Below the pieces are notes generated by a model. The model was not told the DNA's origin. It saw only the letters and a program-made list of their open reading frames with translations, and did not search any database. Positions 1 to 64,000 of a DNA stretch of 64,000 nt are shown here, one piece after another. The first letter of the stretch is position 1. Each line of letters begins with the position of its first letter. The position numbers were made by a program, and so were the translations under genes. Origin of the DNA: the human T2T-CHM13v2.0 reference genome, Homo sapiens; assembly GCF_009914755.1 (NCBI RefSeq), contig NC_060926.1; one strand, 5' to 3'.

Positions 1-543
1 GCTGCACCCATTAACTCGTCATTTACATTATATACATTAGGTATATCTCCTAATGCTATCCCTCCCCCCTCCCCCCACACCATGACAGGCCCCGGTGTGT
101 GATGTTCCCTTTCCTGTGTCCAAGGGTTCTCGTTGTTCAATTCCTACCTATGAGTGACAACATGTGGTGTTTGGTTTTTTGTCCTTGTGATAGTTTGCTG
201 AGAATGATGGTTTCCAGCTTCATCCATGTCCCTGCAAAGGACATGAACTCATCCTTTTTTATGGCTGCATGGTATTCCATGGTGTATATGTGCCACATTT
301 CCTTAATCCAGTTTATCATTGATGGACATTTGGGTTGGTTCCAAGTCTTTGCTATTGTGAATAGTGCCACAATAAACATACGTGTGCATGTGTCTTTATA
401 GCAGCATGATCTATAATCCTTTTGGTATATACCCAGTAATGGGATTGCTGGGTCAAATGGTATTTCTAGTTCTAGATCCCTGAGGAATCACCACACTGAC
501 TTCCACACTGGTTGAACTAGTTTACAGTCCCACCAACAATGTG
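1..543 (-). mobile_element. L1PA 3' fragment (end of ORF2 plus 3' UTR), 5'-truncated; runs off the window start
   Basis: Minus ORF 137-379 encodes the L1 ORF2 C-terminus (ALFTIAKTWNQPKCP...LETIILSKLSQ); typical L1PA 3' UTR. Confidence 0.95.
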
Positions 544-2503
544 GAATACACTTTTAAAATAAGTGTTTGTTAGCACTTTGAGGGCCCTCCAGTTCTCAGA
601 GCCATTAGGAGTTGCTTTGCTTTCTTGCCGTTTCTCTCGCATGGTGTGGACAACGCATGGTTTTTGCTACTGGTGGTTGTATCCACTTTTTTGTGTATAT
701 TTTGGGGTTCTTATATACTACTGGTTTTGTTGTAGCTGTTGCCTGTGGGTGTTTGCATCTATTCGCCCAGTTGTTCTGCTAGATTTAGTTGGATGGGGGA
801 GGAGGGACTTTGGGTGTTTAAAAATCAGGGAGCCACTGCTGCCATTTTCCCCACATCCTTGGCATTTCTCTTTCACAAGTGTCCCTGGTGATTATAAAGT
901 GTGGCCAAAGTTGAAAAATGAAAAGATCTGAACCCTTGCTCTATCTCTATTACTTTGTGGCAACGTTAACTTTTTAAAGCCACTTAAATTTTCTTATCAA
1001 TAAAATGAGCACAGCCATACCTGTACTGTCTTCCTCATAGGGTTGCTGTGCTATACAAGATTCATGCATGTGAAATTCTTTGAAAATGTAAAATTAGATC
1101 AAATCTATAGTGTTAGCAGTTTATGCTTAAATAAACACTGGATATCGATAGCTCCAGTAAACACACCTTTGATCCCCATGATCCAACATGCTTATATACT
1201 TATTGCAGAGGGAAGGGGAGGGGGTGCTTATGTTTCTTACTAAAGAAACTTAAGCTCTAGTATTACTTTGAGACACTGGTCTCTCTTTGTCCAGAAAGGT
1301 GTTTCTCAATGTGTGTTCTTGAAGGAGAGGCCTGGAGGTTGAGCTGCTGGGTTGTGATTCATCCAGAACTGCCTTCCCCTTTTTCTGTTTGACATGTATT
1401 CTCTTACAGACAATTGTGTTTATAAAAGAGTTCCTCAACAACAATGACAAGAACAACAACAACAGTAATATACTAGTTTAGAAATGTGCTGGATAAAGGC
1501 AATCCCTAGTTTATGTAGAGATGATGAAGCAAATTTTTATTTCCTCTTTGGTTGTTGGGAATGCTATGCATTTTCTATCAAACACACATATTACATGCTA
1601 GCTAATCCCCAAGCTACCCTTCAAATGATATTGAACCCACAATGTAGCCAAACTACATGCTTGTAACATCGATCTAAGTATACTCTGTGGTATTCTCTGA
1701 TGGCAAGGAATAATATGAAGCCGAAGATAAAATGGAATTTTTTTTTCTTAACAATTCCTGGTACTCTGATGATTTTAGAACAAATTTTAAGTAGTAAAGT
1801 TTTAATTTTCCATCAATTTACCTTTCTTTCTGTGCTCCTCTTCAATACCCTAGGCCCCTCTCCTCCCGGCCTCTAATGACTTCAGCCTACACCTGTGCAG
1901 CATTTTAACAGAGGGCAGAACAAAGGTTTGGGCCTCTAAAATGATTTACTGACCTCCTCCGGCCCCAGACTACAGTCTCTTTCCCACAAAGCAGCTGATC
2001 TTTGTCAGCCATTAGAAAATTAATGTAATTAATCCATTCACACTCGTGAATGACTGATGGCCCATAACCATTCTGCAGCTATTAATATTTTAAAAAGATG
2101 ATGCTTGGATTGCTAATTGGGGAATGTTGAACACTGTTGCTAAAAAATGCAAAGGAAAAAAGCCACCAAAAACCAAAACATCGGCCATAAAAGGGACGAA
2201 GTTTGCACAGATGAGCTAATAGGTGGGTCCCTGGGTTAGGACCACTGTTAAGCATGCAAGCTGTGCTCTGCCGATTTCCAGAAAGTGCTTCCGTTACGAA
2301 ATGTGCCCTGAAGAGCTGAGTCATTCAGTGGCCTTATTAGAGTAAAAGTCCATCACACATGTTATTGCTTTTTTCTGTTTTATTGCATAGTTTCTTCTAT
2401 TCTATTTCATCTTCACATTACGTTTCTCCCCAAATGGTAGAGCCAGGTCACTTGTAAATACAGGTTTACACACCAGATGTTTTGAATTGGGGGCTGTCTG
2501 TAG

Positions 2504-3335
<832 letters not shown>

Positions 3336-3554
3336 AGCTCCTAACTCACCATTTTACTGGAGTCAGGGCACTATTCCAATGTCATTTATAGTTAAAATAA
3401 ATGGCTTTAATCCTGTTTTAAAATGTATAAAGTTTTAGTTTAAACTGTTTATTCTACCAATAAATTAACTTCTGAAAGCTGTTAAGACCATAGAAATTCT
3501 TTCTTATTCATACTTAAACTACAACAGGAACGCAGAGGGATGTCTAATTTATTG

Positions 3555-3700
3555 CTTCTCAGTTTTCAATATGTATTTGAATCATCTGAGAATGTTAGTA
3601 AAATCCAGATGCTGATTCAGAAGGTCTGGGATGGAGCTGAGACTCTACATTTCTAATAAGCGCCAGGTGATAAGCAAGGCTACTGATAGGCACCTTGGAT
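3555..3700. mobile_element. MER5-like hAT MITE
   Basis: cttctcagttttcaat...gattcagaaggtctggg...catttctaataagcgccaggtga pattern. Confidence 0.55.
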
Positions 3701-4639
3701 GATCTGCATTGAATCACACAGGGGGTCTCCCCTCATCAGAAATTCTGAAAGTGGGGATCAGAAAGCTGCATGATGAATAGACATTACATAAAGTTCTTAA
3801 AGAGAAGTTTAAGAATCATAGGTATGGCACATACATTGTTATTCGCAAATTTCAAACAGCACAGTAGCATTGGAGTCTGGGAGAGAATTTGTTTCCTTCT
3901 TTAAGAAGAAAGAGTAAATCGCCTTCCAATTTGGAAAAGATAACCTCTGTTTTTAACTTACAGTGTACAGAAATCATCACAGTTTTAAACTTCCAGCTTC
4001 TTTCTTGCCCATAGTGGAACAGAAGGGTCAGCCTCTGAAAAGAAGAGCCAGAAGAGAGATTCTCTTTGTCTCTGAAATACTTGCTCAAGTGTCTGATTGG
4101 GAATTGGAGGAGGCTGAGAAACATTCTTTAGGTCAAATAATGCACTGTTACCCTTAAGGATTATTTGAAATAAGACAAAATCATAGAGATCTGCTTGATC
4201 TCAGGGTTATGTTAGATTTTTTTTTCCCCAGAATTACATCACTTGTAGAGTTTATGGTCTGTGGGCCATTTCTCTGGCTGGATAATCAAGCTCTTTGAAT
4301 AGGGTCAAAATCTGTACATTCAAGGTAAAGTAAAAAATTACAGCAGTCATCCATATTGATTCAGGCAAATAAGTTTCCCTGGAAACATTCAGAAATTATG
4401 AGAGAAAAAGGTTTCTTTTTTGGTTTCAGTAGTTTGTAGAAATACCTTGAGACTCTCACATGCTTTTGTGTATAAATTCAGTCATGTATGATTATGCATA
4501 CACAATGAAGTATTTTTCTTCTGAGTAATGTTTTATCCTTTCCCTGAATAAATACCCTCTCTGAAAATCTTCTTTGATTTTAGTTTAAAAATGGGCCTTT
4601 GATAATAAGTTCTGATTTACTTGAGGTTTTCTTTATGCA

Positions 4640-4939
4640 TTTTTTTGTTTTTGTTTTTGAGACAGAGTCTTGCTCTGTGGCCCCGGCTGGAGGGCAGTGA
4701 CACAATCTTGGCTCACTGCAACCTCCACCTCTCAGGTTGAAGTGATTCTCTTGGCTCAGCCTCCCAAGTAGCTGGGACTACAGGTGTGTACCACCATGCC
4801 TGGCTAATTTTTGTATTTTTAGTAGAGATGAGGTTTCACCATGTTGGCCAGGCTGGTCCCGAACCTCTGACCTCAGTAATCTGCCCACCTTGGCCTCCCA
4901 AAGTGCTGGGATTACAGGCCTGAGCTGCTGCATTTGGCC
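4640..4939 (-). mobile_element. AluS
   Basis: Full Alu dimer; degenerate TSD ttctttatg on both sides. Confidence 0.93.
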
Positions 4940-5390
4940 ATCTTCTTTATGTGTGTATGATGCATTATGTTTCTTGTTTACCTCTCCCTTTTTGTCATTG
5001 CTTGGTTGAGTGAGGCTTCTTGCTGTTTTTTCCTAGCTTCCCTCCTCTGTTTGTTGGAAAGTATATGATCCATCTTATTCTTTTAGTGATTACTCTAGCT
5101 ATTTTAACATGCATATTTGTGAAAGTCTAGAGTTAGCTAATATTTTTCTTTTCCTCCAGAATTACACAAGCATCTTCAAGTATTTAACTCTGATCTTCAC
5201 CCTTACTGCTTATGTGTCATTGTTGTTCAGTGTTTTAATTTTCCCTGTATTATTGCTACCCGTGGCTAATTATTGTTGCACTCGTTGAGGTTGTTGTTGC
5301 GGTTGTTGATTTATGCAGTCAATGTTTGTTTAGATCTACCCACTTATTTTTCATTGTTACTGTTGTTGATTATTTTTCTTCTACTTTTAA

Positions 5391-5421
<31 letters not shown>

Positions 5422-5688
5422 GGTCTGAAGTATACCTGAGGAATTTCAGATAACGAGGGGCTTTTGATGATAAATTCTTTGTTTTTCTTTGTGTAAGAAT
5501 GTCCTTATTTTGCTTTTATTCTAAAAGTTCAGTTCCCCCCTTCCCAAGTTGCATAGGGATGAGACAGAGGCAGGCCCGGATGAATGCTGCACACACAGTG
5601 GATCTATGTCACAGCTGAGAATGGTGAGCCCAAGAAACTCTCAATCATATAAAGGCATCTCTAGCAAGCCTGCTCATCCTCCTCTCTG

Positions 5689-5691
<3 letters not shown>

Positions 5692-5737
<46 letters not shown>
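5692..5737. repeat. (CA)n microsatellite
   Basis: Uninterrupted AC run. Confidence 0.97.
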
Positions 5738-5739
<2 letters not shown>

Positions 5740-6221
5740 CAGAGAAGGGAAGGAGAGGTCTTTATTTTCCTGAAATATTCCAGGGAGGGAAACATTATTT
5801 ATCTTCACTTTCGTGAAATACCTGTCAATTCCTGGATGTGGAGAAACATGAGAGATTGATGGAGAATTGTCACCTAAGACATATGTTCAATTCATTACAG
5901 TTATAAAGCATTTCCACATCTGTTATGAGAATTTAAATGAGAATGAGACTGGGATTCTGTCCCTCACAAATCTGACAGCAGGTTGAAGGGGGGAGACAAG
6001 GGAAACATTCAGAATGATTTGATCCAAAGGAAGTTACCTGTTTCTAGGACTTGAGATTTATTTCAGATGAGTAAGATTAGAGAGAGTAAAAATGAACTTA
6101 GCCCAAGCAAATAAATGTTACAAATGTCTACTGAATGGATGAAGTTTTCAAAACTTGAAAAAAATAAAAAATTTCGATAACGTACTCAATCTAAATATCA
6201 ATTTAGAATTATGATTTTACA

Positions 6222-6475
6222 AATTAATTTTTATTGACAAAAGTTGTATATATGTATGTTGTACAATATGATATTTTGAAGTACATATTCATTGTGGAAT
6301 GGCTAAATTAAGATAATTAACATATGTGTTGCCTCATATTTTTTGTGGCGAGAACACTTAAAATCTCTCTTGGCAATTTTCAAGTATATACATTATTTTT
6401 AACTATGTATTATGTCACCCTGTTGCACAGTAGATGTCTTGAACTTATTCCTTCCGTGCAAGTGAAATTTTGTAC
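6222..6475 (-). mobile_element. L1MA 3' UTR fragment
   Basis: attgtggaatggctaaatt...gagaacacttaaaatct...cttgaacttattcc motif series. Confidence 0.7.
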
Positions 6476-7584
6476 AGAATTGTGATTGTAAGGGATGGAA
6501 TTTACTATGGCCAAATAACTGTATACTGAAGCTATTCACTGTTTAGATTGTAAACATAAGCATATGTTGGATATTAAAACTGAAAAGTCTTTGATAAAAA
6601 TGGATAGTTACATGCATATGATCAATAATAATTACCACAGGTTATTCAATAGATATTTAACTACTGTGCTGAGGTAGACTTCAGTTGTTTTGCTAAGTCT
6701 AAAAAAATCTAAAAGAAATAAGACTAAATCCTTGACCTTGATGTAGGCTTGCAAGACTAAGACCTTAATGGAGGTGAGTATGTGCATGCTAGTGGTAGAA
6801 GGGCCACTGTAGATAGAAGGTAGTGAAGCTAAGAATGACAGTACCATGTGTCTATCATCTTGTGAAGGCACGGCTTTAGGCAGAAAACTTAAACTACCCT
6901 CTTTTGATAGGGATGCTAGGGAAGCAGCTTCATTGCCTTGGGATTTATGCTCTGAGAAGAGTGAATATCCAGACGTGAACCCTTGAGTGATGCCATGTTT
7001 CAGTCTGCAGCTTATTAGACAAGATCTAAGAGGGTGCAAAAATTACACCTCTGATGTGAACTTCAGAGATCAAAGCAGATCATCTCAACCAGATTATGTA
7101 GACGTTTAGATGTTCTTTGTTTTTTTTAACCCATGAACAGTTAATAAAATCAACTGTTAGTGTTCTAAGTTTGACCAAAGTGCTCTAAGGGATCTTAAGG
7201 GAGAAGATTTCCATTCTTGAATCGGAATATCAAAGGGTGAGTAACACTTTCTAAGAATTGTGTTGTGCTCGTAGCAGTCCCTCAAGAGATTATTTCCCAA
7301 AGAAACCATGAATGCTTGACTTGGCACTACACCAACCAGACTTCCCTCTGCTTCTAGAAGTTCCCCTTTTTAAGACCAAAACTTGCTGGGTGTGTGTTTT
7401 TATAAAAATGTATTATCTTCTCTGCAGTTTCAAAGTATGATATCATTAAATAATTTAGAAGGCAAAGAAAAAACAAAAACCATCAGATCTGGTTAATAGC
7501 AGTAGAGTGACAGAGCATCTGTTCTTTTCCACGAACTGTTATCCTGTCAGAAACTCCTCATTCCTCAATCCTCACCTCTTTAAC

Positions 7585-8099
7585 TGTGGTAGGTGCAGTA
7601 ATGCCACTCTCCACAAAGATGTACATGTCCTAATCCCCAGAACCTGTGAATGTGTTACCTTATATAGCAAAATGGACTCTGCAGATGTTACAAAGTTAAG
7701 CATCTTGAGATGGGCAATCAGTCCTGGATTATTCAGGTAATATAATCAGAAAGGACCTTGTAAGAAGAAGGCAAAAGAGTCAAAGTAAAAGAAAATGATC
7801 TGATGATGAAAGCAGAGAGGAAAGACAGAACATGTGATGAGAGAAGCAGAAGTTGGAGTGATAGAGTTTAAAGATGGAGCATGAAGCCACAAGCTAAGGA
7901 ATGGGAGGTTGCCTCTAAAGCAACCTAGAAAAGGCAAGGAAACTGTCAGAGCAGAAGGAATGCAGCTCTGCCAACCCTGCTAGTGGGTAAGACCCATTTT
8001 GGACTTCTGACTTCCAGAACTATAAGAAATTAAGTTTTTATTACTTTATGGCACCAAGTTGGTGGCAATTTGTTACAGCAGCTCTGGCAAACTCAAACA
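7585..8099 (+). mobile_element. MLT1 (MLT1D-like) MaLR solo LTR
   Basis: TG...CA ends; gtcctaatccccagaacctgtgaatgtgttacctta and ggcaatttgttacagcag motifs. Confidence 0.85.
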
Positions 8100-8922
8100 G
8101 TAACCATGCTGTGCTTCCTGGCGGAGTGGGCCTACTCCTGTCTGACCCGTGATCATTCATTACAACAATCTCTGCTATTATTACCAAGAAGAAATTTGAA
8201 CACAGGAAACCTGACTGAAAAGAAAGTAGGAATGAAGAGGTGAGCATGATATAGTACGATGGCTTTTTCACATTAATTTATGAGGAATGGCCTGCTAAAA
8301 ATATTTTTCATATTTGTAATTGTCAATTATATGAAAAGCACTCTAAACGTTACATTTTGCAAACTGTATTTATAATTATATATTTAATACATTTAAAATA
8401 ATAAAATTTTGTCTACGTGTGACTCTTCTAAAAGTTCCAGCCTGTATATAGGACGAGAAAATATTTTAAAGCCTGAATTATTCAATTAAACTAAAAATTT
8501 CCAGGCTTTCATTTTGTAATGCCAGGTTACAACCTTAATTTAAAATTCTCTATCCATTCAACTTTTTGCAGATGTGTATTTTCTCTATTTTTTCATATGC
8601 AGGAAAATGGCTTTGCTTCTGATCAGTACTATGGAGAAGAAAAGCATTTTGCTTCATCCATTTTGTGAGTTTATATTTTGGTGTCAGAGATAACACTCAA
8701 GGACTTGGAGTTCAGAGTATCAGTCACAGAGCAATATTTTCTGAAAAAAATTAAAAGCGATTTTTTTTCTCACAGGGAAAAGAGAATACATAGAGTATGC
8801 AGGGAAGACAAAGAAGGTATGTAGGAGGGGGTGGTGTTAATGGAAAAGCAGTTGGGAAAACAGATTAGAGTAGATCATAAGTGACCCCCAAGTCTAAGTT
8901 CTGGAAATAGTTTCATGAATGA

Positions 8923-9273
8923 GTGTCTTAGTTCAAGCCCAAAAGCCATAGATCAAGTGGTTTACATCACAAACATCTATTTCTCATGGTTCTGGAGGCT
9001 GGGAAGTCCAAGACCAAGATGTGAGCTGATTTGTGTCCTGATGGGATCCCTCTTCCGGTTTGCAAATGGCTGCTTTCTTGATGTATCTTCATATGACACA
9101 AAGAGAGATCATCTCTCTTGTGTCTCTTCTTATAAGAGCACTAACACTATTATGAGATATTCACTCTTAGGACCTAATTATCTCCAAAAAGCTTTATCTC
9201 CAATTACTATTGCACTGGGGATTAGGGCTTCACCACATGAATTCTGGGGGGACATAAACATTTAGTCCACAGC
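8923..9273 (-). mobile_element. MLT1A-like MaLR solo LTR
   Basis: ttctggaggctgggaagtccaagaccaag ... gggggacataaacatttagtccacagca. Confidence 0.8.
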
Positions 9274-9499
9274 AATGAGAGTATAGTCATAAGCAATCTT
9301 AATGATATTTGCGGTGTTGTTTGTTCTTTTGTACATACTTAAAAATCATGTATCAAGGTGATTGTATTGTTTTCAAACTCTTACATTCCACAGTTTTAAC
9401 TAGGAAACAGGGGAGACTGCAATGTCTTAAATTAATAATGAGTTTTAATTTATAATGTATCACTGAATGGTTGTGGGACTCGTAATTCCTTTACTTATC

Positions 9500-10115
9500 T
9501 ATTGCTGATGATTCTTTAACTTTTAGAAGTTTCCAAATTTTGGTGTGTATGAAAACAAATCACCTAGGGAGCTTGTTTAACTGACTCTTACTGGATATGT
9601 TTGAGGATGAGGCCCTGGTATCTTAATTTTTAGTAAATACCTCAGGTGATTTTTTGGGTGGTTGTTCCACAAACCACACATGAAACAGCAACACCGGTCT
9701 CCCAGCCTCCACCCCATGCCCATTCTCCTGAAGGCAGCCTTCTGAAGTTGGGATGCAAAGCCTGTTGACTTGCCACATAGAGGTGGTTCCTATACCAGCA
9801 GCATGAATATCACAGGAGAGTTCCTTAGAATTGTAGACACTCAGCCACATCCCTGACACAGAGTCAGAATCTGCATTTTAACAAGATCTTAGACTTGAGT
9901 GCAGTGGTGGAATTGTTCACAAGCACATTTAATTTTGAGAGGCACCATCCTCCTAGAAATTAATCAGCCTCCCCACCAGTGGTTCTCAATCCTCTAAGGA
10001 GCTCTGAAAAATTACACAGATTCACTTCAGGCTCACTGACCCTTCAGCAGTACAGAGGCAGGAAATAGCTTTTTAAAAAAGATCCAAAGTTGACTCTTGT
10101 GCACGCCCTGGTTAA
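9500..10115. mobile_element. Cluster of decayed MER5-like hAT MITE fragments
   Basis: aatcacctagggagcttgtttaa; gagtcagaatctgcattttaacaagat; ccagtggttctcaatcct. Confidence 0.5.
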
Positions 10116-11578
10116 AAACAATTGCTCCGTAGGGCTTCTTGGCAAGTCAGAACATTTGTGATGACAAAAATCACACCAGATCACTCTGAAATCTCAGTTT
10201 TCCTTTGTGATGTGACAGCCTAAATTTCAGAGCAGACATTTGTATTACCTCAGGTAGCCTTTGTTCTTTTCAGCTTTCGCGTCCTAGTTGTCACACTGGG
10301 AGAACTCAAAGAAGTCAGAGAGTTTTCATCTCTGTCTTGCGCCCTCAGGGGAAGGCTGATTTATTCCCAAGTTCTGCCTCTTTAATTTTTTTTTTTTTAA
10401 GTTGAAGGCTGTACTAGTGTAGGTCAGCAATTCATAATTCACTCTGAGACTGGGGAAAGGACTTTGAGGTCCTCATTTTCTTTAGGACTTGAGTGGTAGT
10501 TTGTTAAAACTCCAGAGCTGTCAGCCTTCCCTATAACTGTGGTCCTTATAAATATGAGGAAATAATGAAACTTTATTAAAGGACAATCCAGGCATGAATC
10601 CTTAACTATTTTATTTAATGGATCTTGTATTAAAGTAACTTTTGAGACACTCTGAGGTAATTTTTAACTCAGCCATTTGTGAGGTAGTTTACTGAAGGTA
10701 TTTTAGTTGATAACTGAAAGGAACTCTGAATTATGGCCTTAGTTCAGATATGTCCTTAACGACCTACCAACCAACCTTTCATAGGTAGGATCTGAACCAA
10801 CCGAGGGCAATCAGATCTTTGCTTGATGGTCTGTGGCTGAATCAACTTGCTACTTTTCCTGAATCCTGGAAAAGATACAGGAAATTGGGACCGATTATTT
10901 GAGGAAGTTCTGTTGCTGGTGAGGAAATTCTGTTGAGTTCTGTAGGAATTTTTATAGCTTGTTTTGCATTCAGTTCTATCAACAAGCCAGCAGCAACTCA
11001 AAGGGAAGCCTCCTTCTGGCATATCAATCACACAGGCACATAGGATCATATAGCATATAGGATCAGTCCCAAGAAGAACTATGGGGTGGGGGAGAGGTTT
11101 TTCTTCCACTTCTTGGATTCAGTGACTTTGAGATGGACCTCTTTTTTCCTGTGGACAAAATGTCATCACACCAACATCTTATTGCCCATGCTCTTCACCT
11201 TGTCTATGTTTTGGAATGGGACCATGCTTAAATAAAATTGCTTCTTTCCATGATAATGCATTTTGGGGCTGAGGAAACTATATGCCTTTTAAGTAATCCT
11301 TGCTTTGCCCTAGCCTGCTCTGCCCCTCCAAAGTCCGGCCTCAGCTCATAGTTTAGAAGGCATTAGTTTTAAGCTGAGGAGTATTAGAAAGTAATCTTTA
11401 TGGTAAATGGTTTTTCCCTAAAGGAGGTGGCCTACTGATAAGTGAGAGAATAATATCCATTGGGCCATCTTGCCACCTAGGGGAACCCATTTGCTTTGAA
11501 AATAAGAAACATCTCTTTCAGCAGGCGGTGATTTTCTTCAAGGATTTTATAACAAAGATAAAAATTGTGGTTGACAAG

Positions 11579-12506
11579 TGTGATGGTTAATATTAGGTGT
11601 TGACTTGGTTGGATTGAAGAATGCCTAGATAGATGGGAAAGTATTGTTTCTGGGGGCGTCTATGAGGGTGTTGCAGAGGAGATTAACATTTGAGTCAGTG
11701 GACTGGGAGAGAAGACCCACCCTCCATGTGATTGGGCACCCTCCCATTGGCTGTCAGGGCAGCTAGAAAAATCAGACAGAAGAAGGTGGGATATATTGGT
11801 GTATTAGTCTGTTCTCACACTGCTAATAAAGCCATACCTGATACTGTTTAATTTATAAAGGAAAGAGGTTTATTTGACTCACAGTTTCACATGGCTGGGG
11901 AGACCTCACAACCATGGGAGAAAGTGAAGGAGGAGCAAAGTTACATCTTACATGGCAGCAGGCAATAGTTGTGCAGGGGAACTCCCATTTATAAAACCAT
12001 CAGATCTCATGAGACTTATTCACTACCATGAGAACAGTGAACAGTGCTGGGGAAACTGCCCCCATGATTCAATTATCTCCACCTGGCCCCACACTTGACA
12101 CATGGGAATTATTACAATTCAAGGTGAAATTTGGGTGGGGACAACACAGGCAAACCATATCAGTTGGCTTGTTGAGTCTTCTGGCTTTCATCTTTCTTCC
12201 ATGCTGGATGCTTCCTTGAGCATCAGATTCCAGGTTCTTTGGCCTTTGGACTGTTGGACTTACACCAGTCATTTTCCAGAGGCTGTCGGGCCTTTGGCCA
12301 CAGACTGAAGGCTGCACTCTTGGCTTCCCTACTTTTGAGGCTTCTGGACTCAGACTGAGCTACTACTGGTTTCCTCCTAAGCTTGCAGGTGGCCTATTGT
12401 GGGACTTCACCCAGTCATTGTGTGAATCAATTTTCCTTAATAAACTCCCTTTCGTATATACATATATCCTATAATTCTCTCCCTCTGGAGAACCCTGACT
12501 AATACA
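11579..12506 (+). mobile_element. MLT2 (ERVL) solo LTR, interrupted by a THE1 LTR
   Basis: Starts tgtgatggttaatatt, ends tctggagaaccctgactaataca; AATAAA near 12439. Confidence 0.88.
11800..12162 (-). mobile_element. THE1 (B/C-like) solo LTR nested in MLT2
   Basis: tgtattagtc...aaaccatatca; 5-bp TSD attgg/gttgg. Confidence 0.9.
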
Positions 12507-13844
12507 TAAACTTAGTAAACAGGGAAGTTTTCGTGTTACGTAATAAGTGAAATAACATGCAAAGTAGCCAGGAAAGCAGGTCTCTGCTGCATCATATTGA
12601 TAAATGTGTTAGCATTTAGCCTGAAAAGGAACCTTTGCATATGACTGGTTATGAGACTGAAATGAGTTGAAGGAAGGAATAGGCACCAGGAGGAGGATCC
12701 TAACTTCACCACCAAGGTTAAGGATGGCGGCTCCTCTTCTGTGAAACTTTACCACGTGCTTTTCACAGCGGTAAGCCTCATATACTTTTTTGTCAGATTG
12801 GAATATCACTAGTGATTTTGTGCTCATGAAGAAGTACCTTGATTTTCTGAAGCTGTGATTCAGCAAATTATACTTGGGAGTCATCTAGTTTCAGTCACTT
12901 GGACCATGATTATGTCATATTATAGCAATTTTTATCAAGGAGTGGAGTGACCTGGTACAACACTTTGTGTTAACTTATTGCTGACTTATGTGACTACTTT
13001 GTAAGAGAAAAAGTAAAAATGTAAGGAGAATTTTGCCATTTTTAATATTTTGGCATTAGACAGTCTTTTCGGCTCATGAAAGTTGCTGAAGACTTAGAGA
13101 AATAGGTCTCCCTTCACAGTCAACACCAGGCCTGTTTCTCAGCCTATAGGACCTGATGCCTTCTGTTTTATCTCATAGATTTCCTGGGGCCTTCTTGAAA
13201 ACTCCTTACCCACTGCTCTTTGGATCATGGCAACTGACATAGGATCCATTTGAATAATTCTACTTTCTTGCAGCAAGATTCCTAAGGCATAAATAAGAAC
13301 TACTCTAAAAATCATATTCTTATTTCTGTCTTTATTTCTTAACCCTTATTTAGGGACATAGGTCTTTTGGAGCTGTATAACCCAGAATGAGTTGAAATGC
13401 CCAGAAAGAAGAGTGATATAGTAGAAAGAGCAGGGTTTAAAAACCAAATACTTGCATTTGACCAATTTCCTACCTCATATTTAACAGCTAGGAGAAACTC
13501 AAATTGTAATCAGAAGGGGGTATGTCTCTCTGTTCACCATAGCAACGCTAGGGCAGAGCAAACATGTAGAATATGATCCTTTGGAAAGATGTGTTGATTA
13601 GTTGACTAATTGACTAATTGGAAGATCCCATGAGATGTGTATGTAAAAGCACAGGAGAGGAACTAAATGAATGTTATTTACTTTACTCTTCTGGTTTGTG
13701 GGTGGTAAAAATCATTGTTTTCTGTGAACGTGCATCAGCCATGCAGTCCTGGTGCTCAAAAATGTCAGGGATCAATTTGTTCAGTAGCCGGTGTCCAAGG
13801 AGACAAAGTCCAGCAGGAGTCGTTGAAGAGATAGCATAGCCAGG

Positions 13845-14565
13845 TTTTTTTTTCTTTTTCTTTTTCTTTTATTTAAGTTTTAGGGTACATGTGCACAAAG
13901 TGCAGGTTAGTTACATATGTATACATGTGCCATGTTGGTGTGCTGCACCCAGTAACTCATCATTTAACATTAGGTATATCTCCAAATGCTATCCCTCCCC
14001 TCTCCCCCCACCCCACAACAGTCCCTGGTCTGTGATGTTCCCCTTCCTGTGTCCATGTGTTCTCATTGTTCAGTTCCCACCTATGAGTGAGAACATGTGG
14101 TGTTTGGTTTCTTGTCCTTGCGATAGTTTGCTGAGAATGATGGTTTCCAGCTTCATCCATGTCCCTACAAAGGACATGAACTCATCATTTTTTATGGCTG
14201 CATAGTATTCTATGGTGTGTATGTGCCACATTTTCTTAATCCAGTCTATCATTGTTGGACATTTGTGTTGGTTCCAAGTCTTTGCTATTGTGAATAGTGC
14301 CGCAATAAGCATATGTGTGCATGTGTCTTTATAGCAGCATGATTTATAATCCTTTGGGTATATACTCAGTAATGGGATGGCTGGGTCAAATGGTATTTCT
14401 AGTTCTAGATCCCTGAGGAATCGCCACACTGACTTCCACACTGGTTGAACTAGTTTATAGTCCCACCAACAGTGTAAAAGTGTTCCTGTTTCTCCACATC
14501 CTCTCCAGCACCTGTTGTTTCCTGACTTTTTAATGATCGACATTCTAAGTGGTGTGAGATAGTAT
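13845..14565 (-). mobile_element. L1PA 3' fragment (about 720 bp) with poly-A tail
   Basis: Poly-T at about 13845-13870; ORF2 C-terminus [17 protein letters not shown]...HMFSLIGGN. Confidence 0.95.
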
Positions 14566-15137
14566 TTTTTTTCTTTTTGTTTTCTCTTCATATGACACAT
14601 TTTCAATTTCTTACCTAATCTTGGTTTATAATGACATTTTTGGAGGTTGGAGGGGAGAACTCTAATCAACACTATAGATACAAAAACTATGTAAAAATAA
14701 GGCAGATGTAGCTCTTTAATTTGACCCTTTCTGCTTGCTTCCATTTTATCTTTTTGTGTGTGTGCTGCCAGGGTTTCAGTCTTTACAAATCGAGAATGTA
14801 GAATACTAAGCATTCTGACAAGCTAAACCCACAGCATCAGTTACTAGCTATCTTTCTTCTGCTATCACTGAGCAGTTATTGAAGACTCAGTGTACAGGAC
14901 TGTGCTAATTAGTGTATAGACTATGCAAACAAAAATTAGCATTGTAGAAGCAGTGAACAATATTAAGAGTGCTGCCGATCTGGATTTCTTCATTCCAGAA
15001 ATGAGAATCTTGTCTGCAACGGTCTCCCTATGAAAATAGCAGGAGTTCTTTAATTAGAACTTTAGGGAGGCAGAGAAACAACTTGTTGGAAGTGACTAAA
15101 TGCATTAGTTGTGAATAAATGAAAATAGTATATAATA

Positions 15138-15263
15138 GGCTGGGGGTACAATTGCTCAAGCCTGTAATCCCAGCACTTTGGGAGGATCACCTGAGGCCGG
15201 GAGTTTGAGACCAGTCTGAGCAACATAGTGAGACCTCATCTCTACAAAAAATAAAAAATAAAA
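15138..15263 (+). mobile_element. Alu left monomer (FLAM-like)
   Basis: ctgtaatcccagcactttgggagg...gagacctcatctctacaaaaaa. Confidence 0.85.
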
Positions 15264-15935
15264 GATGCATGGTAAATACATTTGAAACTATTCCTCCAGG
15301 GAGTATTGTAATAATTTTATTTATTATCCAAACATCATCTTCTGTTGAGCTCTTAAGGTAAAATGGCTTTCTCTTTTCTATCTTTGTTCAGCTTCTCTTA
15401 ATAGTTTGTGGGGTGAGAGGTTAATCTTGGGTATATATGTTTAAATAGCTGAATGTGATCAACTATAAAGAAAAAAAAATATTAGAGCCTAAAAGTATTT
15501 GGTCAGCCAGATTAAGAAAAATCTTGTATCCTCAAGTATTCTGTTTCATCTCTTTTATGAGAAAATAGGCAGTTGTACTGAATTTGAAAAATGCTTGTTA
15601 CATGCACGTTCTTACAGTCTGTAGGCTAGTTTAGTGATATATGCAGCTGTTGAGTCAAACAAGAATGACTAGAAAAAACTGCTGAAGCTCGATCAGTAAT
15701 TGTGGATTAAAGTTAGTGACAACTAGCCTAAGGGTGGTTGTTGATAGTCCTAATGATTATTCAAAAGCATTGTAAAGCTTTTGAAGAATCTTTTTAATCT
15801 CTTCATCTCTCTGTTCTATTACTAATAAAATGAGGGGCTTTACTTGGATGAGGACAATACATATTTTATAGATTTGTATGGCACTTTACAGTTTACTAAG
15901 TGTTTTTACATTTTTCCTTTCCTGAGGTAAATTAA

Positions 15936-16480
<545 letters not shown>

Positions 16481-16659
16481 ATAGGGGTGATTATTTAAAT
16501 AAAGAGAATAACAGCTGTGTGGGATCTTGTGGTGGGGGCGAACAGATAGGGCAGCAGGCTGTTTAGGAGTGATTCTAATAATTTATTGTGCAGATTTGTA
16601 TCAGGAAAGGAGACTCTCGAAGAAATAGTGGCGTTCAACATTAATGCCATTGAAGCCCT

Positions 16660-17365
16660 GGCCTAAATTCTTGCAGAGAAAATTATTCCCACTTTTAGAA
16701 CTCACCTTGAACTTCACAATGACTGGAGAACCCACTTTACCAGTCTTTTAATAAAGCAGGTACGTTCAGTTTGGCCAATTTTACAGCATTTCCATTGTGC
16801 CTACTATCCAGTCTTCTGGCTCAGTAGAGCAAACAAATGGAACTATTAAAATACAGTTGGCCAAATTTATGGAAACCATATACCTTCCTTGGCCTAGAGT
16901 TCTTCCTTTGATATTAAATTTTAGAGCCACTCCCTTTAGAGCTCAGAAACTTTTAGCTTTTGAAATAATCACAGGCTCTCCTATATACTTCACTCCCTCT
17001 ATTTTGACTCTCAGTTAACAGCAAAGAGACATACTTCAGTATTGCAAAGACATTATTAAAGTGATGGATAAAAATCATACTTTGGTAGAACAGTCTTCCC
17101 ACAGTACTCTCCTGGGAGACAAGGACCTACAGTACCGTGATCTGTAACCTAGTGACTTTGTCTACTAAAAAAGGCACCTACATAAGGATTCTCTCAAACC
17201 ACATTGGAAGGGCCCATATTCGGTCCTTTTCACCAGTCCCTATGCTATCAGACTCAAAGACATTGACTCTTGGATTTACATCTCTTTTTTAAAAATGGTC
17301 CCTACTTCTGACTGAAGCAACTCTCCAACAGGTGATTTAAGACTAAAATTTACCTGGAATTGAAG
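16660..17365 (+). pseudogene. Decayed ERV1 (gamma-like) pol, integrase region
   Basis: Translates across frameshifts to ILAEKIIPTF..HNDWRTHFT..HCAYYP/SSGSVEQTNGTIK..LPWPRVLPL..RATPF..FEIITG; GPY/F motif PHWKGPYSVLFTSP..IDSWI near 17200-17280. Confidence 0.85.
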
Positions 17366-18242
17366 CAGATGATGTCTACAGTAGATCCCTATTTCAGGAT
17401 GCCTAGATCAGGTCACTGTATTCTTTCCCTTTTATTATTGATCTCTTCTTATATGCCTTTATTTTCCTGGAAAGACAATGCTCTAATTTGCACTTTCCAA
17501 TCTATTACAAGGAGGCGGCATTACTGACTGTTGGATTTGTTACCAAAAACCTTGATCTGTCATGATATAAGTAGACCTTTAGTCTACCCCATAACAGATT
17601 TTGTTAATGTTCCCAATGTAACTGTGGTTCCAATTTTGTATCCAGTCCTTTGTAAAAAGTCAAACTTTTGGACCCAGATATTGAGATTCCTGGCTTCACC
17701 CTAACAGTACCAGCAGTCTACAAAAAAGACTTTGGAATTAGACTAAGATTGTGAAAGTAAAGGTATGGTATTAAGATTCAAGAGAAAAACAATTTGACAG
17801 ATTACAAAAACATTGATGATCCTGGTCTTCTAATTACTGATAACCTCAAACAATGTAATAACTCAATAATAGAACCTTGGATAAATACCACTGACATCTC
17901 CCTATGAGTAACAATTAATACACAAGGTACTCCACATAGAATTAACTGTTATGTTTCATCAAAATACATTTTTATTTATGGAGGATTTAACAGTCAATCA
18001 TAAGCATGGACAACATCATGTCTCAACAAATGGAAAATAAAATGCCAGTGTGGTTTAAGATATTTCCGGATTCAACACAAATTAACAAAATCTGAACATT
18101 GGTTGGTACCTTTTAACTTAACACCATTAAAAGATATACCTTACTGGGAGACAGAAATCCAGCGGGATAGGCCTCAGCTGTTTAGATACTTTTTCTCTTG
18201 GATTGCAGTTAACCACTTAAAAACAACGATCAGAAATTTATC

Positions 18243-20000
18243 TTTTTTTTTTTTTTTTTTTTTTTTTTAGGTCAGAGTTGCTTTATTACTACTCTGTAGA
18301 GGCAAATATGGGATAAAGCTCTCTTTTTCAGTATCAGTGTAATCTTTGCAAAAATAGAATTTAAAATACTGTATTAGACCACTCCTAAGACACTATAACA
18401 ATATTTTGAGGCAGTGATTAAAATTACATACAGAAGTTAGTAGCTGGTACAGTGTCACTATGAATTTTACCTGTAAATGATAGTATGGACTCATTTCCTT
18501 TGCTGAGTGATTTTTGTTGTTAGAAAAAAATTCTAGGCCGCTTATTTGGCAGTCTCTCTTACCCAGATGAATTCTTTTTTTTTTTTTTTTTAGTATTTAT
18601 TGATCATTCTTGGGTGTTTCTCGAGGAGGGGGATTTGGCAGGGTCATAGGACAATAGTGGAGGGAAGGTCAGCAGATAAACAAGTGAACAAGGGTCTCTG
18701 GTTTTCCTAGAAGGAGGACCCTGTGGCCTTCCGCAGTGTTTGTGTCCCTGGGTACTTGAGATTAGGGAGTGGTGATGACTCTTAACGAGCATGCTGCCTT
18801 CAAGCATCTGTTTAACAAAGCAAATCTTGTACCGCCCTTAATCCGTTTAACCCTGAGTGGACACAGCACATGTTTCAGAGAGCACGGGGTTGGGCGTAAG
18901 GTTATAGATTAACAGCATCCCAAGGCAGAAGAATTTTTCTTAGTACAGAACAAAATGGAATCTCCTATGTCTACTTCTTTCTACACAGACACAGCAACAA
19001 TCTGATTTGTCTATCTTTTCCCCACATTTCCCCCTTTTCTATTCGACAAAACCGCCATCGTCATCATGGCCTGTTCTCAATGAGCTGTTGGGTACACCTC
19101 CCAGACGGGGTGGCGGCCGGGCAGAGGGGCTCCTCACTTCCCAGAAGGGGCGGCCGGGCAGAGGCGCCCCCCACCTCCCTGATGGGGCGGCTGGCCAGGC
19201 GGGGGCTGCCCCCCACCTCCCCCGGACGGGGCAGCTGCCGGGCGGAGACGCTCCTCACTTCCTAGACTGGGCGGCTGCCGGGCGGAGGGGCTCCTCACTT
19301 CCCAGACAGGGTGGCTGCCGGGAGGAGGGGCTCCTCACTTCTTAGAGGGGGCGGCTGCCGGGCAGAGGTGCTCCTCACATCCCAGACGGGACGGCGGGAC
19401 AGAGGCGCTCCCCACATCTCAGAGGATGGGCAGCCGGGCAGAGACACTCCTCACTTCCTAGACGGGATGACGGCCGGGAAGAGGCGCTCCTCACTTCCCA
19501 GACTGGGCATCTGGGCAGAGGGGCTCCTCACATCCCAGACGATGGGCGGCCAGGCAGAGACGCTCCTCACTTCCCAGACGGGGTGGCGGCCGGGCAGAGG
19601 CTGCAATCTCAGCACTTTGGGAGGCCAAGGCAGGCAGCTGGGAGGTGGAGGTTGTAGCGAGCCGAGATCACGCCACTGCACTCCAGCCTGGGCAACATTG
19701 AGCACTGAGTGAGCGAGACTCCATCTGCAATCCCGGCACCTCAGGAGGCTGAGGCTGGCAGATCACTTGCGGTTAGGAGCTGGAGACCAGCCCGGCCAAT
19801 ACAGCGAAACCCGTCTCCACCAAAAAAATACGAAAACCAGTCAGGCGTGGCGGCGCACGCCTGCGATCCCAGGTACTCGGCAGGCTGAGGCAGGAGAATC
19901 AGGCAGGGAGGTTGCAGTGAGCCAAGATGGCAGTACAGTCCAGCTTCGGCTCGGCATCAGAGGGAGACCATGGGGAGAGGGAGAGGCAGAGGGAGCATGA
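18243..20000 (-). mobile_element. SVA (older, B/C-like) plus 3'-transduced segment
   Basis: Hexamer remnant about 19971-19995, Alu-like about 19601-19970, VNTR about 19096-19600, SINE-R 18592-19095, poly-A 18575-18591, unique DNA 18269-18574, second poly-A 18243-18268; TSD atcagaaatttatc at 18229-18242 and 20001-20014. Confidence 0.96.
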
Positions 20001-20384
20001 ATCAGAAATTTATCCTTAAAACTTGGGTCTATAGCAGATTCCATACCTAAGGCTATTGTAGCTCAATAAACTTTCTTAGAATCTCTTGCTAAAGTGGCAT
20101 TGGATAACAGGATTGCCTGGATTAGTTATTAGCTGAGAAGGTGGTGGTTGTATAATTGCTAACACTGCTTGCTATGCATGTATGAATTCCTCTGGGAAAG
20201 TAGAAACACAATTATACAAGATAAAAGAAAACCCAAGCTAGCTGGCTCCAACAAATCTCACCAGATACATCGGAACTTTTTGATCTGTTCAGTTGGTTGC
20301 CTTAAAATTTAAGTTCATAATCTAGGACTATTCAAACTGGATTTATTGTATTGTCACTAATGACTTTTTGCATTTTCATATTAA

Positions 20385-20386
<2 letters not shown>

Positions 20387-20432
<46 letters not shown>
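20387..20432. repeat. Poly-T tract (46 nt)
   Basis: Pure T run inside the env remnant. Confidence 0.95.
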
Positions 20433-20434
<2 letters not shown>

Positions 20435-20760
20435 CTGACCATTCTTTGTAAAGCCAGCACTCCCAACAAGATAATGTTAGCCCAGTGTCTTGAGATGATT
20501 GCTAATACCTATGGGTCTAATACAGTGAAACTCAATGTTGAACTCCAGGCAAAGCTGCAATGAGAAAGATTTTCCTTTTGGCCTCTCTTTTGCTAAATGT
20601 GGCCCAGGTCCCTGACATGGACTCTCATACCTAACCCCCAAAAGTAGGACAGAGGAAACTCGGACAGGTTCAGACCCTGCAGTGAGGGACAATTACGCCT
20701 AACCTCAGAATAGTTAATCAGTGACATTTTGAGAGAAAGATCTTGATCAAAATGGGGAAA

Positions 20761-21230
20761 TGTGAAATTTGATTATACAAACTGGGCTATTCTTGTCATA
20801 CCCAACGAAATCAGAGTTGAAAGGTCAGGGGAGAGAGCAGTCTGGCGCACATAGCACTTGGTCCAAGAATGATCCACCAGCTTGGCTGCTGAAATGGCCT
20901 GCTGTAACCTTAAGATCAGTTTTACCTAGTGGCTGCTGATACGGACTAGATGTGTGCTGTGACGTTAAGACCAGTTTTACCTACCATTGTCATTCACTAA
21001 TTAAAGAGTGTCAGGTCCCCAAAACTTCACTAGTGCCACTGAGCTTCCTTTCAAATGTGTAACATGTCCCTTTCTAATAGAACTTCCAACCTTTTCTTTG
21101 TTCTTCAAACATGCCAAAGACCATGCCATTCTGTATGTATGCCCTAAATAGTGATTCTGTTTTTATATGCATTCCCAAATGAAACACTTTGCATAGTGAT
21201 TTGTTTCTATATTTTTATTTGACTTTAACA
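20761..21230 (+). mobile_element. 3' LTR of the ERV1 remnant (MER34/LTR29-like group, family tentative)
   Basis: Polypurine tract aaaatggggaaa directly before TG at 20761; ends tttgactttaaCA at 21230. Confidence 0.85.
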
Positions 21231-23317
21231 GCCCCAACTGTCGCTAATGGCAAAGTCAAGAACTCTGTCTCTGTAGGGTGATGATGCTTTGGGAACCCAA
21301 GTGACGTTGCCTCCATTCCTTTTATTCCCCTCTTCGCGTTAGTACTTAAGGAGCTATCTCTTTATCTCCATAACTGTAATGTGCAAGTAAAGGATAGATT
21401 TTTTTAAATCAAAAATATACTAAAGAATATTCCAAAGACAGCAGTTAAATATGCTTTTCTATCAAAATGACTAAGTGGGTCCCAAAGGGAAAAGCTTGTT
21501 TTCTTATCTCAGAATTCTGGTGAAAGAAACAAAGAATGCCCAATTAAGATAAATATTTCAGTATTTTATCTATTTGTTCCTATGCGGTAAAAAGGAAACT
21601 CATAGATAAAATATAGTATTCATATCACTAAATGTATACTGATCTTAACATTCCTTTCCCAAAGGATTCTAAATATCTTTTGTCCAATAATTCTTAAATT
21701 TTGTACAGTTTCACAAAATTAGGAAAATAGCCCAATATTTATAATTTTCTTTTTGTAACTTCTGGAAGTGACAGTTATGCTGAACGTGTTCCTAGAAATC
21801 AATGCTGTAAAACATTTTCCCATATATAATATTAAAGATGGAAATCATATTTCTTATCTAGGTTCCAGTAAGCCATAAATCATACCCATGACCCAAAACA
21901 TTTAATAAAATCTGGAACAACAAGCTATCACCATAAATATTTAATAGGTGGCTTTTATTCTTAGAAAAAAAATATAGAACATTAGACCGTATAAGAAATT
22001 TTCATTTTTACTGGTCCAAAATGGTTAAATAATGGTATTCTTTAATAGTTTGACCTGTTCTAGAAAACATATGTGAAGCTCACAAAAACAGAATTTTGAT
22101 AAGTTATAAATTTGGTCACAACCAATATATTATCTTAAACATGTTTTTGAACTTTTGTTTAAAAATAACATTGCTTGCCTGATTTGAAAAGTCTCTTTTG
22201 GGAGAATCTGGGTGACAGTCCTAGCAAGTTTGCACTGATCATTCTTTTCCTCACAATTTTTGTTCCTGTAGTGAACAGAGCATCAAAATTCATTCTGTTG
22301 ACCTCAATTTTGTGCATAAAATACCAGCAGCACAATTGGTGGTATTGTACATGAAGTTTTGATGATGCTGTTAGTGAAAAATAATATATATGAAAGTGTT
22401 AGTATAAGCATTAGGAAAGTATACAAAGATATAGCAATATAAATTTTATTGAAGCATTATTTATTATAGTGAAAACATGAAAAAAAATGCCAGAAGAAAA
22501 CGATTAGCAAAATATGTTACAGTACAAGGGGCAGGTTTATAGATATCAAAAAGAATGCTGTAGAGACTATTAATATTGGAAAATTATATTGTTAAGTGAA
22601 AAACATAGATTGCAAAACAATGCAGCATAAAAATCCATTGATATACATAGGTAAATAACAAAAGGGTATTCAACAATGGAATTGCTAATCATTTTTCTAG
22701 TTGTATGTATTGTGTTAGTTTCCTTCTTTTGCCAGTCTGAATTTCTAGGTCTAAAAATTTTTTGAAGAATATGTTTTATCTTGATATAAAAAGGTTTCTT
22801 TATTTGTTATAAAATAACATGTTCTCATTATAAAAAGTACAGAATGGCATAAAGTAAAAATACTCCATCCAGATACCTCTCCCATCTGGATTTCCTATTT
22901 CAATTCTTTTGAGCAATTGCTTTTAAAATTTCCTTGGGTTTTCTTCAGAAAATCTTGATATTGTTTCATACCATCACATATGGAACAAGTTTTTAATAGT
23001 CATTTAGATTTTTGCTTAATGAATGTGCGATAATGGAATCATTTCTGTTTCAAAGAAAATTTAGGGCTTCCCCCTCCCTACAACATTTTTTGTGAATTAT
23101 TTTAAATTATGCCCTGGTGAATTACTTGTAGGTATGTTTTTATATTCTTTAAAACACATTTTTATGGGATAAATTGCTCACAGTTGAGTTTTAGGGTAAA
23201 ACGATTTTAAAATGTAATTTTTGTAGGTATGAACAAAACTATAGCATTCAATATAATATACAGAAAATGATACGAGAAGATAATTGATAGACACATAAAT
23301 ACAAATGTTCAATAAGT

Positions 23318-23666
23318 ACGTTCAGCTCTATCTGTGGGCTCTGCATCTGTGGTTTCAGCCAGCTGTGGATTGAAAACATTCAAAAAAAAAAAGAAATGGA
23401 TGGTCACATCTGTACTAAACATGTACAGACTATTTTTTTTCTGGTCAGTATCCCCTGAACAATACAGAATAAAAACCATTTACATAGCATTTGCATTGTA
23501 TTAGGTATTATAAGGAATCCAGATGATTTAAAATATACAGAAGGATATGCATAGATTACACGGAAATACTACGCCATTTTATGTCAGGGACTTGAACATC
23601 TGTGGATTTTGGTATTATCCGGGATTCTTGGAACCAATCCCCATGGATTCTGATGGATGATTGCAT
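23318..23666. mobile_element. MER2 (Tigger-family MITE)
   Basis: atctgtactaaacatgtacagact...catttacatagcattt...ggaaccaatccccatggat motif series. Confidence 0.85.
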
Positions 23667-24069
23667 ATGAAAATCAACAGTAAGTCAAAGTAACATGATT
23701 TTTCATTTATCAGATTTGTTAAAATTAATGAGTTTGGTATATCAAGTTTTGACAAGAATAGGGGAGACATATAGTGTTGAAGGAAATGTAGTTTGGTACA
23801 GTGTGCTATTCTTTCCATTAGGGAAATAGTAAGGGCTGATCTTTACCTTATACTCTCAGTTTTTCAAAAGCACGGTAGGCTTTAGCTTTGAACTTACTAA
23901 AGAATCCTTCCCCGTATCTACAGAATAAACAAGACTCTTAAGAGATATCTTTCATTTTTCACAGCCAAATTTCCCTTCCTCTAGGCTCTGTTAATCCAAC
24001 TGACCCTGCAAAGAAGGTCTATATTCTACATGTTCTTTAAAAACTCTAGAATATGGCCCATGCATTTTT

Positions 24070-24430
24070 TACTAGTCAGTCTTGCTGTGTAATGACGTCA
24101 AAATCACTGAGGCTTATAACACTAACATTTATTTTTCTTCCTTTAGGGGCTGTGGGTCAGCTGGAGAGGCTCTATTTCAGGCTGCGCTTCAGGTTCCATT
24201 CTACTGCATGTGTTTTTCCTTCTTATTGGATCTGGATATTAGGACACATTCTTTTCCTGCCTCCTAGGAAGGCAAGGGGGCAAGCCAAGCCATGAATGCA
24301 TATTTAAGCCTCTGCTCCCGTTATGTTCACTGACATTCCATCGGAAACATGCCCAAATGTCAATGGGGGTGGGGAAATATACTCTACCTGCTTTAGTGGG
24401 AGGTGCCACAAAGTCATACAGTAAGGGCAG
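24070..24430 (-). mobile_element. Old MLT1 (J/K-like) LTR fragment
   Basis: ctgaggcttataacact...cactgacattccat...ggggaaatatactctac. Confidence 0.5.
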
Positions 24431-27400
24431 GAAATGCGTATGTGTATACCACACATGTTCATTTTAACATCTCGAGTGACAGAATGTAATTGGCATGCTA
24501 TAGAAGGATAATGTGCTTTAAAAAGAATTCCCTAGTGGATCTCCAAAATACAAAAGTTAGGACTGTAGTGGTTACATAAAATAGGAGTATCTATGTTATC
24601 AGGATTGATAAAATTATTTTTCTTGTGAAATTTTTGTTAATGGTCAAAATAATGAACATACCAAAGCCTTTATGCCTGGTATATTTTACCAGCCATTTTC
24701 TCATATAGTCTTTTAAATTTGATTTTCATAGCTACTGTGAGAATCATCATTTCAAGTACACTGAATAGTTAAATGAATTGGGTGGAGTTCAATAGTTGGA
24801 CTTTTAAAAATAAATAAAATACTACAAAATGACTCCAGTCATATGAATTTTTAAATTTTCTTTCCCAAGGTCACAGACAGTATGTGGTGAAACCAGTCTT
24901 GGAACTCCTGTGTCCTGTCTCCTTCTAACTCTGCCAATGCACATCTTCTGTAATCAGTGGCCAATAGATAGTCTAATTTTTCCAAAAGCCTCTTCTATAA
25001 CCACGTTAAAAAGAGATTAGCCTAAAGGTGTAATCAGGTTTAGTACTGACCTTATGACAGAAGAGGCTTGTTCAGACAGCCAAGCCCACATGGCTCAGGG
25101 AGTTTAGGCACCAGGCATAATTTCTGTGAGAATAGGAATGAATAAATATTTACCTCAAATTTGGCCCAGGCCATTGCCTGACTGCTTCATTGCTTTTGTC
25201 ATTATCTTGCAATATTTTCATCAGCACTTATTTAACTTAGGAAAAAAATCAAAATTCAGGAGCCTCAGTTGTAATCTACACTGGGGCAAAATGGTTGTTC
25301 CAGATAGATTTCGTGATTACCTTTGGCCTATTCTAGCTAAGCCTGTAGATTAGGCAAAGCTCATTCATCCATTAATGGAGCAAGTGACTGGATTTGTGAA
25401 ATGACAGAGATCATGAAAGATCAGTGAGGTGGCTGTTTCTATTTACACTACCTTAAAGGAACATTAATTTGGATAAACCTGACCCAACCCCTAAATTTCT
25501 ATTTGCAAATCATCTTGGGATTTCATTTTTTAGGAACAAAATTGATACTGTGATACAAAGAAAAGAAAAATGATCTTTTTTATGTCAGTCTCTCACAAAC
25601 TGCACAGAAGTGGGCATTGTTATATTTCAATTCTCCTTTCCAGAAGAAATGTAATTTTCCTTCCTCCTTTAAAAAAGAACACTAAAATATAATGGTAGAG
25701 GCAGATCTTTTTTGTTTCACTTAATAACTACTTCATCCTTGAAACAAAAGAGAATAAAACATAAAAGCTATTCTTAATTCCAACTTTTATTGTTGAACAA
25801 GAATAGGGATAAAAAAACGTTATTAATGAAAGAAAATTGTTAGGGACCAGAGACTCTAAAGATGAAGGAGCTCTTTTGGTTACCTAAAACTCTTCTAAAG
25901 TAAAAGAAACGAGGTTTTCAGTTAGGTTAGAGAAATTGTAATCTTTCATATATAACTATTTTAAGTTTTCAGGAACTAGAAAATGTGAGTTAACTTATGG
26001 TTACGTCAATGTCCTCATATTGCCCACATGATATCTAAAATAACAGTGTCCTAAAAAGTGCCTAGCCCTAAATCACCCCCTACTTAAACAGGGGAAACAC
26101 GAATCTTCAGGAAAATCGTTAATTTCTATCTTTGAGCTTGAACAATAGCAATGAAAAAGCCAGACTTAAAAAAAATGTCCCTATAGAGAAAAAAATATCT
26201 AAGTGACATCACCCCATGCCCCAAAACACCCAGACATTTAGATACTGGGTGTTAAATACTTTTTATTCACAAATCGTTTTAAAAGCCCTATGTAAGATGC
26301 ATAAAGTCATCTTCAGAAATGGCTGTATGTTCAAGAAAGTTAGAAGCATGTATCAGCCATAATAGATCAGGGAAGTTTCCCCAAGGGAACAAAAGCAGCT
26401 CAGCAGGAAATAGACATTAGAAAATGTAATTTTGGGCTTAGAGGCATAGACTGAGACTTTGCAGTGCTACTTCCATACTAGGTGTGATGTTAATTCCTTA
26501 TTAGGCCATGAAAATGCACTGAAGAAGCAGTTTCCCCAGTTATGCAATATGTTCTTTTCCCTCACCGAATCACTTAAATGGAGATTTTTTTTATCTGTAA
26601 ATATTTGGGGGCCACTAAGTGCCTTTTTTTTAAGGACTTTTGATATCACTGTCTTCTTATTTCTTCTACAACTACCTGCAGATATTATATATCAACTCAG
26701 CATGAGTATTGAGGAGAATAAAGAGGATAGATCTTGGCCAACAGCATGAAGAGGGGCAAGAAATGAGAAAGAAAAAAATAAAAATAGTGGTTGCATTGGA
26801 GCTGGAAAATGGCTTGGAGGAGCTCCTACCTAAATAACTGGTAGCCATGAGAACAAAGAGAAAAGGCTAGGTGGGGTTCTGGGCTGCTTGGCTGAGCAGT
26901 CACTGAGTGGGAAGTATACTTCTCTGTGTTGCAGACAACAGCCTTGGGCAGCCTGAAAGGAGCTGAATGGCTCACCCACTAGGCCCTATACACTGGGTGG
27001 CTTCAAAGATCAACCTAGAAGTCTGGGAAAGAATAGGAATGAGTTCAGGGAATTCATTTCTTGGTCACAACATTCAACTTTGGACTTGGTCTTCCGAAAG
27101 CGTGCTCTTTTCTGAATGTGCTGTCTTTGACTTTCTCAGGGCCTTCCATCCCCCAAATCCAACATCCCAGTACTTGTTTGTCCTTCTGGGCTTCCTCTGC
27201 AATCCTAGAAAATACTGAAAGCATGTTAAAAACTTAAGATAGAGTTGGTGCTTTCCTTCTCACCCCTCTATTCTTTTGCTCCCTGTTCCTTGTTATTATG
27301 ATTATTTGGCTGTGGACAGCATTATGTTTTCCTACTTATCTTTTAATGGCCTGTCCTTCATGTTTCCTTGTCAAAACCCAGCCTACTTTTCAAAATCCAT

Positions 27401-27627
27401 TTGAAGTTCTACTACTTTTCACTTCTTTTTCCTTTCAGTCAGAATTAATAGCTTCAGTCTTTATGTTCCTATCACTCTTGGCATCTTTATTTTGGAATAT
27501 AAGACTTTCTGCCTTGAATTAGATTTCGTTGTACAGATGTTGTCTGTCTCACTGGACCACAAACTTCTTGAGAGCAAGTGCAGTATCCTGTTTGTTGTCA
27601 TAGACTTCACAATGTGTAGCACAATGG

Positions 27628-29137
27628 TGTGTCCAAAATTGGTGGGTTCTTGGTCTCACTGACTTCAAGAATGAAGCTGCGCACCCTCGCAGTGAGTGTT
27701 ACAGTTCTTAAAGATGGTGTGTCCGGAGTTTGTTCCTTCTAATGTTCAGACATGTTCAGAGTTTCTTCCTTCTGGTGGGTTCATGGTCTCGCTGGCTTCA
27801 GGAGTGAAGCTGCAGACCTTTGCAGTGAGTGTTACAGCTCTTAAAGGCGGTGCATCTGGAGTTGTTTGTTCCTCCCGTCCGGAGTTGTTCATTACTCCCA
27901 GTGGGTTCGTGGTCTCGCTGGCCTGAGAAGTGAAGATGCAGACCTTCGCTGTGAGTGTTACATCTCATAAAGGCAGTGCGCACCCAAACAGTGAGCAGCA
28001 GCAAGATTTATTGCAAAGAGCTAAAGAACAAACCTTCCACAGTAAAGAAGGAGACCCCAGCGGGTTGTTGCTGCTGTCTTGGGCAGCCTGCTTTTATTCC
28101 CTTATCTGACCCCACCCACATCCTGCTGATTGGTCCATTTTACAGAGAGCTGATTGGTCCATTTTACAGAGAGCTGATTGGTCCGTTTTACAGAGAGCTG
28201 ATTGGTCTGTTTTGACAGGGTGCTGATTGGTGTGTTTACAATCCCTGAGCTAGACACAGAGTGCTGATTGGTGCATTTACAATCCTTTAGCTGGACATAA
28301 AAGTTCTCCAAGTCCTCACTAGATTAGCTAGACACAGAGCACTGATTGGTGCATTTCCAAACCTTGAGCTAGACACAGGGTGCTGATTGGTGCGTTTACA
28401 AACCTTGAGCTAGACACAGAGTGCTGATTGGTGCATCCACGAACCCCGAGCTAGACCCAGAATGCTGATGGGTGCATTTACAATCCTCCAGCTAGACACA
28501 AAAGTTCTCCAAGTCCCCAATCAACTCAGGAGCCCAGTTGGCTTTGCCTAGTGGATCCCACGCCAGGGCTGTGGGCAGAGCTGCCCTCCAGTCCCACACC
28601 ATGCGCCCGCACTCCTCAGCCCTTGGGCAGCCGATGGGACCGGGCGCTGTGGAGCAGGGGGTGGTGCTCGTCAGGGAGGCTTGGGCCATGCGGTAGCCCA
28701 TGGGGTGGGTGGGGAGGCTCAGGCATGGCGGGCTGCAGGTCCCGAGCCCTGCCCTGTGGGGAGGCAGCTGAGGCTCAATGAGAATTTGAGTGCATCGCTG
28801 GCGGGCCGGCACTGCTGGGGGACCCGGCGCACCCTCCACAGCTGCTGGCCTGCGTGCTAAGCCCCTCACAGCCAGGGGCCAGCCGGCTGCTCCAAGTGTG
28901 GGGCCCGCTGAGCCTGCATCCACCCGGAACTCATGCTGGCCCAGGTTCCTGCCCATGCCTCTCCCTCCACACCTCCCCACAAGCAGAGGGAGCCGGCTCT
29001 GGCCTCGGCCATCCCAGAGAGGGGCTCCCACAGTGCAGTGGCAGGCTGAAGGGCTCCTCAAGTGCAGCCAGAGTGGGCACCAAGGCCGAGGAGGCACTGA
29101 GAGCGAGCAAGGGCTGCCAGCACACTGTCACCTCTCA
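27628..29137 (-). mobile_element. Solo LTR12 (ERV9 LTR) inserted in an L2 remnant
   Basis: Minus strand starts TGAGAGGTGACAG and ends CCAATTTTGGACACA; tandem CCAAT repeats; TSD atgg/atgc. Confidence 0.96.
28091..28470 (-). promoter_or_regulatory. LTR12 U3 promoter/enhancer: nine CCAAT (NF-Y) boxes followed by a GATA/AATAAA TATA-like element
   Basis: ctgattgg x9 between 28126 and 28431 plus one mutated copy; cttttattcccttatc at 28091-28106. Confidence 0.75.
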
Positions 29138-29702
29138 ATGCCACACACTGTATGTGTTCCACACATTTACATTGCTTAATAGAGAACTTAAAATATGTTT
29201 CTCTCTTAGGGAGTATTTGCATTTTTATGGGAGATTTTTCAAAAATGCAATGTCTTCACCCACTAAAGAATAATCTCCCATGAAACTTTCAGAAAGTGGA
29301 AGATACATTTTGGCAGGAACCTTTTCCAGTGCTCTCCAAATCCTACCACATAGGCTCCTTTTTGCAATAATCCTAGCTCTGGTTGCTCATGACATGTTTT
29401 GAGTACTAATATTATCTTGCAGAGAATCCCTTTGATCTATTCAGTGTAACTAATCAGAACCATATGGCTTTGTCAGTGATGAGGCTCCCTAAATGACTGA
29501 TTGGCCGCCTAGTAGTTCCAACTCAAACAGCAGGATGAATTCCTCTGGGTACTTTCATACAGTACTAATGTGCAACTTAATTTGCTTGTATTAAAAAGAA
29601 ACTAACAAACACAAAAATGGTCTTCCAATACTAGCAATGATAACCAGAAAAACCAGTTTCTAAGCATAGCTCTGGTTCAGTTAGCTGTGAGACTTTTAAA
29701 GT

Positions 29703-29839
29703 TATTTTATTTTTTATTTTTTAGAAACAGGATCTTGCTATGTTGCCCAGGCTAGTCTTGAACCCCTGGTCTCAAGGGATCATCCTGCCTTGGCCTCCTG
29801 AGTAGCTGGGACTACAGACATGAGCCACCATTTCTGGCT
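29703..29839 (-). mobile_element. Alu monomer (FLAM-like)
   Basis: ttgctatgttgcccaggctagtcttgaac; gagactttt on both flanks. Confidence 0.85.
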
Positions 29840-30222
29840 AACAGAGAGACTTTTGCATATGGACATTTCTCTCTATTTATTCATTTATTTAATTGATATT
29901 TATTGACCTCCCACTAAATACCAGGCACTGTATAATGGCCTTGATATATAATAAGAAATGGTAGGGCATGGCTCTTTCTCTCTAGAACTATTCTGTAAAA
30001 TAGTGAACTTAAGTGAATATAAGAAAATTACACAATTTAAATAAGTCTTTCAGTCTTAGAAAAATGGTGATCTTAGTTAACTGAGGACAGATTTTACTTT
30101 CAGTGTTCTATGTTTCACTGTTCATCCTTCTATATCTTCCTCCAGCTTCCTATAAATTTATGCATTTTACATTTTATAAGGAAACATCTGCCATTTATTG
30201 AGTATTTTTCTGTTTTAGGTCT

Positions 30223-30591
30223 TGTAGTAGGTTGAATGATAGGCCTCCAAAAACTCATGTCCAAAAATTTATGAATGTGAACTTACTTGAAATTAGGGTC
30301 ACTGTAGATAAAGTGAAGTTAAGGATCTTGAGATGAGATGAGATCATCCTGGATTATCCAAATGGGTCCTAAATTCAATGGTAAATGCCACCTAAGAGAC
30401 AGAAGATAAGAAAACACACAGAGGGGAAAACCATGTGAAGACAGAGTCGGAAATTGGCGTGATGCAGCAGGAAGCCAAGGAATGCCTAAATCCACCATAA
30501 GCTAGAAGGCCCGGGGCCTCTAGAGAGGTGCAGTCTTGCCAACACCTTGATTTTGGACTTCTTGCCTCCTGAATTATGAGAGAATAAATTC
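30223..30591 (+). mobile_element. MLT1 (B/C-like) LTR, 3' end missing
   Basis: tgtagtaggttgaat...gagatcatcctggatt...aacaccttgattttggacttc...gagaataaatt. Confidence 0.8.
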
Positions 30592-31840
30592 CTAATATTA
30601 TTCCTAAAATTCAGAAAATCACTAAAGCCCAGAGTGGTTGATGAATTGGCCATGTTCTCATGCACAGTATTTGTTGGAGACTTAATCGAAACCCATTTCT
30701 ATTTGGTTCCAAAGCCCCTACCCTTTCTACCACCCCAGGCTTATTTAACATTAGGGCAGGAATGAATGATAATCTCAAATGGGCTATCTTGCTCATAATG
30801 CAAGGCATTCTTTATTGGTTCTGTATCATAGTACCCACCAGGATATTCAGGTAAAGTCAGGGCTGAGTGTTTTTCCCCTGTACCATTTTTCTCTCTTTTT
30901 CTTATTTAATTTTATCTTCAAGTTTTTTTCTTTCTTACCAAATTAAAATTATGTTTTATTCATTTATTTATTTATTTTCCAGGCATAATTCCCATTCATC
31001 TTTCCCTTTGCCATCAAGCTCACAATAACAAAAATATGCAGGCAACATAGTCTTTGCTGTAAGTTACAGTTTAGTACTGCTGCTAATGTGCGATAATGAC
31101 ATATTTCCCTTGAATGTTAAAATACCACCTTCTTCCTGGTGACTATACACCATATATAATCTTGTTTCAAAGATTTGTGGTTTTGTTTTTAAGTTGAGCT
31201 GGTTGCTTGTATTTCTTAAGACACTGAAGGCATAGTAGTTCAGAGGATATTTTCTCTCAGAAATATAACATTCTTCTGGATTTTAAAAATTAAAAAGATG
31301 TTATACTTTACACACTTATATGTAGAATTAGTGTCTACTGGAAACTAGTTTATCCCATTGCTGAGAAAGCATTTACAGAAACATTTAATGAGAAAGGAAT
31401 GCATTGTGTTTAAAGTAGTTAGTTGTCATTGATCTCTGATCTTGTCTACAAAAGATTTCATCCCAGTAGGGAATTATTTGTAGTGTCTGAAATTATGTGG
31501 TCTTACCTTAATTTATCCAAGATTTAAAACAATTCTATTAGCCTGACACTTACTGACCAATGTCATTTGTTGATTACATCCTAGTCCTTGGATTCCTCTC
31601 CTAATTCTTCTCTGATTCATAAAGCTGATTACCATAGCACTTGCGTTCTTTATTGAAGTAACTTTCGATTAAGATAAATGGAGGAAAAGGGAATGTCTAA
31701 ACTATTTATATCACTTACAGAGGCATAATTTAGTTGTGGAATAAGAGATTTCAATAACTTTTTCAAAAATCAATGATCAAGGAGACTAAGCTTGGATAAG
31801 ACACAGTCACAATGCAAAAGGCATTTTAAAGATGGAAAGA

Positions 31841-32150
<310 letters not shown>

Positions 32151-33082
32151 TTACTTACCGAACTATGGCATGACTGTGATTTGTTTTTCAAGGAATAGAG
32201 ATGTATTTACTAAGTGTTTCTTTTATCAGGTTCTATATATAGCCAACAATTTTAGTGAATTAAAAGTCCATAGACTTTGAAAGAAGAAAGGACCTTGACA
32301 ACATTTAGACCAAAGACTACTAGAATTTCAGAGACATTGACCTGGATTGAAAATAATGAGGATGAAATCTGTTACTCACTGGCAAAGTGGCCAAATAGAT
32401 CTGAGTAGACGCAAAGAGATGTTAAATTGCAGACATCTATGCTTTTCCTTTCTCTTTGGAGAGTTTTTGAGTGTCTCTTTCTTCTAACAAATATATGTTC
32501 TTTGTTTGGAGTTTCCTGCTATGTCTGAATTAGAATTGAAGGGAGTTTGTAGATTAGACTCTAATGATGGATAACAGGTCTCGTTAAAACTCTTAAAACT
32601 TTGCCTTTACACTATAGCTATCTAGGTCTACTTAAGGTAACTTTAAGATTACCAGGCATCTGTACATTTACTTTTATTGTGAATTTTTTTTCATTAAAAG
32701 CCAAGTATAGGCCAAAATATAGTGGAAACTCAAAATAGTTTCATCTCCTTTTTGCCTAAACTGTTTTATGGAAAAATGCCTTCACCACCCTGGTTAGTCT
32801 CTTCCCTGACTCACCTCATCTGTAAAGTTCTGGTATTGTTGGTCATGGTGGTGGTGGGGGAAGTCGCTGTATTTTAGCAGTGGTTTTAGACTCCTTGGAA
32901 AGTGCTTTAATGAAAGGAGATAAGAATGCAATTGTTACAATAAAATTACTAGTAACTATTCTTTTGGTTCCTAATCATTTGGCAATTATAAGTCTACCTA
33001 GGGCCTTGGATTCTAACTCCCATTAGATTTACATAAATCTCCTTGAAAGTTGGATGCTGTTTGATAAACAGCTTGTGGCATG

Positions 33083-34585
33083 TGTTATGGAATCTTTGGG
33101 CTGTTGCTTTTCTGGCCAGAAACCTCTGTGGCCAATGACACATTTGCCCAAGTTCTTGTCCTGCGTCTGGGAAGAATGAGTTATGCAGACAAGTGGAGGT
33201 TGAGCAAGATAAAGAGGAGCTTTACTGAGTGTTAGAACAGCTCAGAGGAGTCCTGCAGTGGGTAGCTCTTCTCTGTAGGCAGGTCATCCCCGTTGAGTGT
33301 CCAGCTCTCAGCAGAGAGGAGGCCCTGGACTGGGTGGCCCCTGTCTGCAGGCAGGTCCTCCCATCTCTGCAGCTCTTAGCAGAAAGGAGGCCTGGAGTGG
33401 GTAGCTCCTCTTTGCAGGCAGGTCGTCCCCATGGAGTGTTCAGCTCTCAGCAGAGAGGAGACCCTGGAGTGGGTGGCTCCTCTCTTGTAGGTAGGTCATC
33501 CTGATGAGTGTTCAGCTCTCAGCAGAGAGGGTAGCTCCTCTCTCTAGCTGGTCATTGGGATGTCTACAGCTCTCTGCAGCTGGTTGTCAGGATGTCTGCT
33601 CTGCTTTGCTCTGGCTGAGTCCTGAGGATTTTATGTTCTTCAGAGGGAGGAAGTGCATGCTGGTGAGTCCATGGGCAGCCATGGGTGGGGCCAGGAAAAA
33701 GCACCATGAGTTCCCCCTTGAGTTAGCAGGTCTGGCAGCCCCTACAGAGGCTTTAGGCCTTCCTAACACTGAAGGTGAGGCTTCACCAGGACCCGTCTGC
33801 TTCCGCCTAGGAGCCTATCCGCATCCTGCCATGATCTATGGCCCAAGAGCCTGTCTGCCTTCTGCTACGGTCCATGGTCCCTGGGCTGTTCTTGCTGAGG
33901 GGTGCCTGCAGGCCAGCGCTGAGCTGCCTCAAACCCCCTTCAGCTTCCCTCCTGTGCTCCTCAGTGCCCAAAGTCCAGAGGGGACAGAGGTGGCAGGGGG
34001 CTGGCATGTCAGGTCTCCCCTGAGTGTGCGCCCACCCCACTGGGCTGCGAAAGCCCCCTGGCTCAGCCCCAACCTTGCTCCACAATTGAAGTGGGTGCCC
34101 CGGGGGAGTGGAGAGAGGCCAGGCAGTGGGAGCAGGCACTTCTGGGCCTTCAGAGGGCAGGAGGTCGTTCCTGGGCCTCCAAGAGCACCGATATACCTGG
34201 GTCCACGGCTGGGCTTGGGTGGCTGCAGCTGCACCTGTGAGCTCCTACCCAGCAAAATTGGAAAGGGCAGGGCTCCCGCTTGTCCCCGGCTCCCCTGGCT
34301 CAGTAGAGCATGCAACCCCGGCCATGCCTCTGATATTGGAGCAGGCACTGACAGCAGGGAGAAGGCAGGCAGCAGGGAAAGGCACTTCCAAGCCTGCCCC
34401 CAAGAGCACAGAGAGGCCTGAATCTGGACAGCTGCAGCAGCACACAGGACTCCTGCCTGCTCCGTGGAGTGTGTGTGGAGCACGGTGCTCCTGCCTGCTC
34501 CGTGGAGTGTATAGCCCCAGCTGCACCTCCCTGCTGCAGCAGTGTTTTGGCAGTGGCCGCTCTAGATGGGCCACTGCTGCCATCA
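33083..34585 (-). mobile_element. MER52-family solo LTR (ERV1)
   Basis: Minus strand starts TGATGGCAGCAGTGGCCCATC and ends CCATAACA; internal cagctctcagcagagagg repeats; perfect TSD gcatg (33078-33082, 34586-34590). Confidence 0.9.
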
Positions 34586-34845
34586 GCATGTAGCAAAGGT
34601 AGGAAAGTGGGAGCTTTTTATTCCTGTGGGGAAGAATATTTTATCATTGACATCGTTTCAAATTGTGGATACTTGGAGATCTCAAGAAGCAAACCAGTCT
34701 CAGCTGGTTCTATTATTGTATTTATAATCTCTAAAGACAAAGTACTCACCCTGAGTATGTTAGTGGCAAATACATACACACACATACACACACACAGGCA
34801 CTCACACAAGATATATCATATTAGGTCTTTAAAAATGACATATTT

Positions 34846-35169
<324 letters not shown>

Positions 35170-35928
35170 TTAAAACTGGAGACCTGAGCACATTATGTCT
35201 ACAACATATTTCAGTGTGTAAGGACTACATGTATATATGTGTTATAGGGGTGGCCCAAGTCAACACTCAGGCTCATAAGGCCACCATATACTATATTTGG
35301 CACCAATCTACTTAGAAGAGGACTCTATCTTGCTAACAGAGCAGTGCCAGGCATTTCTCTTCTGCAGTAGTTTTGTAGCATTCTACGCAGCTAACAGGGA
35401 ATTATCTTCTCCCAAGTGATATCTCAGATACAAGGAGGTGAGATTTACATGGGTAAATTCCATAGCATCCCTTACTTACAAGCCACATGTCAAAATCTTA
35501 CTTACAAGCCAAGAGACAAAATCTCTTGTATTATCTCCATAAGCATAGCTTCCGGTGGCAATTTCTGGATACAGGCATCACTATACTTAGGGAAGGAAGC
35601 CCAAAGTGCGTGTCCCTACCGGGTGTCCCCAACACCTTCAATCATGTATTTGTATTTCTCCCAGTCAAAATGAAGTCTGGGATCATTTCTATAATATTAT
35701 AATCAATATTTTCTAGTAGCAGAGTTGACATTCTACCTTTATCTGTTGCCTAGAGAAACAAAGTTAGTTAACCAAAGGACAAATCCTCATAAAGCAGGGG
35801 AAGATGTTTTGTTAAATCAGTGCCCCCACTGAGTGATAGAGAGTCTAATTCAGCCACTAAGAAATCACCATACTTCATTAAAGCAATTTAGAACACAGAC
35901 AACTCAGTAGTAAGAAAACAACGCAATT

Positions 35929-36318
<390 letters not shown>

Positions 36319-36516
36319 TTAAACAATGTTCAAAATTACTATCATCAGGGAAATGCAAATTAAAACCACAGTAAGATATCACCTTATACTTGTTAGATTT
36401 ACAGTTATCAAAAAGACAAAAGGTAAGTGTGGCAAGGATGTGAAGAAAACAAAACCCTTGCACGCTGCTGGTAAGAATGTAAATTAGTAAAACCATCATG
36501 GAAAACAATCTGGATG

Positions 36517-37560
<1,044 letters not shown>

Positions 37561-37904
37561 AACCCAATCTGGATGTTTCTCAAGACATTAAAAATGAAAC
37601 ATATGAGCTAGCATTCCCACTACTGGGTATATACCAAAAGGAAGTGAAATCACCATGTTGAAGACGTATCTGCACTCTTATATTCATGGCAGCACTAGTT
37701 ACAGCACTATTCTTGCTCATCTGGAATGTAAAAACATTGATCTCTTAAAAGTAGAGAGTTAAGTGGCTGTTACCGGGGGTGGGGTGGTTGGGGTATTTAG
37801 AGAGATGTTGATAAAAGAATGCAAAATTTCAGTTAGATAGGAAAAATAAGTTCAAGAGATTTATTATACAACATTGTGACTATACTTAATAGTATTTTGA
37901 AGAA

Positions 37905-38080
37905 TGCAGTTGCATTGTTTGTAACTCAAAAGATAAATGCTTGAGGGGATGGATATCCCATTCTCCATGATGTGCTTATTTACATTGCATGCCTGTATCA
38001 AAACATCTCTTATACCCACATATAAATATATAAACCTATGTACCCACAGAAAATTTTTAAAATGATTTTCAAAAATTAAA
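37905..38080 (+). mobile_element. Short L1MA2/3-like 3' terminal fragment
   Basis: gataaatgcttgaggggatggatatccc...tatgtacccacagaaaatt. Confidence 0.75.
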
Positions 38081-38090
38081 AGAATATATA

Positions 38091-38887
38091 CAGTTGATCC
38101 TTGAACAACAGGTTTGAACTGTGTGGGTCTAGTTATATGTGGACTTCTTTCAATAAAAGTTCCAGAGAGTGAGCCTGCCTTTCCTGCCTCCCCTTCCACT
38201 CCCTTTACCTCTTCCACCCCTGAGACTACAAGACCCACCCCTGCTTCCTCCTCCTCAGCCTACTCAACATGAAGACAATGAGCATGAAGACCTTTATGAT
38301 GATCCACTTCCTATTAATGAATAATATATTTTCTCTTCCTTATGATTTAACATTTTCTTTTCTCTCTCTCTCTTTCTCTTTTTTTGAGACAGAGTCTCAC
38401 TCTGTCACCCAGGCTGGAGTGCAGTGGTGCAATCTTGGCTCACTCCAGTCTCCGCCTCTGGGTTCAAGTGATTCTCGTGCCTCAGCCTCCTGAGTAGCTG
38501 GGACCACAAGTGTGCACTTCCATGCCCAGCAAATTTTTCTATTTTTAGTAGAGATAGGGTTTCACTATGTTGGCCAGGCTGGTCATGAACTCCTGAACTC
38601 AAGTGATCCACCTGCCTCGGCCTCCGGAAGTGCTGGGATTACAGGCTTGAGCCACCACACCCAGCGGCATTTCCTTTTCTCTAGCTTACTTTATTGTAAG
38701 AATACAGTATATAATACATATAATTTATGAAATGTGTGTTAAGCAACTGTTTATGTTATTGATAAGACTTCCAGTCAACAGTAGGTTATTAGTAGTTAAG
38801 TTTTGGGGGAGTTAAAAGTTATATACAAGTTTTCAGCTGCACAAGGTTTTGGTACCTCTAACCCCAACGTTGTTCAAGAGTTGACTG
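38091..38887. mobile_element. Tigger2-type non-autonomous DNA transposon, interrupted by an Alu
   Basis: TIRs cagttgatccttgaacaac / gttgttcaagagttgactg flanked by TA. Confidence 0.88.
38362..38666 (-). mobile_element. Alu (J/S) nested in Tigger2
   Basis: Full dimer; TSD cattttcttttct/catttccttttct. Confidence 0.92.
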
Positions 38888-40896
38888 TATTGTAGTCTTA
38901 AAAAATGCTAAAAGAGTGGATGTAAAGTGCTTCTACCACAAAAATGATAACAATGTGAGATAATGTATATGTTAATTGGTTAGATTTAGTCATTCCACAG
39001 TGTATATACATGTGTTGTACATGATAAATACATAGTATTTCATGTGTTCGTTTAAAATTTTAATAAAAAAGAGAGAAATGCCTTACTAAAAAAATACAAA
39101 ATAATTTATTTTCTCAGTTGGATAATTACCTTTTTCTAGATTGAGCTTAGAGACTATTGGTAAGAAGATATTTCATTTATTAATGTATTATTTTTATTTT
39201 CTTACCTTCCAACATTATTTCTGGCTATACATGATTGATGATATTCTTGGTGCTTCCAAGGATATTTATATAAACATATAAAATGTTATAAGCATTAAAA
39301 TTATAAAGATTTTATATAAACATATAAGCATAAAATAATTTGGAAGCACTGAGAATATTGTTAATATATTATTTTCTTTTAAGGAGTAAAATATGTTTTT
39401 CTGAAGATATATAAGGATGACTCATTGGAGGTTGACTTTTTATTCCCCTGTATTTTTATTTGACCATAGCGATCAAAATATCAGATTATTCCTTAATATA
39501 GTACCCTGAAATCAATGTGCAAATGCTCAGTGCTGTAGGTGCTTGGGTCTAGCCTAGGAGTGTTTATGTGTGCACATGCATTTTCTAAAATGATAGTGCT
39601 GCTTATATATATTGTCGAGGCAAACATTTTATTTCAGAATGTTAAGGAAGCAAAGTAATTATGAAATATTTTCATTGATTTCCTTCCTTTAGAAGTTCTT
39701 GCATTCCTTTCATTTGTGAGTATAACCTTGGGACTCACAGACTTGAGAACAGCATGTAAGCACAGTGCCTTGATCCTCCCAGGAAAGCCAGCACTTATTA
39801 AACACCTGTTATTGGAGCTGTGTGCCCAGTTTAACACCATAATTCTAAAGATTTTTTAAAAATTTGGATATAATGCATACTAAGGAGATTAAAATATGGT
39901 TCAAAAGATATAAGAATAAAGATTAATTAGTCTGAGATAGAGAAAAGTGAAATAACCAACCTAACATGTACAAATCTAAGCATTCCTAAGTGTTTTGTAA
40001 TTTATTAAAATTTATAATGAAGTGTTCTGTGTTCTCTATATACAGAAACATTTATATGCTGTGTATTATATCAAAACCAGACCTAGGGTGCATTTCCTTG
40101 AAGTGATGTGAGTAGTTTTAAATTTTTCCCATCATGCTTGCTGAAATATTGTTCTCTTTTAGGGTAGATTGTGTGCACGTTACATTTGTATTGGCAAATA
40201 ACATTTAGTAGAAGGAAATAAATTCAAATCAGGTTGGATTTTCTTTCCTAACTGGCTTATCTCTATAACCAACAATTAGAAGATGATGGAAGATAGCGTA
40301 CAATTTGTTATGAAGATGTGTTATAAAACTGGTATAAAATGTATAGCATCAAGAAACATTTTAGAAAGGACTGTTCTTCAAAGTGACCACTTTCTTCTCT
40401 GGGAATGACTAAATAAGGGCTCAGAGAATCTTTCTCATCTACTATATTATATTGGATCATTTTTCTTCCATAGGTAAAGTTTAATAGGTGACTATGTCAA
40501 GATACATACTTACTAGATGCTATCTGAAGAACTGTGATATGCATCATGACATAAAACACGAAATTTGTAATGGCAGTTTGCCCACCAGGAATTTGATGTC
40601 ATAAATTATGTTGCTATGGAATAAGAATGATAATGTTACCTCCATTACTCATGTAGAAAATGCTCCATTTGTCCAGGATATAACAGTTTGCTAAAACCCT
40701 TTCATTTATCCGATTGTATCAATTATTTCCTTATTTTATGGCCATTTAATTGAATATCTTTCTATACTCAATTATTTTATTTAATAATTCATTTTACATT
40801 TATTGCCTACCTACTATGTAAGAGACATTGTTTTTGACACTTGGTAGTTTAGCGAAAAAGGAAAGATGAATACTTGCCATGTTCACAGTCTCAGAA

Positions 40897-41302
<406 letters not shown>

Positions 41303-41623
41303 CACGCTCAGAAATTTTTTATCTTCTATTATTTTTATACATACATATATATGTGCACTTTGTCATTTGGAATAAATGAGGGGATGAAAGATAAAGACAA
41401 ATGATATAGAACTCAAACCAGTGTAAATTGCTTTGGTTAAAAAATGGAGAAAAAAATTTAATAAGTGAAAAATATAATTGAATAAATTATCTGATGATAT
41501 AATCATGACTGGATAGAGAAACACTGCATAAACATTAAATGGAATCATTACTTCATGACTTAAAATACCCAAAGAGGGTTCATAGAGCATGTTGGCCAGA
41601 AGGAACAATATAATGAACTAAGC

Positions 41624-41720
41624 AGAGACTTGAGGCCAGTAGCTCCAGGCTGCGGTGTGCCATGATCATGCTGGTGAGTAGCCACTGCACTGCTCGTCAG
41701 CCTGGCCAACAGAGCAAGAC
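41624..41720 (+). mobile_element. Old Alu right-arm fragment
   Basis: cagcctggccaacagagcaagactccatctccaaaaaa. Confidence 0.7.
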
Positions 41721-42829
41721 TCCATCTCCAAAAAAAAAAGAGCAATTTACTGAATTGTCACATGGCTATGTCTCTGACTCTGAGCTTTTCAGGATTTCTA
41801 AAGAATGAGAAAAAGACATAGAGTTATCTGCAGATGGCTCAAATATAGGAAAAAGATCACTATGATAACACCTAGATTTCAACTTGTTTCATAGGCTTGA
41901 TGTCAGCATTCATATTTCAGGTCAAATGACACTTCTTTAGATAGGACATCACTAATGCTCAATTCAAATAAAACGTCCTCTCTCACTCTATATTACCATA
42001 TTATCTGTTTTATTTTCTTCATAATTGCATTATCTCACAATATTACTTGTTTGCTTGTGTATTATTTAGCACCCCAGATTAGAATATGAATTACATATGA
42101 ACAATAATTTTGTCAGTGCTGTTCATTACTGTGTTCCCAAGTGCCTGAAAGGTTTACAATAAATATTTCCTGAAGGAATAAATATGAATTAATGAATGAA
42201 TCTATGACAAACCCATTGAAATTATGTGGAGATAATTTTAGGTCAAGTCCTAAATAAATTGCATGTCTGCAAAGTAGAGGAGGCTTTTGTTGATGTTCTT
42301 TTAATTGACAAATATTGATTGAGAACTTGCTTTGTGATAAACAAAACAAAAGAACAATTTGATGATTTTAATTGTTCTGAAGCTTTAAAGGAACTGATGG
42401 CTACCACAATGTGAATGCAATCTTAATAGCATGAATTAAAATATCCTGTCCTGGGTAAGGGAGATAATCGCCATAAAATGTTTTGTACTAACAGAAACTT
42501 TCTTAAAAATTGTATTTAAACAAGGTCATTTAAATCATGCTGTGTTCAGAATATCACTGGCAGAATGATGAGGAATCTAGAAATCATCTTAATTTGAAGG
42601 TGTTTGAGGGGCCTTTGGCATTTGAATACTCAAAAGACAGAATTCAAGGCAATCACTGCTTCTGAAAATTGAGAGATGAACCCTGGAAAGGAGACAGACA
42701 GGAGGAGCTGCAAGCTCTTTGTATAAACTTTGTCTAAATCTCTGGCTGATCCTTAACATATTCATGCATGGAATAGATTCCAAATAGGTCAGCCAGGGAC
42801 AAAAGATATGAACTGAGACTTGAGGTGCC

Positions 42830-43146
42830 AACCAAGAGACAGAATTTGCAATCTGAGTTCAACCAAGTAAACTATCTGTGAAAACAAAAAAGCAACACCT
42901 TTCAGAGAAAAATAACAAAATCTGGGGTCTCCATATCACACCAACCTGAAACCAAAAGATCTACCATGAAATGACCCAAATGTTCCAATTAAACAAATTT
43001 AAACCAGCTATGAGAACTGTGTCAAGAACATAAAGGAATGTACACAGTACATTAAAAATTAGGAAATTTCAGTGGACAAAAATAAACTATAAAAAGAAAA
43101 AAATAGAATTTTAAAAACTAAAAATACTATATCCTCAATAATGAAC
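42830..43146 (+). mobile_element. Ancient L1M ORF1-region fragment
   Basis: A-rich aaactataaaaagaaaaaaatagaattttaaaaactaaaaatactatatc resembles old L1 ORF1. Confidence 0.45.
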
Positions 43147-43351
43147 CAGTAGTATACTTTCATAATCTCTTGTTGCTTCTCACTCACTTCCCTGTTAGGA
43201 GTTTTAGTGGTACTATGTATTTCACTTAGTATTGCAGAAATAACCAAATCTTGCCTTAGGATATCCAAAATTTCTGAATTTGCTTTTTACGTTGCCCAAG
43301 TGATAATGCAAAACAAAATCAGCCGCTGGGTATTCGCTATTAACCACCATT

Positions 43352-43623
43352 TCCTTTTTTTCTTTCTTTTCTTTTCTTTTTTTTTTTTTTTGAGACTGAG
43401 TTTTGATCTTGTCGCCCAGGCTGGGGTGCAATCTCGGCTCATTGCAACCTCCGCCACCCGGGTTCAAGCAATTCTCTTGCCTCAACCTCCCAAGCAGCTA
43501 GGATTATGGGCATGTGCCACCACACCCAGCTAATTTTGTATTTTTAGTAGAGACAGAGTTTCATCAGGTTGGCCAGGCTGGTCTCAAATTCCCGACCTTA
43601 GGCAATCTGCCCACCACGACCTC
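43352..43623 (-). mobile_element. AluS, 5'-truncated
   Basis: Poly-T, then Alu body ending ctgcccaccacgacctc. Confidence 0.9.
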
Positions 43624-44559
43624 TCTGTTTTTAAGAAGAAAAAATAGCCATATTCCAAGTGGGCACCCTGACTCTGTTGTACAATCTTGGGTTACAGAGT
43701 AGAAAAAAACAACATTTTGCAGTAGAATAACTCTTCGTACCAGTAAGAGGTGGTCAGATGACAATCCTGAATCTGAGCAACTAGTGCAGTAATTTATTCT
43801 CCCTTTGAAATGGAAAGAGTGAAATGGATATAGAGGCAAGAATTTTCTTTTACTGCTAATACACATAACTACTTGCCAACTGGATTCTACTTCTGTTTAT
43901 CTACTGTGACTGCTCTCTCTAAACACGTCAGTTTTCACCCAGTGTCTGAAAACATCGTCTTCTCATCTACTGGATATCATGGCACATTAGTGTTCTGGTT
44001 CTCCTTTTCCTTTAGATGTTGTTTCAATATATTCCTTAGTACTGTCTTTCCTGCCTCCAAATATAGGCTGTGGCTATAGATTGGTACTTAATCTTCTGTA
44101 TTTCTGGATCTATAGTTATTATAAAAGGCTTATACGTTGCTTTCTCTTGTGTACTTTCAAGGATCCAACTGTACTTGCTAAATGAATGGTTCTAAAAATA
44201 ACAATCTTCAAGCTTCTTCTTTCTTGAACCACAGGTTCGAATGTGTAATTCTTTCTTTGATATCCCTTTGATTTATTTATTTTAAATAAGAGGAGGTTTT
44301 GATCTGGATTAATGGGGCTCCCATCATAAATCCTATAGTCATTTTTGCTTTGTGCCTCCCTTAAGTTTTCTGGATTATCTGATGTCAACTCCTGGGGCAT
44401 ATTCCATTATTGTATCTGTTGTGCTTTTTGTACTTTCTTCTACCACCATAACTCTGAACTTCATAAATTCATAACTGAAATACTTTGGTGGATCACACTG
44501 AGACTCTGTATTCTATATACTTTTTCTATGTTATGATCAGAATGTACTCCTTTTTACTT

Positions 44560-45629
<1,070 letters not shown>

Positions 45630-46673
45630 TTAGTAAAATGTTTTAACTTAAATATATTCTAAAATATTATGAGATTTTTGAAGAAAATATAGTGTTAAAC
45701 TTTTCTTTATATACCTATAGTCCATTATCATGCTTATACCTAGCATGTATAATACTAAACTTACTGTTGAATAAAATAAAAATTATGCAATAAGAGTCCA
45801 TATGTGAATAGGGAAAGAGAGGGTCGTTTGAGTGGGAAATGGTGAAAGAGAAGATTAGGCAAAGAATCTGCAACTACTTAAGGCCAGTTTTATGTTAGTC
45901 TTTATTTCTAAGATGAGAGAAATAGAGATTCAGGTATGCTGATAAAGGTGAATTCACATTTTTACTCATTGTAAGTATGTTAAATCGCTGTTATAAAATG
46001 TTTTGCATATTTTGCTCATAAAAAGATTAGAATTAATTATACTCAAAATTATATAGCATCATGTACCTCATACCTATAATTAACTAATACAGGCAGAAAT
46101 GTTACTTGTGGTTTGGAGGGAAGCTGAGGATTGGGAGTGGTGGTGGTATAGAAAAGTGCTATTTTGTAAGACCATTTCATTTCTGGGAATGAGGCCAAAT
46201 GGGCCTTGTGATTTTTCTTTTGTAGACTAGCTGTTTAAAAAAAAATTTAAAAAATATATTAAAGCCATCACGCAGTTAAATAAAATTTACATGTAAAATA
46301 GCAAATTTAAAATCAGAAACCAGGTTATCAGTAAACAAGAGTAGAAGAGCAGAAGAGAATCATTCAAAGCAGAGGCAGCATTTTTTACAGGGCCTTAAAT
46401 AATGCTCTGGGTCTTCATACCATGGATAAATTGAAATCAATCAAAAAATTATTTATTCCTACTCTCTGAATGATGACTCTTACAGGGAACTGGATAGAAA
46501 TTTCTAGCCCCATGGCTCAGAAGAACATGTTCTCCATGAAGCCTGACTGTACATTTGTCCTAGGTATCATCTGCCATGAGACCTTACTCTGTGATCAAGG
46601 GATGTGTATTGTCAGGTAAAACAACCAGATCCATCACCAAGTTCCCATTATTGTGTCCTCTACTCTTCTATGA

Positions 46674-46676
<3 letters not shown>

Positions 46677-46720
<44 letters not shown>
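46677..46720. repeat. (CA)n microsatellite
   Basis: Uninterrupted CA run. Confidence 0.97.
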
Positions 46721-46721
<1 letters not shown>

Positions 46722-48009
46722 CTTTTCTGTGTTGTCAGTTTTAAGGGGCTTGGGCTTTCTCCTTCCCTCACAATTCACATTTGATGAGCTCCTGCCACTT
46801 CACATCTCTGACTCAGGCAAAAACCTTCTGGGTCACTGGCCCAACTTGGTTACATCATGGTGTCCATGGTGTTTCATCTTGTGTGATACACGTTGAGATT
46901 ATCTCAAGTAAGAGAGCAGGCCTGACACAGTTGCCTTACCTATGGTGGTTAGCTATGAGTCTTACTTTCGATGTCCTCAGTAGGCTGATGGGCAGGGAGA
47001 GCTCCTGTAGAAGATGTGCCTACCCGGAGAGTCAATGAGCAACTTTGAAGACTAAAGCTTTCTGTCTTGAGAGTTCAGACTCCCTAATCTATTCATGGTC
47101 TTAAGCTGTCAGGATCAGTTAAGGAGACCCGGTTCTTCCAGTGGGGAAAGGAACACTCTGAACTCAGTGACTCACATTTATACCAGGGAAGAGAGACATG
47201 CTCTTAGGCTAATTTAATCTTTTTTGGCATTTATTTTCTCTTCTGCTGAGTTTTCAAGGTAAAATGCTTTCCAAGGCTAGGTAGGTAAAGCAGTAAGTGA
47301 ATCAGGGAGGGCCAGGGTGGAGCATCAGCAAATGCGATGGCACATGCAGCACTGAAATGGGATAATTACTGCTTGGCAACAGCCAGTTTTTGTTTATTTG
47401 GCTGTTGCTTTTGTTTCTTGCTATTTAGACTTATTTTTCAAAAAAAAAAAAAGCTGTCTATCTGAGCTTTTATAAGAAATTATTTGATTTTTAAATGTTC
47501 TAAACCATATCAGTTTAAAAGAAAACTGCGGGGTCAAATGAATCTCCTGGGAAAGACAGATACGGCTACCGGGTTACCATATAAGCTCTAGGGGCATGAT
47601 ACAGATGAAACAGAGAGAATGTGGAGGTGGGGGGTGATCTTCAGGTTTGATAAATGATGCTGCTCTTTATACCACTGGACATTTCAATCCTGATCCCATG
47701 CATTCCAAATTCAGTATGCTACTTAAGCCTCAGAGAACTTGCTATGCCCTTTGGGGGATCATTATCCTCAGAACCTTGTATCTTAATGTCAAGCAGATTG
47801 CAGCAAATCAACACAGCAAACTCCTTCTCCAGAGTGTACGTCATTGCTCTGACTCAAGCTAATTATTTGTGAATCATGTTGGTAGTGTAGTCTGGCAGGG
47901 AGGATATGGATATTAGAAAACTGAAATATTTATTATCTGGTTCTTTACAGAAGAGGTTTGTCAGCCTTTCGTAAAGTCAATCAAACTAAAAAAGCATGGC
48001 GTGAACTGT

Positions 48010-48367
48010 GCATGTGTTCAGATTGTTACAACAAAATACTGCAAGTTGGGTGGCTTATAAACAACAAATTTATTTCTCATAACTCTTCAGGCTAGGAAAT
48101 CCAAGATCAAGACCCTGGCAGATTGAGCATCTTCTGAGGGTCTATTTATTCATAGCTGGAGCCTTCTATTATAGTTGTGTCCTCACATGGTGAGAAGGAA
48201 CAAGGAATCTCCCTCTATTGGGTTTCTTTTATGAGGACATTCATTCTATACAGGACCCTCATGACCTAATCACCTCCCAAAGGCTCCACCTTCTAATACC
48301 AGCACCTTGAACATCAGGATTTCAACATAGAAATTTTGGCGGGGACACAAACATTCAGACCACAGCA
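48010..48367 (-). mobile_element. MLT1A-like solo LTR
   Basis: ctcatgacctaatcacctcccaaaggctccacc...ggggacacaaacattcagaccacagca. Confidence 0.85.
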
Positions 48368-48652
48368 GACTGACATCTGTCACTTGGTGATTATAACTCA
48401 GTTACTTGACTGACTTGATGACTAGTTGCTGTGACCTGCTGCCTGATGACTATAACCTGGTGACTGTGACTTGGCGAATAGAGACTTTGTGGTGGTAACT
48501 GGTGACTGTGGCTTAGTGACTGGTGACTAACCTGGTGACTAGAGACTGTGACTTGGCATTTGGTGACTGAACTGGTGACCGATGACTGTGACTTGGTGAA
48601 TGGAGACTTTGGTGTGGCACTGGTGAATGTGAACTGGTAATAGGTGACTGCG
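48368..48652 (+). repeat. Degenerate (G)GTGACT-based tandem array
   Basis: About 18 TGAC words on the plus strand in about 280 bp. Confidence 0.8.
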
Positions 48653-49354
48653 GCTTGGATACCCAAAGGCTTACCTCAGAAACATCAAGAAACTGAGCTT
48701 AAGATAGCAAGATTAATTCCTTGCTCATTTCAACTGTTAAAATATTGCCCTGCTTGATGAGGCTTAGGGTAAAAAACTATTAAAGGACTCAGCCAGGTGT
48801 GCTTAGTTATGGGAAATGGAGAAACTGGCTTTCAGTCACTTACATAGAGAAATGTTCTTTTTAAAAAATGAAAATTAATGTTTTATAAAATAGTTTCTAT
48901 GTAGAAACCCCCCAATATTTCTGTGTTTTTCCTTTCCCTGCTTAATTGTAGTTAATGCACCACTCCATGCCCATTGAGATTTTGACTGCAGCTCTTATTT
49001 TCTTTGATTCATATTGTTTCTCTCTCATGATAGTTCTCTAAGGACAGATATATCCTTAACTCAGGATCGTATTTTCATAGACATTAATCTCCTGTAAAGT
49101 TTCATTAAAAGTTTTAGGATTGGGTTTCTAATGACATTCGTCAAGCAGAGCATAGCAAGAAACATATGAATAATCTTAGATTTGGTAATTTTTCATTATA
49201 TTAATCATAAAACCCATATGTTCTCTTCTGTGCATGGACAGAGAGAAGGAGTATAACAGATTGCTATAATACATGGCGAAGGAGAAAACAGTGTAGCCCT
49301 GTGGGAATAATGATGTTACAAATGCCAAACTTCTTAGATATGGAGATCAAAGAT

Positions 49355-49359
49355 CTCTG

Positions 49360-49400
<41 letters not shown>

Positions 49401-49416
49401 TTTTTCTCTCTCTTTC
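49355..49416. repeat. (CT)n-rich polypyrimidine tract
   Basis: ctctctct run. Confidence 0.9.
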
Positions 49417-49940
49417 TTGCTTTCCAAGAATACTGTATATAATCCGTAAATAATTTGAAAGGGTGGTCAGTAGTTATTTTGAACATATGTCATGGTTCTT
49501 GGAATATAGTGCATTGGTCTTTGAATTCCCTTTTCAACAATATTAGATCCCGTTTTCTATTTTAAAAAAGTGGCTAAGAGGTGGGTGCTTTCAGCCCAAA
49601 GAAGTAGATCAGTTGAGTATTTTTTGCCTATAGAGGTTGCCATCAAATTAAAGAATTGGCTTTCTTGTTAGGGACAGAACAGTAAGTATAATGTGAAAAG
49701 AAACTTCTTTCCTATTCTGGTTCATTATTATTTGCTGAGGATATAAAGGGGAGACTGTCCAAATGCAAACCCTCAGGAAGCTTCCAGCTTAATGAGTTCA
49801 AAGGAAATACATGGCAGGAAACAGCCAGAAGTAAAACAGTAGCTGCCCAAATGTGAAATGTGTAGTTTTTCAATGGCTTGGGAGAAAAGGACTCCAAAGA
49901 TTTTCACAGATCCCCTGATGAACAGGTGCCAAGAATATAG

Positions 49941-50283
<343 letters not shown>

Positions 50284-50289
50284 ATGTAT

Positions 50290-50595
50290 TATTATTTTAT
50301 AATTTTAAATTTTTGAGTACATTTGTGGGTACATTATAGGTGTATATATTTATGGGATATATAAGATGTTTTAATACAGGCGTGCAATGCATAATAATCA
50401 CATCATGGAAAATGAGGTATCCATACCCTCAAGCATTTATCCTTTGTGTTACAAACAATCCAATCACACTCTTTTAGTTATTTGAAAATGTGCACTTAAA
50501 TTATTACTGAGTACAGTCACTCTCTTGTGCTATCAACTAGTAGGTCTTATTCATTCTTTCTAACTTTTTTTTGTATTCATTAACCATTCCCACTT
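50290..50595 (-). mobile_element. L1MA2/3-like 3' end
   Basis: tttgtgggtacat...ccctcaagcatttatcctttgtgttacaaacaatccaat. Confidence 0.85.
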
Positions 50596-51194
50596 TAGAA
50601 TAGTTACTAAAAACAGCAAGGTTTAGATTACATCATAAAGAATCAGAAAGTAGTGACCTTCATGATATACCAAATGGTTTATCACATATCCATAGTGTCT
50701 ACTTGTAGCACACTATATAAGAGATGGAAAGGGTTTTGATGATCAAATAAATGTTGAAATTTTTGATGTATAGGACAGGTTAAAGAACATTCTATTATTT
50801 GGAATGGAAAATACAAGCGTAAGGAAAGCCAAAGTCTGTGAATCAAAAGTTTTGCCTGAATATGTTTTAAGGATACAAGTTGTTAAAAAGGATTGATAGC
50901 CAAAAAATCACATCTTGACCAAAAAATGACATTTGTATATGGATTCTTCCTTCTACTCATTGAACATGTCCACTTGGTCCTCTTAAGTAAATTTTGAAAT
51001 CTAAGGAGAATAGCCAAGGGGATTAACATACCTGATATAGTAAATGCAGTGAAAGAGTTGTATATAATAGCTGTGGTTAATTATTCTCCTTTTTAGCTTA
51101 TATTTCCTATGTATCATCAAGGTAATAAATTATCATTATAAAATATTTCAAATATTAGTGAAATATGGGCTTTCAAAGTTACAGCCCCCTTCAG

Positions 51195-51530
51195 TGGTCT
51201 GAAATATTTGTGTCCCCTCAACATTCGTATGTTGAACTCAACCCTTAGAATGATGGTGTTGGGAGGTGAGGCCTTTGGAAGATGATTAGTGCTCTTATGA
51301 AAGAGGTCTAAGGAAGCTACCTTGCCCCTCTAACCTCTAACCTCTAACCTTGCAGGGATACAGTTAGAAAACAGTATCTGTGAACTAGAAAGCAGGCCCT
51401 TACTAGATGCCAGATCTGCTGGTGCTTTATCTTGGACTCCCCAGTCTCCAAAACTATGAGAAATACATTTTTGTTGTTTACAAGCCATGCAATTTATGGT
51501 ATTTTGTTATAGCAGCCTGAATGGACTAAA
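51195..51530 (+). mobile_element. MLT1A-like solo LTR
   Basis: tggtctgaaatatttgtgtcccc...gttatagcagcctgaatggactaa; local (CTCTAAC)x3. Confidence 0.82.
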
Positions 51531-51744
51531 ATATCCTATAACATAAACAAAAATACTGTTAAGTCCTTGATATACGTTAATCCAGACTTTTTTCTATAGG
51601 TAGACTAAATAAAATATTTAATACTTCCCTTTTCATAATAGTTGTTTTTTGTTGAGTTTCAGGCACCTGTCACCTTGGATGTTATTCTATAGCCCCAAAG
51701 CAAATCAACTAATAGATTTAAAAAAGGATAGAAAGGAGAAATAC

Positions 51745-51945
51745 ACTTTTACTAGGATACTGTCTTAGGTATTTTTTATGTACAGTATCTCGTTTATTCC
51801 TCACAGCAGCCATACTAGATGGGAGTTTTGTTCTTAATTTAAAAAATTAGGACTCTGGTTTAGAGAGCTGAAGTCACTTGCACAAGGGTCATAGAATTTG
51901 AGTTGCAGAGCTGGGATGTGAGTCTAGGTCCTTCTAACACTGAAG
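51745..51945. mobile_element. MIR
   Basis: atctcgtttattcctcacagcagcc...aagtcacttgcacaagggtcatag...gcagagctgggat. Confidence 0.6.
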
Positions 51946-54296
51946 TCTGTGGATATTTCCCTCAGATTGGGTAATACTTAACTGTTTCAATATAAACAAT
52001 CGTTTGTGTTCTTTTATTGTGTCTAACGCATCAGATCCACATTTATCTGAATTTTTAATCTTTTTGATGCTTGTTGTATGCACACTTCCATATGTATATG
52101 ATTTCCGAGCTTAGATAAACCACATTACTGTTTTTTTCTGGGCTTCAAATTCTTATCTTTAAGATGAAGGGATAAGCCCTAACGTGCTTTCCAGTCTGCT
52201 AGTCTATGATGGAAGGACTCTCAGACAGCCTTTGTGACAAAGTGTCAGTAGAGGAGTTGAACTGTTTTCCTGAAAATGTCTTTGGTCTATGAGCAATCTT
52301 ACACCATCATATCCTGATTTCTATACAGCCTGGAACTGATTACCTGCATTAATGAGATAGCTCACTGACATCTAAGCCAACACGCTTGTATTAGCTATAC
52401 CATATTGGCCTTATTTATTCTCTTAATTAATTGACTAAACTAAATAGAATGTTGAACACTAAAAAATACCCTTTAAAGTTCTAACACTTCTCCCCAAGTA
52501 TCCAACATCTTCCAATAATATGAGTGATAGTGCCTGAGAAGAATGGAAATTTTCTGTGATAATGGTTTCCTCTACAGATATAATTCAACTAGGAGGGGAG
52601 GGAAGGTTAAGAGCATCTTTATGCATATTGTGCCCCTGTCTAGTTTTAGTGAGTTGGATCTAGGTACCATTTAATGAGAGCTTTTAAAAAAGAGTATTGT
52701 CATTTAAAAATTGATGACAGAGGAACAAGGAGATGGGGTTCTTCATTCTAGGCTTTCTGTTTCTAGAAAATGTAAGGCAAACTAGTAATATGCAAGTCAA
52801 AGGCAATATGATACTATCTTAACTCTCATTAAAATCTAGAAATGTAATTAAACATAAAAGGATTAACTTTTAATTAAATAATGTTAAATTGCTTTGAAGC
52901 AATAAGAGTAATAACACTCGGTTAATCACATAACTGAATAAGACTTTATATTTTCTTTTAGATACAGTCAGTTTGTTCTGGGGTAAGAAAAGAAGCTTTT
53001 ATTTCAATTCAATGTGTAGTTTTTATGAGAGGACCTCTTGATATTCTAGTGCCTCCACTCATTGTACTGTCTTAATGGATAATACTGAAAATGAATGACT
53101 GAGCTTTATTGCAGTAGATTTCTCTAAAATCTCAACTCATCCATTATCGATTATAGATAAGAAGAAGTTGAGTGCTAATGCTATATTTTTTTACTAAATC
53201 TCTCTTATTCATGAAGTCTGAAATTTGGAATGCAACTAACAAGTAACTCTTGATTCCACCTTTCCTTTGTTGTGTTCCAGGCTGGAAACAATAGAGACAT
53301 ATTACTACCAATTTTGCAGGTAAATAACACCAACAAGAATTGGTCTTATAAACACTAAGTTGAAATTAAATATTAATTCTCAACTGTTTTCTAAGAGCTG
53401 CTAGTATAGTAAATGCAAAGCCGGAGATTTGCCTAACAGGGAAGCCCAGTATTAAAGGCTATAGCTGGAATGCAGTCTCTACCTTGTATAATGTCAGATG
53501 ATCCTCGCCTGGGTTGTCTATATATTTTTTTTTAATTGATATTTCTCTCCTACTTTTCAAAGCGAGTTAATGATGACCTAATATGGATGGAAATAGCTAT
53601 GGTGTATGTATATGTGTGAGAAAGTAGGGTATAGCTTTTGATGAGCACTAGTTAGTGTTTTAACACCAACTACATTGGAGACATCTCTATGTCATGTATT
53701 ACTTAAAATAATCCTCCTGGATAGGTTTCACAGTCTCAAATTTATAGATGAAAACCATGAGGCCACTAAGTCCATATGTGGTAGATACAGAATTAGAGTG
53801 CAGTTTTGTGTTGTCTGTCTTCAAAGCTCTTCTTCTTAAGGTTTTGGCTCACTGTCTTTCTGTCTATGCATATTTACTTTGCAAAGAGAAGCATGACTTT
53901 AATATCATATATTTAGCTAAATTAAAGCTGTAAGCTTGCACAAAGCTTGTGCCTGATCTCATCTTGCCTTTTTCTTATTTGTATAAAAATATATTTTCTT
54001 TTCTAGGGACAACTATCTCCTTTATCTACCTATTCCCAGTGAAATGTAGATTATTTTGTATAATCAAGCTGTTTACTTGAGTTGCTACTAAAAATAAAAT
54101 CCCACACTGTCTATTTTAATATTAATTCATTCAATTATTTGGTAAAAGTTGTGTGTATATGAGAGAGAGAGAGTGTGTGTGTGTGTATTTGCAAGGTTTT
54201 CAGACCAAAAAGTAGCTACCATGCAATTTTCAGGATATGTTTTACAATATTAACAAAGAAAAAGAACTAAGGTAGATAGCAGTTTGAAAGTAAAAT

Positions 54297-55022
54297 GGTT
54301 TTTCTATGCATGGCTTCACTTAGCATAATGTCCTCCAGATTCATCCATGCTGTTGCAAATGACAAGGTTGTCTTCTTTTTTAAAACTGAATAATATTTCA
54401 ATGTGTACCTATATACTACATTTTCTTTATCCATTCATCCATTGATGAGCAGTTAGGTAGATTCCATACCTTGGCTATTGTGAATAATGCTGCAGTGAAC
54501 ACAGGAATGCAGATTTTTCTTCAACGTAATTGATTTCATATCCTTTGAATATATATCCGAAGTGGAACTGCTAGATCATATGATAGTTCTTTTTTTAACT
54601 CGTTGGGTAATGTTCATGCATGATCTCACTTATATAAGGAATCTAAAAAACTCAGACTCATAGAAGCAGAAAGTGAAATGTTGGTTTAACAGGAGCTAGG
54701 GCAGGGATGGGATGTAAGGGGAAATGTTGGTCAAAGGGTACAAAGTTTCGCTTAGGAGAAATAAGTTCTGAAGATCTATTTAAATGCATGATGACTACCC
54801 ATGACAATAATGCATTGTGTACTTGAAAATTACCAAGAGAGTAGATTTTAATACTCTCATCACAAGTATTAATATATGTGGTGATGTATATGTTAATTTG
54901 CTTGGTTTAATCATTCCACAATGTGTGTGTGTGTGTGTGTGTGTGTTTGTGTGTGTGTATGTATCCCTCTCTCAAAACATCATATTGTATATCATAAATA
55001 TATAAAATTTTTGTTAATTACA
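54297..55022 (+). mobile_element. L1MA 3' fragment with inverted 5' part (twin priming)
   Basis: About 54300-54617 antisense L1, about 54618-55022 sense L1 3' UTR; TSD aaagtaaaat (54287-54296, 55023-55032). Confidence 0.85.
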
Positions 55023-56339
55023 AAAGTAAAATTATTGAATATACTAGAAAATAATCAGAATTTGGTTTAAAATAAAATGATAATGCAACATTTTTATACA
55101 ATGAAGCAGTTCATAAATGCTTAGGTATAAGGTCAGGGAATACAAAGACAATAAAACTCTAATATCTTAAAAGAACCCAAAAAAGGTAGCAAAAAATTTC
55201 AAAATATGAAAGCTAGCTATAGCAGTGAACACTAGTATTAGGAAAATTTGCAACAGCCATTCAACTCTAGTATTAGCCTAATGATATCAAAGTCCATGGA
55301 GAGTCCAAGTAGGAGCTGGAGTCTTGCAGACTGCAGGAGCCATCCTAGGCCCCTGGAATTATATGCAATGTAATTCAGTGAATAGTTCCAGATGTTTGAA
55401 CTTCTCAAAAGAGAGTTAGAACACTGTGACAGTTGCTTCGTTGTCTGTTCCTGCCAAGCTAAAAGCCTTAAACAGAGGCTCCAAAAGTATGCCTAGGTGT
55501 TTGCTTCCTGTGTCTGCTCTGTATTTGTCACTGCTCAGCAATCATTTAGATATGTATTTGTTGCAACTTATTTGGCCATCTAGATGCTAAATAACAAGGC
55601 TATCCAGAATAATTTATCTGCTGTACTACAGGAAGCAGAAGTGCTTCTTCATATTGAATTCTAAATGTGAAATTATTATTTATTGATAATTTTGGGGGAG
55701 AGTGAGGCATTGAAATTCCATAGAAACAGCCTTAGAGCAAAATATAGTCTTCTGGGGATACTATATTTCCTATTAATCACTTTCTTCTCAATGCTGACAA
55801 CACCAAGGATTATAGAAAATATCTATTACATAACTCCTGAGTTTATAACTTTTTACTCTATCTTAGTTTTTAATCTCCATAAAGACAAAAGTATGTTTTT
55901 CATCTTTTATATGCACTTTAGTATTTGTAAAATTCTGGGCCAACAGGAAGGCTCAACAATTGTATGTTAATTGATTAATCACTGATTGAGGCACTATTTG
56001 TTTGACCTAAAATAGCCAATAGGTTTTGTCAATTCAGTGATGAAACTAGAAGAGCTTGTTGTTTGGTTTGACTTTTTTTTTTTTTTTTTAGGGACCAACT
56101 TTCCACATCAGTTAATTAAAAAAAATAAAATAAAATTACTCCCAGGGCCTGTATAGATAAAACCTGAAGAACTCTTTCAAACACTTTGAAATCATCAAAC
56201 TGAAGTGTTTTTTCATTGATCATTGCTTTTTGGGGTCTGCCTGGGAGCATTTGAAGAAGGTCATGTTCTCTTTTATGAAAGTGGGGGACCATAAGCTTAT
56301 GAGGAAGAAAGGACCTTAAGTAAACTTCTGCCAGACAGA

Positions 56340-56790
56340 CTTGGAGTTTCTGAAATACAGATTAACTGCAGTGATTGATTTTTTTCCACTTCAGTAGCAT
56401 ACAAGGTGATACAATATGAGGCAAGGACATAAACCACGTTCAGGAAGCCAACACGTCATCTTGCAGTCTGTCAGTCAAAGATACATCAAACCTCAGACTG
56501 AAATGAAAGTCTACCATGCAGGAACGCTATCCAGTTTTCTTTATGGATATGACACTGGATCTGTTACTGGTGCATAACTTCCAGGACACCACTATCCTGC
56601 CATGTTTCGTATTAGATGGCAGACAGTTTCCAAATGCCAGGATCTAGGAAGCAGTTGATCATCAGGTGTTGACAATAGTACCATTAAAAATCAGCTCCAC
56701 CAGGCTGGACATCTGTAGGGAGTGAATAACAAAATCTCCCAGTTCCGGGGCAGAGAAGGTGGCATACGATGGTTCCTTATAGGAGTATTA
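56340..56790 (+). mobile_element. Fossil RTE-clade LINE (MamRTE1/L4-like), region C-terminal to RT
   Basis: Translates to IKPQTEMKVYHAGTLSSFLYGYDT(W) and FRIRWQTVS..IKNQLHQAGHL, matching the RTE pattern TKxKVYxAxVLxxLLYGxETW..IxWQD..QLRWAGHV. Confidence 0.7.
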
Positions 56791-57010
56791 TTTGTATGCA
56801 AAGATATACCACGTTGTTACCTTTAGTTCATAGTGCTCCAGAGGGCATTTTTCATCATTTAATACACACCCACTATGTATAAGAACATTGACATGTACTA
56901 AGAAAGTCAAGATGAATAAGAGTGTTTAGCTCAATAAGTGTTTGTTATTGAATTAAATTACTGAAAATACAATATCCTGAGTGCCAAAATAGTATATGCA
57001 ATATACTAAG

Positions 57011-59232
57011 TGTATTAGCCCATTCTCATACTGCTATGAAGAAATACTTGAGACTGGATAACTTATAAAGGAAGGAGGTTTAATTGATTCACAGTTCTGC
57101 ATGGCTGGTGAGGCCACAGGAAACTTAAAATCATGGCAGAAAGGGAAGTGGAAACATCTTTCTTCACAAGGTGGCAGGAGAGGAAGTGCCTAGCAAAGGG
57201 GGAAATGCCCCTATAAAACCAATGGATCTTGTGAGAACTCACTATCACAAGAACAGCATGAGGGTAACTGCCCCCATGATTCAGTTACCTCCCATGACAT
57301 GTGGGGATTATGGGAACTATAATTCAAGGTGAGATTTGGGTGGTGACACAGCCAAATCATACCATTCCACCTGTGGCCCCTCCCAAATCTCAAGTCCTCA
57401 CATTTCAAAACATAATCATGCCCTTCCAACAGTCCCTCAGAGTATTAACTCATTCCAGCATGAACCCAAAAGTTCAAGATCAAAGTCTCATCTGAGACAA
57501 GGCAAGTCCCTTTTGCCTACAAACCTGTAAAATCAAAAGCAAGTTAGTTACTTCCTAGATACAATGGAGGTACAGGCGTTGGGTAAATACATCCACTCTA
57601 AATGGAAGAAATTGGCCAAAACAAAGGCGCCACAGGCTCCATGCAAGTCCAGAATCCAATAGGGCAGTCATTAAAACTTAAAGTTCCAAAATGATCTTCT
57701 TTGACTCCATGTCTCACATCCAGGTCACACTGATGCAAGAGGTGGGCTCCCACGGCCTTGGGGAGCTCTGCCCCTGTGGCTTTGCAGGGTACAGCTCCCC
57801 TCCTGGCTGCTTTCACAGGCTTACATTGAATGCCTGCAGCTTTTCCGGGCTCACGGTGCAAGCTGTTGGTGGATCTACCATTCTGGGGTCTGGAGGACAG
57901 TGGCCCTCTTCTCACAGTTCTACTAGGCAGTGCCCCAGTGGAGACTCTGTGTGGGGGCTCTGACCCCACATTTCCCTTCTGCACTGCCCTAGCAGAGGTT
58001 CTCCATGAGAGCTCCACCCCTGCAGCAAACTTCTGCCTAGATATCCCGGCATTTCCATACATCCTCTGATATGTAGGCGAAGGTTCCCAAACCTGAATTC
58101 TTGACTTCTGTGCACCTGCGGGCCAACACCATGTGGAAGTCACTAAAGCTTTGGGCTTGCACACTCTGAAGCAATGGCATGGGCTGTACATTGGCCCCTT
58201 TTAGCCATGGTTGGGATGCAGGGCACCAAGTCGTGAGACTGCACAAAGCAGCAATGTTCTGGGCCCGACCCATGAAACTATTTTTTCCTCCTAGGCCTCC
58301 AGGCTAGTGATGGGAGGGGCTTCTATGAAAGTCTCTGACATGCCCTGGAGACATTTTCCCCATTGTCTTGGTGATTAATATTTGGCTCCTCGTTATGCAA
58401 ATTTCTACAGTGGGCTTGAATTTCTCCCTCCAAAATGAGTTTTTCTTGTCTATTGCATTGTCAGGCTGCAAACTTTCCAAACTTTTATGCTCTGCTTCCC
58501 TTTTAAACATAAGTTCCAATTTCAGATCATCTCTCTCAAGTTCAAAGTTCTACAGATCTTTAAGGCAGGGGCGAAATTCCACTAGTCTCTTTGCTAAACC
58601 ATAGCAAGAGCCACCTTTGCTCCAGTTCCCAACTGGAGCATTTCCATCTGAGAGCACCTCAGCCTGGACTTCATTGTCCATATCACTATCAGCATTTTGG
58701 TCAAAGCCATTTAACAAGTCTCTAGGAAGTTCCAAACCTCCCCACGTTTTCCTTTCTTCTTCTGAGCCCTTCAAACGGTTCCAATGCCTGCTTTTTACCC
58801 AGTTCCAAAGTCACTTTCACATTTTCTGTTATCCTTACAGCAGCGCCTTACTCCCTTGCTACCAATTTACTGTATTACCTCATTTTCACACTGCTATAAG
58901 GACATACCTGAGACTGGGTCATTTATAAAGGGAAGAGGTTTAATTGACTCACAGTTCTACATGGCTTGGGAGGCCTCAGGAAACTTATAATCATGGCAGA
59001 AGGCACCTCTTCACAGGGTGGCAGGAGAGGGAATGAGTGCTGAGCAAAAGGAGAAGCCCCTTATAAAACCATCAGATCTCATAAGAACTCACTCACTATC
59101 ACGAGAACTGCATGGGGCTAACTGCCCCCATGATTCAATTACCTCATACTGGGTCCCTCCCATGACACATGGGGATTATGGGAACTACAATTCAAGATAA
59201 GATTTGGGTGAGGACACAGCCCAATCATATCA
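57011..59232 (-). mobile_element. Full-length THE1 (C/D-like) MaLR: LTR 57011-57364, internal 57365-58870, LTR 58871-59232
   Basis: Both LTRs run tgtatt...ca; typical THE1 internal sequence; TSD ctaag/ctagg. Confidence 0.93.
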
Positions 59233-59421
59233 CTAGGGGATAGCAAAAGAGGATTCTTTTAAATTAGCCAAAGTAGCCATTTAGTCTGGGACTCCTTGGA
59301 TGTGAACCTGGTTACCAGAAGAATCCTAAAATCTGATCATAACTCAAGGCCTTCATATTTTTTCTACCTAATTCTTCATACTTTCTGTAATAATTATTAA
59401 TACTTATTTGATGGCCTTTTT

Positions 59422-59750
59422 GTTTTTGTTTTTGAATGCTGTTGTTTATTTTCCTTTTCTAATAATTGCAACTTTAGATTCAGGGGATACGTGTGCAGGT
59501 TTGTTACATGGGTATATTGCATGATGCTGAGATTTGGAGTACAGTTAATCCTGTCACCCAGGTAGTGCACATAGTACCCAATAGTTAGTTTTTCAACCCT
59601 TCCTGCCTTCCCTTCCTTGCCCCGTTCATGGTTTCCATTGTTTATTGTTGCCATCTTTATGTCCATGAGTACCCAATGTTTAGTTCCCGCTTTTAAGTGA
59701 GAACACATGGTATCTGGTTTTCTGTTTTGTGCTCAGGATAATGGTTAATA
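59422..59750 (-). mobile_element. Old L1PA (15/16-like) 3' end
   Basis: gtgtgcaggtttgttacatgggtatattgcatgatgctgag; TSD atggccttttt (59411-59421, 59751-59761). Confidence 0.88.
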
Positions 59751-59774
59751 ATGGCCTTTTTCGCTGGAGATTTT

Positions 59775-60418
59775 AGGGGTGCTATACAATAAAAGTGTAA
59801 TGTGACACACAAATGCAAGCCAGTTACTTACAGTAGTCCCCCCACTTTATGTATGGTTTACTTTCCCAGGTTTTGGTTACCCACAGTATAGCACAGTAAG
59901 ATATTTTGAGACAGACCACATTCACATACTTTTCTATTATAGCATTTTATTCTAATTGCCCATATTATTAGTTATTTTTGCTAATCTCTTATGGTGCCTA
60001 ATTTATAAATTAAAATACCATAGGTATGTATGTATAGAAAGAAACATAGTATGTATCAGGTTCAGTGCTATCCACAGTTTCAGGTATCCACTGGGGTCCT
60101 TGGAATGTATCCCCTACAGACAATCAGGAATGTAAAGTTAAATTTTCGAGCAGCCACATTAAAATAAGCAAAAACAAAATAACAGCTTAAATTAATTTTA
60201 TTAATATATTTTATTAACCCGGAATATCCAAAATAGTATTATTTCCACATGTAATAAGTAAAAAAATGAAGTGGGATATTTTATATTGTTTTTCATGGTT
60301 AGTCTTCAAAATCTGGTATGTGTTTTCATTGACAGCACATCTCAATTTAAACAAGCCACCTTTCAAGTAGCCAACAGGCACATGCAGCTAGTGGCTATTA
60401 TGTTGGACCACACAGCTT
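59775..60418. mobile_element. MER33-like hAT element interrupted by a MER44-like element
   Basis: agcagccacattaaaa...acagcacatctcaattt...gctagtggctattatgttggac. Confidence 0.75.
59831..60132. mobile_element. MER44-like Tigger MITE
   Basis: TA-flanked; starts cagtagtccccc; tttcaggtatccactggggtccttggaatgtatcccc near the end. Confidence 0.78.
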
Positions 60419-61451
60419 TGAAAGAATTTCATGTTGGCAGAGAGAGAGTACATGAGTCTTGTTACTCCTTTTTTCCATGTTCCTAGTATAGTACTTAGGG
60501 TTCAAAATATTTGATGAATAAATTAACATTTTTTAAAGGCTCTTGATAGTTTTAGCTAAAAAGGGAGTCAGGTATCCAAGAATGATTCCTCTAAGCAATG
60601 GATTTGGGCCTATATTTTTTAAGTCAAAGCAGCACTCTTCATTAGTGGTACAACTAAGTTTTGAAAACTATTTTAGAATAAAGGCAACAACCCACTGAAT
60701 CTCATTAGTGAATAGATTTAAAAAGAAACCTTTGAATGTGAAATACTACAGCATGTTTCTACAAAGGGCTAGTGTGTACTAATGAGGAGGAAATGGTGGT
60801 GTCTGGCTGTGTTGTAATTGCATTTAGAGAGTGTACTTCATTATTGCATTACAGTAATCTCTTAGATATCCTGTGAGTGAGAATTCATTGTGTGAATTAT
60901 TTGAACCCGTTGGTTTTTTTATTCTCTTCTTTTGCTATTTTGTCATTTATCTGTTTAATTGCTTATGAACCTTGGAGATTAAACGTATTACAGACTAAAG
61001 AAGTGAAAAGTAGGTCAGTGGAATTTAATTACTGAGAAACCTTTATTGAAAACATTTAAAACAAACAAACAAACTACAGCTATAATAATCACCAAACATC
61101 ATTGGAAGTCACAACTCAGAATCTTTTTTGAGCACAAAAAATACCAATTATATTCAACATAACTTTAGAAAAAAGCAATGGAAGCAGGGCAAATAAAACC
61201 ACCTACATTATCTACATTATCATCATGATGCATCTGTACAGTACCTAAGCAAGCCAGTTTAATTTACAGAACTAATCTGGCAATACTCTTAAAGTTTCTC
61301 TGACAACATGTAATTAGAAAAGAATTGAACTCATTTCTGAAAGCAAATGCTAAGAAATGTTATATGCCACTGATCCACTACCAAGAAAGTAAGGACCATC
61401 CATTCAGCTCAAAGGTTTTGAAAAACCAACAGTTAATGTCCAGTTCTCTTC

Positions 61452-61630
61452 ATATATATAAATACGTATATACACACACACAAACACGCACAAATTATAT
61501 ATATACACACACACATATACAGACACATATACATACGTATGTGCTATACTAGGAACATGGAAAAAAAGGAGTGACAAGACTCATATACGTGTATATATGT
61601 ATGTATATGTGTGTGTGTATATATATATAA
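61452..61630. repeat. TA/CA/TG compound microsatellite with palindromic arms around a 48-bp unique insert
   Basis: CA-rich left arm, TG-rich right arm, insert 61541-61588. Confidence 0.85.
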
Positions 61631-62628
61631 AATAGAACTTCATCTTCTAGAACAGTCTTAGGTTCACAGCAAAATTGAGTGGAAGGATACAGAGATTTCT
61701 CCTCTACTCATTGGTCAATTCCCTTTTCCATGAACAAATCACTAATCTCTCAGCCAGGTTTCCTAGTGGGAGACTCCCAGGTCTAAGACATTGTGGCAAA
61801 AAGGAGTGTGGTGTGTTATAAGTCACAACATTTTCCTGGAAAAAACTGATTTTCATATGAGAGCCTATCAATTCGTTTAAGTAGATAACAAATATTGAAC
61901 ACTTACTTTGTGTCGTCTTTGGGTTAAATATTGTAACATATTTAAAAGCAGTGTGAAGCTTAGCTACTCCCTTTTAAAAGCCAGTGATAACAGAGATGAA
62001 ACAATTAGAGAAGTATTAGGCAGGAAACTATAAGGAACTACTGCTTCATGGAAAGAAAAGTTCTGAGGAAGGGTAGATCAATGAGGCTACAGAAATGAGG
62101 AAAGACATCATGGAAGGAATGGGATTTGAATTTCAGTTTGAAAGCTGAGGAGTGGAGAAGACAGAGAGCAAAGGTGTAGATCCATGAGCCGAGTGGCATG
62201 TATGAGTTGCCGGGGTGAAGTTGAGTGTGTGCTGGGAAGTACGAGGGGATTATAGTGGAAGATGAGTTGAAGATCTTGAAAGCCAGGCAGAGAGATTCTT
62301 GGATTTTACAAAAACAAGCTGCCAAGTCACAAATCCTAGGGATGTAAGGTTCCTCATTGTTCAAAATAATTGAAATGTCTTTCATCTAGAGGCAGAAGAC
62401 AGGATTCAGTTATTTCTCTATCAGGCTTAGGAGTATATAAAAACTGAGATACATTTTTAAAGATATAAAATGATGAATGTAGCAAAACATGGGAGGCCCA
62501 AGTGGCTGAAAGAGAAGAATGGATAAAGAGTGGCTAAAAAGTTACCTTTTAATATGATTGCTGAAAAGCATGATGTCAGAAGGATAATGTGCTTAAGGTT
62601 GAAAATAGATACGGTTGTTTTGGGACAT

Positions 62629-62985
62629 TGTATTAGTCAAGATAGCTTATACTGTGTAAGCATTCTTCCCAGTTCTCAGTGTTGTAATGTGACAAAAATA
62701 TATTTCTCGTGAGAATAGTTGGATTCTCTCCCTAGTGCCTCCCCAGGGCAGCCGCACTCCATGTGATAACTCAGTGGTATTCTCAAGACAAAGCTTCCTC
62801 CTGGTCACTGTGATAGGAGAAGAGAAATGGGGAAACCATACAGGTTTGTCAGAATTGATGCTTTACTTTTGCCCACACATTCATCAGCTAAAACTGTTAT
62901 TTTCCCCTCAATTAACTAAAGGGTGGCTTGACTGGTATAGTCTCTATTATATCCAGGAAAAAAAAAAAGACAAATATTGATGAGT
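62629..62985 (-). mobile_element. Very old MLT1-like LTR remnant
   Basis: tgtattagtcaagatagcttatactgtgtaa...ttctcagtg start pattern. Confidence 0.4.
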
Positions 62986-63249
62986 AATCAAAAGGTCAAA
63001 AATAGACATTTGGAGGGTGAAAATATCTACAGTGCAGTTAAAGATACAGGGTTCAGGTTCATTTGATAGCTAAAAATAACATCTGAGTATCATTATTATA
63101 GATGTTCATTTTGCTCTATTACAGAAGTTAACATTTATATGCAGCAGGATTAGAAGGATGAAGTGACAAATTGTGCACATCTGTAGGAAGGCTATCTTGA
63201 ATTGGAACCCAAGCCTGGTCTGAAACCAATGCCCTACTCTTAATCATTA

Positions 63250-63858
63250 TATTAATATTGGACCAGGTTTGTTCTTCCTGTGGTGCAGAAAGCCAATGAC
63301 TAAGAAGATGAGTTTTGCAGTGGAGAAAAAGTTTATTCACAGGGCAGCCCATTAAGGACACAGGAGAACATCTCTCAAATCCAGCTTCTAGAATATAGGG
63401 CTTAAGGGTATTTATGGGGTAGAGAAACAGGGTGGTCTAAGGTATGGGGACAGGTAATTGGCCATGTGGAAAATCAGGCAACTGGTGATCATGCAAACAT
63501 AGTGAGAGTTCAGGGGTCTTCCTAGAACACATGTTCAGACAATGGCAGCGTTAGCATGATATGAGGCAGGATTTTTGGTTCTCTGATGTCAAAAGCTTTC
63601 TTATTGCCTCTCAGGCATTTGCACAGGCCCAGTTGAAGCGTCAGTGGTCTCAGCCAGTTCAAGCTGGACAAGAGCTTCCCTCAATTTTGTGAAAAACAAC
63701 TTGAGTAGTCATTACCTGGTGACACATACTTTAGAGGTTTTACCTCTGCAGAAGCTAGTGAAGGTTAAATTAAAGAGTGTTTAGCAGTGCAGCTTTCAAC
63801 TAGGTAGGTTAAAAAAAATCAAGAAGCAAGCAACTAAAAAGATTAGCCCTCAGTTTCA
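63250..63858 (-). mobile_element. ERV1-class solo LTR (LTR26/MER66-like, family tentative)
   Basis: gcagaaagccaatgac...tttattcacagg...tctcaaatcc; ends cagtttca (TGAAACTG on minus). Confidence 0.7.
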
Positions 63859-64000
63859 GTATTATACTTTTTCCCTTACATACATCACAACTGAGTTAGC
63901 AATTTGAACTGAACAGCCCAATTATAAAATGGTTATCAACAAATTATTAAACTGAATGGAAAAGTAAGTTCAAATATGAATTTTCCTGGTCTGTGGGCTG

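What the first reader, a model, noticed from the sequence alone, without database searches (positions are those of the whole stretch)
18229..20014. SVA-mediated 3' transduction: 306 bp of foreign DNA inserted into an ERV env
Seen: one perfect 14-bp TSD (atcagaaatttatc, 18229-18242 and 20001-20014) brackets the SVA, its own poly-A (18575-18591), a unique 306-bp segment (18269-18574) and a second poly-A (18243-18268). The unique segment has its own minus-strand AATAAA (18282-18287), 13 nt before the second tail. Removing the whole insert restores the env TM reading TTIRNLSLKLG. Known: read-through past the weak SINE-R poly-A signal produces SVA 3' transductions. Inference: the 306 bp tags a source SVA elsewhere and possibly sibling copies.
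Basis: partly seen in the sequence, partly recalled or inferred. Interest (0 to 1): 0.8.

Follow-up and report, generated by a model that had tools for sequence, protein, structure and literature searches.

The report
SVA with 306-bp 3' transduction
A hominid SVA retrotransposon that jumped into an old, decayed endogenous retrovirus carried 306 bases copied from chromosome 5, a routine event, although the chromosome 5 site holds no SVA in this genome.

Summary
A perfect 14-bp target-site duplication brackets a minus-strand SVA (1409 bp), its A17 tail, 306 bp of non-SVA DNA and an A26 tail. The 306 bp has exactly one other match in this genome: chr5:77,943,532-77,943,837, with 302 of 306 bases identical and the same sense as the SVA. 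On chr5 the sequence runs on past the AATAAA with no poly-A, so chr5 is the parent. That AATAAA is the first canonical signal downstream of the junction.

Four of five paralogous ERV copies are continuous across the insertion point and hold a single copy of the 14-mer. One paralog scores as Env TM (Pfam TLV_coat).

One prediction failed. No SVA lies at the chr5 parent site or within 20 kb upstream of it, and no sibling copies exist in this assembly. The source was most likely never fixed, or was lost. The chr5 junction is an L1-endonuclease-like site (TT|AGAA), which favours a real former insertion there over a template-switch chimera.

This is a textbook kind of event: 159 of 543 polymorphic SVAs carry a 3' transduction. 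Interest is low.

The parts
18229..18242 (.). Target-site duplication, the copy next to the outer poly-A
   Evidence: Exact 14-mer, found only twice in the window. 0 of 100 shuffles reach two matches.
18243..18268 (-). Outer (second) poly-A tail, A26, added after the transduced segment
   Evidence: TRF: period 1, 26 copies, 100% matches. The chr5 parent has no A run at this point.
18269..18574 (-). 306-bp 3' transduced segment, copied from chr5:77,943,532-77,943,837 (CHM13)
   Evidence: Exactly one other genomic match, full length, 4 mismatches in 306. GC is 34%, against 45-72% in the SVA parts.
18282..18287 (-). AATAAA that ended the read-through transcript
   Evidence: The only AATAAA or ATTAAA in the 400 nt downstream of the chr5 junction. 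Sense offset 288, with 13 nt before the tail.
18575..18591 (-). Inner poly-A, A17: the SVA's own tail, read through
   Evidence: Sequence. It sits directly after the SVA's AATAAATACT end.
18592..19094 (-). SINE-R part of the SVA, with its own AATAAA at 18596-18601
   Evidence: 1920 first-look candidates in the genome. 40 were scored, and the 39 non-self matches are 96-97% identical over the full length. By eye it is the same sequence as the 3' part of annotated SVAs printed in Table S2 of PMC12593883.
19095..19601 (-). VNTR of the SVA
   Evidence: TRF: period 40, 12.9 copies, 74% matches. GC 72%.
19602..19971 (-). Alu-like part of the SVA
   Evidence: All 24 BLAST HSPs between the SVA and 33 kb of chr5 fall in sense positions 100-411 and hit ordinary Alus at 75-100% identity.
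19972..19995 (-). Short CCCTCT-like hexamer run at the SVA 5' end
   Evidence: Sequence read on the minus strand. Annotated full-length SVAs in Table S2 of PMC12593883 start the same way, with G then CTCCCTCT.
19996..20000 (-). Five bases (TCATG in sense) between the TSD and the hexamers. TCAT equals bases 5-8 of the transduced segment.
   Evidence: The chance of TCAT falling within a 20-nt window is 6-10%, so this is only weakly suggestive of a source TSD (A)GAATTCAT.
20001..20014 (.). Target-site duplication, the copy next to the SVA 5' end
17148..17297 (+). ERV pol, integrase C-terminal domain (context of the target)
   Evidence: Pfam MLVIN_C, E=2.1e-11, 43.8 bits against a cut-off of 29.2. 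Frame read with X at stops.
20015..20380 (+). ERV env TM region, decayed by stops and frame changes, immediately after the insertion
   Evidence: 76% DNA identity to the chr4 paralog L008. The matching stretch of L008 scores TLV_coat at E=2.6e-7, profile positions 447-535 of 560. The window's own frames give no Pfam env hit.

Best explanation
This is a single L1-mediated retrotransposition of a read-through SVA transcript.

1. A source SVA once sat on chr5, on the + strand, directly upstream of CHM13 position 77,943,532.
2. RNA polymerase ran past the SVA's own AATAAA and genomic A-tail, and on through 306 nt of flank.
3. The transcript was cleaved 13 nt after the first downstream AATAAA and polyadenylated.
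4. L1 ORF2p nicked the target in the env TM region of an old gamma-type ERV on chr2. It reverse-transcribed the whole RNA (tail, flank, inner A17, full SVA), and integration produced a 14-bp target-site duplication.
5. The source copy is absent from this assembly. It was either never fixed or was lost.

Shown here: the anatomy, the unique chr5 parent, the direction of copying, the single TSD, the continuity of ERV paralogs across the site, and the absence of an SVA at the parent.

Inferred: the former existence of the chr5 source, and the L1 machinery.
For: - TSD: exact 14-mer, 2 hits in the window, and 0 of 100 shuffles reach that.
- There are two A-tracts with a unique segment between them. 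This is the stated signature of a 3' transduction in PMC4859970 (passage).
- The segment has one other genomic match, full length, 302 of 306 identical, in the SVA's sense.
- The parent continues without poly-A. Homology stops exactly at both A-tracts.
- The AATAAA used is the only canonical signal in the 400 nt after the junction.
- The chr5 junction reads TT|AGAA, one mismatch from the L1 endonuclease target TT|AAAA. Only 579 of 30,300 hexamers (1.9%) in the surrounding 30.3 kb match that well, or 3.4% when either of two registers is allowed.
- No internal TSD flanks the SVA alone.
- In 4 of 5 ERV paralogs the two flanks abut with a 14-bp overlap.
- Base rate: 127 of 543 polymorphic SVAs carry only a 3' TD and 32 carry both kinds. 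The median 3' TD is 258 bp. [quoted passage not shown]
Against: - No SVA lies at the chr5 junction. No VNTR or SINE-R similarity lies in the 20 kb upstream or 10 kb downstream.
- There are no sibling copies. The 306 bp, the 5' end 31-mer and the tail/TD junction 27-mer are each unique, and 0 of 5 near-matches to the 27-mer lie next to an SVA.
- Table S2 of PMC12593883 lists no non-reference SVA on chr5 between 63.7 and 79.1 Mb, and no listed TD origin is near 77 Mb.
- The chr2 insertion site itself is a poor L1 endonuclease match: AG|GATA, 4 mismatches.
- An inner A-tract would also arise if reverse transcriptase switched onto the poly-A tail of an SVA RNA.
- Whether a sense-strand mRNA normally ends at the chr5 site was not tested.
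Confidence: 0.87

Rival explanations
1. Template-switch chimera. L1 reverse transcriptase began on an unrelated polyadenylated chr5 transcript, copied its last 306 nt, then jumped to the poly-A tail of a separate SVA RNA and copied that. In this case no SVA ever sat on chr5.
For: No SVA is at or near the chr5 parent in this assembly. A template switch between an mRNA and an SVA RNA has been proposed for SVA-CKS1BP (PMC12593883, passages and the figure legend). The structure (SVA, A-run, 5'-truncated 3' end of another RNA, A-run, one TSD) is compatible.
Against: The 5' boundary of the segment falls on an L1-endonuclease-like site in chr5, with a chance of about 2-3%. A switch point has no reason to do so. 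The published switch case was argued from the absence of a poly-A between the parts, whereas here an A17 separates them. The parent lies about 35 kb beyond the last PDEase_I-matching exon on that strand, so it is not that gene's coding 3' end. Read-through TDs are far commoner: 159 of 543 SVAs, against one proposed switch, in that study.
Confidence: 0.09
2. Two nested insertions. A 306-bp retrocopy of a chr5 transcript inserted first, with the 14-bp TSD. An SVA later landed exactly at its 5' edge.
For: The bases before the SVA (…GATTCAT) resemble the bases after its A17 (GAATTCAT). These could be read as a damaged second TSD.
Against: The two are not an exact repeat, so a 4-nt loss would be needed. 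The SVA would have to hit the exact first base of a 306-bp retrocopy. No second clean TSD exists.
Confidence: 0.02
3. Not a retrotransposition. The 306 bp is part of the ERV, or came by segmental duplication or an assembly artefact.
For: None found.
Against: ERV paralogs are continuous across the point, in 4 of 5. The segment's ends coincide with A-tracts, and it ends after an AATAAA. The TSD is perfect.
Confidence: 0.01

Closest known systems
SVA 3' transductions as catalogued in polymorphic human SVAs (Kirby et al. 2025, PMC12593883)
   Same: The layout is the same: SVA, inner A-tract, unique flank ending after a downstream poly-A signal, outer A-tract, one TSD. The 306-bp length is close to their 3' TD median of 258 bp and mean of 347 bp. 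The A26 outer tail equals their median tail for 3'-TD SVAs, 26 bp. A source that cannot be found is also a known outcome, seen in 16% of cases.
   Different: This copy is in the reference assembly and is older: 1.3% divergence from its parent, with nearest SVA relatives only 96-97% identical. It is a singleton with no transduction group.
L1 3' transduction (described in the Hancks and Kazazian 2016 review, PMC4859970)
   Same: The mechanism and signature are the same: read-through of a weak internal poly-A signal, two homopolymer stretches, and the source's 3' TSD carried at the start of the transduced piece (passage).
   Different: The carrier is the non-autonomous SVA, mobilised in trans.
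SVA-CKS1BP template-switch chimera (PMC12593883)
   Same: An SVA joined at its 3' side to the 5'-truncated end of another polyadenylated RNA, inside one TSD.
   Different: That case has no poly-A between the parts and derives from a spliced mRNA. Here an A17 separates the parts, the segment is unspliced genomic DNA, and its start coincides with an endonuclease-like site.
SVA-mediated transduction of AMAC1 and the genome-wide list of Xing et al. 2006 (recalled; I saw only the reference-list entry, and the paper is not held)
   Same: Reference-genome SVAs that carry 3' flanks to new sites.
   Different: No gene or exon is carried here. I could not check whether this locus is in their list.

Membership tests
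SVA retrotransposon | 5' CCCTCT hexamer run | tested here: met
   A short run (about 24 nt) at 19972-19995, read on the minus strand. The start is the same as in annotated SVAs in Table S2 of PMC12593883.
SVA retrotransposon | Alu-like region | tested here: met
   Sense positions 100-411 hit ordinary Alus at 75-100% identity. All 24 HSPs fall there.
SVA retrotransposon | GC-rich VNTR | tested here: met
   19095-19601: period 40, 12.9 copies, 72% GC.
SVA retrotransposon | SINE-R part ending in AATAAA and poly-A | tested here: met
   High-copy 503-bp part: 1920 candidates, and the 39 scored non-self matches are 96-97% identical. AATAAA at 18596-18601, then A17. Its HERV-K origin was not tested.
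SVA retrotransposon | L1-type integration: TSD and an endonuclease-like target | tested here: inconclusive
   The 14-bp TSD is perfect. The target hexamer, however, is AG|GATA, 4 mismatches from TT|AAAA.
Retrotransposon 3' transduction | Two A-tracts with non-element sequence between them, all inside one TSD | tested here: met
   The criterion is as worded in PMC4859970.
Retrotransposon 3' transduction | The transduced piece maps to a unique parent locus that continues without poly-A and ends after a poly-A signal | tested here: met
   One other match, 302 of 306 identical. The parent runs on. The first AATAAA is at offset 288.
Retrotransposon 3' transduction | Corroborating, not defining: a source element present directly upstream of the parent sequence | tested here: not met
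   No SVA is at the junction or within 20 kb upstream in this assembly. In PMC12593883, TD origins are still assigned when the source is missing.
Retrotransposon 3' transduction | The parent junction looks like a former L1 endonuclease insertion site (source TSD at the start of the TD) | tested here: met
   TT|AGAA, 1 mismatch. 1.9% of local hexamers match as well. The source TSD itself cannot be delimited without the source.
Gamma-type retroviral Env (Pfam TLV_coat), as the target | Match to the TLV_coat profile | tested here: inconclusive
   The window's own three frames on each side give no env hit at E<=1. The only PDB hit of the 34-aa TM piece is syncytin-1 at E=2.1. Of 9 frames from 3 paralogs, 1 (L008 frame 3) scores TLV_coat at E=2.6e-7, above the cut-off, at the stretch homologous to window 20015-20380.

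The most novel reading that the evidence does not exclude
The composite is the only surviving trace in this genome of an SVA master copy on chr5 that was active several million years ago and never became fixed. Its position (to within 1 nt), its strand and possibly its short TSD ((A)GAATTCAT) can be read from the offspring. That source may still exist at the orthologous chr5 site in another great ape, or on rare human haplotypes. If so, this would be a datable case of lineage sorting of an active SVA.
Probability: 0.3. Interest if true: 0.3.

Novelty: new member of a known kind. Interest (0 to 1): 0.2.

Why it matters
It matters little beyond annotation. The result links a reference SVA on chr2 to a parent site on chr5 and shows that an SVA was once active there. 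It also gives a clean example of a transduction whose source is missing from a complete (T2T) assembly. Such cases put a lower bound on how many source elements were lost. No gene or exon was moved. The target is a long-dead ERV inside an lncRNA intron.

Tried and rejected
- Pfam on the window's own env frames gave no env family, only MLVIN_C upstream. The PDB sequence search gave only a non-significant syncytin-1 hit. The env claim therefore rests on a paralog.
- Sibling searches found nothing. The 306 bp has 2 matches including itself. The 5' end 31-mer matches only itself at up to 2 mismatches. The tail/TD 27-mer has 6 other hits at 2 mismatches against 3 for the reversed control. 5 of those 6 were examined, and 0 of 5 lie next to SINE-R; all are Alu or other T-runs.
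- Splicing of the segment onto the SVA was rejected. The AG just upstream of the chr5 junction is itself included in the copy or ambiguous with it, so it cannot be an acceptor.
- The TCAT match at the 5' end was considered as proof of the source TSD. It was kept only as a weak hint, with a chance of 6-10%.
- Literature by gene name gave nothing relevant: SVA+transduction+WDR41, SVA+retrotransposon+LINC01317 (0 papers) and SVA+transduction+PDE8B. In those hits 'SVA' means something else.
- Xing 2006 and Damert 2009 are not held. Whether this locus is already listed there is unknown.
- The SVA subfamily could not be assigned, because no repeat consensus library is available.

Full report
**Observation**

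- The 14-mer ATCAGAAATTTATC lies at 18229-18242 and 20001-20014 and nowhere else in the 64-kb window, even with one mismatch allowed. Shuffles expect 0.08 matches, and 0 of 100 reach two.
- Between the two copies, on the + strand, lie in order: T26 (18243-18268, 100% pure by TRF), 306 bp of AT-rich sequence (18269-18574, 34% GC), T17 (18575-18591), and 1409 bp of SVA (18592-20000).

**SVA anatomy**

Read on the minus strand, the 1409 bp has the parts of an SVA as listed in the review PMC4859970 (passage).
- There is a short CCCTCT-like run at the 5' end.
- The Alu-like part is the only part that cross-hits ordinary Alus. All 24 HSPs fall in sense positions 100-411.
- The VNTR at 19095-19601 has period 40, 12.9 copies and 72% GC.
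- The 503-bp 3' part has 1920 first-look candidates in the genome. 40 were scored, and the 39 non-self matches are 96-97% identical over the full length.
- The element ends in AATAAATACT plus A17.
- By eye, the 5' and 3' ends match SVA sequences printed in Table S2 of PMC12593883.
- I could not assign a subfamily, because no consensus library is available.

**Origin of the 306 bp**

A whole-genome search of the window's own assembly gives two matches: the segment itself and chr5:77,943,532-77,943,837. The chr5 match is full length and in the same sense as the SVA.
- The two differ at 4 of 306 positions, one of them at a CpG in chr5.
- On chr5 the sequence is continuous with its flanks. There is no A-run before it or after it, and homology to the window stops exactly at the two A-tracts. 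Chr5 is therefore the parent and the window holds the copy.
- The AATAAA at sense offset 288 is the only AATAAA or ATTAAA in the 400 nt downstream of the junction, and the copy ends 13 nt after it.

This is the pattern expected when transcription runs past the SVA's own signal to the next usable one.

**The source**

In this assembly it does not.
- The bases upstream of the chr5 junction are unrelated.
- A BLAST of the SVA against 20 kb upstream and 10 kb downstream finds only Alu cross-hits. Nothing matches the VNTR or SINE-R.
- The junction on chr5 reads TT|AGAA, one mismatch from the L1 endonuclease target TT|AAAA (consensus recalled). Only 579 of 30,300 hexamers (1.9%) on that strand in the surrounding 30.3 kb match as well, or 3.4% if either of two registers is allowed. 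A former L1-mediated insertion at exactly that point would explain this. A random template-switch point would not.
- The four bases TCAT between the TSD and the SVA's G-CTCCCTCT start equal bases 5-8 of the transduced piece. This would fit a short source TSD (A)GAATTCAT and transcription starting inside its upstream copy. The chance of such a match is 6-10%, so I count it only as a hint.

In the curated set of 543 non-reference SVAs from 35 genomes:
- No insertion lies on chr5 between 63.7 and 79.1 Mb (GRCh38).
- No listed TD origin on chr5 is near 77 Mb. I saw 72 of the 78 'chr5' rows, and the unseen ones sit in a sorted block at 134-151 Mb.
- Numbers beginning 773-776 or 779 occur only on other chromosomes.

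**Siblings**

None exist in this assembly.
- The 306 bp has no third match.
- The 31-mer at the 5' end is unique at up to 2 mismatches.
- The 27-mer spanning the inner tail and the first bases of the TD has 6 other near-matches, against 3 for the reversed control. I examined 5 of the 6, and 0 of 5 lie next to SINE-R.

**The target**

An MLV-type integrase C-terminal domain lies at about 17148-17297 (E=2.1e-11, above the cut-off).
- The window's own env frames, read with X at stops, give no Pfam env hit.
- The 34-aa TM-like piece finds only syncytin-1, at a non-significant E=2.1.
- The right flank (20015-20380) has 18 other matches in the genome at 68-76% identity, so this is an old, low-copy ERV.
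- I scanned three frames of 3 of the 5 fetched paralogs. 1 of the 9 frames (L008, chr4) scores TLV_coat at E=2.6e-7, 30.2 bits against a cut-off of 22.5. The match covers profile positions 447-535 of 560, which is the TM part, exactly over the homologous stretch. The other 8 frames score nothing.
- In 4 of 5 paralogs (L008, L009, L010, L012) the window's left and right flanks align to adjoining sequence with a 14-bp overlap. The paralogs therefore hold a single copy of the duplicated 14-mer and no insert. L011 has its own interruption there and is uninformative.

This stands in for the empty-site check that I could not run on other primates. The env is broken by several stops and frame changes on both sides of the insert.

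**Age**

- 4 differences in 306 give a JC distance of 0.0132.
- With recalled rates of 0.5-1.2e-9 per site per year, the split from the parent is about 5.5-13 My. The Poisson range is very wide, 1.5-33 My.
- The nearest SVA relatives are only 96-97% identical.

The copy is therefore unlikely to be a recent human-specific insertion, but this is not shown.

**Rivals**

- Template-switch chimera. Reverse transcription would start on a chr5 transcript and jump to an SVA RNA. This explains the missing source and has one published SVA precedent. That precedent was argued from the lack of a poly-A between the parts, whereas here an A17 separates them. The boundary also falls on an endonuclease-like site. 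The parent lies about 35 kb beyond the last PDEase_I-matching exon on that strand (that this gene is PDE8B and the next is WDR41 is my recall). I give this rival 0.09.
- Two nested insertions. This would need an SVA to land on the first base of a 306-bp retrocopy and to lose part of its own TSD. I give it 0.02.
- ERV-derived sequence or an artefact. This is contradicted.

**Comparison and verdict**

This is an SVA 3' transduction of ordinary size. In polymorphic SVAs the median 3' TD is 258 bp and the median outer tail is 26 bp. 127 of 543 carry a 3' TD alone and 32 carry both kinds (section 7).

In the field, 'orphan transduction' means a TD without its SVA. That is not the case here, where the missing element is the source. 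I found no print mention of this locus by gene name. The two catalogues of reference-genome SVA transductions are not held, so it may already be listed there.

The kind of event is well known, nothing of function is carried, and interest is low.

Noticed in passing
window 20387-20432: A pure run of 46 T inside the ERV just after env. The paralogous copies lack about 31 of these bases: the alignments break between window 20399 and about 20425-20431. It may be an expanded T-run or a poly-A-only insertion on the minus strand.
   Followed up: partly
window about 16700-20600, with L008-L012: The host element is an old, low-copy gamma-type ERV. The search gave 19 matches genome-wide including the window itself, at 68-76% identity to the window's env flank. 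It carries an MLVIN_C domain and an env full of stops and frame changes. The family name was not determined.
   Followed up: partly
window 18229-18242 / 20015-20024: The SVA's own insertion site is a poor L1 endonuclease target: AG|GATA in sense, 4 mismatches from TT|AAAA. A TT|AAGG lies 3 nt upstream, so the nick may have been offset.
   Followed up: partly
window 18518-19019: The RefSeq 'enhancer' feature in the hub's table spans the last 57 bp of the transduced segment, the inner A17 and most of SINE-R. The annotated element is therefore SVA-derived.
   Followed up: no
L011 (chr18 paralog) about 1010-1490: This ERV paralog has its own interruption of roughly 480 bp in env, 65 bases upstream of the point that the SVA hit in the window. 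Its nature was not examined.
   Followed up: no
G000:C5:77895507-77908504 (+): Exons matching the PDEase_I catalytic domain lie 35-48 kb upstream of the chr5 parent site on the same strand. The closest paralog is on C15. By recall this is PDE8B, with WDR41 next on the opposite strand.
   Followed up: partly
L002 1130-1470 (chr5, just upstream of the parent segment): The DNA directly upstream of the parent segment looks like a DNA-transposon remnant, mariner/Tigger-like by recall. It is not an SVA.
   Followed up: no

What the first reader, a model, noticed from the sequence alone, without database searches (positions are those of the whole stretch)
60448..61630. Inverted templated insertion at the tip of a microsatellite palindrome
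Seen: 61541-61588 (gtgctatactaggaacatggaaaaaaaggagtgacaagactcatatac) is the reverse complement of unique sequence at 60448-60494, about 1.05 kb upstream, with 3 substitutions and 1 indel. This copy sits between two arms of about 46 nt (61495-61540, CA-rich; 61585-61630, TG-rich) that are near reverse complements of each other. No TSD or poly-A. Inference: a scar of breakage at a hairpin/cruciform apex, patched by template switching or end-joining that copied nearby DNA. It also creates nested inverted repeats able to fold or promote a 1-kb inversion.
Basis: partly seen in the sequence, partly recalled or inferred. Interest (0 to 1): 0.7.

Follow-up and report, generated by a model that had tools for sequence, protein, structure and literature searches.

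The report
Reversed DNA patch inside microsatellite palindrome
A 40-base stretch in a human non-coding intron is a reversed copy of unique DNA lying 1 kb away and sits at the exact centre of a CA/TG repeat palindrome; it is likely an old, functionless repair scar, and similar locally copied patches occur in other such repeats.

Summary
Window 61538-61588 is the reverse complement of 60448-60497 (46 of 51 identical; core 39 of 41). A search of the whole T2T genome finds only these two copies. The copy fills the 38-nt loop of a 46-bp CA/TG microsatellite stem, on its axis, with 1-7 nt of junction micro(homeo)logy and no TSD or poly-A. Best reading (0.6): a germline break at the palindrome centre, one end folded back and copied DNA 1.05 kb upstream, then rejoined by microhomology. 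Rival (0.25): the right arm is a second fold-back patch from the same event. The locus is not alone. Of 15 other CA..TG palindromes with a spacer of 20 nt or more, 9 have a local template; 5 are inverted, against 4 of 600 random segments. One is a near-twin (41 nt from 1.11 kb, on the axis, with a two-ended signature). The donor distance exceeds that of published TMEJ and template-switch sets, and two of the three template-switch surveys filter out microsatellites. The '1-kb inversion' idea is not supported: the longest perfect match is 23 nt, and a central spacer should stabilise the palindrome. Age and polymorphism could not be tested. No function is evident.

The parts
60448..60497 (+). Donor (template): unique sequence; clean core 60452-60491
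   Evidence: T2T chr2:34,222,448-34,222,497
61544..61584 (-). Inverted templated patch (39 of 41 identical to the donor core); fills the 38-nt hairpin loop 61544-61581
61538..61544 (.). Left (priming) junction: 5 of 7 nt match the donor, 1 nt perfect
61582..61588 (.). Right (resolving) junction: 3 nt perfect, 6 of 7 nt shared between donor end and start of right arm
61496..61543 (+). Left arm, (TA)n(CA)n compound microsatellite
61582..61630 (+). Right arm, (TG)n(TA)n compound microsatellite, near reverse complement of the left arm
61451..61495 (+). More degenerate upstream CA/TA array, unpaired in the fold
61631..61709 (-). Short fragment of a dispersed repeat whose terminus abuts the microsatellite (3' end of an old L1M; name recalled, not from a call)
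   Evidence: 39 other scored matches at 84-93%; the 19 copies inspected continue where this one stops, and most have a T/A-rich stretch where the microsatellite sits
60116..60415 (.). Old dispersed repeat ending about 30 bp before the donor (MER33-like; name recalled); does not include the donor

Best explanation
The 40-nt stretch is an inverted copy of unique DNA 1.05 kb upstream lying on the axis of a CA/TG microsatellite palindrome, and it is likely a germline repair scar made when the palindrome broke at its centre and one end folded back, copied that DNA and was rejoined by microhomology. Shown: the copy, its uniqueness, its position on the axis, the junction overlaps, and recurrence at other loci. 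Inferred: (1) a TA/CA/TG tract at an old L1 tail was already palindromic; (2) it was cut or stalled at the hairpin tip; (3) the left end was single-stranded for over 1 kb and its alternating purine-pyrimidine 3' end mis-primed on its own strand at 60491-60497; (4) about 40 nt were copied by a non-processive polymerase (Pol theta or Pol delta-type; not distinguishable); (5) the new end annealed to the right arm through 3-7 nt. The spacer would make the palindrome less able to extrude, which would help the allele persist. No function is expected.
For: Two copies only in the genome. Stem closes within 1 and 0 nt of the patch borders. Resolving microhomology of 3 nt matches the 2-3 bp peak reported for TMEJ insertions (PMC11541566 passages). 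Such palindromes exist without any patch: 10 of the 13 other distinct loci fetched unselected have no non-alternating spacer of 8 nt or more. Sister locus L050 has a 41-nt inverted copy from 1.11 kb upstream on the axis plus a 9-nt inverted copy of the opposite flank joined through 4 nt, most simply read as both ends of a break snapping back with the TG arm already in place. L052 has a 38-nt direct copy from 4.2 kb away, 6 nt from the axis on each side. Direction into the microsatellite is seen at L048, where the donor is part of a longer dispersed repeat also present at L046. TA repeats break through cruciform cleavage and are repaired by MMEJ in human cells (PMC13645644 passages; shown for cancer ecDNA, not germline).
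Against: No empty allele or outgroup was available, so neither direction nor the prior palindrome is proven at this locus. The left junction has only 1 nt of perfect microhomology. Published TMEJ templates peak within 20 bp and are mostly under 10 bp long; SD-MMEJ repeats lie within 30 nt (PMC5728401); 40 nt from 1 kb is atypical. Four strongly templated sister spacers with near donors are off the axis (L036, L041, L047, L048), and a templated patch also occurs in a tract whose two arms are both CA-strand (L064, 1 of 2 tested), so a palindrome axis is not required. 6 of 15 spacers had no template within 1.5 kb. Arms carry only short pure TA runs (about 10 nt), so cruciform extrusion is not assured.
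Confidence: 0.6

Rival explanations
1. One multi-switch event made both the patch and the palindrome: the nascent + strand left the CA tract, copied the donor backwards, switched through the shared 7 nt to the left arm and copied it backwards (creating the right arm), then re-registered on the self-complementary (TA)n next to the L1 fragment.
For: Patch and right arm are both inverted copies of upstream + strand DNA; the right junction matches donor 6 of 7 and the reverse complement of the left arm 6 of 7; arm-arm and patch-donor divergence are of similar size; reiterated patches occur at L036, L047 and L048; multi-template germline insertions are described (PMC8421209 section 10).
Against: Palindromic tracts without patches are the majority; the arm match is barely above that of unrelated compound microsatellites (70 vs 69); L050 reads more simply as two-ended.
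Confidence: 0.25
2. A replication-fork template switch or capture of a displaced flap (FoSTeS/MMBIR-type, or end-joining capture of a released fragment) put the copy into a fragile alternating tract regardless of any hairpin; the axis position is chance or survivorship.
For: kb-scale donor distance fits a fork or long flap better than Pol theta's local search; flap capture at breaks is shown in yeast (PMC11724301 passages); patches occur off-axis and in a CA..CA tract.
Against: The three clear kb-range patches (this one, L050, L052) are all symmetric about the axis; spacers of 20 nt or more were counted by eye in 7 of 49 CA..TG loci vs 2 of about 80 CA..CA loci (Fisher p 0.026).
Confidence: 0.12
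3. The two copies are remnants of a dispersed repeat or the terminal inverted repeats of one element, or the match is chance or an assembly error.
For: The genome search skips very common words and reports lower bounds; an old repeat ends 30 bp from the donor.
Against: Only two candidates genome-wide; copies of the neighbouring repeat stop matching at or before 60415; the 1-kb interval has no other match in the genome; E 8.6e-12 in the window; the copies differ from each other, which a read artefact would not give.
Confidence: 0.03

Closest known systems
Pol theta-mediated end joining (TMEJ) foldback/inverse templated insertions; snap-back SD-MMEJ (PMC11541566, PMC5728401)
   Same: Inverted copy of DNA on the retained side of the junction, short priming and resolving microhomology; sister loci show both foldback (inverted) and cross-junction (direct) geometry.
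   Different: Template is 1.05 kb away and 40 nt long, against a peak within 20-30 bp and under 10 bp; the enzyme cannot be tested.
MMBIR templated insertions (MMB-TI) as germline variants (PMC8421209)
   Same: Inverted insertion of 25 bp or more with microhomology or microhomeology; present in a normal human genome; multi-template cases known.
   Different: That survey required templates within 100 bp and removed microsatellite calls, so this locus lies outside its definition.
Short-range template switch mutations in apes and humans (PMC7954356; bioRxiv 10.1101/2021.11.26.470150)
   Same: Reverse-complement copy of local DNA, AT-rich context.
   Different: PMC7954356 requires a template within 100 nt; the bioRxiv survey removes low-complexity loci.
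Centre-break palindrome revision and palindrome-mediated insertions (term seen in PMC3300023; SOX3 palindrome insertions in PMC7999016 and PMC7680136; mechanism recalled)
   Same: Foreign sequence lands at the axis of a palindrome and breaks its symmetry.
   Different: Here the palindrome is a 46-bp microsatellite stem, and the insert is 40 nt from 1 kb away rather than over 100 kb from another chromosome.

Membership tests
Locally templated insertion (broad) | Insert matches a unique nearby template far above chance | tested here: met
Locally templated insertion (broad) | No TSD or poly-A (not retrotransposed) | tested here: met
Locally templated insertion (broad) | Ancestral allele lacks the insert and keeps the donor | not testable with these tools
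   No primate genomes or human haplotypes held; the locus has no paralogue
TMEJ foldback / snap-back SD-MMEJ | Resolving microhomology of about 2-3 bp or more | tested here: met
   3 nt perfect, 6 of 7
TMEJ foldback / snap-back SD-MMEJ | Priming microhomology | tested here: inconclusive
   1 nt perfect, 5 of 7; later mutation may have eroded it
TMEJ foldback / snap-back SD-MMEJ | Template within about 20-30 bp of the break | tested here: not met
   1054 bp vs passages
TMEJ foldback / snap-back SD-MMEJ | Dependence on POLQ | not testable with these tools
   Needs an experiment
MMB-TI / short-range template switch as defined in the cited surveys | Inverted orientation with junction microhomology | tested here: met
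MMB-TI / short-range template switch as defined in the cited surveys | Template within 100 bp | tested here: not met
Centre-break palindrome revision | Insert lies at the symmetry axis | tested here: met
   Stem ends 1 and 0 nt from the patch
Centre-break palindrome revision | Palindrome existed before the insert | tested here: inconclusive
   Indirect only; no empty allele
Transposon TIRs / dispersed repeat | Further copies in the genome, with the interval repeated | tested here: not met
Microsatellite-derived miRNA hairpin (mir-3149, mir-5014, mir-1277) | Reaches the Rfam gathering score | tested here: not met
   54.8 of 100, 44.2 of 101, 34.7 of 81 bits

The most novel reading that the evidence does not exclude
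Palindromic (TA)n(CA)n-(TG)n(TA)n microsatellites are recurrent germline break sites whose axes collect 35-45-nt patches copied from 1-4 kb away, which then defuse the palindrome. This would be a fossil record of kb-range templated repair in the human genome that template-switch surveys miss because they mask microsatellites or search only 100 bp. This locus, L050 and L052 would be three members found from two exact-motif scans.
Probability: 0.35. Interest if true: 0.55.

Novelty: new variant of a known kind. Interest (0 to 1): 0.33.

Why it matters
The single locus is neutral intronic DNA (inside LINC01317, no annotated element). Its value is as an example of a countable class: if kb-range templated patches gather at microsatellite palindrome axes, they would give a direct, testable measure of how often TA-rich repeats break in the germline and how far a broken end searches for a template. 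They would also explain a source of interruptions in compound microsatellites that slippage cannot produce.

Tried and rejected
Dispersed repeat or TIR: rejected. Paralogue as outgroup for this locus: none exists. Paralogues of sister locus L050: 10 of 10 copies at 95-100% identity carry the patch, so there is no empty allele; that event predates those duplications. Dating from patch-donor divergence: 1 substitution in 40 nt gives 12-25 Myr with a 95% range of 0.3-139 Myr (rates recalled), uninformative. Two short look-alikes of the patch right of the locus (61724-61732, 61798-61808): the best score is reached by 65 of 1000 random 500-bp windows, treated as chance. Rfam miRNA hits: all under the gathering score, caused by the CA/TG stem. 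Spacer of L045: no donor within 1.5 kb or genome-wide. Duplex energies were not used, as it is unclear that DNA parameters applied. One review on templated insertions (PMC10962320) was not held. Earlier scan findings were not available, so nothing rests on them. Most sister loci were read to 1.5 kb each side only, so more distant donors would be missed for L038, L044, L049, L054, L056 and L063.

Full report
1. Observation. Local alignment gives 60448-60497 against the reverse complement of 61538-61588 at 46 of 51 columns; the core 60452-60491 / 61544-61584 is 39 of 41, with one substitution and one extra base in a T-run. The other mismatches lie at the two ends, inside the junction overlaps, so they need not be post-insertion mutations. 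In the 64-kb window the hit has E 8.6e-12 and the next best is 11 nt. In the whole T2T genome a 91-nt query finds the donor and this copy only; a 1351-nt query finds besides them only an old repeat family at 60116-60415 that stops about 30 bp short of the donor. The arms pair over 46 aligned bases with 3 mismatches and a 2-nt bulge, and the stem closes at 61543:61582 around a 38-nt loop. The right flank 61631-61709 is the terminus of a dispersed repeat; in most of the 19 copies inspected a T/A-rich stretch lies where the microsatellite is. This fits a microsatellite born from an old L1 tail (family name recalled). The locus is in an intron of LINC01317 with no annotated element (hub annotation).

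2. How special are the arms? Not very. The right arm matches its own left arm better than any of 5000 dinucleotide-unit shuffles, but only 70 against 69, 68 and 66 for microsatellites at 27 other loci chosen by the same motif (four further rows, L058-L061, were dropped because the tested window missed their repeat). Exact-motif scans find 63 CA..TG matches with a 70-100-nt gap and 94 with a 39-69-nt gap; some loci appear in both. Among the 13 other distinct loci that fetched without my choosing, 10 have no non-alternating spacer of 8 nt or more, and 2 of the 3 that do carry an inverted copy of their own flank.

3. Is the patch a one-off? No. I added 14 loci picked by eye for a non-repeat spacer from the listed 50 of 63 and 50 of 94 matches. 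Of the 17 loci other than the finding, 15 have a spacer of 20 nt or more (L055 and L057 dropped as shorter). Within 1.5 kb, 5 of 15 have an inverted template scoring 40 or more (L036 at 68 bp, L041 93 bp, L047 179 bp, L048 207 bp, L050 1114 bp), and 3 more have a direct one scoring 30 or more (L051 and L053, which are plain tandem duplications; L046 at 1072 bp, weak). Random non-repeat segments of the window reach these thresholds in 4 of 600 (inverted) and 42 of 600 (either) trials; Fisher p 5e-7 and 5e-6. A genome search found a ninth: the L052 spacer is a 38-nt, 97% direct copy from 4.2 kb downstream. Six had no template found (L038, L044, L045, L049, L054, L056); L044 has an imperfect inverted match that does not beat its null. 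The selection was by eye and the sample is small.

4. The near-twin. L050 (G000:C2:89470797) has a 41-nt inverted copy of DNA 1.11 kb upstream sitting 1 and 0 nt from the stem ends. Its paralogues show a 3-nt priming overlap. After the donor-derived part come 9 nt that are the reverse complement of the right flank, sharing 4 nt with the donor. The simplest reading is that both ends of one break snapped back and joined, with the TG arm already on the right end. That favours a break between pre-existing arms. All 10 segmental-duplication copies (95-100% identical) carry the patch, so it is older than those duplications and gives no empty allele.

5. Does the palindrome matter? The three clear kb-range patches (this locus, L050, L052) are symmetric about the axis (1/0, 1/0, 6/6 nt); the four short-range inverted ones and weak L046 are not. 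As a control I scanned for two CA-strand arms at the same spacing: 375 matches, 100 listed, about 80 distinct loci. By eye 2 of about 80 have a spacer of 20 nt or more, against 7 of 49 independent loci (p 0.026). One of those two control spacers is itself an inverted local copy (L064, 22 nt from about 60 bp), so templated patching is a property of TA-containing alternating tracts in general, with a modest excess where the tract changes polarity.

6. Mechanism. Best (0.6): break at the palindrome tip, long single-stranded left end, mis-priming of its alternating 3' end on its own strand at 60491-60497 (1 nt perfect, 5 of 7), about 40 nt of synthesis, release, and annealing to the right arm through 3 perfect nt (6 of 7). 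Rival (0.25): one chain of switches that also wrote the right arm, since patch and arm are both inverted copies of upstream + strand DNA. Rival (0.12): fork switch or flap capture with no role for the hairpin. Only an empty allele separates the first two, and no primate genome is held here. Age is unconstrained (0.3-139 Myr; rates recalled).

7. Consequence. A 42-bp spacer at the axis abolished palindrome-induced recombination in HeLa cells (PMC3300023, section 15 read; passages), and a 52-bp spacer relieved fork stalling in eukaryotic cells (PMC7999016, passages). The patch more likely stabilised the site. Rfam hits to microsatellite-type miRNA families are all under threshold.

8. Comparison with print. 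TMEJ insertions in human cells come in foldback and cross-junction classes with 2-3 bp microhomology, but templates peak within 20 bp, are typically under 10 bp, and were sought within 500 bp (PMC11541566, passages). SD-MMEJ uses repeats within 30 nt (PMC5728401, passages). Germline MMB-TIs of 25 bp or more are about 100 per person, with templates within 100 bp and microsatellite calls removed (PMC8421209, passages and first part of section 10; supplements not read). One ape template-switch survey needs a template within 100 nt (PMC7954356, passages), and a human one drops low-complexity loci (10.1101/2021.11.26.470150, passages). Yeast foldback insertions and flap capture: PMC11724301, passages. 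TA-repeat cruciform cleavage with MMEJ repair on cancer ecDNA: PMC13645644, passages. PMC7680136 (passages) catalogues palindromes without spacers and does not cover this. Nine searches (listings only unless named above) showed no paper describing kb-range templated patches at microsatellite palindrome axes; most subscription journals are outside the library, so this is weak evidence of novelty.

9. Verdict. Real, well explained in kind, and probably without function. It works like a foldback templated insertion but fails the distance criterion of TMEJ and MMB-TI as published, and it belongs to a small recurring set. Novelty: new variant of a known kind. Interest 0.33; the class-level reading has probability 0.35 and would merit 0.55.

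Noticed in passing
L050:327-367 and 1476-1560 (G000:C2:89469666 and 89470815): Near-twin of the finding: 41-nt inverted copy from 1.11 kb upstream on the axis of a CA/TG palindrome, plus a 9-nt inverted copy of the right flank; shared by 10 segmental-duplication copies on C2, C4, C10, C16, C22, C24 (region likely IGK-related, recalled).
   Followed up: yes
L052:1486-1523 and L062 (G000:C4:134686219-134686256): 38-nt direct copy from 4.2 kb downstream placed symmetrically in a CA/TG palindrome.
   Followed up: yes
L034:1420-1690: The unique flanks on both sides of an alternating tract are themselves a perfect inverted repeat of at least 25 bp, making a larger palindrome centred on the microsatellite.
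   Followed up: no
L036:1430-1700: Flanks form an inverted repeat of over 60 bp around the tract, and a third copy of the flank end lies inside it: nested fold-back copies.
   Followed up: partly
L047:1276-1540 and L048:1245-1520: Tracts with several reiterated patches of flank DNA in both orientations; the L048 donor is the start of a dispersed LTR-like repeat also beside L046 (MLT2-like, recalled).
   Followed up: partly
G000:C22:6250158-6251884 and C24:11567980-11569713: Two paralogues of L050 align in two overlapping pieces (query 1260-1345 twice), suggesting a later short tandem duplication covering the right arm.
   Followed up: no
window 61495-61628: The stem-loop scores below threshold against miRNA families with microsatellite-like stems (mir-3149, mir-5014, mir-1277) and lies in a lncRNA intron; the 38-nt loop is large for a miRNA precursor.
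   Followed up: partly
window 59833-60120: Looks like a Tigger-type MITE (MER44-like, recalled) directly upstream of the repeat at 60116-60415; neither is in the hub's list of longest masked stretches.
   Followed up: no
window 27640-27979, 28215-28519, 33238-33530, 48385-48649: Local imperfect direct duplications or minisatellites (68-85% identity) seen in the self-comparison.
   Followed up: no
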